DNA of 64,000 nt from Octopus sinensis (GCF_006345805.1 NC_042998.1:72106001-72170000), one strand, 5' to 3'. Positions 1-64,000 are shown, numbered from the stretch's first letter. Translations and numbers: made by a program. Notes: generated by a model not told the origin, from the letters alone.

Positions 1-1700
1 ATATTGGGTAGGCCAACAATCCATTCTAAAATTCAAGCACTCTAATAAGTAGTTAAATATATACACATTACTCGATTCTTGAAACTTCAATGTAATTCAA
101 CGAAAACACGTGAAACTATATTTGTGTGCATGGGTTTACTCTGAAAATGGAGTGCCAGAACAACATTATCGACACCTCACGTTTTTTCATTCTGAAAAGG
201 ATAAATACGTGGTGGAAACCTGCATAAAGATGTACAGAGAAGCTGCTATCGCGTGATGTGTGTACCAGCAGAGGGCTTTCATAATTTTAATCGGGAAACT
301 TTTCGGTCCTCGACCTTGTCTGTCAGCTTAGATTAAGATCAAGAAAAGAGTTAAACGATACCGACCACCCCTTTATACGACTAAGATGATCGCAGATATT
401 ATTTATAGAAGCAAATCATATATATCAAACTTGGTTACATCAGCAGTCTGTGTGTCCTGCTTCCACATCAATTGAATGAGGAATCCAAGTGTTTTCCATC
501 GGCGCTTCGTTGGAGAAACGTTAAAATAAACTCAACTTAAGAAAAGCATGTGCTAATAGGAGACAGAAATGGATACTCTAAGACAATGTGAATCGCAAAC
601 TATCATAGGCTCAGTGTGGTGAATAATCACAAGCAACATCCAAAGCAGACTTCATTCAAAAGATTTTAATTTGGTGTAGTTTTAAGGGTTTTGTCTTTAC
701 GAGCTCTGCTAACGGACAGGACCATCTGTTCTGTTGTGTACAGGTACCAGTTCGAGAAATTAAATGCAGTGATCAACCAGAAACCTACAGTGCTTGCAAA
801 TCATAAGGCCGTTGCCTTTAATGACAACAATATCAGATCACACACTTCAGATACGTTTGAATTTATTGGGGATTGACTGAGAACATTTCTATCATCCTTC
901 ATATTCGACTGACCTTGCTCAGGTTTATACCTCTTTAGATTCTTTCTTGTGAATAATTATATAATCTAAACGGATATTTGAGGAAGTTTCAGAAGTATAA
1001 TCTTTAAAACAACCGACTTCTCATTTAAAGTTATATCTGGTAGAACGTGCCACTAGACGAAATTAACGGCGGAAACTCCAGGGTTAACAACCGTATGACT
1101 TTTCATTATTTTGAAGAAAGGCGTGTATTGAACGAAAGGACTAAGGAATGAAAGAGCAATACCAGAAGAGGTTATAATAGGCAGTTCATCAAGAAAATTT
1201 ATATAAGGAGTAATGTTCATCGATAGCCGGACAATTAATAGGGCATGCTTATTTGGTATCTTATTCATGAAAACCAATATAACTAATGATTTAAATCCAC
1301 CTGAACTTTATATGCAAAAATAAAGTTAGAACCATAATGCTTCCAATTATTATTTTGTATGTTTGCATATTGACGAAACATTTCAACGTAAGATCTTAAT
1401 CGTTGTGTTATGAAGAAAAATGTTTGCTTTGTTCGGCTAATTTTATTCGGAATATCCTTCAACAAAATTAGGTTATTTATGAAGGATAACAGAAATTGTA
1501 GTTGGTAAGGGAACAATAAATAATTCGCGATTATTTGTAAAATATATTGAAACAAATACTTGATTGGAAATATATCTTATCGATCTTTGAATTATGAAAA
1601 GTGAACTCACATAGATAGGATTTGATCTCAGAATATTCGCCGTGACTGGGTAATACATCAAGTGTAACATAAGTTAAAAGCATTCATAAAAATGTGTGCA
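1..1700 (-). mobile_element. Highly degenerate Penelope-like retroelement remnant (tentative)
   Basis: Minus-strand broken frames weakly resemble PLE RT/thumb and GIY-YIG segments (e.g. 1053-1277, 1283-1555). A decayed hammerhead-like motif lies near 270-330. Many stops and frameshifts. Confidence 0.3.
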
Positions 1701-1867
1701 TTATTTTCCTTAAAGAAATCTCGCCCTTAACCTAAAGATACGGAATGTATTTACTATGTATTGCATTGACGGTTGAATCCATGAGCAGTATTATATTTTC
1801 CAATGTTTACAACCTATTGAAGAGTGTGTGTAAGTATAACACACACACATAAATACAATCGTAAATA

Positions 1868-1890
1868 TACATACACACACACACACACAC

Positions 1891-1932
<42 letters not shown>
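1868..1932. repeat. (CA)n/(TA)n microsatellite
   Basis: Read directly from the sequence. Confidence 0.95.
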
Positions 1933-3402
1933 TCGCACACATATCTATACGTATGTCTGAATACATTCTTGGCGCACATATATTTATGCATGTTTATGTA
2001 TCTATCCATGTAATTGTCGGTCTATGCTTCTCAAATTTGTATCCAAACGAGAAAGAAATTGCGTAAAATAGGAGTTATTGTGTAATAATGCTTTCAACAA
2101 ATTTTGCTAATGTTCAGCATGGGACCATCAGTGAAATTAATCTTATTTGTAAAACGCGCATAAATTTAATCTTTTCCAGTAGATATATGTTAACTTTGCG
2201 AGCGATATTTTCAGCATTCAACAACGACATAAATTGAACATCATAACCGACAGAGGCAGACACTGCAAATAAATTGAGATAGCTTCTAATCAATATTTGG
2301 TAGGTCTCATAACGACACTTTACGTACATTAGCAGAAGAATATTTCGAACGATATCGATAGATTTAATTCGCAAGTGTTAGAATTAATCAACAGTATTGA
2401 AACATTTTGATTCTTCTTTCTCAAAATATATCAAGTAAATGCACCATAGTAAATACTGAACAAAATTATTACTATTTAATATTTTTTTAGGAATTTCAAA
2501 CAGCGAAGTCGATATTTTGCGAATGATTGGCGTCTTAAAAATAGGTTTCTCAAATCATAGATTTCTAACATGTGAAGATAATAACGTGGAAATATTTTAT
2601 GCAAATGGGCTTGAGACTAAATGCATTATCAAGTCTCTACCCACGGTGATTTACGAAGCGGGCCTCTCTAGAAAGCCTAAGTTTGCAGTGATACTGTATT
2701 CCTGAATATAATAAACTGTGTTAATTTGTTCAATATATATGCTATAAAAAGTTGAGTAAAATATATTTTCTCTAAAGTGTAATAATTTCTTTTAGGAACA
2801 ATTAACATCTTCAAAACATATACATTACTGTTAGTTACTTAATCAACATTGGCGTCACATGCCGTTACCTAGGTGACAGTGTTTATAACTAGATATATAA
2901 ATCTAAGCTTCTGTCAATCTGTGTTAAACATGTACTTGAACCTCCAAAGATTCTCTCTACTACAGATTTGATATGCAACAAATATATTGTACGTATATCT
3001 TAACATTCCCCATTATGACCAAGACAAAAGCAAGTGCTGATGTTGTTCAGTTTAACTGTCACCGCAAGCGTTTCACTTCCGAAGTTCTGACAACTGTGCC
3101 ATTCAGTCACATAAGAATGTGAAGAACTGCTCATTAAAAGGCACTTCAAAACTTCGTTCTTCAATAATGCTGCTAATGCCCTGCATTTCGGAGCATGATT
3201 ACAGCAGTGACCCTACTTTTCACTAGGAAGTCCACGCTTCTGTTCCGAAATATGTTTCTGCATGATTACAGAAGTAGCACTATTTTTCGCTGGGGCCTTC
3301 GTGATTCTGTTCGGAGAATGTTTCTCACGGGAATTGCAATATCGATAACTCTTTCAGGGCGATGGAATGGTCGTCATTACAGAGCCTGGATAAAATGTCT
3401 TG

Positions 3403-3625
3403 AAGGCGGCGAGCTGGCAGAAACGTTAGCACGCCGGGCGCAATGCTTATCGGTATTTCATCTGTCTTTATGTCCTGAGATTAAAATCCGCCGAGGTCAA
3501 CTTTGCCTTTCATCCTTTCGAGGTCGATAAAATTAAGTATCAGTTGCGTACTGGTGTCAATCTAATCGAATGGACCCCTCCATCAAAATTTGGGCCTTGT
3601 ACCTAGAGTAGAAATGAATATCGGC
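3403..3625 (+). mobile_element. tRNA-derived SINE, family A
   Basis: Head GGCGGCGAGCTGGCAGAAACGTTAGCACGCCGGGC and body GCCGAGGTCAACTTTGCCTTTCATCCTTTCG are shared with copies at 10747, 26149, 26735 and 60283. Confidence 0.85.
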
Positions 3626-3804
3626 AACTCTTTCAAGACTGTGTTAAATTATATTAAATAATATTTTTTCAACCACTTTCCGTACATTAACAATTGATAC
3701 TCATTCGCATTCGTTCATCATAAACATTAATTGCATATATACTTAATATATATATATATATACCCATACACGGACAGATATGTCTACCCTATCCTATCCT
3801 ATCC

Positions 3805-3958
<154 letters not shown>

Positions 3959-3973
3959 GATAATTGCACTTAG

Positions 3974-4679
3974 TGGTAAGACCATAGCGGATCTACTTTT
4001 AGCATAAGAGTTGTCGACATAGTAGTCACCCCTCTTATATGTATATAATACAATTTACTGAAGCTTCAGATTTTATATGCTACACCACTGGTGTTAAACT
4101 GATATTAATTAAATTAATATCTAATTTCTCACCCTCATTTTAAATTTAAATTTAACTTAAATTTAACTAGCCGGCAAAAGCCACTACAGTAAATTGTTTT
4201 CTGCAATATTATTTTCCTGTAACTTAGCGCGCCAAAACGAGGACTTTTCAAAAATAGCCGCTAGGGTAATAGCTAGAACTAGATACAGGTCCCACCTCGT
4301 GCAGACGTCTTCGTATATAGTTCTGCATATTATATTTGTATAGACGGTCACACTGAATTTCTACGGACAAATTGCGTATGTAAAATTACCTAATCTGTTA
4401 ATAGTGAAACATGTATGGGAATAATCTATATTTTGTTAAATTTCATTTGTCTTGCTCGCTTACGTTCTGGTGTTTGCAAAATTTTTATTGAGAACATTTA
4501 TTAATGGTAAGACCATATCGGATCTACTTCTAGTTAAAGGGTTGTCCACATAGTGGTCGTCCCTCTTATATGGATATTATACAATTTACTGAACCTTCAG
4601 ATTTTATGTGATAGAGCACTGGTGTTAAATTTATGTTAATTAAATCAATATCTAATTTCTCACCCTCATTTTAAATTTA
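3974..4679. repeat. Pair of ~175-bp diverged direct repeats (3974-4148 and 4505-4679)
   Basis: Both start TGGTAAGACCATA(G/T)CGGATCTACTT and end CTAATTTCTCACCCTCATTTTAAATTTA. Period 531 bp. Confidence 0.85.
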
Positions 4680-6404
4680 GGATAATTACACTGTAGAATA
4701 CATGTGTGTCTGTGCGTGCTTGCACGTATTTGTATGTGGAGGCATACCCAATTTGTAATATAAAGACTTAATCGTCGAAGGCTATACCAGTTAAAAATAA
4801 TTCATAGGTAAAGTGATTACAATATGTTCGTTTTTTTTAAAGCATAACATCTCGAGATCTCATTTTATTCCGCTACTAGTCACTGAATTATCCTTTTTGC
4901 ATGGCGCATGTGTTTTACTGTTGCAAAAAGTAACTTTTTCTCGCCCAAATATTTATGTCTTGCTTTAAAATTTTCTCATTTCAGGGAGCAGGTATTGTCT
5001 TTTACACAGACTTCCAAAATTACCCCGTGTGCATTTCGGTATTAAGAAGAATCACACATTTTGTGTGGAGGGCAGCATCTAGTAAGTAATGGAAAGGAAT
5101 TTTATATATAGTAATTGAAACTGGTAGTAATTGAATGATATATTTATTTGCTATTGTGAACGATGACATTATTCTAATTGATAAAATATAATTCAATATT
5201 ACTGCAAGCCGAAGCAAATTTGCCTAAAAACAAATAAAGCGCTTTCAGTAAGTATCTGTTCAAATCCTACTATGGTTAATTTTGCCTTCTTTTTATGGTT
5301 CAATAATGTAAGTAAAATAAATATAGGTCTGTTTAAAAGCTTATGACATCTCTATTGAAGTTATTTTATGCCATGGCGTCATAAATCAATATCGTTGGAA
5401 AATGGGGTCACATAAGAATGCAAAGATACTTAAAAGTGCAAATATGATTGCCAAAGTAAATATATTGCATTCATTTACGGATTTAGTTCTGTATCTGACA
5501 ATCAACAAATATCAATATTAATTACACAAAATCTGTGCATTAGTGTTTCCTTTACGATATTTTTTTTGATTAGATCAGTAAGAGGCAAATGCAAAGACGT
5601 ATTCATATAGAAATTGAGAAGTATTATATGAGATTTGTGTTGCCTCACCTCCCCTCAATCTACATCATTTAAAATTTCATTCTTCCAGTGAATAGTATGA
5701 ATAATATCTTCAGTTGTCGTCTCTATATTTTCGAAAGAAGCATTATTCAGTGATCCATGACGGTATAAAATTCACCTTTAAGCGAAGAAAAGGAGACAAT
5801 ACAGCAGTAAATAGTTGGCAGTTTTAGCGGGAAATGACTTTATTCCATGCATGACACATTCTTGTAAAGCAAGCTACAAACATATTTTTCTATATACTAA
5901 CATGCGCAAGCACCGTTTGTAAATAATCTCAAAAGTGATATTTGGTATTTCATAGAAATGCAATTGTAAAATATCTCTTAAAACGAATAAAGCCATTGCA
6001 TTGTTCACAAATATAAATGAATAAAGGAAGAATATATCAATCAGATATATTTGTAACTTGTTTATACGAAATATATCTGTAGCAATCAATTATACTTTAA
6101 GAAATGACAGATGGGATTAAAAAAATAACAACGCCGTGGTACATTACATGCAATGGCAAAAATAGTATGAAAATTCGATCCTCATTTTGCTCTTACAGAA
6201 TTACTATAATGCTAAAACGATTTTTAAAAAATGTAGAAAAATGATATCCTAGACAGTATTTTAGAATATAATTATAATTCAATTCTTGTTATGAAAGTAT
6301 AAACAAATTTAAATGTTGCTCTCAATTTAAATGTTACTCTCGTTTTCTAAAACTATATAACGAAATAGTGTATGACATTTTGCAATAGTACACACGCTCA
6401 CACT

Positions 6405-6427
6405 GTCTCTCTCTCTCTCTCACTCTT

Positions 6428-6459
<32 letters not shown>

Positions 6460-6665
6460 TCTCTTTCTCGCTCTCTCTCTCTTTCTATCTCTCTCACTCA
6501 CACACACAAGCACACATACACACATATCATATACATTACACATATATATTTTGCATAGCAGCACAAAGACGCATACTCGAGAAAAACGACATTCACACAC
6601 ACACAAACACACACATACGCACACGCGCGCAGACACACATACACACATACACACATATATATACA
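6405..6665. repeat. Compound (CT)n/(CA)n microsatellite
   Basis: Read directly from the sequence. Confidence 0.9.
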
Positions 6666-7399
6666 TGAATTATGATAGGTCTAAATTTATTACTCTATGT
6701 TTATAAGTGATGTTGCTATTCAAATTCCGCCATCATATATCACATATATTGATTGATCTATCACATATATATCACATAAATTGAATGATCAATGGTTTGT
6801 CATAGACAATGTTTTTTTTTTTTTACAATAATGCTACTCTAGATCTATAGTGATAGTGTCCAAGAACAACATGGAAAAGTCGATAAAATATGATTAAATT
6901 AAGCGGAAGGAATTTGTCTACAACGTTGATTCATAAGTGAGTGTCGGTATTTCTATCGATATTTGCTTGCTATAAAGATGGGGAAAAACCTCAGAAAGCG
7001 ATATAAATTTCAGTTATACAGACGTTAGGTTCCCATAATATAGTGCATCGAAAACAATCGCAGTCTTTTTTTTTTTATCAGAAGACAGAAAAAACTTAGA
7101 CAATATATGACTATAGTCCGAAAAGAAAACTGAAGAATTTTGGGAACAAAACAATTTAAATCATGTAATTTCTTGCAACTAATGAAGTCATCAAAAATAT
7201 ATGCTTCAATAATATGGTTCAACAAAACAGAAATACCATTGCTTTCGGCAGTTAATAATATGTAAAAAATCCACGCCTTAATACAATGTAAAATAACCTA
7301 AAAATTCACCAGTAATTTCCTTAGCCTATTTAAAAAATCCCCATGCAGTAATAGTGGTCAATTTTTTAAATATCTCAAAGAATAATTCAATAAGATGAA

Positions 7400-8160
7400 G
7401 TTTTCCTACTATTACAGCGAGTTCGGGCTGATATGGTGTCTTTGCGTCATTGTATCGCAAACAGATTTATCTGTTGTTGAATAGCTAACAGCGATGGAGA
7501 GCAAAAGGACTGAAGTCGTAATTGAGTAAGACATAGTTGATATGAAGGTGTGGAAGCCATCTGAATATTGGAGAAGATTTACTTCTATTTTGATGATTCG
7601 CGCAGGGGCATGCTGACATGATGATTTCAACTCAATGTTACATAAATAGTGAAGAGACCATGACTTGACATGGATAGGTACAATGCTTTCCACGAAGACG
7701 TGAGCAGCAGACATCCACACACAACCATTCTTCCTTATATCTTTGAACAAGACCAGAGTTTCAATTCACATGGCTATATGATATTGCCGGACACTGGTCC
7801 ATCGCTCTCTGGTAAAGTTTGCTCCTGTAGGGACATGTCTATTGTTGCGAAATTCACCTCAGTCAAAACCTGTTGGCGAGCATTTCTGGGACTTTACCTC
7901 CGGTAATTTCTGGGCATCTCATTCCACGATTTTTAATTCTATGCATTGCCATGTCTAGGGTATGTTTGGGAAAGACGCCAACCGCTCTGCCTGTGCCAAA
8001 ATCCGGAGCCGACTTGATCGTGGTGGAAGGTGATGACAGCTACTTCGAGTAAACTGTTATATCCCAAGCATAATCTGGTTGATATTGTTTCGATGGTTTC
8101 ATGAGATATTGTGTTTTCTTTTCTTTTTAAGCAAACTGTCAGTTGTAGCCGGAAAAACGT
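7400..8160 (-). pseudogene. Degenerate transposase-like coding remnant (possibly Zator-type DDE; uncertain)
   Basis: An island of higher GC and complex sequence. The broken minus frame GKHCTYPCQVMVSSLFM...NHQNRS...LNYDFSPFALHR is only loosely reminiscent of Zator-type transposases. Confidence 0.25.
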
Positions 8161-8559
8161 GTACATTTGTGAAACTTGACATCCTTGCCTACAATTGAGT
8201 CGCGATCACCATTTCACTCCGTTTCTCTTTTAACTTACCCACGTACCTATGCCCACGCCCTCATTTTGAGGACTTATAACCTATGTTTGAAATCATGAAA
8301 ATTAGCACAAGGGCATGGGTGGGAGTCTAACACAAAAGACAAACCAAGAGGAATGCGTTGAGCATGATGGAACTATGTGCAAGACTGTTCATCCGAAAGT
8401 ATAAAAAATATAAAAATATGTATTCGTGTACACACACCTACACAGAGACGTATACACATATACAAACACAAAATATATATGAATGTATATATGTGTTGTG
8501 TGTGTTTGTTTGTGTGTTGTATTTATGTATATATAAATAGACATATACATACATGCATG

Positions 8560-8950
<391 letters not shown>

Positions 8951-10746
8951 ATGCAAGCATACATGCATTCATGCACATGGAAAGCTATCTATCTATCGGT
9001 TGTGTTGCTATTCAAATTCCTCCATTTATGTATATGTTAATATATGTTTGACGAGCAATTTTCTCAGAATAAGTCTCTTGGTGCAATTCTGTTTGACTAC
9101 TGTACCTTCGCCAGCATGTGTATAAAAGCCACAAAGTATCGTTGAACAACAGTAAATAGATACCAGACAAATATATTTAGGAATAATTCTTTCTAGACGG
9201 GATAGAATATAGTGGTAACTCAACATCAAAACGATCAACACGAAAGTAACCTCCCGAGAGATCTTGGTTTATAGACATGTACAAGCGGCATCAGGTAAAA
9301 GATAATCCATATCAAATATGTATCTTATATTATGCACAAATGCTCACAATTATCAATTGGCTCGTAGATATTATATTCCAGTTTATGTCCACAAAAACTA
9401 AGGAAAATAACATATCCAAAATATTACCGTCTACTAAGTTTTCCACTTCAGAACATTGTTATGGTACGGCGTATATCAGAAGGTGTCCCTCGTTTGCTAA
9501 CATTATAGGTTATCAATCAGGTTGAATTAGATATTAAACTTCCCGGAACAGGTGAATTTATTGCAAAATAGACGCGCCTCCCTAACCTTCTGAGACATGT
9601 GTACACACCTACGCGCGCTCGTACACACACACGCGCGCGCAGACACACATGTCCTTGAGTTTTTTGTGTGTACGTGTTTATGTCGTTGCATGCCTTTGTG
9701 ACTGTACATATAGTGTAAAATGGTTGTAAGTGTATATATCGAAGATCGTATTGTACTAAACATGCCTCATTGAATGGGAACCCATATGGCTTCATGCATT
9801 TGTTATTAAATGAATTCAATTGTTTTTTTTTAGCAGTCATCACTTTCCTTACCAGAATATATTTCTCACGTTGACCAACGCCACAGATATGTGTTCATGC
9901 TTACTCATAACTGTTCGTGACCTTACAAGAACATATCCCCATACATACACATATATATGCGCGCACGCGCGCGCGCGTGTGTGTGTGCTTATACATACAT
10001 ACATATATATATATACATACATTCGCACATACAGACACCCGCACAGACACAGACACATACAGACACACACGCACACACTCAGACACATAGACATACACAC
10101 ATAATATTTTGTAAGTGTTCGGTTAATACTCATGCTGACCCCAGAGTCGCGTGAAAAAAAATCGATATGAAGATATTTAGGCACATGAATAAGCGAAATA
10201 CGTGTAGTGTAATCAATTTGCATATGAATGATAGATTACTCCGAATGTAACCTTTGCTGTAGTGCTCATCTATTTATTAAGGAATATTTTGTGGCACATT
10301 GTATAGGTTCGAATAACTATCACTACATTTATTCTGAAAATTTACTTAATTCTGAACCCGTAAAGAGGTTAGTATTTGACTCGCGTAGCATATAAGGGTT
10401 ACACGTAAACATAACGATCCGTATATTCATTAATTGAATAGACATAATTTCTAGCAAGCGTTATTTGATGTCACTATATTTCGAAAAACCGCCTTGAAGT
10501 ATATGGTTTCAGTTCTGAATTACACAGGTGCGCGTTATGTCTAAACGTGTAGACATCACTTTTGCTATAAAGTACACAATTGCAAAGAACATCTGAAAGC
10601 AAAGTACATACACAGCAAAGTTATTATCATTACAATTTACAAAATATTAAAGGCTTGATTTATTTTTAACCCCATTATAGCCTTGTTTATTTTATCGTTT
10701 ATATTTTTATTTATTGCATGTTTGTAATATTATACAACGCAGTTTG

Positions 10747-11470
10747 GGCGGCGAGCTGGCAGAATCGGTAGCACGCCGGGAAGAAATGCTTAGCAGTATG
10801 TCGTCTGCCGCTACCTTCTAAGTTTAAATTCTGCCGAGGTCGACTTCGCCTTTCATCCTTTCGGGGTTGATTAAATAAGTACCAGTTACGAACTGGGGTT
10901 GATATAATCGACTTAATCCGTTTGTATTTAGCCTCCTGTGGGTAGTAAAGAAATAGGTATTTAGTCTGCCGTTACGTTTTGAGTTCAAATTCCGCCGAGG
11001 CCGACTTTGCCTTTCATCCTTTCAGGGTCGATAAATTAAGTATCAGTTACGCACTGGGGTCGATGTAATCCGTTTGTCTGTCCTCCTTGTGGGTAGTAAA
11101 GAAATAGGTATTTCATGTTCAAATTCTGCAGACGTCGACTTTGCCTATCATTCATTTCGGGGTCAGTAAAATAAGTACCCATTGAACACTGGGGTCGATG
11201 CAATCGACTTAACCTCTACACCTAAATTGCTGTCATTGCCAAAAGTTGAAATCAATATTATACAGTACAGTTAAGATGGTGACCTTTCAGAATCGTTAGC
11301 GTGCCGAGCAAAATTCTTAGCGTTCTGAATTCAGATTCTCCTGATGTCGAATTTGCCTTTCATTCATTTCGGGCTTGGTAAAATAAGTACCAGATGAACA
11401 GTGGGGTCGATGCAATCGACCTAACCACACCTCCTGAATTGCTGGCTTTGTGCCAAAATTTGAAACCGCC
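10747..11470 (+). mobile_element. Chain of four family-A SINE copies or fragments
   Basis: Full copy 10747-10962, headless copy ~10963-11114, older fragments ~11115-11255 and ~11270-11470. All carry TTTGCCTTTCATCC/TGGGGTCGAT body motifs. Confidence 0.85.
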
Positions 11471-13801
11471 GATATACACTGCAGTTATATTATCCAATGA
11501 ATCGTTAGAAGACTGTAACTTGAAGAACAAATTTACAGCTACTTCTGCTACCTACTGTAATCTCACCGAAATTTCCTGCTTCGTTTATCGTGCCTAAAAT
11601 TGCTAGTTTTGACCTCTGCTTTAGATTTCCCATGGAAAGTAAGGGGTGAAAACAATCTTCTCAGGTCATTGGTGCCACCAATATACTTGGAGACGTATCT
11701 ACTAATGTGCGTATGGGGGAATGGTAGAAAATATTAAACCCTATAGTTGCTAGTGATGTTGCCTCCAAACATTTCTCTGGTTGGTGTCACTATAACTGGA
11801 TCGAACCAGTTTTGTCATCTGTCCCTTGTCATGCATAATGTCATTGTTTGTGGTCCGGTTGTTTGTCGTCTCGACTGAAGAATGTCTTACAGCATACCCA
11901 TATACACATTAAAAAGATATTCTTTCATTTCTGTAATCCTGTGTCTGTACCTCTCATATTATTGATATGTTTCCGTTGCCGGTACATGATTTGTAAATTG
12001 TGAACGGACATTCTACTTGTTGTACCTGGGGTAAACACCCAATTTCTCTCTTTTCAATACTCTGCTTTAGGTTCAGTGTGCTTATTATTCAGAAGATAGA
12101 ATGTCAGGCAGAAAGTATATTCTATATTGTTTAAATAACATTGGTTACTGAAATTTTGTGTATATATTTATAGATGTAGGAGTACAATTGCATATTCAGC
12201 GGGTTGCACTTCATATAACTGTACTCATTTTTATCAGCGACTGAATGAAACCCAAGCATTCACGAATATACTTCCATATATGCATATATGTATATGTACA
12301 TGGACATAGATACGCGCACAGATATAGATATATGTATTTGAGTGTGTTAGACGAAGAAGCAGTAATGAATAAAAGAATGGAAGATATGAACGTGGATGAA
12401 ACTTAAGAAAAGACAAAACTAAATAAATGGACCCACACACAGTTCTATTGATCGACAACGAAATGATGTATCGTGTATCCAGTAAAAATCTATGGATACT
12501 TAATTCAAAACGTGTAAAGATTACAAAAGTTAATTCACCACACGCTTCACATGTTTCCATGAAAGATTTCTTTGAAAGGAAATAAGCAACGTTACATTCT
12601 ATAGGCAATGTGATATAATTCTATACAATGTACGTGATATGTTTCGATTCGATTCATATTAGCCTAGTTGTCGTTAGCATAAATTCTTTGATAAATTAAC
12701 ATTAAAAATAATTCAAGCCATTAGCAAAAATACTTACAAAGGAAAAGTTACAATTACAATAATTTAAGAGGATACTGTAATAGAATCTTCCCTCTTTTAC
12801 AGTGAAAATTTAAGCACATACCTTCTGAATTTCAAACCAACTTTGTAGAAAATGCAGTTAAATTAGAAACTTTTTCTGGAAGTTAGCCTAATAGTCAACT
12901 GATAGAATATTTCTCCACAATTATACCACTATTCCTGTTCTAGCATTTCCCTTTCCAAAGTAACCACGACTCACACACAATTCAGTTCAACCGGGCACTA
13001 AATTGATAAGTGGCTCTGATAAAGCAAAGCAATTTCATGGATACATAAGTTAATGCACACTTAAGTTATACGCTCACATGAACCTTACTTGAAGAATGTT
13101 ATGTTGTCCCAACTTAAATATTTTTCTATCAAAACCAGAGATTCCAGACTCGCCCACTCTTCTGTTCTTTAATATAGACATGACTGCTTTCTACATTGTT
13201 CAGTAGTGATTTTCGTATGCGTGATACTCAATATAAAATATAGACGGATAGCAACACACATAAAAGGAAAAGACAGATGATAGTCAACTTGCAACACCCT
13301 TGCGTAACCTGCAAAGTAGGTCGAATGCTATATTTATTGAATGAAACAGAATAATTCTCTTAACGAAGAACAAAACAATGCCTTAGGAGTATAATATTTT
13401 TATCACATGCCTAATATAGTTTCAAGAACCAAGGAGAATTTACTAACCAGTTTGCAAACAATTCAACGGATAAAATAATACATTTCATGTCTAGTACGAT
13501 GTGAAGGTTGTTTTAAAAGGATTACAACAGCAGGAAAATTTGAAATGGAGGATTGGTTGCATAAATATGCAAGTAGAACTTAATTAAAAGACACAAAATA
13601 TTAATTAGATATTGAAACCACGAGAGCTAAATGTCAGACAGGGTGACTCAAAAAGAATCATGCATTATAAAACGCTAGGTAGAAACACAGAGAGAAACTC
13701 ATAAGTAAAGCATACCCAAACAAACAAGCACACTACACATTCGTACATACAAAACCATATACACAAACACGATTATACATACATAAAAACATGAAAGAGA
13801 A

Positions 13802-13806
<5 letters not shown>

Positions 13807-13871
<65 letters not shown>

Positions 13872-13923
13872 GTATATATATATGTATATCTATATGTATA
13901 TATATGTATATATGTATATATAT

Positions 13924-13980
<57 letters not shown>

Positions 13981-14001
13981 ATATATATGTACACGTACAT
14001 G

Positions 14002-14034
<33 letters not shown>

Positions 14035-14830
14035 GTATGTTTCTATATGTATGTATATAACTCCATACGCTGGTACAGATAAATGTTTTGTATAAAATGT
14101 ATATCGATTGTGTTTAAGTAGTTCCAAGAAAATATAGAAATCGTTATTGATCTTTGATCTATATATCTACATCAAATAAGCAGAGAAGTTCATAGAAACA
14201 AATACACATCCGCAAACTTCAGAGCTACTATATCAGTGCTTGCTTATTTATTGATTGTCACTTGTAGAAACCTAGACCCTTATATATATATATATATACA
14301 CACACACATATATATATATATATATGCATATGTGAACGCGTGTTTGCGTGCGTGTGAGTATGCATGTGCGTGTTTTTGAGTGTACATTTGCGTGAGTGAG
14401 TGTGTGTTTATGTGTTGTTATGTGTGTAAATGTAGGAGGCATACATACAGTGAATAATACACAGTAAATACAAAACTAAAACTCGTGTGCGAGCACAGAA
14501 AGAGAGCGTATCTTAACCAGAAAAATAGGATGCACGCTCACATGAAACCAAATTTATGAACGCGTATACACATATTCATATATTTCATATCTGTATATAT
14601 GCGGATCTATATATATATATATGCGTATGTGTGTGTATGAGTGTGTGTGTGTGTAGCATCCCTATATCAATGCATTTTATACAACCATATGCATATAAAT
14701 CGATGTAATACGAACATATACATGTTTGTACGTATATACCCATCCATACATGCATTCGTCCATACATATGTATGTAGCTGTATGCTTATAAATAAGTTTA
14801 CAATTACACGCCAATATATATGTAGACATG

Positions 14831-14912
<82 letters not shown>

Positions 14913-15466
14913 CTGTGGATAAATATACGCATACACTTACGTATATATGTATATATATAAATACATGAACAGGAATCTCCTTCAGATTACATGCTATATT
15001 CTGATAATGCTACTTTGATATTATACAAACGTAAATAGCTTACCGACTGATCTTTTCTTTATGTAACACCACAATGGTACAGAAATATGGGGTATGAATC
15101 TGTATGTGTGTGAGAAAAAGAACAAAGAAGAAAACCATAATCCGATTCAAATTGAGAGCTTCTCGTCCAAATCAAATATAATTCCTTTACTTCAGAATAG
15201 AGGATGTCAAAAAGCTATGTATAAAGTACAAAGATTTTTATATTTATTTTTTTTTATCAGTGGACTAACACCTTCATCATCACAAATAATATATATTCAG
15301 TTGGATGAAGTTTTCTTTGTAAGATGATTGAATAGATGTGGGCTTCCTCATTTCATCTCTTTGCTAGCTTTTATAATATACACTCGCATACATTTTTAAA
15401 ACATGCATATAGCTATGCATACTCACACCCACCCATATATATGTATATATATATGTGTATATATAT

Positions 15467-15498
<32 letters not shown>

Positions 15499-15649
15499 AA
15501 TATGTATATATATATGTATATATGTATATATATATATATATGTATAAATATATATATATATATATATACATATATATATAGATATATATGCATATATATA
15601 TTTACATACATATATATGTAGATTCATACACACATGCATGCATACATAC

Positions 15650-15680
<31 letters not shown>

Positions 15681-16078
15681 CATACATACATGCATGCATA
15701 CATACATGAACACTCAAACACACAAACATGGACACATATACACATAAATATCGACTACGTATATATATGGATATATGGCTAAAAGTGTAAAGTTGGATTC
15801 AAGATAGATTGCATCATAACTTAGAGATATCTGGAAGCATATATCATACGTAGTGTAAACATGTATACGTAGTCTTCACAAGTAACTTAACACACGCATG
15901 CAGATACATCGAAAAACGAATACGGATTGTACAGAATATGTGCTGTTGATGGGTATACAAGTTCTAGATAATATAACCATATATATACTTGCATGATATA
16001 TGAAGTGATATAGTAGAGAAATATTGGTTAATATATAACACTGGAAATACATGTATACATGTGTATATGTATGTTTAT

Positions 16079-16140
<62 letters not shown>
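13807..16140. repeat. Zone of long (TA)n, (TG)n and (CATA)n microsatellites
   Basis: Tracts at ~13807-14060, 14830-14912, 15437-15700 and 16080-16140. Confidence 0.9.
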
Positions 16141-16142
<2 letters not shown>

Positions 16143-16299
16143 AAATACATGCAAGGGCACTCTCTTACACATACATTTTTATATACAAACGCACACGCAA
16201 GTACATATGTATTACATACGTGTGTGTGTGTATGTGTGAGTGCGTTAGCAATCCCGCTAAGCTAAAGAAAAATATCGTTTCAACGCGACATTTCAACAG

Positions 16300-16690
16300 C
16301 TGAAGTTGAAAAAGTTTAAAATCTTAGCCCTGGAATATTGGCGGGAAAGATGTAGTGATATACATCTGGAAGGGCTTGTCCCAAACTTTGGTATTGAAAG
16401 ATAGACAAACTGCAAGACGGGCAACCACTGCAGAGTGTCAAATTTCTCAAAATTGCCATCAGGATACAGAACCAGACGTGAAACAACTTGGTTTTCAAGG
16501 GCCCACAGCTCTTCAGTAACCTCTCAAAATTCCTGAGAGACGTACATCGAGTGATTGTTGGTGTTTTCAAAACAAAACTGGACCTCTTCTTGTTAAGAGT
16601 ACCGGATCAACTTACTTCGCGGCAAGAAACACAAACGAGGTTAGCAACATAACACTCTGTCATTCACCGAATGTCACATATCAGAGGAGG
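16300..16690 (+). mobile_element. CR1/L2-like LINE 3' end fragment
   Basis: Broken frame ...EGLVPNFGIE...GPQLF...KTKLDLFL..VPD, typical of CR1-clade ORF2 C-termini. Confidence 0.7.
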
Positions 16691-16801
16691 TTTCATGAAT
16701 GTGCAGCAAAGCAAAAGCCGCAACTCTGGAGCTCAAACTAATGAATGAATATTAGAGTAAAAGGATATATACATATATGGGTATCTGTGTGTGTTTGTAT
16801 G

Positions 16802-16845
<44 letters not shown>

Positions 16846-16846
<1 letters not shown>

Positions 16847-17357
16847 TAGCAGTATCGCACGGCGTTGCTCGGGTTTGTAAGGGAAATAACTATATAAGCA
16901 TTTTTAGAGAGTTACTTCCTTTATAGATGCCAATTCGGGCTTTCTTAGCCATTTCTGTTTTGGTGTCTTCAAGCCATGAAGTCGTTGCTCTAAAAGAACG
17001 CTGGTCTCCTTGACAACGCATTACGACGTTGATTTCCTTAAACTCCCTCCCCACAGCTTCACGAGGGAGGGAAGAAGGGGAGAAGCAAACAGGTGCAGGT
17101 GTTTGAGCGTGGACGCCAACTCCGCCGCCATCGACACACGAAAAATTATGCATTAAAATGGAATAAAAAATTATGTTAAATTATTTTAAAATCGTAGACT
17201 CATCGTAGACGCGCGCTAATAGGCAGACGGGCTCGATATTAATCACGACTATAAGATACCCGAATTTTGTTAAACTGCACCGCAAAATGTGGGAGGAGTT
17301 AGGAATCTAAATCGTAGGAGACAGACACTCATACAACTACTGTTTTATATATATAGA
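16846..17357 (-). mobile_element. Non-autonomous Helitron
   Basis: On the minus strand it starts TC and ends CTAG, sits between A and T, and has a subterminal GC-rich hairpin-like motif. Homologous to 46244-46635. Confidence 0.75.
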
Positions 17358-17369
17358 TATATATAGGGA

Positions 17370-17807
17370 GAATTCACAAAAAAAAATTACAAACGACGAA
17401 GACAGGTGGTGTAGAAAACATACAGATGTATTAGTATAACGCTCGGGAAGTGGAAAAGTCTTTAACGTTTCGAGCTTACGCTCTTCCACAGAAAGGAACA
17501 CAGAAAGTAACAAGGAGAGGAAACAAAGAATGTGTAGTGGCTAGCGATCTATCATGGCGAGGGCTCGACAGAAGGGTCACACTGGAGAGCTAGGGAGTAG
17601 AAGAGATGACAAAGTGGTGGTGATCCCAAAACGAAGGTTCGCGTGCATGTGTATAAGCGAACTTGTATGTGTTTGTAGAAGAGGGCTGGTGATCTTCACG
17701 TGTGTGTGTGTATGTGTAGGTGTGAACATGTGGGCCTGGGAAGTGGTCAGTGCTGAAGTGTGCGTAGTCGTGTGTTGTGATATGATCTGTTGTGTGGCAT
17801 GGTGGTG

Positions 17808-17810
<3 letters not shown>
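17370..17810 (-). mobile_element. Penelope-like pLTR/3' region remnant
   Basis: Contains a minimal hammerhead-like motif at 17460-17495. The family assignment rests mainly on that motif. Confidence 0.4.
17460..17495 (-). ncRNA. Minimal hammerhead-like motif with variant core (CUGUGGA)
   Basis: Minus strand reads CTTT-CTGTGGA-A-GAGC gtaa GCTC-GAAA-CG-TT-AAAG. Stems I and II pair and stem III is palindromic (AACGTT), but the core deviates from CUGANGA. Confidence 0.4.
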
Positions 17811-17843
<33 letters not shown>

Positions 17844-17866
17844 ATATAATATATATATATATATTA

Positions 17867-17902
<36 letters not shown>

Positions 17903-20659
17903 CATATATATATACACATATATTTGCGTATAAATATTACATATATACACATAATATTAGGCGCAGCCCCAGCCTGGCCACAATCTAATGACTCGAACAA
18001 GCAAAATATGTAGGAACGATAACAGATAAGTGAATGCATTTTTTTAATATTCAAGATATCTCAAAACTTCCATTATTCAGATGTCACTTTTCTCTCATAT
18101 AATGCAAAATGATCTATGTGTAGGGTGTGTGTGTGTTTGTTTGTGTGTCTCTTTCCATGAGTATGTGCACTTGCTTCTTTCTATCTCGATATGCATTGTG
18201 TCTAATGTTACCCATAAAAGCAACTAACGTTATATACAAGAAACGTTGCATTTTATTCTTAGTGATCCGTGAAATTTGTTTCTGCCCTGACCTAACCCAT
18301 CACTTTCTGCAATCTAGAAAACTACAAAAGCCTTCGTTCATTCGAAAACAATTACGTTAAACTCTTTTCCCAGGATAATTTTGCACTCAATTTTCTTTGC
18401 AAAAGTAGATGTTTGCGATCACGTAGAATCGATTCTTCTCTTGAAACATTGCTTTTGAAATATTTTAGTCGAAACTCGATTACATTGTGACTTTTTCTCC
18501 TGTCTTTCATAATATCCGCTCTACCTCCCACGTATCAGCCACTGATTCACGCTACTCCGTCGCTAAAGTACCGTCATGCATGGCACCGCCTGCAAATTAT
18601 CTCAACTCCCAATACCCATATGTTATTTATTGTGAAAATAAACCACTTTTGTTGCTCACATACTATTTCCAATTTGCACATATGTTATGCATATATGTAC
18701 AAGCAAATACAAGGATTATTATGTATGCACGCACAAACATACAGATATATGCTTACATGTACATGCAAAAACAACAATCTTGTACTCAGTATTTAAATGG
18801 GCATGTCATGTTGCACCATCCAATAGCTACATACCTGCATACACATACACAGACATAGGCAATTCAACACTCAAATAGTTCCGGTAATCATTATCACTCT
18901 ACTCTATACTTAATATGTCGTGCCTGGCATACAAACGCATGGGTATATAAAATTTAAGTACTCAATTATTGACAATAAGAGATTCCCAACAAATCAGCCA
19001 ATTTAAAATTACTTAAAATTGCCCCCTCCTCTTGTCACTTTTGTATTTCATAATCACTTCTTTTTCTCCTTTGCTGCAGTGTATTATTGTAATTATTAAC
19101 AAGTCAAGAACATCAGAACTGTCATACATGAACGCAAGCTATATTTCTGAGCACTGACTGATCATATCAGCTTCAAGAAAACAGAGCTATTGTCATTTCA
19201 TATGCCGTTTCTTATCATGTTTAGTGTTTAATAATCTTAATAAACATAGTTTACAAGCTGAAGCAATGTGAGTCTACTAATGTTGCCTTACTTTTGATAA
19301 TTCAGGGAAAGCAATATTGCATCCATTGATTTCAGCAACAAAGTTTGGCGAAGTTGCTCGCTTGAATCACTACCCTTATGCTCCATTCCTATATGGCAGC
19401 AGACTAATTTACTGCATTCATTCGTTAATATAAATAAAAACCCTCTAATCTTCTAGTTCACCTGATAAAATAAAGCAACAGTCTGAAGAGTTAAAAATAC
19501 AACACAAAATACACATTTATCATGCCTGAGGGTTCTTTCGTCATGGATTTTCTGAACATGTACTGATTGACACCTAACAACCAATGTCAACTCATACTTT
19601 ATATGGTGTGTGGGAGATTAAAATAAAATAAGAAAGAAATATTGTGTGCATTTTAGTCATCGGATGAATGATACATCATGCATTCTATTTAAAGAGGTGC
19701 ATCAATATTTGCATAAACCAACTTTATTCCCTGCCTACATTACCTTCTTAATCATTTTCCCTCGTAAACATACATAGTGCAAAGAAGATTATGCACAATC
19801 CCTTTTATGATAAGCTTTGCACCTTGGGTTTTATCACTACACATCCTAAAAGTTTTTTTTTCTTTTCTTTTCAAACTCCTAAAATATATCTACGAATGCC
19901 TCTTTCAGAAGCCTCAAAACTGCAGTTCAGTTTAGAGTATGTGGATGGGTTATTTGCATAGCAACTATAAAGTTCTACGTTCAGTCATACTCAGTAGTCC
20001 CTGGGACAAATATGTATACCTGAACGTTGAATCGACCATTTAAAATCAAATTTCGTAGTCTTGCATGGCGAGCAGGCTTAGCGCGTAACCTAATTGTTCC
20101 TTTTTCATTATACCGCTCTCGCAGTTGTAGGAAAATGTTTTCAGAAAATAAGTCTAATTGAATATTAGCTATATTATAATAATAATAGGTGTTATGTCTT
20201 CTTTTCTAAGCTTCATTACGAAAACAACGAAAGGCCTTCCTATCATGTAGGGATATCCTAAACACAACAACATAACGCCGCAATTAATCCTTTCTAAAAA
20301 AAGAAGAAAATGAAATAAGAAGTCATTTCTTTCTCGGAAATAATTTTTGTTTGATAAATATCAATCAAGAGCAGACAATTATACCGTCAACAAAATAACA
20401 TGTATGTTGTAAACTGGAATACCTGAAATTGAGAGTATCTCGCAAGTTTAACACGTTTGCTATCTAAAGTGTATAATCATTCATATATATTGAACTTTCA
20501 CACATACTGGGAATTGATTTTCTAGAATAACATGATACGCGCATCAAAACAAAGTGAACATTTATAAGACTTATAACTAGAATTAGTCTTTAAGTAAATG
20601 CTCACAAATTGAAAGACTTTGAAGTAAAACAGATTCGTGAGTTTTTTCTTAGTTTGACA

Positions 20660-20870
20660 GGTATAATAACTCAGTGAAGAATATATACCACACAAATGCA
20701 ACGGATATCTGCAAAATGTGTGGGAAAAGGGCCAAAAATGTGACTCACATTTTTAATACTTATAAAGAAAATATCGTCATCCACAATGAGACATGCTTAA
20801 CTGCTTATGGTCAAACCACTGACAAGCAAATTTGTGGTTTTGAGCAGAATATTTGCTATCATAACAAGAC
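20660..20870 (+). mobile_element. Dong/R4-type LINE zinc-knuckle fragment
   Basis: ORF 20674-20901 contains CKMCGK...VTHI, resembling the CCHC region of R4-clade ORFs. Confidence 0.5.
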
Positions 20871-20899
20871 TATTATTCTTATTATTATTGCTTTTGCAT

Positions 20900-21810
20900 A
20901 GCCCCTAAGGCTGGAGATGTGATACGGTTTCAGCTGTTCACTACCAGTGAACTAAGGTAACATCACTTATTTTTCGAGTACCTTCCGGAGTATTCAAGCA
21001 GTTCCAAGCAGTCTTGTTTTCTACAAGTGCTCTACGCTTATTACAGCACCTATTTGTTCCATGTAATTATCGAAATTTTTACTCACTGTTCCCAGGGCTC
21101 CGACAATTATTGCTGCTGCTACCACCTTTTTCATCGATCACAACTGCTTAACCTCACAAGCTAACCTGTCATATCTAATGACATTTCTTTCTTCCTTATC
21201 GCATAACTTGTTGTCAGCTGGGCATGCTACATATATCATCCAGCATAGTTTGTTTTCTTTCTAAATTAAGACTATGTCTGGTTTCCTATTCTCTATCTCA
21301 TGGTCGCACTGAATGATAAAATTCATTATCATTCCCTATGATGCCTTCGGGTTTATACTCGTACCAACGTTTTAATCTGTCATACCCATACTTGTTGCAG
21401 TCTGGCTATATTGCCGTGGCCTCTCTTATATTTCTTATGGGCTAGTGGCGTACATTGGCTGGTAATATGCCATACGGTTTCATCATTTTGTCAAATATTC
21501 AGCACTTCTCACTCTCTGATGTGTTCTCTATTCTCTATTTTATGTAATTTGTTCTTAGTGCTTGAACGTAGGCGGCAGCACAGATTAGAGCTTCCATTTC
21601 CGGTTTTCAATCGCTCTTAATCATCCACATCCATCTTTTTCTCTGTCTGTCTTATCCTCATCATCTCTATGAAATTGACCATGCATTCTTTTCTTTACCT
21701 TAATTTTTTCAGTTCCATTCGTTTTCAATTGCTTGTACAGTGCTTTATGTTTGCAATCTTCCATCCTACACATGCCTGGACTTCTTACTTCTAAAAATAG
21801 CATTATAGAC
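20900..21810 (-). mobile_element. Dong/R4-type LINE 3' fragment (RLE domain)
   Basis: Minus frames give KKRMHGQFHR and IIVGALGTVSKNF...LLGTA*ILRKVLE. Flanked by TTA repeats. Confidence 0.8.
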
Positions 21811-21924
21811 CGATATCCTCTTTGCCACTTATGTGACCACTTATGTGAATTAATTGACTCACAGAGTCAATATATGGACATCTGGAAAAATGAAGTCCTG
21901 CCACATGAACTGAAAGGTTGTGAC

Positions 21925-21932
21925 AGTTTTGC

Positions 21933-21993
<61 letters not shown>

Positions 21994-22013
21994 TGATAAT
22001 AATAATAATAATG

Positions 22014-22095
<82 letters not shown>

Positions 22096-22097
22096 TA
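21925..22097. repeat. (AAT)n followed by (ATT)n microsatellite
   Basis: Read directly from the sequence; switch at ~22030. Confidence 0.95.
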
Positions 22098-22199
22098 TGC
22101 TTGACCTTTGCTTTACATTTTTACTAGTTGGATCTAAGTCTCACCCAGATACCTCAAGAGACAACAAGCTGGAAGTTCATGTTGACGTTATGCCTAGGA

Positions 22200-22530
22200 T
22201 GGCATATATTTGGTTTTGTACACTAGGTAAATGAATCACAATCATATTTGCGCAACATTGTAATCTCATATCAAAATGTACTGCGCACGAACTTGCAGGT
22301 GGGGGTCCAGTTAGAATTTTTGTTGCGTCGAGTAACCAATCCCGCTCAAAAGATCCCTGAATAAGGGTTGTTTAAAGATGTTGAACGAAAAACCCATATT
22401 GCCAAACGTCAATTATTCAAACCCGAAAGAATCTCTCTCAACATATGGCTATGATGCTCCCCAATACTTCTGCCTCTGATCAGAAATGCACATATCGTCG
22501 GCCACTAAGGGACATGTTCAACTGGATAAG
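22200..22530 (-). mobile_element. Non-coding dispersed repeat core (family shared with 48480-48697 and 50450-50870)
   Basis: The reverse complement aligns by eye to 50505-50790 (AAACAACCCTTATTCAGGGA, AAAATTCTAACTGG, CCCCACCTGCAA). Confidence 0.75.
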
Positions 22531-22662
22531 CAAATCTGGGGTATTAAGCAGAATATTTGCTGTATCCCATCTTTTATAACAAGACAAAACAATGTACATG
22601 ATAATACTTCCAATCACTTAAGATCAGAAGCCATGAGAGACACTGCCTGGTACTGTATTTCA

Positions 22663-22787
22663 TCTTCTTCTTCTTCTTCTTCTTCTTCTTCTTCTTCTCT
22701 TCTTCTTCTTCTTCTTCTTCTTCTTCTTCTTCTTCTTCTTCTTCTTCTTCTTCTTCTTCTCTTCTTCTTCTTCTCTTCTTCTTCTTC

Positions 22788-22855
<68 letters not shown>

Positions 22856-23026
22856 TAGTTTTATTTTTATAACGTGCTTTCACTTGGTATGTGCTGTGAT
22901 TTGTTGTGATGCTCTTATGGCTACTGTATTGAAAGTGTTATCATTATTATTATTATTATTATCATTATTATTATTATCATCATTATTATTATTATTATTA
23001 TTATTATATTATTATTATTATTATTA

Positions 23027-23059
<33 letters not shown>

Positions 23060-23060
23060 C
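22663..23060. repeat. (CTT)n/(TAT)n microsatellites with an ~85-bp Dong/R4 3' tip at 22853-22938
   Basis: The insert GTAGTTTTATTTTTATAACGTGCTTTCACTT...GAAAGTG matches the 3' end of the 49081 element. Confidence 0.85.
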
Positions 23061-23064
23061 TCTC

Positions 23065-23420
23065 GTTGATACGGTGTATACTTTCAGTGCTGATATCAGA
23101 ATGGAGTTCGGACTGAGAAAGCGAGGTGTGTTAGTTTGAAGGCAAAATCAAATGTTGCGTCGATATCTTTGGGTGAGGTTATGAAGCAGAGAGAAGAGAC
23201 GGGGTATAAGTACTTGGGGATTGTGGATATGGAGTACTTCCACAGACTGAGAACGATCCTTAAATTGAAATTAAACAGACGGAATAAGATTGAAGCTATC
23301 AACACCTGGGCAGTTTCACTTCTTAGATATGGAACAGGGGTAATCGCATGGGCAGTAGACGAAGTAAACATCCTCGACAGGAAGAAAAGGAAGTTGCTGA
23401 AAAGATATTGGATACGCCAC
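23065..23420 (+). mobile_element. Dong/R4-type LINE RT C-terminal fragment
   Basis: ORF 23136-23426: GYKYLGI...RLRTILKLKLNRRNKIEAINTWAVSLLRYGTG...LDRKKRKLL. Confidence 0.85.
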
Positions 23421-26148
23421 CCATAAAGCATGCACCACAGAATACAGATTATAAAGTAAAATAAAAAATATATACAATGCCCTATGCTGACAACCGTTTC
23501 AAGATGGCTATAACTTACGCAGTAACTATTCTCATGAGTAACGTGTACCTTATTACATAGGATCATGTCCAAAGAGAAGTCCAAATGAAATTGTTAAAGT
23601 AATCTAGGACTGCTTTTGAAGAGTAGAATAGCAAATGCGAATTGTCTAGAGGTGCTTATTAATATAAAGTTTTAAAGAGAATAGATGGGGACAGGCATTG
23701 GAAGAAGCGGATAGAAATATTGAATGAGTGGTGGTAGTTTATAGTCGAAACGAACGAGACGGGTGGAAATGATTAATGAGAGTAAGGTATTTAAGAGTGG
23801 AAACGAACGAAGAATTTGCTTATCAAAGATAAGTATAAGGAAGAACTGTTTATGAAAAAAAATAAAGATAAAAGAGATGAAATTAAGGGTTGTTTCAAGA
23901 AACAGTGCTGACATTACATCGTGCGTGGCCAAATGGGAGGGCAAATCAGCCATGTTCAAGCAATAAAGTGGATACGAATATCAGAGGCAATAGACATAAT
24001 GCATTTTAATGAAGCATTGAAATGTATTAAAATGTTGAGTCGATCGGTAAAAATAGTTTTTCTTTTCTTGTACTCAAAACTTGTAAAAACCCTATCATTT
24101 CAGCATCGGCACACACTCAACTCTAGTTGAGAAAATCGATAAACATCATATTCTTTTATAAGCTTCTGCCATAACATTATATCAAATCCTTTTTTTTTAA
24201 TGTCATGCAATGCTATCGACAATCAGATGAAGATTTTATTGAATTTGTTCCATAAGCCTGAACCATATCTCTGTTCATTGCGAGAGCGACCACAAAATTA
24301 ATTTATCAGGCACTTTGATTCACTTAATTATATTTGAGTTTCACTTCACCCATCATAGCAATGTGGGTATAATTTTTTCATTCAATCTGAATTTGAATTT
24401 ACATGCCATGTTTCTCTGAGGCGAATATAACAATAGTTTGAATGATTTTATAACTAGGCGTTCAACCTTTAGACATAGAAGTATGTAAAACACACCTGAA
24501 GCGCGTGGAAGTAATTTTGGGTATAAACCAGATCAAACTGCGTATTGGGCCTTACAGAACTTTATCAAATAGAAATTGAATTACAGGATATTTTATGTAG
24601 ATTTTTGTTAATTAGCTGACAGTTTATGAGTCACATTCCACTTAAATTTCACTTCTGGCATAAGAAATTTTCTTCATTCAAATATCGCACTGGTGTGTTT
24701 ATCATGACAGATAATGTTGAATTGCCAGCTGATTCAGACTTAGTATAGAATATATATAGAATACCTGTAAGAAATTGCATTCAAAGTAAGTTGTCAATTG
24801 TAACAAAAAATCAGCGTTAATAGTCTCAAAACACGTTGTCACCTGACTCGCCAGTATATGAATAACTCATGCGATATAGCCAAACATATATACAAGTAGA
24901 AATGTTAGACACGTTATCTTCTATCTTTCACCTTTTACTTGTTTCAGTCATTAGACTGCGGTCATTCACCGTCTGGAAGGTTTGTTTAGTCAAATGGGTC
25001 GGCTACAATACTTATGTATGTTTTATCAGCATTTGTTCGAATATCAAAGTCAAGATCTCGTTGTTCTGGGCTTAACACTGACACTATATTTTATGCCTTA
25101 AACCGGTAAAACTTTATATTTCATTTTGTTTTGATTACTGCAGTAAAGGTTAAATTACTTTCTGTCGTTTCCCACTTCACTAACCATTCAAAATGTAGGA
25201 GATTTCGTATAATCACCATTGTTGATAGCAAGCTATCTTCTTAAAAGAGACATAATGTATTGTAGGCCTGGTTTCACTTCATAGGGAAATAACTCTGATC
25301 ATAGAAGGCTTCGACCAATCTAACACGACCAATCCTATGTTTGAAAGTAATATTTATCAGGCACGTTTCTACCCCGGGTATTTAATTATTAATCCGTTCT
25401 AATTTTAGATAGCATTAGTCCTCTAGATAATGCTTTCTATATATTAGTTTATGGTAATGTTACTTATGATAAATTGTCGAACCGGTGTTGTGAATGTGAA
25501 GCCGTGTGTGTTTACAAAACCCCATTGTCTCTCATTTTGAAAAGATTTACTAAGAGACTTTTAAATTAATTATGTTCTGTTTGGTAAGTGGGTTTTGCTT
25601 TCTGTTTGATTTGAAAATCTTCTAACACAGTTAAACAAACAGCGTATATATATATTGCAAATGTTCTTTCATTTGTCTTACCAATCATCACGTATTTTTT
25701 GTTTATTTTGGTTTACTTTAAACTAAAGACCTTGAATATATAAGCGGCATAAACTGCACGCTCAGCATTAAGAGCAACGTGTATATTATGATTCAAGCAA
25801 GATTTGAAAATTTTCACTATATTTGCTTTCAGTGACTATTTGTATGATTAATGATGTCATTCCTAGTGTCTGAAACGGTCTGCTTCATTCCTGCTGATGT
25901 GCGTTTACTCTGCGCCAGAGTGTTGAGTAAGTACATAGTTTACTGGAAGTAACATACTCAATCCATAGTATGTTACATGATTACCATCCGGGAATATAGG
26001 TGTTAGTGATCTTTGTAAAAATATGATTTAGAATTCAATATAAATATAGACCTTATTTTGTAATACATAGTTTATCAGATACTGCTTTGGTAGGTTTTAT
26101 CTTAAAAAATTTAGGGAAAATATATTCCATTTCATCATTAGTGAGATG

Positions 26149-26356
26149 AAGGTGGCGAGCTGTTAGAATCGTTAGCAGGCCGGGCAAATGTTTAGCGGCA
26201 TTTCATCCATCTTTACTTCAAATTCCGCTGAGGTCGACTTCATTTTTTATCCTTTCGCAGTCGATAAAACAATTACCAGTTGAGTACTGCGGTCGATGTA
26301 ATCGACTACTCCACTCTCCCTAAATTACTGGCATTGTGTCAAAATATGAAACCATT
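26149..26356 (+). mobile_element. Family-A SINE (older copy)
   Basis: GGTGGCGAGCTGTTAGAATCGTTAGCA head plus body motifs. Confidence 0.8.
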
Positions 26357-26734
26357 ATAAGTGAGATCGTTGTGTTGTCATATATTCTCAATAAACGGAA
26401 AGCGAGAATATTATTGATATTTACTTTCACATAGTTAATGCGGTTCTCTGGACACTTTCTAAGTACTCTATGTAATGTACATGATATAAAATATTACAAT
26501 CGAAATGCTCTCTTTCCATAAAGGAATCTGACTCCTTCGCTATATATGAGTTCAAATAAATAATTTTGGCTCAGATTCATTCGTAAATAACACTGGGTAA
26601 AGCTATTGTGTTGCTATTTGGCTAAATACTCAACAATATTATATACATTTCAATGCTACATTAACAGTTTCTCCAAGTGTCAGGAATCTCGTCTTCCGCA
26701 TTCCCTAAAACAGTTACCATATATTTTATTGATT

Positions 26735-26942
26735 TTAAATTTTGACACAAGGGCAGTAATTTTGGTGGAGGGCCTCAGTCGATGACGTCAACACTACTTT
26801 TTAACTAATACTTATTTTATCGACTGCAAAAGGATGAATGCTAATGTCGATCTCCGTGGAATTGTAATTCAGAACATGAAGCGAATGCTATGCCGTTAAG
26901 CATTTCGCCCAGCGTACTAACGATTCTACCGGCTCTTTGCAT
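26735..26942 (-). mobile_element. Family-A SINE (older copy, inverted)
   Basis: The reverse complement carries the GGTAGAATCGTTAGTACGCTGGGCGAAATGCTTAAC head. Confidence 0.75.
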
Positions 26943-27489
26943 TGACCATATATTTTGTTGCCATCCGTTTCTATAGATGTTTTCTACAGGCTTGGCTCTT
27001 CTACATCTACATGAAACCAATTTTGGGTAGATGACAACAGCTATACCCTACTCTCATTTATGATATAATCTCCAACAGAAATATCTGAAAAGTTCTATCT
27101 GTTATTCCCCTAAGAGTTGGATACAGCATACTCAGGAATACTTTTCGTTTCGACGCATCCCATTAATGAATTTCTCTGTAGTTTTATTTTATAGAAGATG
27201 AGAAAAATCATTCTTTACAATAGTAGTATTTAAACACCGAACGTAAAATGCATTAACTAGTATGACAGTTGATCTGGAGATCTACCAATTCTAACAAATT
27301 ATTGTCCCTTTGAAATATTAATCTCCGTTGCTAATAAACTACAATTATTTTTTTAAATGCAGAGAATATATTTACTTGATATCAATACATTACAGTTATT
27401 TCACCAAATATCGAATTTATAAGACACGTCAGTATTATGGAATGGAACTCCATTTCATTGCATCTACTGAATCTTTTCTGCATAGTTCT

Positions 27490-27790
27490 AAAGAACAATC
27501 TAGCATTCCATCGGTTGTGACGACGAGGGTTCCAGTTGACCCTATCAACGAAAGAGCTTGCTTGTGAAATTGAAGTGCAAGTGACTGAGCACTCCACTGA
27601 CAAATGTACCATTAACGTGGTTCTCAGCGAGATTCAGTGTGGCACAGAATGATGCAAGACTCGTCATTTAAACTACAGGTACAACTCATTTTTGCCAGAT
27701 GAGTGGCATGAAAGCCCTTACCGCCACAAGTCACATACATGACCATCAAGCCCTGAGCAGAATACCCTAAACACTAAGCTACACGCTTTT
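27490..27790 (-). mobile_element. tRNA-derived SINE, family-B related
   Basis: Minus strand starts GCGTGTAGCTTAGTGTTTAGGG (A-box-like) and has CTGGCAAAAATGAGT, shared with 29114. Confidence 0.6.
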
Positions 27791-28714
27791 ACTCTGCTTA
27801 GTTATAAAATGCATTTATAACAGAAACGACTGAGTTGTCGATCCAATAATTGCAACTACAGAATTTGTTTTTCGTCTGAACATGCAAATTCATTGATATT
27901 ACATAAATGAAAGACAAACATACAGAGTGTGGAGTGTGTTTCACATTTTGTTTTGTATTAATATATATTGAAATTTCACATTATATTGATATAGAGATAT
28001 CATCAATTTTGATAAATGATATGATATTCAACGTCTTCACGGAATTCTAAAAAGGTCGTTTACAGTATGCTACAACAGCAGATAAATATGTGTAATAGAT
28101 TATGACGACGCTGATAATTTATTTGACAAAAGAATTGAATTGATCTCGCTAGCTACAAAAAGTAGACACATATTTCTTCCAAAATATATTTTGAAAACAC
28201 ATAAATTCGAGCACATCTCGTGATAACTTCAATTTGCCAGCGCTATTTTGAAATGGAAGTAGATACTTCAAAAGGTACGCACATGTAATATACAATATTC
28301 CGTTATATTTTCTTTTATGATTTAAAGTTGATGCTAAAACTGGGACAATGCAGTTAGCGTTAATATCAATATATATATATATATATACGCAGGTGCTTGA
28401 GAATTGAAATATGCAAATTGCATTTATAAGAAAAAAGAAAATTTTCTTCTCACAGATACTCGAAATTGGCAGCGAAATAGCAGGTAGGATATTTCAAGTG
28501 CGTTTAATTTATAATGAAAACGCACAGATTCAAACATAAAAACTCACACTTCTATACATATCTATTTACACATATACATGCAGAAATTCATCATATATAT
28601 ATATATATATATATATAAATATAATATTATTAGAGACAAAACCACTATTTTGCAAAACAAACAAAGAAAGACTTAATCAATACATAAAATTTTAATAAAT
28701 AGTCAAAAAAACCG

Positions 28715-28757
28715 CCACTACAATTGTTTCTTGTCTTGATCGACAATCTTCAGGTGG
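28715..28757 (-). ncRNA. Minimal type I hammerhead ribozyme (left arm)
   Basis: Exact reverse complement of 28803-28845. Confidence 0.8.
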
Positions 28758-28802
28758 ACTTCCAATAAGTCAGTTTCAATTTGAAACTGACTTATTGGAA
28801 GT

Positions 28803-28845
28803 CCACCTGAAGATTGTCGATCAAGACAAGAAACAATTGTAGTGG
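28803..28845 (+). ncRNA. Minimal type I hammerhead ribozyme (right arm)
   Basis: CCAC-CTGAAGA-TTGTC gatcaa GACAA-GAAA-CAATTG-TA^GTGG. Stem I CCAC/GTGG, 5-bp stem II, palindromic stem III ACAATTGT, GUA site after 28841. Confidence 0.8.
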
Positions 28846-29020
28846 CGGTTTTTTTGACTATTTATTAAAATTTTATGTATTGATTAAGTCTTTCCTTGTT
28901 TGTTTTGCAAAATAGTGGTTTTGTCTCTAATAATATTATATAATTTTTTACTATAAAATTGGATTTAATCCTAAATCTGATTTTTTCCCTGTAAATTTGG
29001 ATTCATTCCCTAATATTTAT

Positions 29021-29110
<90 letters not shown>

Positions 29111-29113
29111 CGT

Positions 29114-29360
29114 GGAGATGCGTGGCTTAGTGGTTGCGGTGTCAGCATCATGAGCATAAGATTGTGGTTTCGATTCCTGGACCTGGCGACGCGTTGTGTT
29201 TTTGGAAAAACACTTCATTTCACGTTGCTCCAGTCCACTCAGCTGGCAAAAATGAGTAACGCTGCAATGGACTGGCGTCCCATTCAGCTGGGGAACACAT
29301 ACGCGAGTGAAACCGGGAAACCGGGCCCATGAGCTTGGTTAGGTTTTGAAAGGGCGCAAT
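29114..29360 (+). mobile_element. tRNA-derived SINE, family B
   Basis: A-box-like TGGCTTAGTGG, B-box-like GTTTCGATTCC, then TTTCACGTTGCTCCAGTCCACTCAG shared with 51775. Confidence 0.8.
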
Positions 29361-29372
29361 ATATATATATTA

Positions 29373-29405
<33 letters not shown>

Positions 29406-29409
29406 ATTG

Positions 29410-30520
29410 CGTATTTTCCCTAAGCTAGTAAGACTGTATAAAGACACAATGCTGCGCATCTCGAATGGGTGTATTGTATTACAATACACAGAAGTATATC
29501 AGTAATGTGCAAGAAGCGTTCACTAGTGACGATGGATTGATTAATCTAGATATCTGGATTTTCGAGCAAATATCCCAGTGGAGATGGTTTCTTTGGGTCT
29601 TATAGAAAGTGGAATTCTTGGTTTGGTTGTTTCTACAGGTTTCTGGTAGATGCACAAAGGAACCCTCTCAAAGTCTTGTTCTTTACCCTTGTTGCTTATG
29701 CACTCCTGCTCCTTTAACAAAACGAATTCACATTATGACTGTAATAATTTTCGTTGCTGTGCATCTCATACCCTATAATAGATTTCTAGTTCTGCGTTTC
29801 TTGTTTGCAATTATTCGGAAAGTGTATATGATTGTATATATATATATTTGAACCAATTTCCAAATATTTGAAACTGTTACTGCATGCTTCTCAGATTTTG
29901 TTTCCATAGTGCTTTCAAACAGTTACCCTATTGCACATAGGTGCTTCTCACACTTTTTGCTTGATACAAACTGTTAATTATACACGTTTCTTAGACGTAT
30001 TTTTTTTATTGATGTACTATGTTGGATCGTAGAAATCAAAATCCATAGGATACATTCCACCTATTTTTAATTTTATGCTAAATTTAAGAAACCTCTATTA
30101 TGATTTCTTCACTTTTCACGTGGAGTAGCTAATTTCATGTAGTTGGTTATCGTTGAATATTCTGGCAGATTTCACACTTCTTGTTGAGAGCACCTTAGTA
30201 TCAAGAGTCCGCATGTGTTTTCAAAATATTGAGGAATATTTATAACCATGGATCTCAAAGCAAGTGGTTCTTTTGTTGTTTTTATGGGAGTGGAAGAAAG
30301 ATAGAAATATTGAGAAAATGTGTGACAAAGCGGAAGAGAGATTTGAAGAATGAATTGGCAACAAAGACAAACAAACATAAAAGACATATATAAAGAGAAA
30401 TCTGGTGATAACAGAAGAGCAATAAGTAGAAATAACAAGCGTTCGAGGAGGAGCTGTGAGAGGGTTAGAGTAGGAAAAGACAACTTTAGCGCGATTTCTG
30501 AAACGAGTGAACATTTGCAA
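29410..30520. mobile_element. Degenerate Penelope-like fragments
   Basis: Weak GIY-YIG-like minus frame near 29850-30000 and a decayed hammerhead-like motif near 29520-29560. Confidence 0.35.
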
Positions 30521-32021
30521 ACATGTCCTAAAATATATATAAATATATAGTTTGGAATGTTTTCTTGTTTGTGTTTATGCGCGTGTGTGTATGTGTTTGT
30601 GTATGTGTGTGTGCCTTGTGTGTGTGTGTGCATGTGTGCGTGTGTGAGTGATTGTGCTTGTGTGTATGTGCCTAACCATTGCTTGTTATATGATTCCCAA
30701 TTTCAAAACTTCGTAATTAAATTTTATTGCAAATACCGTATACGCAAAAATATTACGTTACATAAAACAACATTCAACATTTAATTACTAAGGGATATTT
30801 ATTTATTAGTTACATTATCTTTCCAAAATATTTGAGTCTATATTCTATAGTAACAGTTATTCAGCATCATTATACTTCAGTGTCTTCTTATAACGTAAAT
30901 GATATCCTTACTAACACACGTGTCGTACGATTCATAGGTACACAATCATAGACACGTTTTTGTATGAATGCGTGTACATAAATGTGTACATGTGTAACAG
31001 TCTATTTCTGTACGACCACCTTTGTATATTTCTTGGCATTGATGATTCTACTCGCATCTAGGTACTATGTAACTGAATACTCTCTAATTACTGATATCAT
31101 TAGTGTTATTGAATATCTCATTCTGTATCTGTGAAACCAAGACAGTTATTACAGAGATAGTAACTGTAAATTGGCATTAATGATTTGGTCTGGGACCAGG
31201 CTTATAAATGGTAAAGCATGCTTCGTAGTCACTAATGCTTAGAATAATACGGTTAGATCGGGTTATTAACACACGTAAAATGTATTCTGTTACTCGTTTT
31301 GAAAGTTTGATATGTAGTTGCTGTGATCTATCAGAAATATATACCCAAATGAGTTAGATTCGACTTTGGAACTCATAAGCGTTTTAGGTTGACTGCTTAA
31401 TTGTGTTAAGTGGAAGGGAGGTAGATAAATTGTATATAAATATCAACAATAACTAAAAACCTTATAATCGCAGTACACTACTGGCAGAAGGAGACGTAAT
31501 ACACCTTCGCTGACAGTTTGAGGGCCATCAATAAAGTGCGTAAATGCATTGCTTTTACTTCAAAAACAAAACGTAAAATTTTCTTTCGATGCTCATTTAC
31601 TCAATTTCCTCGACCCCAAATATAAAGCCGAAAACAAAGAATGCCACTAATCACTTTGTCGTGCCAACGAATTTATCTGCTCGCTTTGATGTGAGTGCAT
31701 ATATCGCTATTGAAAAGGTTTAGATATGTGAGGATTGATTAATTTCAAACAAAACTGCCGCATATAGATATATTTATATATATATATATATATATTAATC
31801 AATATAGGGTGGCAAGGAAAATTTTGTAGAATTTTATTGCCACCAGCGGCCCAGTAGGAAAAAATTAAATAGTCATAGACCATTTTTAAGTTCAACATTA
31901 ACAATTAAGGAACGGCCATAATAGGCCATTCACCCACTAGAAATAACAGCCAAAGCTTCTACCGCAAATAAAGATTAACTCCGTAAACAGGAGAAAATTA
32001 AAAAAAACATTTACCCTGTAA

Positions 32022-32126
32022 TTTCTTGTACGGTATACCGTTTCATCCGCTGTTTAATGGTAAACTAACCTGATTAAATTAAATCAAGCCAATCTTCCAT
32101 AAGCCCTCGGATTCTTCAGCAAGAAA
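32022..32126 (-). ncRNA. Type I hammerhead ribozyme, array copy 1
   Basis: Reverse complement of the 33167-33271 motif. Confidence 0.88.
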
Positions 32127-32511
32127 TAGCTCAAGTCGGAACAGATATTTACACGAGGCATACCCAATCTTGCCAAGGCAATATCTGACCTAAAATTTTC
32201 AAATCGTCGCACTCGCGCCAAATTTATCGGCAGCAAATAAATATCAGCCGTCGATTCCATTACGGAATTAACCAAAAAATTCATAATTAATCAATATAGG
32301 GTGGCAAGGAAAATTTTGTAGAATTTTATTGCCACCAGCGGCCCAGTAGGAAAAAATTAAATAGTCATAGACCATTTTTAAGTTCAACATTAACAATTAA
32401 GGAACGGCCATAATAGGCCATTCACCCACTAGAATAACAGCCAAAGCTTCTACCGCAAATAAAGATTAACTCCGTAAACAGGAGAAAATTAAAAAAACAT
32501 TTACCCTGTAA

Positions 32512-32614
32512 TTTCTTGTACGGTATACCGTTTCATCCGCTGTTAATGGTAAACTAACCTGATTAAATTAAATCAAGCCAATCTTCCATAAGCCCTCGGA
32601 TTCTTCAGCAAGAA
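32512..32614 (-). ncRNA. Type I hammerhead ribozyme, array copy 2
   Basis: Same motif with 1-nt deletions in stem I and the stem II extension; core intact. Confidence 0.82.
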
Positions 32615-33166
32615 TAGCTCAAGTCGGAACAGATATTTACACGAGGCATACCCAATCTTGCCAAGGCAATATCTGACCTAAAATTTTCAAATCGTCGCAC
32701 TCGTGCCAAATTTATCGGCAGCAAATAAATATCAGCCGTCGATTCCATTACGGAATTAACCAAAAAATTCATAATTAATCAATATAGGGTGGCAAGGAAA
32801 ATTTTGTAGAATTTTATTGCCACCAGCGGCCCAGTAGGAAAAAATTAAATAGTCATAGACCATTTTTAAGTTCAACATTAACAATTAAGGAACGGCCATA
32901 ATAGGCCATTCACCCACTAGAAATAACAGCCAAAGCTTCTACCGCAAATAAAGATTAACTCCGTAAACAGGAGAAAATTAAAAAAACATTTACCCTGTAA
33001 TTTCTTGTACGGTATACCGTTTCATCCGCTGTTTAATGGTAACGGCTGATATTTATTTGCTGCCGATAAATTTGGCGCGAGTGCGACGATTTGAAAATTT
33101 TAGGTCAGATATTGCCTTGGCAAGATTGGGTATGCCTCGTGTAAATATCTGTTCCGACTTGAGCTA

Positions 33167-33271
33167 TTTCTTGCTGAAGAATCCGAGGGCTTATGGAAGA
33201 TTGGCTTGATTTAATTTAATCAGGTTAGTTTACCATTAAACAGCGGATGAAACGGTATACCGTACAAGAAA
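33167..33271 (+). ncRNA. Type I hammerhead ribozyme, array copy 3
   Basis: TTTCTTG(33167-73)-CTGAAGA(33174-80)-ATCCG...CGGAT(33181-248)-GAAA(33249-52)-CGGTATACCG-TA^(33264)-CAAGAAA(33265-71). Confidence 0.9.
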
Positions 33272-33658
33272 TTACAGGGTAAATGTTTTTTTAATTTTCT
33301 CCTGTTTACGGAGTTAATCTTTATTTGCGGTAGAAGCTTTGGCTGTTATTTCTAGTGGGTGAATGGCCTATTATGGCCGTTCCTTAATTGTTAATGTTGA
33401 ACTTAAAAATGGTCTATGACTATTTAATTTTTTCCTACTGGGCCGCTGGTGGCAATAAAATTCTACAAAATTTTCCTTGCCACCCTATATTGATTAATTA
33501 TGAATTTTTTGGTTAATTCCGTAATGGAATCGACGGCTGATATTTATTTGCTGCCGATAAATTTGGCGCGAGTGCGACGATTTGAAAATTTTAGGTCAGA
33601 TATTGCCTTGGCAAGATTGGGTATGCCTCGTTGTAAATATCTGTTCCGACTTGAGCTA

Positions 33659-33763
33659 TTTCTTGCTGAAGAATCCGAGGGCTTATGGAAGATTGGCTTG
33701 ATTTAATTTAATCAGGTTAGTTTACCATTAAACAGCGGATGAAACGGTATACCGTACAAGAAA
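33659..33763 (+). ncRNA. Type I hammerhead ribozyme, array copy 4
   Basis: Identical motif; predicted cut after 33756. Confidence 0.9.
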
Positions 33764-34148
33764 TTACAGGGTAAATGTTTTTTTAATTTTCTCCTGTTTA
33801 CGGAGTTAATCTTTATTTGCGGTAGAAGCTTTGGCTGTTATTTCTAGTGGGTGAATGGCCTATTATGGCCGTTCCTTAATTGTTAATGTTGAACTTAAAA
33901 ATGGTCTATGACTATTTAATTTTATCCTACTGGGCCGCTGGTGCAATAAAATTCTACAAAATTTTCCTTGCCACCCTATATTGATTAATTATGAATTTTT
34001 TGGTTAATTCCGTAATGGAATCGACGGCTGATATTTATTTGCTGCCGATAAATTTGGCGCGAGTGCGACGATTTGAAAATTTTAGGTCAGATATTGCCTT
34101 GGCAAGATTGGGTATGCCTCGTGTAAATATCTGTTCCGACTTGAGCTA

Positions 34149-34253
34149 TTTCTTGCTGAAGAATCCGAGGGCTTATGGAAGATTGGCTTGATTTAATTTA
34201 ATCAGGTTAGTTTACCATTAAACAGCGGATGAAACGGTATACCGTACAAGAAA
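34149..34253 (+). ncRNA. Type I hammerhead ribozyme, array copy 5
   Basis: Identical motif; predicted cut after 34246. Confidence 0.9.
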
Positions 34254-34638
34254 TTACAGGGTAAATGTTTTTTTAATTTTCTCCTGTTTACGGAGTTAAT
34301 CTTTATTTGCGGTAGAAGCTTTGGCTGTTATTTCTAGTGGGTGAATGGCCTATTATGGCCGTTCCTTATTGTTAATGTTGAACTTAAAAATGGTCTATGA
34401 CTATTTAATTTTTTCCTACTGGGCCGCTGGTGGCAATAAAATTCTACAAAATTTTCCTTGCCACCCTATATTGATTAATTATGAATTTTTTGGTTAATTC
34501 CGTAATGGAATCGACGGCTGATATTTATTTGCTGCCGATAAATTTGGCGCGAGTGCGACGATTTGAAAATTTTAGGTCAGATATTGCCTTGGCAAGATTG
34601 GGTATGCCTCGTGTAAATATCTGTTCCGACTTGAGCTA

Positions 34639-34743
34639 TTTCTTGCTGAAGAATCCGAGGGCTTATGGAAGATTGGCTTGATTTAATTTAATCAGGTTAG
34701 TTTACCATTAAACAGCGGATGAAACGGTATACCGTACAAGAAA
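34639..34743 (+). ncRNA. Type I hammerhead ribozyme, array copy 6
   Basis: Identical motif; predicted cut after 34736. Confidence 0.9.
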
Positions 34744-35130
34744 TTACAGGGTAAATGTTTTTTTTAATTTTCTCCTGTTTACGGAGTTAATCTTTATTTG
34801 CGGTAGAAGCTTTGGCTGTTATTTCTAGTGGGTGAATGGCCTATTATGGCCGTTCCTTAATTGTTAATGTTGAACTTAAAAATGGTCTATGACTATTTAA
34901 TTTTTTCCTACTGGGCCGCTGGTGGCAATAAAATTCTACAAAATTTTCCTTGCCACCCTATATTGATTAATTATGAATTTTTTGGTTAATTCCGTAATGG
35001 AATCGACGGCTGATATTTATTTGCTGCCGATAAATTTGGCGCGAGTGCGACGATTTGAAAATTTTAGGTCAGATATTGCCTTGGCAAGATTGGGTATGCC
35101 TCGTGTAAATATCTGTTCCGACTTGAGCTA

Positions 35131-35234
35131 TTTCTTGCTGAAGAATCCGAGGGCTTATGGAAGATTGCTTGATTTAATTTAATCAGGTTAGTTTACCATT
35201 AAACAGCGGATGAAACGGTATACCGTACAAGAAA
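35131..35234 (+). ncRNA. Type I hammerhead ribozyme, array copy 7
   Basis: Same motif with a 1-nt deletion in the stem II extension; predicted cut after 35227. Confidence 0.88.
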
Positions 35235-37649
35235 TTACAGGGTAAATGTTTTTTTAATTTTCTCCTGTTTACGGAGTTAATCTTTATTTGCGGTAGAAGC
35301 TTTGGCTGTTATTTCTAGTGGGTGAATGGCCTATTATGGCCGTTCCTTAATTGTTAATATATTATATATATATATTATATATATATATATATAGAGAGAA
35401 GAGAGAGAGAGAGGAGAAACAGAGAGAAACAGAGAGGGTGAGAGAGGAAGGAAAAGAAGAAGACGAACAAAGTCGGCAGATATTTTGATAAATCACTGAA
35501 TATTATTGTTTGAAACAGACGAAATAAAAATGAACGGTGATATTATCAAAGACATCCCATCCAAAGCATTTCGTCAGTATTCGAAACAGTGTATCTAGTA
35601 GTACAATAATCAATGATTTGTCATTATTAAAGATAGTACACGATACAAATAACAACCAAAAATCCATGTAAGTGTACTTACATGGATTTTTGCTTGTTAT
35701 TTTTATCGTGTTTAACTATCACATTGAGATTGCACTGCCATCTTTTGATTGTGCTGTGGGTACCTGAAAGTGAATGTTTCTGGCTTTTGTAGATTATCAA
35801 AAATAGAAAGTATTTCGGTATATATAATTCATCAGAAGATATATGTGAGGTGGATGGAGACAATAACTAGTCATCTTTACTAAATGATACAGAATTTGAA
35901 ATCGAAGGACCCGTTTGCTCGAAAAATAATATTCTGTATATAAATAGTTTGAGAAGGGAAAACGGGGATTCCCAAAGTACCTGGTAACTATTTTGATCTC
36001 GTTGCAGATGTATTCGAAAATGATAGATCAGAGAATGGTAATTGTTGAGAACATAATAACTAAAGTAAAAATAACTGTTTGATGAACATATGTCACATTA
36101 CTTATGTTTTACAGAAGAAATATAATAAATTGGATTAAGTTTTCTCCAAGTCCAAAACCTTTCATCAGACATTTCGTTTGTATATGAGTGTAAAGAAAGA
36201 AGAAAGGAGTAAGTTAGGTGTTAGAGAGTAAAGCATAAAATCAATTTGAAGCCAATATCAAGTGAGTAAATTTTAAAAGTTGCTTGAAATTCTCTGTTTA
36301 AAGATCATGAATATTATAGTACTTATGTAAAATATGAAAAGGCACCAGTGTGAAGGATTAGTTTCTCGATTGCATACACACGAATGAATAAGTTATATAA
36401 CACGTTAAAAATCGCAATCAATTCACCTCGAAATAAAAGAAAAATAACTGCATTTGTAAAAGGGAAGGAAATGCTAGACAATGCGCGCTTAGATATACTT
36501 CTGCGTTTAAAGAAGTGAGTGGCCAAAGGTTGTACAGTTTTATTTATAGGTTAGTTCGAAAAGAATGAGTTGGAGATCGAACATAACAACAATAGGAATT
36601 CAACATTCAATATGATGGTTGACTGAATAACCCTTATTTCAAAAAAGGTTAAACTCAGAGGCAGCTATGCGAAACACAATATAAAAATATTTTTGAAACA
36701 CGAAACAGTTTTCAGCAACGGAATAAATACAAAAATTAAAGATGTTACACTTATTGTAGAAAATTTAAAGCAGTGTATATTTTATGATAAGTTAAAATAA
36801 TTACATTGAAAGTGTTCGGACAATCATGAATATATTTTCGGTCCTCCGTCTAATTAAATCACCGGTCTTGTAGTTAGACAAAGAAATCAATACTGCCTTT
36901 TGATTTTCTGGTATCTTCTTCCATTCAATATAATGCATTTTAGCTTTCCTATTATTTAATGTTGCCAAATTATGCAAATTTCTGTTGTTGTTGTCATTTT
37001 TAAACAATATTATAGCGGATTGTACAACTTCTATTGTATTGCTGATGGTAGGTATATAGCAGCTAAGTGGTTTGATAAACACTCTAATGTGTTTTGCTAT
37101 GAGGCTGATAGATTTTCTATTGTTATAAAGATCTCGTTTAATTCTATTTTTATAACAGTCAGTATTATGATAAGGAAAGCACCATAAATACTCATTAAAT
37201 TATCCGGGGAATATTTGTTTTTATTGGAGTCTTTTCTTATAATTGTAAACTGTCTTTTATAGGTATAGTACGAGCAGACTCACTAAGCTGTTACAACAAA
37301 CTGTATTGAGATGTTAAAAAGTTATTCAGGGACATTTCGTCAGTTAATTGAAAGAGAGGAATGTAACAGTCGAGTGATCGTTACAAATGAACTCTTTTAT
37401 TATACAAATGACAATGTAAATGTGCAGACAGACGGGATTGCTAACCATACAGGTTGCAGAAACAGTAACAGAATAAAGAAAAAAGATTAAGTAAGCAAGG
37501 AAATTAAACATTGAAATTAAGAGTTATAAATATTAACTTATTTATATTTACTAACAATGGGATTGCCTTTAAAGAAAGAAACGTTTTATTTTATTGCATT
37601 TTTTACACCATCATTGAAGACATACTAAAGATAATAATCACCTGAAATG

Positions 37650-40290
37650 CTGACATCAGAAACTACATAAATGCCTATGCGTCTGGTGTTCGACATTATG
37701 GTGGTATCTGCGTATTTTGAAACGGTTATCCCACGTCCTAATTCAGGCAGTATGCTTTTAGTAACCGGTAGTTATGCGTTCAGCTTTCAGTATTCGGGTA
37801 CCTGCCTACGAAATCTATCTAGTTCGTCTATGCAGATCACAAATTTGTTTATGATTAGGTCGACGATTTTAAAATGTGGTCAACATATACTATCGTTATC
37901 CACTGGCCAACAGAATAATCTCTCTAGATACGACCTAGATGACCCGATGCGGTTCGTTCATGTCCAAACTGGTACATTTGGAAAATCTTGACAATAACTG
38001 TCGTTGACCCATCGTCCCCTGTTAATCTAGATGCGCATGCTCAGAGCTGTCCCGTTCACTCGAAATCAGCAATTCCATTCATATTCACCTTTCAAAACTT
38101 TTAGAGCCGACGCTTCCATCTCCAACGTCATATTCTTTTTCAATAGCAAAATAGATGGGTGCATGATCAAAGGGGAAGGATTAGGCTTTCAACACTTTCA
38201 ATTTGGTTCACAATAACCTCCTTCTCTAAGGTCAAACCATACATAATGCATCTATGTTATGGTCAAAGCAATGCAGAGATTCATATTGCGATGAACTCAA
38301 CCGATAGCTTGATCACTGCAACTCAACGGCATGGTACGGCATGGAAATAACATCTGTCGCTCTGTGCACACCTCTTAAGTCCTGTAAACGACACTTTCAT
38401 AATTCAAGAATTTTTCTCGAACAGACAACATCCCCCGTCTAGCACCTCCAGCCTTGAAGCTTCTTAAAATTAACCCCAGCTCCTTCCTTAAAGATATTTA
38501 CACCGACCAGTAAGTTGAATCTCTTCGCTCTTAGAATCTCTCTGATATCTGAATGTCGACGCTCTTCCCAGACACTATCTTACTTTGGAAAATCCACCGA
38601 TTACATAGCCTAATTAGGAGAGGTATTTCAGATCTTGGCATTGCTCTTGCCAGACACTATTTTCTTTGCAAAATCCACCGATTACATAGCCTAAATAGGA
38701 GAGGTTTTTCAGATCCTGGTATTGCTCTAGGTATCTCGATGTATGCTTGATCCGGGATTGTATCTGAAAGAGACGAGGTGTGGAAAAATTAATGTAGCAA
38801 ATGGTAACCACACCTGCACATTGTCGAAGAAATGTTGCAGCCTTATTGATTGTCTGCACATCATCAAACTCTGTGTCTATTGACTGCAAATGGGGATCTA
38901 TGCTAGAGGAATGAGACCGTTCTAGAGAAAGAGGACGGTCAGGAGTTTCATTCCTGGGACTTTTAAAAACGGGCAATGCGTAAGGGTCAGACGGCATTAG
39001 AGAACATCGCCTCGTAACCGTCTTAGAACACTGCCAATAACGTCTATGTGCATATTATCCGACATTATGACAGTGATCGCGTCCGCGTATACCAACGCGG
39101 TTCTCCTGCATCCTAAGTTGTGCAGAATGCCCTATGATTTCTCTAGGTTCAGCAATAGTGGCTTGAGGATCAGTAAATACGGATTAGTCTCCGGGATACA
39201 ATATATATATATCACGCACATGATCCTTACTACCAAGCTGATGAACCTGTACTTATGGCGCATAGCAATCGCTAAACTTTATGATACTACCGTGGTCGAA
39301 ATTTAATCTTAGCAGAACATTTAGCCGAAACGATCAATCTTGTCATTTTTGATTGGGTTTTTCAGCAGCGCCACACTTCCTCGATTTGCGCTAGTCGAAA
39401 TTTTCCTGTTATTATGTTAGTTACTATAGATATCTGCCAAGATGTCTACAAATATTTCAGCTACATGAAAGTAAACTCGCATGGCTGACCATACACACCA
39501 GGCAACTGCATTCTTTCCATTTTTTCTTATATTTCCGTGATTATCATTCGTTAAATTCCCCTGTTTTACTAAAAGTAATAGCAGGGCGTCCAGCTAGCTA
39601 CTGAATTCCATCATGCTTGCAACTTATACAGGATGGTCGATCGAAGCGCCGTTAAGAAGCTGTTAATCCTTTCTTGAGATGCCAGACTTGCATCGATTAT
39701 ATTGTGCCAACAACTCAATTCTGTATTTGTTGTATATTTGCGCTCACCCCCTGCTAGAAACATTTGGTTTTCCCCTTCTCATGTCTAAGAACACTTGCTT
39801 TAGCTATGATTATGCTACATTTGCGTTTTGCGTTAAGGAATGTAGTCGATAGCCAATTTCGCCGTGGGTACCTTAGTTGCTTTGGCTTTTTGAAGCCTTT
39901 TTTCTAAGTTTCTCAGTCGCTCTCATTTCCATTTTTCTTAACTGCTACATTCTCACAAAACTTAATCATTTCTATCCCAATCGCTCTTCAGGCCAAACCA
40001 GCAACTATTTTTCATGATTAGCGACATCAACATCTGCTTTACTAATTCACCAATTCATGCTCAGCGTCCTCTTACGTGATACTTGCCTAGGACGACTATC
40101 TACAAGAGGGTTACTCAACCATTTTTATCTACGGACCCATTTGATCACTGCTTCTTTCTGGTGGACCCCCTTAGTTATTTCATGTCTAAACACTAGTTTT
40201 ATATATACTTCTTCCAAAATTCCCGTTCCGTTTTTCACACATGAACTTGTGTGCGTTGAATTAGGTAAACCGTTCGAAAAAGAAAACTAA
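37650..40290 (-). mobile_element. Degenerate L1/Tx1-like LINE ORF2 remnant
   Basis: Minus frames give PGVYGQPCEF (cf. PGxDGLPYEF), PYLLILKPLL and LVYADAITVIMSD (decayed YADD). Boundaries approximate. Confidence 0.55.
38568..38730. repeat. Two tandem 82-bp diverged repeats
   Basis: CCAGACACTA...AAAATCCACCGATTACATAGCCTAA.TAGGAGAGGT at 38568 and 38650. Confidence 0.85.
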
Positions 40291-40696
40291 CTGATTCTTG
40301 CAATATATACAAATACATATATCTAAAGCAACACTTTTTTTATGTGTCCCTGATATATTATTGAGGACTATTTAGTATTTTATAGCGTGGACATCAAAAA
40401 GTTTTATATGGATACTTAGGGGCCATATGGACTCCGGTTGAGAACTACGGACCTAGATGAATCGTACAGATTAGGAATTCGAGGCCACTATAGCCAACTA
40501 CTTTTTGACAGCCTCTGCAATCTCTATCTACTTATCGACATAATAATATACCTATGTACGATCTGGAGGTCCTGATGCATTTTGTCCATGTCCACGTTGA
40601 CGCATTTGGGAAAGCCAACTTGTACTTGTTAGTTAGTTGGAAATATCTGAGCTGTTTCGTAAGGCATTTGCATCACTTTCCTTTCTGCTAGACCCA

Positions 40697-40752
40697 CCAC
40701 CACCACCAGCACCAGCATCACCAGCATCACCACCACCACCAGTACTACTACT

Positions 40753-40799
<47 letters not shown>

Positions 40800-40830
40800 A
40801 CTACTACTACTACTAACTACTACTACTACC
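40697..40830. repeat. (ACC)/(AGC)/(ACT) trinucleotide microsatellite
   Basis: Read directly from the sequence. Confidence 0.9.
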
Positions 40831-41249
40831 GCCGCTGCTGTTGCTCTGCTCACAGTATGAACGTAAGACCTACACTGCTGGTCACATCCGGCACCGTGGA
40901 CTTGCCTTATATCTAAAGGAAGATGGTCAGTATTTCAGGATCCTTCCTGACATCCAGGCCCGACAAGAAGGTAGAAAATAAGATACAGACGTACAGGCGT
41001 TATATTCTTTCCGCAAGCATTTCATTATATAATCTTATATTTATATTCCCAGGAAAGTTTCTCATTTCCTGGGGCATATTTTCTTATCATTTTTGTCATA
41101 TGCATACTGTGTTGTGTTTAGAATAATCTTTACACGACTTGGTGATATATGGATATCTGATGTATTCATTTTGAAAAAAGTGTTTGTGCATCGATGTATA
41201 TATGTTTCCTTATCTCATGCAAGTTTGAATCTAAGGCCATTTAATTTCT

Positions 41250-42230
41250 GATGCCGTCTTGCTTTTCTCTTCCAGGAGCTTATCTCATTGCTGGTGGAGA
41301 TTGGATTTTGTGTTCGTTTGTTATGGTATTTGAAATTTATGTGTTGCTTCAAAGGTTCAATGCTCCCTTCGTTGTGGCTTCTGTGACTGCTGCATTGTTT
41401 CGAACAGTTTATCTTGTTCTTTTCGGCTCTGCACATTCTATTTTGGTACTGCTGCTGATGTTGATACCGCAGCTGCTTTTGTTGTTGATGTTTTTGTTCT
41501 GGTTAAAACATTGGAAGCAGGTAGCTTCTTGCTTAGTTTCATATTGAAGTTTGGCAGAAAGGTCTTAGATGGTATGCATCCTTACATACACGGCATCTAA
41601 GACTACAACTGTTGAAAACAGCAGAGAAACACTTGCGAGATTGACCAAGTCAAGGGTGGCCTTAATTCTCTTCTATTGTTTCTATAAATAAGGCCATCCA
41701 TCAGCAATTTGTCTTCACTAATCTGTGGACTGGCAGAATACTTTATTTTGTACGATGTATATTACAGCCGCCCCGCGATCTCTAATCTTGGGGGTACTTC
41801 ACCCATGTTTATATCAGATATCTCCAAAGGCGATATGTAGAAATGAGAAGTATTTCATCACCGTAGTGTTTCTGAGAAATTTTTATTCGTTTATCTTCGG
41901 TTTGAAATTTCACCTGTACTCCTTCAAACGTCTTCATCGGAAGTCACACTGCTTTATGTGACGGATAGTTTTAGAGCCCCCTTTTTAATGTAGGCCAGCG
42001 TTGCTCGTTTAATTTGTCTCGTTTCGAATACAATGCATTTTGGATTACAGCTTTTGTTTTTGCTTCTCTTACTTCTCTTTTTAATATAAAAATCTGACTT
42101 AAGGCTTTTGTTATATATTTCAGAACCATGTTTTACATCATTTGATATTTGAATTTGTTTTGTTATAGATGTTGGTAGAGATAGTCTATCATTCGAGGGT
42201 CTTTTCTTTTCTTTCTCACTGTGTTTCATC
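41250..42230 (-). mobile_element. Degenerate Penelope-like element (GIY-YIG region)
   Basis: Broken minus frames (VTSDEDV..TG, YLWRYL, KVFCQ) are collinear with PLE endonuclease C-termini. Confidence 0.45.
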
Positions 42231-42506
42231 CTGCCATTTACCTAGTATTTTTATATGTGCTTGTTTGTATGTATATGTGTATGTATGTGTCTGTATGTGT
42301 GTGTGTATAGATTGATATATAAAGAGATAAATGCGTTTATGTATGCATTAATGCATATATGTATGTACGTATATATTTTCCAACTCAGTCTCTGGCTACT
42401 TTGACACTCATCTGTGCAGAGGGTTTGCAGGCAAGCTATGAATGCAGAAATGATGGAATTTACATAAAAGGCACACCTACGCGAGAGCATACACATCCAC
42501 ACACAT

Positions 42507-42518
42507 ATCTATCTATCC

Positions 42519-42593
<75 letters not shown>

Positions 42594-42617
42594 CATCTAT
42601 CTATCTATCTATCTATC

Positions 42618-42654
<37 letters not shown>

Positions 42655-42655
42655 A
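42507..42655. repeat. (TCTA)n microsatellite
   Basis: Read directly from the sequence. Confidence 0.95.
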
Positions 42656-42848
42656 CACATTTATGCATTTGTTTTGCATGTGTCTTCATGTAACACCCTG
42701 TACCATAACAGATAGTGTTGCATTTCGTTATGGTAATTTTTATTTCTTTTGCCAAATAAACACGCACACTATATATTCGTTTTTGACGTGCTTATAATTG
42801 TTCGGATTTTATGTCCATTGTCTGAAAATCATTCGTCACAGACGAATG

Positions 42849-42893
42849 GAAATCCGTGGTAATGAAATCCGTGGTAATGAAATCCGTGGTAAT
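42849..42893. repeat. Three tandem 15-bp repeats GAAATCCGTGGTAAT
   Basis: Read directly from the sequence. Confidence 0.95.
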
Positions 42894-43088
42894 GAAATTC
42901 GTTGAAGACGTCACATGTGTGTGACGAAAGATTTCCAAGCAATACAAAGAAGATAAGGACAATAATTATAAAGTGTAAAACTAACATATGCTCCTTGTAT
43001 TTATTTGGTGAGAAAGAAATGCCCATCACGAAGTATAACAATATTACAATGTATAAATAAATATATAAATAAATAAATATATAAATAA

Positions 43089-43123
<35 letters not shown>

Positions 43124-43579
43124 ACATTTCTAAATATCTCAGACAGATTTATGCAGTAGTGGTACGATAAAGTAGTTGTACACTGTCAAATTAATGTGAC
43201 AGTCCCATGAAGGGAATCATACTACTGCTATTTAGCCCTAGGAAGCAGCAACGCTTCCTACCGTTTCCTACAGTCTTTAAATTGAATTGGACGGAAAAAA
43301 ACATGAATTCTGTAGACGAGGTGAGAACGGTTCATTTGGTAAGGGGGATTTTGGTCACAGATAAGTAAATGTTGGAAGAGAATCCTTGCGAATCTACCAC
43401 ATAGATGGAAGAGCATTGTAGAAAATGTAAGTGAATATATTTATTATGAAAAGTTTATCTTAATTTTGAAGAATATAATAAGTTTCAAAAAGTGCATTAT
43501 TTACTTGTTGGCCCAATATATTTATATAATAACAAATTCATACATACATACATACATATATGTACATACCTATATTTAT

Positions 43580-46200
43580 ATGTATATATACATGCATATA
43601 TGTGTACAGGACACCAAAAAATACGTAGAACACAAGAAACGAAAACGGACTTTTTCAAACAACGAAAAAAACGAGTACAAGATATACAACACAAGGAACA
43701 TTCCCCTTCTTCAGCTGCCCCTGCTTCGACTACTCCATGTTTCGAAGATAAGGGCAAGACACGACTTCGATGAAACAGTCCTTCCCGCAAAGCAAATTAA
43801 ATAAACTTTTAAATAAAATTTGGGATTTTTTGCGGAGAGGTAAAAATGGTGACAAGAACAGGACAGTAAAAACAAAACAAGACGGTAAAAGCAATACAAG
43901 AAAAAAACAGTAAAAGACAGGACAAGGAAAATAACTCAGTAAAAATAAAGGATAAGCGCTTTTAAGCCGAGACGATGGAAAAATTATTTTGAACGCATTG
44001 AGAGAACGGCTTACAAGGACGGGAGAAGCCGTTGTAGACTTGTCGAAGGCAGTAGTCAGTAAGAAAGTTAGTTAGCCTCTGGTCAGCGACGAGAGGGAGG
44101 AGGAGGAGGAGTGAGAGAGAGGGAACAGTGGTAGGGAGAGAAGAAGAATAGGGAAGGGTGGAAGAGAAAACCAGAAAGGATGAAAAATAAGAGAGCAAGT
44201 GAGACAGGCAGGGAGGAAAGTAGGGAGGAGAGGTCAAATTAAGAGTTAAGAGTGCGCATCATAATTATTAAAATAAAACTTACTTGGAAGTTGATGCGTG
44301 GCGTTCGATCATACAATAACAAATTAATAAATAAAACATATGCAAGTATGTGTATATGTATGTGTGTATATATATATATATATATCAGTTGAATAAAGTT
44401 AAAACATGGTCTGGTTTTCAGGTTTTTTTATTATGGTATTTTAATATTAAAAAAAGTATTTTGTAAGACTCATACGGTTAAATTAGCGCTTTCATTCATT
44501 CAAATATTTTAAACTCACAGTTAATTTTTGACAAAATTAGTACCTCAGAGAACGCTCCAACAAGCTGAATTTTTAGAATACCTTTTTGACCAATCCGCAT
44601 GCAGCTTAAACATCATTCTGTAACTTGTATATATTTATATACTAGAGGTATTTTCTATTCCACACCATTAACTGTTTTTTATATTACTGCAGTTATTTCC
44701 GTTCAAAACAGGTCTGAACATTTTAATAAAGCGTTTCTTTCTTTTATATTTCTTCGAACCTCACTTGTGTCATGTACTTTGGAGAACGTCAGTGTTCCGG
44801 ATTTTTTGTCCGTGGACTTGCGAGCGTTCGGATAATGCATTCCCTGTCTCGCCTATATATAATTCCACGCAATTCGGGCATTTAATGCAGAACATCAAAT
44901 TTCTGCTTTGCAGTTCATATCTGCATTTACGAAAATCTGTCTATTTTTTTTCCAATGGAACTACCCGTATGCATGTATTGAGACGTTCTGCGTCTGTTAT
45001 CATTACACTTGAATTTTTAGAATGTTTTATCCTGTTCATGTTGAATGTTGCCTTTATTAATAGTTTCTTTAGGTTATGTGGTTGTCTTTTACTTAAGACA
45101 GGTGATTGATTAGTTATTGATTTTTTAATATTTCACTTAATTTTATGATTGTCAAATTTGCTTTGACGATGATAAAATGGGTTGGTGATGCGGATTGCGC
45201 GTTACTAGAAATGGTATTGTGTTACGTTGATGAGTTCGTCTTTTTCATTGAGCTCCAAGGTGTTCTATATGTATTTTTTCTGCGTGCTGTCTGGTATTTT
45301 CTATAAGTAGGAGAGGGTAATTCTGTTTCAGCAGAAATCCTTTAAGTTGTATAAGTCTTGTGTTTCTGGTATTTGTTGGATCGTTCTAAGTGGTACTGAA
45401 GTTGTGAGGAACTCAACTGTCATTTAAACACATTTGAAACCTGATGATTACACTATATATATCAAAGCGATAATTTAACTATATGACCATTAATTATTTA
45501 TTTTAATGTTAAAATGCCATAATAGAAAACGTGAAAACCGGACCATGTTTTAATCTTATTCAACTGATATATTATTCTATATACCTTCACTCAAATACGA
45601 AACGGTATATATGTATATGTATATGTGTGTGTGTTTGTTTGTATATGTATATTTGTATGTATGTATTTATGCGTTTGTACATCTCTGCCTCTCTCTCACT
45701 CTCTCTATGTATATATATGCGCGTGTGTCTTTGGAGGAGTGTGTATACATATATGATTTCTGCTGTGGCATGAAGACAAATAGGGAATATAAAGAAAGAT
45801 AAAAATAAAAATAGAGAAGTAAAAAAAGAGAAGCTAGGAAAAAAATTGAAAGCAGAGAAAAGAGTGAAAGAAACAAAGAAAGGGAAAAATCCAGAGGAAA
45901 CGAAAGGTGCACTTTAATAAGGCAATAGAAGGAGGATGTGTAGGATTTAGAATGGTTAAAGAATTCAAGGACAAAAAGAATTCAATGGAAAATATTAGAG
46001 ATAAGTGAGCGAATGCACCGAGAAGAAGTGTGAATGAAGTGTGATTACAGGAACTTTTGGAAAGAAAGTTATTCAATGTGCATGGAAAACCAGAATTGTA
46101 TATCAGAAAATTATAATTAATAAGAAAGAAAAGGAAAAAGAAAGAGAAAGTAACACTCTAGAAGGTAGGGTACATAGAATATCTTAGCAGCAGGAAAGCT
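43580..46200. mobile_element. Mixed degenerate retroelement (likely PLE) fragments and purine-rich tracts
   Basis: Low-complexity, coding-like composition with no diagnostic motif read confidently. Confidence 0.25.
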
Positions 46201-46243
46201 GACGTAGAGTAATGATGAAGTAAAATAAAAGGAAAAATGGAAA

Positions 46244-46635
46244 TCTTTATATATAAAAGTAAGGTTGTGTGCTGTCTGTCTCCTACGATTTAGATTCCTA
46301 ACTACTCCGACATTTTGCGGTGCAGTTTAACCAAAACCGGGTATCTTATAGTCGTGATTCATATCGAGCCCTTCTGGGTATTAGGCGCGTCTACGATGAG
46401 TCTACGATTGAAAAAAAATTAACATCAATTTTTCCCATTTTCAATGCATTTTTGGCATATATAAAGGAAGTACCTCTCTAAAAATTTATTATTAAATCTC
46501 AGAATGTAAAAAGCTATAGTAACACCCCACCTTGTGGTTAGCCATATTGAGATGGCTATTATACTTTACATCTCTAAAAATGCTTATATAGTTATTTCCC
46601 TTACAAACCCGAGCAACGCCGGGCGATACTGCTAG
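46244..46635 (+). mobile_element. Non-autonomous Helitron
   Basis: A|TC...CCCGAGCAACGCCGGG hairpin...CTAG|T termini. Homologous to 16846-17357. Confidence 0.8.
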
Positions 46636-47637
46636 TATGAAATAAAGGAAAAATGTTCTTAACTTGTCGGTGTACTCTTGAACATCGAAAGCTATACACT
46701 TTAGGAATTGTCACGAGAAACAAATCCTCTTTACAAACAATGTACACAGCTGTATTTTATTCAACGTTGTCTTGTGCTCTTCTAATTAATACGTGTACTG
46801 TGCGTTGTATGTGTGTGTATGTGTGTGTGTGTATATGTGTGCGCATCACTGACTTAGAAATAACCACGAAATAATATATTAAATCACAATAGAGGACATA
46901 ATGTGAATGTGTGTGTGTTTACTTTATATACATCTCTCCAGCCTTCTATAGAATCATACATATGTATACGTTCTAGCTTACTCAAACTAATTGATACACA
47001 CGCACATATGTGCGGAGGGTGCGTATATATGTGTACGTAATTTAGTCATTGTTTATTTCGTCTATTTCTAGTGCAAGAATTTATTCTGCTACTAGAGATG
47101 ATCTTTTCATCCCGCAATCTGACAGCTTTAAATCTGTAGTCTCTCCACAGCTTTTACCATAACGTTGAGAATACAGAACAATTTTAGATCTGTCAATCTG
47201 ACATCATAGAGGTTTAATCAAACTGATAATATCAGATATAACACAGTGAGAGTAGAAAGCTATTTATTGAACATATAAAAAGAACCCCATCCAATATTTA
47301 CTTTAATGTCTTATCGAAAGATAAAACCTTCTTGACAGATATTCTCAATACGTCAAAAATGGTTCCGTTACGTTCTTCTTAAAATTCAGAATTGTGATGT
47401 TACTGTTAAAATAGTTCATGACTGACTTCTTTGATTCGTATTGAGTACATATAATAAGCTCAAAATTCCTTCTACTTTCACCACTTTAACCAATCATTTC
47501 GTTTTTTTTTGCTTGTTTTAGTATTACAATCAAATAAGTATATGTATAATGATGCACACATATATTGATATATTGAGGTATAGGAATATACATGCACATA
47601 TATGTGTGCCTGTGTGTGTGCATGTATGTGTGCGTAA

Positions 47638-47694
<57 letters not shown>

Positions 47695-48013
47695 TCTGCG
47701 CCTGTGTGTACGTATGTAGTGTGCACGCGTACAGTTCATGGGCATTGTAATGAATAATGGTTAAGACTCCACATGTGACTTAAAATTTATACAAAGGATT
47801 AACTATAAATTGTCACATATAATTAAAGATCTATTTCAAATCATACTTCCTCTGCATTATAACTTTAACAGTGATAAAATGAATGTGGTGTACTATAATT
47901 AGTTGCTTACAGCAGAGTGGCAGCTATGTCATCATGATTATCATGCGTGTATGTGTCTCTGTGTATAAATATACATGTGTGTGTGTGCATGTGTGTGTAT
48001 GCATGCATAAATT

Positions 48014-48046
<33 letters not shown>

Positions 48047-48092
48047 GTATATATGTATGTATGTGTATTTATATGAGTGTGTGTGACAGAGG

Positions 48093-48132
<40 letters not shown>

Positions 48133-48479
48133 AATAGAGAATGAGAGAAAAGGGACAAACAGGAAGAGACAGAGAGACAAAGACACACAGACAGATATAG
48201 TTAAGTGGACGAGTTAGAATGAGTTAGTGAATACTACAATTAATTTCATATTTTCCATCCAAACTGTTGCCTTCAAATAATCTGTTTAATAAGTATTAGT
48301 TCGTCAGCGTGAACATGTTTTGTCGTCGGCTAAAAACGTGCTACTGCAAATATCCTGCACAATACCGAATATGTGCTTGCCAGTCGCTTGGCCTGAACCA
48401 TTTAAGCACGTTTCTTACAGACTGCCGATTTGTGCATCACTTATCACCAGCATGTGTTGTGGAGGGGCATCATAGATAT

Positions 48480-48697
48480 GTGTTGAGAGAAATTCATCAT
48501 ACTTAAACAGCACTTATGAATCTGGCTCCTCTTGCAAGGTTATGTGCTGTTTATTTTGATATAAGGTCATCATGTCGGAAACAAGGTTTTTGAGGCATGT
48601 GCTTGGTGTACACTTATGAGACGGATATTCATGTGAGGATTATTGCGCTTCGTATATTATTTCTGCAGCGTCAATTTGACGTGTGCTGTTCCCTCAG
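48480..48697 (+). mobile_element. Internally deleted copy of the shared-core repeat, with one terminal inverted repeat
   Basis: Collinear with 50570-50860. The end at 48640-48700 is the reverse complement of 50440-50505. Confidence 0.65.
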
Positions 48698-48732
48698 TTA
48701 ATAATAACAAGAATGATATTAAAAATACTTGT

Positions 48733-50440
<1,708 letters not shown>

Positions 50441-50449
50441 TTATTGACT

Positions 50450-50870
50450 GAGAGAACATTACACATCAAATTGACGCTGGAGAAATAATATCCGAAGCGT
50501 AATAGTGGTTGACGATATGTGCATCTATAATCACGAGCAGAAGTAGTGGGAGTGTATCATAGCCATGTGTTGAGAGGGATTCTTTGGGGTTTGAGTAATT
50601 CACCTCTGGAAACATTGGTGTTTCATTCAACATACTTAAACAACCCTTATTCAGGGACATTTTGAGCGGGATGGATTACTCGACAAGAAGAAAATTCTAA
50701 CTGGGCCCCACCTGCAATGTCATGCGCTATTTATCTTGATGTGTCGCACTCATATGTTTGTGATGCATGTGCCTAGTGTACCCTTATCAAACGGGTAGTC
50801 ATGATGGTTATACTGGGCTTCGTATATTTTACCCCAGAGTCACTTTGATGGCATGCACTGCTCTATCACT
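50450..50870 (+). mobile_element. ~420-bp non-coding element with degenerate terminal inverted repeats, in AAT tracts
   Basis: Left ATCAAATTGACGCTGG...CGAAGC vs right GCTTCG...CCAGAGTCACTTTGAT. Core shared with 22200-22530. Confidence 0.65.
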
Positions 50871-50871
50871 C

Positions 50872-50914
<43 letters not shown>

Positions 50915-51039
50915 TAATAATAATAATATTAATAATTGTTTAAACAGTAGGCAATCTAATGTCTGTGTAACGTTTTAGATCTGGTAGCGTATAAATCGAA
51001 ACTTGAAAGAGTTGGCAAATATTTTTACTGGATATTATT

Positions 51040-51480
51040 TCAGCATTATACAATCAAACCTGCTGACAAATGGTACAAGCACCACTTTGTGACATTAACT
51101 GAGGGAGAAAATATAACGATTCTTTGGTACTTTTCAGTACATACAGACCAAACCATCAAAGCTAATAAGCCAGATATGTTTGTGAAAGACCAAAACAATA
51201 AAATCTGTTTATTGGTTGACATGAGCATAGCTTGTGATCATAATATCTCGGCAAAAGTGTTTGATAAGCTCAGAAAATATAAAAATTTGCTGACTGAAAT
51301 CGAAAAAAATGTGGCATCTGAAGTCGTTTACAATATTAGTGATTGCTAGTTCACTCGGAATGATCAAAAAAGGAATAGAAAATTATTTGAGGATGATCTG
51401 TGATTTACCACTCATGCAAGAAATGCACCAAATAGAACTAATATATCACATGTACTGAGAAGAGTATTTTCAGTGTGAAT
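51040..51480 (+). mobile_element. Dong/R4 LINE restriction-like endonuclease fragment
   Basis: ORF 51089-51349: ILWYFSVHTDQTIKANKPDMFVKD...CLLVDMSI...KLRKYKNL. Confidence 0.85.
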
Positions 51481-51774
51481 TTTCTTCCCTTTTGCCCATT
51501 TATACTCTTTGTTTTCTTTTCTTTTCTTATGTTTTCCTTCTTTCTTTTTTTCCTCTGTTTTTTTTTCCCCTTCGTTTCTATCACATGACGTTGTATATCA
51601 ACACAAGAAGTTAACACTAGTTACAGAGATAAAAACCATCTCTAGTTTTACCACGGAGGGTGCAATACTAATAATTTTAATGCATCACAAAAATGTATTA
51701 CGAAACAAAAACGGAACCTACAGCAGTACACGAAATCGCTTGTCCTACGTTGCTCCAGTTCACTCAGTTGTAGT

Positions 51775-52114
51775 GAAGGCCCATGACTCAGTGGTTAGAG
51801 CGTCGAGCTTACGATCGTGAGGTTGTGAGCTCGAATCCCGGACCGGGCTGCGTGTTGTGTTCTTGAGCAAGGCACTTTATTTCACGTTGCTCCAGTTCAT
51901 TCAGTTGTAGAAATGAGTTGCGACGTCACTGGTGCCAAGCTGTATCGACCTTTGTCTTTCCCTTGGATAACACTGGTGGCGTGGAGAGGGGAAGCTGGTA
52001 TGCATGGGCGACTGCTGGTCTTCCATAAACAACCTTGCCCGGACTTGTGTCTAGGAGGGTAACTTTCTAGGTGCAATCCCATGGTCATTCATGACCGAAG
52101 GGGGTCTTTACCCT
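51775..52114 (+). mobile_element. tRNA-derived SINE, family B
   Basis: TGACTCAGTGG A-box-like, GCTCGAATCCC B-box-like, CACGTTGCTCCAGTT core. Confidence 0.85.
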
Positions 52115-52139
52115 TTTTTTATGGTAAGTCTGGAAGCGC

Positions 52140-52725
52140 GTCCTCCAGTAGAGTGCCAGCACAAGCTCTTCGCACTAAAGCATTCTTCAAAATAGTAGAA
52201 TCCAATTTCCCACGTAACCACAAGTACCATTACATCTTTAACCGATCCACTTTGAAATTATCATTTTCATCTACACCAGAATCTACTATCACCTCATCTA
52301 ACAAACATAAACTTAGCTCTTACTATGTAAATGCATACAACCTTACCATAGACCTAAACAATGAAAACACCTGACACCGATCGCAATAACACAACTAATG
52401 ACCCTGGCCCGAGTACTTGAAGCAACTTAAGCATACATAATATACTCCCCACTTCGGAGGATAATGGGCGCACAGTTGAAATCGACGCAAGCACTAATAG
52501 GCACACTGACAATAACAATACTAGCCATATTATACCCACTACAGCTAATAATACATATACTTCAACTACTAATAGGACTAGCAATAATATTAATACTAAC
52601 AGCAACGGCAACATTACCATTACTGAAAATAATAATACTACTAACACTCCTACCACAAACACAGCTACTAATAGCTGCAATAATGGCATTACTAATTTCA
52701 CCTCCTCTATCACCGCAAATACTAA

Positions 52726-52756
<31 letters not shown>

Positions 52757-52806
52757 GATGATAATAATTACAACAGCGATGTCGATACGATAATAATAAT
52801 AATAAT

Positions 52807-52882
<76 letters not shown>

Positions 52883-53410
52883 GTAACGATGGAGTTAATA
52901 TTGATACTAGAAATGACAATAATAATAACAGCAATACCTCGATTGATTTGCCTCATACTACTCTTGCTACTACCAGCACTACCTCATCTCTCTCTCTCTC
53001 CAATTAATCAACTGCAAATCTGGAACAGACTACCCACTGCAAGCTCAATGCAGAAGATTCAAAGTCGTATACCAATGCACCATTCACAACATATTAAACA
53101 ACTCCTATAGCTACTAAGATGGATCTACCACAAATTTTAAACAGAGATATCCGAATTTAAAGTCGAATAAATATAAAGAGAATAGTAATTCTACATCACT
53201 AGCCAGCCACACACACCATCTAATTAATAGAAAAATACAACATAACATTTCCTGCGCTATAATAGATTCGGATATCCCGTATTAGTGCCAACACTCTATT
53301 TGTGGAGTCTGCTTAAAAGAAGCACACAAAATTTTAACCTATAACTCACCAAAATTGCTTAATAAACACAACGAAGCCTTCACTTTGTGTATGCAAAAGT
53401 TCTTCTGTAC
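52140..53410 (+). mobile_element. Penelope-like element: linker plus GIY-YIG endonuclease remnant
   Basis: FFKIVESNFPRNHKYHYIFNRSTLKLSFS (52081-52374), then from 53118 GSTTNFKQRY...STSLASH...CGVCLKEAHKILT...LLNKHNE. Confidence 0.8.
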
Positions 53411-54195
53411 TTTTAAATTCTTTCATAAATATATATGTAAGTTCACCCACCACGAATAGCCCCCACATATACCTGACCTTATCGTTTTATGAGATAAATA
53501 TTAATTCTTTAATTCATCCTTAATTTATTTTTAAACCTGAATACAATAAATCCCCTAATATCTATTCTAACTCCTACTCGTAAATAATTTAACATTCAAT
53601 TAGCTCCTCCATAGTCGACTACCTACACCCCATAACATCATTGCTAAAGATAACTTTACAACCACTGGCATTAGGCAGAATGGACACAAGAATTTACTAC
53701 TAGATTTCCTCCCTAACACCTATAGATTAGAAGACAACCACGGACACCAACTACTCTTTAAATTCTTACTATTTTGCACAATTTTGTTTATTTTTTACGC
53801 TATCTTGCTCTATCTCCTTAACCTTTCTCTTATCTTTTCAGCTTTCCTGTACACAATATTCTTAGGCACTATATGTCTATACACCTTACTTTATTCTAAA
53901 GCCGACCCTTAATTCTCCCAGTACACCACTCTACCTCTCTTTCTAGAATTTGCTTGTCTTTACTTTTACCACTTAATAGCCGCCTCCGCTACCATTCTGT
54001 TATTGAACGTTGATATGTTCGCGTCTTCTTTCTCTGAATGTTTACACTATCAGAATTTTAACCAGCTTGGTTCTACGCAGGATTGCGCTCAAGGACGTAA
54101 GCTATTGTGTCTACATTATCAGAAAGTTAACTATGGACTTTTATGCTTCTTTCTTTCTTCTTTCTCTTCATCTACATACACACACACACACACAC

Positions 54196-54262
54196 ATGCA
54201 TACATACATACATACATACATACATACATACATACATACATACATACATACATACATACGTA
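54196..54262. repeat. (CATA)n microsatellite
   Basis: Read directly from the sequence. Confidence 0.95.
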
Positions 54263-54269
54263 CATATGT

Positions 54270-55210
54270 ATCATAGAAGCCTAAGATCAGTGGAGGCGGC
54301 ATACGAATGCTGCGTGGCGTTACTCAGGCAGCATCTGCTAAACAAGAGCAGCAAAAATACTGTGATGAAAAGTGGAGTGAGCAACATTGTACGAGTTGGC
54401 AGTGAACTCCTCAAGAATTACTCTCTTCCTGATGATCACCTATGCAGCCTCAAGACAAGTGGGTTCCCTTAGCTCAGAGAAGGCCTAAGAGAATATGCAT
54501 ATGTATGCTGTCCAGAGTTTGAAGAAGACAGTAGAATTGACACGAAGCGCAACCTCTCTTGGTCAGAAGACCAGCACATCACATCACATATTGAGGGCTA
54601 TGCGTTTGCAATTCAGAAACAGGAGATTGCCAAAAGTACCAGGTGAACGAGAGAGGCAGTGAGGCTCTTGTAATCCCAAGGTGTAACCGTATTTGTAGGC
54701 TACGTCTGGTTTCTGTGGAAGACATCAAGCATGTGATTAGCAGCTCTCCTAAAATGTCACGGTCTTACCTCCCTATGCAGCACGATGTTGCTGCTAAAGA
54801 CTGTCCCGAAATAAACTAAGAAATCCAGCTGTTATGGAATACATTCATAAACACTGACTCAAAGAATACTGGTGGAATACTCCCATGAAAACCTCTGTCA
54901 TTTTAAACATAACAGGCCAGATATTGTTGCATCGGACAGAGGGGTAAAGGCATGTATCATCATATAAGTCAGCTGCCCAGCAGATAAAAGTATCAATTTG
55001 AAAATCAAAGAAAAAACGGATATCTATGGATAACTGATCCAAATCCTCCAGCGTGTGTATCCAGACTACGGATTCATATTCATATCAATAATAATTGGTG
55101 TTCATGGTTTGTTAGTAAATGATTAAAGGAGAATCTGGAAAAACTGCGATTTTCAGAAAAATAAATCGACCGGCTAATTCGTACATTGCAATTGCAAAAT
55201 AGGGTTCTCT
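54270..55210 (+). mobile_element. Dong/R4-type LINE C-terminal fragment
   Basis: ITSHIEGYAFAIQKQEI...VEDIKHVISS.PKMS...HDVAAK and HNRPDIVA...VSCPAD...KIKEK (PD-D-K nuclease motif), with stops. Confidence 0.8.
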
Positions 55211-58200
55211 TCAAACGTCCCGATTGTGTTATCTGGTTACATACTAAGTCAATCATTCTATGAAATTACTATTTGTCTGACAGGTTTCTGCACAGTTTCC
55301 ATTGCATCAGTTTCCTTCAGAAATATTCTTTCTTTCGAGGCTATTGTAGAATACATTTTCCCTGGTTAGCACTCGACATTGTGCTTTATGAAATACTCAT
55401 CCAAATTTCTATGATTCTGCATAATTGAATACGTCTATGATATATGTGTGGTTACGTCATTGAATGTTTTATATTACTTTATATCCCGCAGGTTGTAACT
55501 CTAACATTATATTACTTCATATAATTTCTGTATATAACAGATGCATAAAGTTGAACTGTTTTCCCGAAAATATGCAAAATTACTATACCGTTTCAAATAA
55601 TCGATGGGAAAGTTAGATTGTGTTTAGTAGAATTGTTTAATCGTGCGTTAATATCTCGATAAAAATGATAATTCTAATATTCAAATCAATCACCATAAAT
55701 AATCTAATAATTGCCAGTATATTTACATTTCTATATTTTTGATTAATTGCCCCTCTCCCAAAAAGTCTTTCGCTATGTTCACTATCGGCCCCGATATCTT
55801 TATTTCACTCTCACTTTCTCAGACATATTACTTTCTGCAATGAAGTTAGGACTACAGTATCAGCAGGCATAAAGTTATCCACACACAAATCAATGCCAAT
55901 ATAAAATGCATCTTCAAAATCACACAATTATTGAAATGGTATATGTATCGTTTGTTATCATCTCATCCCTTCTCATCCTGATGTCAGACACGCATTCATC
56001 AGTTGTCTATCTTCAGGTTGCCTCTTTCTATGCCGACATGCATTGTTTAAATGTTTAATACCAGATCAAACCTCGTCATGCAGGTATAGATTATTTGTGT
56101 AATCTGCTACGAGTCACATATTTTCACTTCATTTCTTATACCCATTTTAACTGTATATATTTAATGTTTCCTTATATTTACTTGGAATTGTTTCTACTCA
56201 GTTGTCATATTAATACTTTTCATCGCTTAGGGAAAATACAGAAATTTTGCTACTACCAAAGTTATGATGGTTCCTCACTGTTATTTCTACTCGACTCTAG
56301 TAACTTTAGGTTCTTCCTCCTCCTTGCAGTCTGTAAGTGTCTCTATTTACCAAAACTGTCCCTTCCAAGGATGGATTAATAGTAAGTCTGACACAATATC
56401 GTTCCCTCATGTTTAACACCAAGACGTTAGATGCATGACGAGGTAATATCTGGACAATTATGTTTTAGAGCAATATTAATAGATAATTTCAGATGCAATA
56501 TTGATTAACTTATCTGTAAGATGAAATAAATTACATTATATTTTATAATACTATAGGAAGAGATCCCCTAGGTAAATGCTCCGTCAGTCATGTTTATTTG
56601 ACTACAACACCAATCTCACTACAAGATTCAGATATTGGACGCTCAAAACTCTCTAGGGACGTGGGAAATTCATTATAAGACGTCACAAAAAATGCGAAAG
56701 TGCTTCAAACAAAATTTGATTGTATATTTCAAAAAATACCGTCTATGCGAGATAAATATTTACCAAAAGATGAACAAATTCTTGTTATATGTAATATATC
56801 AGTGGGAGGTGTAAAAGTATGTTAAATGTATTATTTCAAAACTACCAAATTTTGGTTTCGATTGCGGTGGCTGGCGTTTTTACTGAATGACTACTTACAT
56901 AGTTTGGAGCTGATGAAACAAAAATGAAATAAAGGAGAATAGTAAACAGGGAAAGTGACAAGCTTTAAAAAATTTTGAACTTGGGTTTAAATACTTTCAC
57001 GAAGGAATTTACAATCTTTCTGAAACAGGAAAATCCATTATAAGAGCATTGGCTGCTTATATAGAATAATTGAAAACGTAACAAGAATGATCTCCAGGCT
57101 CTGTGTGTGTGAACAAGGCTTTAATATTCCATAGAATTCAAGGGTGGGTTTTACAGAAATGTCGTAAAATCCTTTAGATTTGTTTTCCCGTGAACTCGCT
57201 AGCTCGTGTGTAAAACTTCTGGTGCACTGCTATCATCATCGTGTCAGTACTTTACTTCTCTACTACGTTTGTCATGAGGTCTCGTGTCATATGATGCACA
57301 TAGCTAAAGCTTCATGGTTAATTATTGTTTTATTGTACAAAATCTATAAATGTTTTGTTTCTGCGTTAAGGATTTACGTTTTACTTATTTTAGAATTTGA
57401 AGTAAACAGGCAGTAAATGATAATATAGTAAGAATTATCGTTTTTTTTTATTTATCTGTATACATTCACACATATTTATGCACACCCATATATGTTTATG
57501 CATACACATACATGGACATATAGATACGTGAACACATATGTATTAGAGTATGAAACGAGCGTAAACGGAGAGAGGAAAATGTATCTTCCTTGTGTCAGGT
57601 TGCAAATTCAGTCTCGATTGAGACTGAGCAAACTGTCTCTCTAACCTGCCTTAGAAACGTATTATAGAGACGTATACATATAATATGTAAGTTTACGATA
57701 TCTACTGATGTGTTTTTAATGCACACATGGTTAAGATATAAAAGATTTCTTTTTCATATAGCTGTTTTAATTCTGCCGAATATGCCATTCTTATATACAA
57801 GTTCGTGCCCATTATTGACATCATTGGAGACATTGAAGAAAAATAATGTAACAACTTGTGTTTGATTTCATTTCACTAAACATTCCCTAATGTGATACAA
57901 GTGATTATATCTAGCTTTACGATGAATCTGACAAACGGAGTAAATTTCTTTAATTTCCTTCTGTAACAAAATTTCAATATCTTGGAAAGTCTCAAGCCTT
58001 AGTTATAGCCATAAAATACCTGAAATGATATCTTGAAAAGCCCCTAGCCTTAGTTATAGTCGTAAAATACCTGAAATATGATTGTATATTTTCCTCACAT
58101 GAACATCACTATATCTATTGTTTTGCATTGATCTTTCTTACCCGTGAAAATCGCAGTCATGGCCCGCGGCATTTATTTTTATAGGCAAGTTAATGTGTTA

Positions 58201-58696
58201 TTGAGCCCAACATTCAGAAACATTTCTCTGCAGCTATTGCGTGTCGAATATACATTTTTAGCTATTTAAATGAAAATCAGTTTTCTATTCGTATTCTAAA
58301 CAATTTTCTAACAGTGCCTTTTTATCTACAATGAATGGCAGAATCAATCGAATGAAATGACAATGTCTCCAAAAAATTAGAATACGTAAAGTAGTCAAGC
58401 CCCAAAGGTGATATGTATATATGTTAATGTCAAATGTTATGAATATATATTATTGTAATTCCGGTTAGAAAATAACTGAGTAAAACAGAGTGTTTCGGAG
58501 TTATATTATTTTTTATGGCTGCTGGATTATTTACTCTTTTCATATATTTGCATTTTATATTTAATGTTTCAAATATTTCAATTTACATTGGTAAAACATC
58601 CGTTTATTATCTTCAATATAATTTATTTTCTTACATGTATTAGGAAATGCATTTTCTTTCGCAGTTTGTTTGCAAAATGGTTAATTATATAACACA

Positions 58697-58875
<179 letters not shown>

Positions 58876-60282
58876 ATTTAATACTTTTCGTTCTGTCATG
58901 GAGATATTTTAAAACATTTATATATTTCCATTATTTGCAATATGTATGAACTTACAGTATTTTTCTACGAAATGTATTTCCATTATTTTGCCCTTAAATA
59001 CAAAAATGTTTGGTAAATACGATGTGGAAAACGATTTTGTCATGACCAAATTTCCCCGTGGCATTCAGCGTTTCAATAAAACATTATAGCATTTTTCTCA
59101 ATAAAGTTATTTCATACAAAACTTCTAGAAAACAAGTGGAGTATACAGAATACAATAAAATAGCAAACAAAACATATACAAATATGAAAATACGGTAAAC
59201 AAAATAAATATAAAATATTAAATTTTAAAACGTTTTCAGAATCAATTTCTTTAGAAGGTGAAGAAAATAGAAAAAAATATAAGACAAAAGAAATAAAACA
59301 TTTCTCAATAATGGAATTATTTATCGGTTAGATTCAATATAAAAATCCAAGTAGAAATCTTTGAAAACCTATTATAACAACCATTTCATTTATATTTCTT
59401 ACAAACGGGAAGTGCACGTTTTTATAGATGAAAAAGAAACAAAAACAAAAACGCTCCATACATTTAGAAAGTGTGATTGAAAGAAAAAATATAAAGAGTT
59501 TCTATTATTCGAATTTACAACAGAAAAAATTATTTATTTGCTTCATTTTCATTCTATAGTTAAAAAATATTGATCTTGAAAGTATTACAATTGTTTAAAG
59601 GGCATTCTTAGAAAACGTAAAGCTATCTCGACAAATATATTCGTTGATTTACGCATTAACTTTCAAACGGTTCTTTGGTGCTTGGCTATGTAATAGTAAA
59701 GATTTGAAGCTTACTTTTAAAAACAGTTTGGGTGGGACTGTTCATATTGTGAATGTTAACACATTATACAGGCTATGTGTGAAAAGAACATGCATTGTTT
59801 GCAGGTATATTTGAGTAGGTTTAAGTTTGAATTACTATGGGTAGCTAGATATAAAAGATATGATAATTTATAAGTATGTATCACTATAACACAGCCAGAA
59901 GCTAAAAATTTCATCTGTATTTAGGATAATGTTTGGCATTTATTTGAATCACATAACAGCCATTCAAACAAGTAAGATTTATGAAGTGATCCTAACAATC
60001 GTGTTTCCTCTTCCATTCAGAAGTAACATAATGCTGAAGAACTTATACATCTTCACATTTACATATTTTCCCCTTGATTACTATCAGCGTCCAAGATTTA
60101 ATGATATAAAAGTGAGATATTATACACTTTTGTGTGTGCATGATTGTTTTTCCAAATGTCTATCTTATACTATGCCCTTCATTTTGTCGCCACACATGAA
60201 CCAGAGAAGAAGCTTGCCGATGATACAATATGGTGTGTTCTCTCCTGCACCATGTCGCGAATGGTATTTCTTAGCCTCATAA

Positions 60283-60521
60283 GGCGCTGAGCTGGCAGAA
60301 TCGTTAGCACGCCGGGCGAAATGCTTAGCGGTATTTCGTCTGCCGCTACGTTCTGAGTTCAAATTCCGCCGAGGTCAACTTTGCCTGTCATCCTTTCGGG
60401 GTCGATAAAATAAGTACCAGTTACGAACTGGGGTCGATATAATCGACTTAATCCGTTTGTCTGTCCTTGTTTGTCCTCCCTGTGTTTAGCCCCTTGTGGG
60501 TAGTAAAGAAATAGGTATTTC
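60283..60521 (+). mobile_element. Full-length family-A SINE with a 23-bp flanking direct repeat
   Basis: Well-preserved copy. GGTATTTCTTAGCCTCATAAGGC (60263-85) vs GGTATTTCTCATCCTCATAAGGC (60514-36). Confidence 0.9.
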
Positions 60522-60974
60522 TCATCCTCATAAGGCTAACTGAGTCCATATTGTGCGAAATATCTGCTTCTTCTCTATACACCATGAGATAATTTGTCGA
60601 ATTTACCGTCTACTAGCTATGTAAATTTCTTTAACAGTCTTTGGTAAACAATTTAATATATATCTAAATTTATTGATAATATCTAACTATTGATAATATC
60701 TAAATTTATTGACAATATTTAATTCTCGATACGTTAAACTATAAGAACGACAACGTCAATCTCCCTAGGAGCATTAATTAATAATATACCTAATATTTTC
60801 TCTCAATTCAGCAACACAAGATCTTGGTGCGAGATCTTGCACATTACCATGTGAATACTACCCTGTGAGTTAAAGAGAAAGGACGTTTTTGAAAAATTCA
60901 CAAAATTAGTAATTCTAACTGCAAACAAATTCTATTGATGTCAATGTGTTCATATTGAATTAGGGTTTGTTGAA

Positions 60975-61660
60975 AGTAAGTGTGGAAAATAATATCCATC
61001 ACATGATGTCCGTTTTCATTGATGCATTTTCGAAGGCGTTCTTCAGCATTGCTTTGTCAATTTGGGCGACTTCCACGCGAATAGCTTCCTTCAAATCGTC
61101 AAATATACGGGGCTTATGCACATACAGACGTGCCATGAGGTTTCCCCAAAAGAAAGAAAAACATACATAGAGAAATCAGGGGACCGACACGGTAAAGGGA
61201 TATCAGGAAACCTGGAAATGAAACGGTCACTCAAGTTAGGACGAAGAACATCCATTGTTGCTCTAGCTATATGGACCGGCGCCCCATCCCGCTGAAACCA
61301 CACATGAATCGGCATACGTTTTCGTTGTAATCCAAGCACAAAGAAGTTGTTAATCATCCCGATGTAACACTCGAAATTCCCAGAAATAATATTTCCATTA
61401 TTGATTTCAAAAAAGTAAGTACCAATTACGGTAGCTTTTCCAACAGCAGACCAGACCACCAACTTTGGGCTGTTCAGTGGTATTTCTTACAGTTTTCGAG
61501 GATTTTCAAGAGCTCAATAACGACAGTTTTGTTGATTCACCATGCCATTGAGATGAAAATGAGCTTCATTAGTCATTAATAATATAGTTTGTCATTTGCA
61601 CCAAAAATTGCTTCATCTGAGGTTCGAAGTTTTGCTGCTGTGCATTGTCGTATAAAACTG
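60975..61660 (-). pseudogene. Tc1/mariner-superfamily transposase remnant
   Basis: ORF 61091-61462: VWFQRDGAPVHIARATMDVLR...RFISRFPDI..PCRSPDFS, matching the QDGAPxH and WPPRSPDL motifs. Confidence 0.85.
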
Positions 61661-64000
61661 ATAAAACTATTCAATTACTATTTATTATACTATTGTAATG
61701 CTCCTAAGAAATAATAATACGTATACTGAATTATTTAGTAGAGATGTTTCATATGAATGCATAAATATATTATAGCAATTTAAATTCGGATAAATATATA
61801 CGTATATTTTGTTCTATTGCGGTTTATGTATAGAACGGTATAATTACTGGGGAGTTAAATGTCAGATACACTTCAATGGCGTTTATTTCCAAAATCGCAT
61901 GAAACGTTACAATTTCAACTGAATGAAACTGAGAACTGGTTTTGTATCAACAGTTCAAAATCCAGTCGACTTCGATTGCATAACAGGTAAAAATGATACG
62001 GAAAGCAGAATTATTAATTTAGAAGGAAGACATTTTGTATTAATGAATTCCATTTCAACTGGCAGTTGTTACAAAAAAAAAACATGGTCAATTTAAAGAG
62101 ATCCGCTAAGAGGTTACACAGTGCTAGAAATTACAATTTTCACATCTTGATGGAAAGAAAATATAAAGGACAATTAACTTTGGTTTGGAGTTGTTGTTAT
62201 TATGGAGTTCCAATTGAAACCTAATCAAGGTAAAAACATCTACTTTATTCGATTTGTGGCATCTAGACGTTTATCATCCATCGTTCAAGATACTCAAGCA
62301 TGATTTGCTGGAGATTCTGCTGTTATTAAGTTTTGAACACTGCGTAGAGCCATTTAAATATCTGACACCTGAATTTGTTACTGTACATATATATATATGT
62401 GAACAGCAATACATATATTCAGTGCATACACCACCATCCAAAACGGCTGATATATAAGCTGCCAGAGAAAAGATATTTGAAGCCTGAACATATATGCTTT
62501 GAACGAACATCATGCATCGCTTCCTCGTGTCTTTTCACTGTACCTTCATGTTCTACCGAAAAGAAAAAGGAAAATCGCAAATTGCACACACCACAAAAAC
62601 AGCTGTCTACATGAAAGCCTTCTGAAAATATTGAAATCATTAAATGTAGTAATACTAAAACCATCTTAAGGATAACGATAATCCTGGTATTACCGACAGA
62701 CATTGTTAGCAAACGATACATAGTGAAACACAGTATCAGAAAACACGATGATGAAATTGTAACCTGTTAAATACTATTGCTAATGACTTTCAGAGTGATT
62801 GCATGATATTTAATTAATTTAAGAAGCTGAGAAACAATCACAGATTTGATGGGCAGTTTCATCAACGATAGAGTCTGACATACATATTAATTAATTAAAG
62901 ATTTAATTTTAATAAAGAATTAATTAAATATTGCAAATATACAATCAAAAGAGTCCAAAGTTAAAATAGTAATTTGGGTGACCTTTGGAGTGAACTTTTG
63001 GAAGATGAAGCGTATTGTAACAAACTCAACGGTCAAAATTGCAGTAATCGGTATGTATTTGCAAGACGCAAACATATTCTGACAGTTTATTAATGCTTTT
63101 AAATATTTTTTGTTATTTCCTGTTTGAGAAAGTGAAAGGAGCTTGAAATTCACAAACCACATTGCCTGAATCTTTATTAATGATAATTATAGAAACAGTT
63201 TTAAACGTTGTTCATACCGAAGTGGAATTGGATCGGTCCGGGGCATTCATTACATGAACAACTTCTACACTCAATCTAAACCAAGATATAAAACACTTTC
63301 ATATATTGCACCATTACTTGGACGTTATCGCGTTTTTTGCATTACTCTCATTTTATTTTACCTTTCGCAAGTAGGAATTTGCCTAGAAGCATGTATTTAA
63401 TATATGCCTCATAATCGTCTCATCGACCTCTACAAGTTTGACGAGTTTGTTGTTTCCGTTATCTGAACTTGAACTGCCTCCGTTCGACACTCTACAAATT
63501 TAATTACGAAGGCATTTTGTTCGCAATTAGGAAAATAGGAAACTACGTTCCACTTCAAAAACTCACTCGCCCTTTTTTCCCCTTATTGTTCACATGTCAT
63601 TCGTTCCCTATTTAATAACTAAACAGTATTTATTCACAGCAGTTAGAAAATTATATATCACTCTTAGGTGAGGTTCCTCTTCCGAAACATTAGACAGATT
63701 TTCTTCATAACAAAGAAGGGCAAATGTCCCAGTTTTTAGAATATCGTAGAACCAGTGATAAGTGTTTGGAGAACGTTAGGTATTTAATCACTATGTATAA
63801 CATCACAGAAATGCGCTCTCTCACACACACGCACACACAAGTACATATACGTTTCACCTGACTTAAGTTATAGCTCTTTATTTAACTTTCATACGTTATT
63901 ATATCAACATTGATTGTATAGATCAATGACGAATATCGCTCAAACTGTGAACGTATCACATAATCAAATATGGCCTTTCTAATGGCACAACACAGCATAT

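What the first reader, a model, noticed from the sequence alone, without database searches (positions are those of the whole stretch)
31794..35358. Hammerhead-ribozyme tandem array: candidate cephalopod retrozyme producing a ~490-nt circular RNA
Seen: ~7.3 near-identical ~490-bp units inserted in a (TA)n tract. Each complete unit has every hammerhead core element in order: 7-bp stem I TTTCTTG/CAAGAAA, CUGAAGA, stem II ATCCG/CGGAT, GAAA, stem III, and a GUA site. Predicted cuts after 33264, 33756, 34246, 34736 and 35227 give 490-492-nt monomers. Established: metazoan non-LTR retrozymes are non-coding tandem repeats with type I hammerheads that are processed to abundant circRNAs and are thought to be mobilised by Penelope-like RTs. 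Inference: this is such a family, with a monomer at the long end of those I know; I am not aware of it being described in cephalopods but cannot search.
Basis: partly seen in the sequence, partly recalled or inferred. Interest (0 to 1): 0.93.

Follow-up and report, generated by a model that had tools for sequence, protein, structure and literature searches.

The report
Hammerhead-ribozyme tandem repeat (retrozyme) in octopus-like DNA
A 3.6-kb block of about seven nearly identical 490-base repeats, each carrying a complete self-cutting hammerhead RNA motif, sits inside a (TA)n microsatellite as two head-to-head arrays; it is most likely a young copy of a known kind of non-coding mobile element (an animal "retrozyme") in a group, cephalopods, where I found none described.

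Summary
The 3,565-bp array (31794-35358) is two head-to-head blocks, not one run of 7.3 units: about 2.5 units with the ribozyme on the minus strand (31794-33042) and about 4.7 units on the plus strand (33043-35358). Every complete unit has a full type I hammerhead. The five predicted plus-strand cuts are correct and give monomers of 492, 490, 490 and 491 nt. Two more complete ribozymes and one truncated one lie on the minus strand. A motif this good never arose in 40 Mb of simulated sequence. Rfam's type I hammerhead model matches end to end, but below its curated threshold (21.4 against 34 bits), with a ~58-nt hairpin inserted in helix II. The ribozyme-sense RNA folds far better than shuffles (z = -6.0), and more so than the opposite strand (z = -3.2). 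Both outer ends are 3' ends of the sense strand, each ending ...TTAAT against (AT)n. That tandem/inverted, microsatellite-targeted layout is typical of Penelope-like element integration. Best reading: a young non-LTR retrozyme insertion in an octopus-like genome, a new member of a known kind. Self-cleavage, circular RNA, other genomic copies and conservation were not testable here. The 490-nt size is within the known range.

The parts
31762..31793 (.). Left flank: (AT)n microsatellite, half of the target tract
   Evidence: TRF (AT)17 at 31762-31795. The joined flanks form one continuous (TA)n.
31794..33042 (-). Left arm: 2.54 monomer units with the ribozyme-sense strand on the minus strand. 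The outer end is the sense 3' end at monomer position 234 (...UUGAUUAAU). The inner end is the sense 5' end at monomer position 457.
   Evidence: TRF period 488, 99% matches. Inverted-repeat arms 100% complementary to the right arm. 99.6% identical to the consensus. End mapping.
33043..35358 (+). Right arm: 4.72 monomer units with the ribozyme-sense strand on the plus strand. The inner 5' end is at monomer position 270. The outer 3' end is at position 131 (...UUGUUAAU).
   Evidence: TRF period 490, 99% matches. 99.74% identical to the consensus. End mapping.
35359..35393 (.). Right flank: (AT)n microsatellite, the other half of the target tract, followed by (AG)n
   Evidence: TRF (AT)19 at 35357-35393 and (AG)28 at 35393-35446.
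33166..33272 (+). Hammerhead 1 (type I), predicted cut after 33264
   Evidence: Motif search. Descriptor stems 8/5/3. RF00163 at 21.4 bits, full model, E 0.0056 in a 221-nt search.
33658..33764 (+). Hammerhead 2, predicted cut after 33756
34148..34254 (+). Hammerhead 3, predicted cut after 34246
34638..34744 (+). Hammerhead 4, predicted cut after 34736
35130..35235 (+). Hammerhead 5, predicted cut after 35227. It has a 1-nt deletion in the helix II extension.
32021..32127 (-). Minus-strand hammerhead, predicted cut between 32029 and 32028
   Evidence: RF00163 at 21.4 bits.
32511..32616 (-). Minus-strand hammerhead, predicted cut between 32519 and 32518. Stem I is reduced to 6 bp by a 1-nt deletion.
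   Evidence: RF00163 at 21.4 bits.
33000..33042 (-). Truncated hammerhead. Only the 3' part is present (end of the helix II extension, GAAA, helix III, GUA, 3' strand of stem I). It is cut off by the head-to-head junction and cannot cleave on its own.
   Evidence: 3'-half match at 33001-33028 with no 5' half. Junction mapping.

Best explanation
The locus is a young genomic insertion of a non-autonomous, non-coding retroelement of the animal non-LTR retrozyme kind, in an octopus-like genome.

Shown from sequence: each ~490-nt unit encodes one complete type I hammerhead ribozyme in a single polarity.

Inferred from the family:
- Transcripts spanning two or more units would self-cleave after each GUA, releasing 490-492-nt monomers with 5'-OH and 2',3'-cyclic phosphate ends.
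- A host RtcB-type ligase would close these monomers into a highly base-paired circular RNA.

Inferred from the anatomy of this insertion:
- The DNA copy was made by target-primed reverse transcription at a staggered break in a (TA)n microsatellite, most likely by a Penelope-like element's RT and GIY-YIG endonuclease.
- Each of the two target 3' ends primed at an A/U-rich ...UUAAU site of the RNA (monomer positions 131 and 234).
- The RT ran round the template 4.7 and 2.5 times. The template was a circle or, less likely, an uncleaved multimer.
- The two cDNAs were then joined head-to-head with 1 nt of microhomology ("twin priming").
For: Ribozyme:
- All conserved core positions and the three helices are present in the right order in 7 units: C3-A9 = CUGAAGA, G12-A14 = GAA, A15.1-U16.1, C15.2-G16.2, H17 = A, C1.1-G2.1.
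- Rfam RF00163 aligns across its whole model (1-45) with no non-canonical pairs, on both arms.
- Chance expectation for a motif this good is 0 in 40 Mb simulated.
[quoted passage not shown] A palindromic loop 3 is described for canonical metazoan hammerheads (PMC4209133).

RNA-level constraint:
- The circular sense monomer folds at -142.6 kcal/mol against -109.7 +/- 5.5 for dinucleotide shuffles (z = -6.0).
- The antisense strand gives -93.2 (z = -3.2).
- The sense fold has 21 G-U pairs among 147 pairs.
- Helices II and III have pair probabilities of 0.90-1.00. The full hammerhead fold lies only 3.2 kcal/mol above the minimum free energy.

Non-coding:
- The longest ORFs are 42-69 aa, with no homologue and no record. 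There is no tRNA-like part.

Retroelement and PLE signature:
- Tandem plus inverted 5'-truncated copies and a (TA)n target are hallmarks of PLE insertions (PMC8557442).
- Both outer ends here are sense 3' ends ending in TTAAT against (AT)n. The joined flanks restore a single (TA)n.
- All 11 unit differences but one are private to a single unit, as expected from repeated copying of one template.

Literature: animal retrozymes are tandem type I hammerhead repeats of low GC, expressed as circular RNAs and ligated by RtcB in vitro (PMC7229834).
Against: - The Rfam score is below the curated threshold (21.4 against 34 bits).
- Helix II starts with A10.1-U11.1 rather than the highly conserved G10.1-C11.1, and it carries a ~58-nt extension in place of loop 2. 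The usual loop1-loop2 tertiary contact may therefore be absent and cleavage may be slow.
- Stem I has only 2% probability in the thermodynamic ensemble of the circle.
- All copies are near-identical, so there is no covariation or conservation evidence.
- No second locus was found in the window or in the searchable collections. Mobility and multi-copy status are therefore unshown.
- No PLE reverse transcriptase was seen among the ten window ORFs tested.
- No expression data were available.
- 9 of the 11 unit differences are 1-nt indels in short runs. This hints at long-read consensus error and leaves assembly quality unverified.
Confidence: 0.8

Rival explanations
1. An ordinary satellite or minisatellite DNA that grew by unequal crossing-over. 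The hammerhead-like motif has no RNA function, and the inversion is a later DNA rearrangement.
For: All units are near-identical, so no selection on the motif can be shown. Only one locus is seen. The Rfam score is below threshold.
Against: - A complete hammerhead with 8/5/4-bp helices did not occur in 40 Mb of simulated sequence.
- The fold stability is strand-specific, z = -6.0 against -3.2.
- Both outer ends are sense 3' ends ending in TTAAT inside one (TA)n tract. That is hard to obtain from crossing-over followed by a random inversion.
Confidence: 0.07
2. The repeats are the pseudo-LTR or terminal region of an autonomous Penelope-like element, or a local amplification of one, rather than an independent retrozyme family.
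For: PLE pseudo-LTRs carry type I hammerheads, and retrozymes are reported to be related to pseudo-LTRs in Xenopus (10.64898/2026.07.22.740005). The tandem/inverted architecture is the PLE one.
Against: - There is no RT or GIY-YIG ORF between or beside the units. The ORFs are 69 aa or shorter and have no homologue.
- Seven consecutive ~490-bp units leave no room for a 2.5-4 kb PLE body.
- PLE hammerheads are described as minimal, lacking helix III (PMC7761336). This one has a 4-bp helix III with a tetraloop.
Confidence: 0.08
3. An assembly artefact (a fold-back chimera or a mis-expanded repeat) or a contaminant.
For: Complex PLE-type tandem/inverted structures are known to trouble assemblies (PMC8557442). 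Most differences between units are 1-nt indels in short runs, typical of long-read consensus errors.
Against: - The junction at 33042 is not a true palindrome. The two arms meet at monomer positions 457 and 270, unlike a missed-adapter fold-back read.
- Both flanks are the same (TA)n tract, within an AT-rich, microsatellite-rich context like the rest of the window.
- Monomer GC is 36% against 34% for the window.
Confidence: 0.05

Closest known systems
Metazoan non-LTR retrozymes (Cervera and de la Pena 2020, PMC7229834), for example those of the mussel Mytilus galloprovincialis, the coral Acropora millepora and the axolotl
   Same: Non-coding tandem repeats of low GC. One type I hammerhead per unit, in one polarity. 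A predicted highly self-paired monomer RNA. No LTR, PBS or PPT. The host lineage also carries PLEs.
   Different: - The monomer is 490 nt, against the 170-400 nt reported there.
- Helix II carries a ~58-nt hairpin extension where those have a short loop 2.
- The base pair next to the core is A10.1-U11.1 rather than G-C.
- Expression and circular RNA are not shown here.
- The head-to-head two-arm layout is not mentioned in that paper.
pDo500 satellite DNA of Dolichopoda cave crickets (PMC2837043)
   Same: A ~463-505-bp tandem repeat with one embedded type I hammerhead that processes multimeric transcripts to monomers. Natural variants tolerate changes at the 10.1-11.1 pair.
   Different: - There pDo500 is a high-copy satellite (about 5% of one genome) whose hammerhead is shown to be conserved across 12 species, with compensatory changes.
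- Here there is a single 7-unit locus with no comparative data, and no sequence similarity was tested or expected.
- The pDo500 hammerhead is a compact 49-nt motif.
Penelope-like elements (Penelope/Poseidon, Neptune, Naiad; PMC8557442, PMC4209133)
   Same: The insertion architecture is the same: partial tandems with an adjacent inverted 5'-truncated copy, and a bias for (TA)n microsatellites. Hammerheads occur in the terminal repeats of canonical PLEs.
   Different: No RT or GIY-YIG ORF is present here. The hammerhead has a real helix III rather than the minimal PLE form. No 30-40-bp 'tail' extension was recognised at either end.
L1 twin-priming inversions (from my own knowledge: Ostertag and Kazazian 2001)
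   Same: Two cDNAs are primed from the two target strands on one RNA. This gives a head-to-head inversion with both priming sites facing outward and a microhomology joint.
   Different: A different retroelement class. Here each arm is multimeric, implying a circular or multimeric template, and priming is at internal A/U-rich sites rather than a poly(A) tail.

Membership tests
Hammerhead ribozyme, type I (Rfam RF00163) | Conserved catalytic core: C3 U4 G5 A6 N7 G8 A9, G12 A13 A14, A15.1-U16.1, and cleavage after N-U-H (H17 not G) | tested here: met
   CUGAAGA ... GAAA ... GUA is present in 7 units with C1.1-G2.1 and C15.2-G16.2. The cmscan alignment shows all core columns matched.
Hammerhead ribozyme, type I (Rfam RF00163) | Three helices around the core, with helix I open and helices II and III closed | tested here: met
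   Stem I is 8 bp. Stem II is 5 bp plus an extension hairpin. Stem III is 4 bp with a UAUA loop. Helices II and III have pair probability 0.90-1.00. The full fold is 3.2 kcal/mol above the MFE.
Hammerhead ribozyme, type I (Rfam RF00163) | Score at or above Rfam's gathering threshold (34 bits) | tested here: not met
   21.4 bits, with E 0.095 in a 3.7-kb search and 0.0056 in a 221-nt search. I attribute the shortfall to the ~58-nt insertion in loop 2 and the A-U at 10.1-11.1. That attribution is an inference, not a computed result.
Hammerhead ribozyme, type I (Rfam RF00163) | G10.1-C11.1 pair and loop1-loop2 tertiary contacts of canonical metazoan type I hammerheads | tested here: not met
   The pair is A10.1-U11.1, and loop 2 is replaced by a long imperfect hairpin. 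Natural compensatory changes at this pair are reported in pDo500, and mussel retrozyme hammerheads also lack most of the conserved loop contacts.
Hammerhead ribozyme, type I (Rfam RF00163) | Mg-dependent self-cleavage | not testable with these tools
   This needs in vitro transcription.
Hammerhead ribozyme, type I (Rfam RF00163) | Covariation or conservation of the helices among diverged copies | not testable with these tools
   The only copies available are more than 99.6% identical. No relatives were found.
Metazoan non-LTR retrozyme | Short tandem repeats (dimers to multimers), one type I hammerhead per unit, low GC (<45-50%) | tested here: met
   There are 2.5 + 4.7 units of 489-492 bp with one hammerhead each, and GC is 36%. 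The size exceeds the 170-400 nt of PMC7229834 but falls within the 51-972 bp of the 2026 preprint.
Metazoan non-LTR retrozyme | Non-coding; no LTR, PBS or PPT | tested here: met
   ORFs are 69 aa or shorter, with no homologues. There is no tRNA-like element. The units are simple head-to-tail repeats. PBS and PPT motifs were not searched for specifically.
Metazoan non-LTR retrozyme | Monomer RNA predicted to be highly self-paired | tested here: met
   60% of bases are paired, at -142.6 kcal/mol and z = -6.0. The effect is strand-specific.
Metazoan non-LTR retrozyme | Expressed as linear and circular monomeric RNA | not testable with these tools
   No transcriptome was accessible. The ORF look-ups that might have touched RNA assemblies found nothing.
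Metazoan non-LTR retrozyme | Dispersed multi-copy family in the genome (evidence of mobility) | tested here: inconclusive
   No second copy occurs in the other 60 kb of the window. The source genome is not in the searchable collections, and the metagenome hits were chance matches in coding repeats. The insertion anatomy argues for retrotransposition.
Metazoan non-LTR retrozyme | Co-occurrence with autonomous PLEs in the same genome | tested here: inconclusive
   None of the ten window ORFs tested against Pfam matched any family at threshold, so no PLE RT was seen. The literature reports Penelope and Naiad elements in cephalopods, including Octopus spp.. The window's species is not established beyond 'octopus-like'.

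The most novel reading that the evidence does not exclude
The two-armed, head-to-head multimeric structure is a fresh footprint of twin-primed rolling-circle reverse transcription. Both outer ends are sense 3' ends ending in UUAAU inside one (TA)n tract, and the inner joint has 1 nt of microhomology. On this reading, a circular retrozyme RNA was copied by a Penelope-like element's RT and endonuclease. It would be direct structural evidence for the still-hypothetical link between retrozyme circles and PLE machinery, and for microhomology priming on a template that has no 3' end.
Probability: 0.4. Interest if true: 0.65.

Novelty: new member of a known kind. Interest (0 to 1): 0.5.

Why it matters
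If confirmed, it would add cephalopods to the animals that carry retrozymes. The papers I could search do not describe this. Only an automated count of 235 'hammerhead 1' hits in the giant squid genome exists (PMC6962438).

It would also add a hammerhead variant with a long helix II arm and an A-U pair at 10.1-11.1.

More usefully, the insertion looks very young: its units are 99.6% or more identical. Its ends and inner junction can be read base by base, which gives a concrete, testable model for how such circles are copied back into DNA. That model has three parts: priming at A/U-rich sites from both strands of a cut (TA)n, several rounds of template copying, and a head-to-head joint. It ties retrozymes to the integration signature of Penelope-like elements.

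It does not change the general picture, because retrozymes are already known to be widespread in invertebrates, molluscs included.

Tried and rejected
- **Rfam at gathering threshold, whole window:** no hit. At permissive thresholds only RF00163 is meaningful. All other hits are microsatellite look-alikes of miRNA families. No second ribozyme class appears on either strand, so a viroid-like element with ribozymes in both polarities is not supported.
- **Relatives in public DNA:** a gapped hammerhead pattern found 3 metagenome contigs and 0 viral contigs. The 3 are chance matches (two in Glu-rich coding repeats, one in 62%-GC soil DNA) with no further similarity to the monomer.
- **Using the monomer's 66-aa ORF as a handle:** no exact record and no homologue.
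- **Other copies in the window:** none. A weak descriptor hit at 43714-43636(-) is at chance level and has no Rfam support.
- **PLE genes nearby:** ten ORF fragments gave no Pfam match.
- **Organism:** a mariner-like fragment gave no homologue. A retrotransposon ORF tail gave 86% identity to an Octopus bimaculoides protein.
- **piggyBac-type DNA transposon** (TTAA at both ends): rejected. The two ends come from different monomer positions (234 and 131), so there are no terminal inverted repeats, and the body is only tandem repeats.
- **Fold-back assembly chimera:** rejected as the simple explanation, because the junction is not palindromic.
- **SINE or tRNA-derived element:** no tRNA-like sequence.
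- **Pol III transcription:** unlikely by inference, because the sense strand has T6-T7 runs.
- **Covariance model:** not built, because the copies carry no variation.

Full report
**1. What is in the sequence**

Tandem Repeats Finder reports two adjoining arrays. One is 31794-33042 (period 488, 2.5 copies, 99% matches). The other is 33042-35358 (period 490, 4.7 copies, 99% matches). They are flanked by (AT)17 at 31762-31795 and (AT)19 at 35357-35393.

The repeat finder shows that the two arrays are reverse complements of each other. For example, arms 31794-32397 and 34368-34971 are 604 nt long and 100% complementary.

Cutting the plus arm at the predicted cleavage sites gives monomers of 492, 490, 490 and 491 nt. 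The minus arm gives monomers of 489 and 490 nt. The consensus is 491 nt with 36% GC.

Both arms are 99.6-99.7% identical to the consensus. Nine of the eleven differences are 1-nt indels in short runs and two are substitutions. All are private to one unit, apart from a T7/T8 length change that is seen once in each arm.

**2. The hammerhead**

Exact-motif and descriptor searches find five complete motifs on the plus strand, with cuts after 33264, 33756, 34246, 34736 and 35227. They find two complete motifs on the minus strand, with cuts after 32519 and 32029 reading down. There is also a 3' fragment at 33000-33042 that is cut off by the inversion junction.

Read in hammerhead numbering, the motif is:
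- Stem I: AUUUCUUG/CAAGAAAU, 8 bp, with C1.1-G2.1.
- Core: C3-A9 = CUGAAGA.
- Helix II: AUCCG/CGGAU.
- G12-A14 = GAA.
- Helix III: A15.1-U16.1, C15.2-G16.2 and two more G-C pairs, capped by UAUA.
- H17 = A.

Two features are unusual:
- The pair next to the core is A10.1-U11.1 rather than the usual G-C.
- Loop 2 is replaced by a ~58-nt imperfect hairpin, made of a 4-bp and a 14-bp helix with several G-U pairs.

Rfam finds nothing at its gathering thresholds. With permissive settings RF00163 (type I) aligns over its whole length (1-45) with no non-canonical pair, at 21.4 bits against a threshold of 34, on both arms. I attribute the shortfall to the long insertion and the 10.1-11.1 change. That attribution is an inference.

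No other ribozyme family matches either strand.

As a chance control I ran a descriptor over 40 Mb of simulated sequence (both strands counted) with the window's dinucleotide content. The loose form (stems of at least 4/3/2) is expected 0.058 times per window. The strict form (at least 6/5/3; the observed stems are 8/5/3, excluding A15.1-U16.1) never occurred. Because all units are copies of one sequence, this is one independent occurrence.

**3. RNA-level signal**

Folded as a circle, the ribozyme-sense monomer reaches -142.6 kcal/mol, against -109.7 +/- 5.5 for dinucleotide shuffles (z = -6.0), with 60% of its bases paired. The antisense strand reaches only -93.2 kcal/mol (z = -3.2). The sense fold uses 21 G-U pairs out of 147, and these would be A-C mismatches on the other strand.

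Helices II and III, including the long helix II arm, are part of the minimum-energy fold and have pair probabilities of 0.90-1.00. Stem I has only 2% probability. Enforcing the complete hammerhead costs just 3.2 kcal/mol. Stem I then closes the rest of the molecule as a branched domain. The energy model ignores the tertiary contacts of the three-way junction.

Helix III with its flanks (ACGGUAUACCGU) is a perfect 12-nt palindrome. A double-hammerhead between neighbouring units is therefore also possible, as described for newt, viroid and PLE hammerheads.

**4. Not coding, not tRNA-derived**

The ORFs in the array are 42-69 aa. The 66-aa ORF has no exact record and no homologue. ARAGORN finds no tRNA in the window. 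The sense strand contains T6-T7 runs. By inference this argues against Pol III transcription of full units.

**5. Anatomy of the insertion**

In sense orientation the left arm ends at monomer position 234 (...CCUAUAUUGAUUAAU). The right arm ends at position 131 (...CCUUAAUUGUUAAU). Both are 3' ends, both end in UUAAU, and both abut (AT)n. The joined flanks read as one uninterrupted (TA)n tract followed by (AG)n.

The inner ends are 5' truncations at positions 457 (left arm) and 270 (right arm). One base (A at 33042) is compatible with either arm. The junction is not a palindrome, which argues against a missed-adapter fold-back read.

This layout is the one described for Penelope-like elements: partial tandems, an adjacent inverted 5'-truncated copy, and a preference for (TA)n (PMC8557442). 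Dual minimal hammerheads on opposite strands 100-700 bp apart have also been noted near PLEs (PMC4209133).

My reading is as follows; it is an inference:
- A staggered cut in (TA)n left two 3' ends.
- Each annealed to an A/U-rich site of the RNA and primed reverse transcription.
- The RT travelled 4.7 and 2.5 times round a circular template, or along an uncleaved multimer.
- The two cDNAs were joined by microhomology. This is analogous to L1 twin priming, a comparison I make from my own knowledge.

The sequence cannot distinguish a circular template from a multimeric linear one.

**6. Organism**

The window has 34% GC and is full of microsatellites. The C-terminal tail of a retrotransposon ORF, repeated at 48979-50412, is 86% identical to an uncharacterised Octopus bimaculoides protein (UniRef A0A0L8I0U5). 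This is the best named hit. That supports an octopus-like cephalopod but does not fix the species.

**7. Relatives elsewhere**

- There is no other copy in the window.
- A gapped hammerhead pattern hit three metagenome contigs, which turned out to be chance matches, and no viral contig.
- None of the ten ORF fragments tested from the window matched any Pfam family.
- The source genome itself is not in the collections I could search. Copy number, dispersal, conservation and the autonomous partner therefore remain open.

**8. Comparison with what is known**

Animal non-LTR retrozymes are tandem repeats with type I hammerheads and low GC. They are expressed as ~170-400-nt linear and circular RNAs that RtcB can circularise, and were studied in a coral, a mussel and the axolotl (PMC7229834; PMC7761336).

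A 2026 preprint on vertebrates reports consensus lengths of 51-972 bp. It also reports that 75% of families have at most seven units per array, and that retrozymes co-occur with PLEs and are related to their pseudo-LTRs (10.64898/2026.07.22.740005). The pDo500 hammerhead satellite of cave crickets is 463-505 bp and shows natural compensatory changes at 10.1-11.1 (PMC2837043). A 490-nt monomer is therefore not exceptional.

None of these papers mentions cephalopods. The giant squid genome paper lists 235 Rfam 'hammerhead 1' hits and Penelope elements, without further analysis (PMC6962438). PLE remnants are reported in Octopus spp..

**9. Verdict**

The retrozyme interpretation is the best explanation (confidence 0.8). 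It is a new member of a known kind.

Its individual points of interest are:
- The cephalopod host.
- The long helix II arm with A10.1-U11.1.
- The cleanly readable two-armed insertion in (TA)n, which fits PLE-type integration.

Cleavage, circular RNA and mobility remain to be shown. Interest 0.5.

Noticed in passing
window 48979-50412: A second tandem repeat: 444-bp units, 3.2 copies, 98% matches. Each unit holds the C-terminal end of a retrotransposon ORF on the minus strand (...VGALG...ALLGTAHILCRTLSIQ) followed by a long (TAT)n/(TTA)n tail. The ORF tail is 86% identical to an uncharacterised Octopus bimaculoides protein. A tandemly repeated 3' end of a retroelement next to a microsatellite is reminiscent of the partial-tandem insertions discussed for PLEs, but I did not classify the element.
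   Followed up: partly
window 43636-43714 (- strand): A weak hammerhead-like descriptor hit (CUGAAGA ... GAAA, stems only 4/3/2). It is at chance level (0.058 expected per window), has no Rfam support and is not repeated.
   Followed up: yes
window 61094-61486 (- strand): An ORF fragment that looks like a degenerate mariner/Tc1-type transposase (motif ...WFQRDGAPVH...; recognition from my own knowledge). It has no Pfam match and no word-sharing homologue in the protein database.
   Followed up: partly
window 23094-23423 (+) and 50960-51346 (+): ORF fragments that resemble the C-terminal parts of LINE-type reverse-transcriptase proteins (recognition from my own knowledge). Neither has a Pfam match at threshold. 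They are probably decayed retrotransposon remnants.
   Followed up: partly
whole window, e.g. 3789-3958, 13806-14059, 15435-15617, 22659-23059, 42506-42654, 58697-58877: Microsatellites are very dense: (TA)n, (CTAT)n, (TATC)n, (TTA)n, (TTC)n and (GT)n. They produce many false sub-threshold miRNA-family matches in Rfam (mir-297, mir-1277, mir-466).
   Followed up: yes
window 31794-35358: Nine of the eleven differences among repeat units are single-base indels in 2-7-nt runs. One of them shortens stem I of the minus-strand hammerhead at 32511-32616. The pattern looks more like long-read consensus error than mutation, so the units may in reality be identical.
   Followed up: partly
window 38561-38728: A short tandem duplication: 81-bp unit, 2.1 copies, 90% matches. 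Its nature is unknown and it lies inside a 146-aa ORF with no Pfam match.
   Followed up: no
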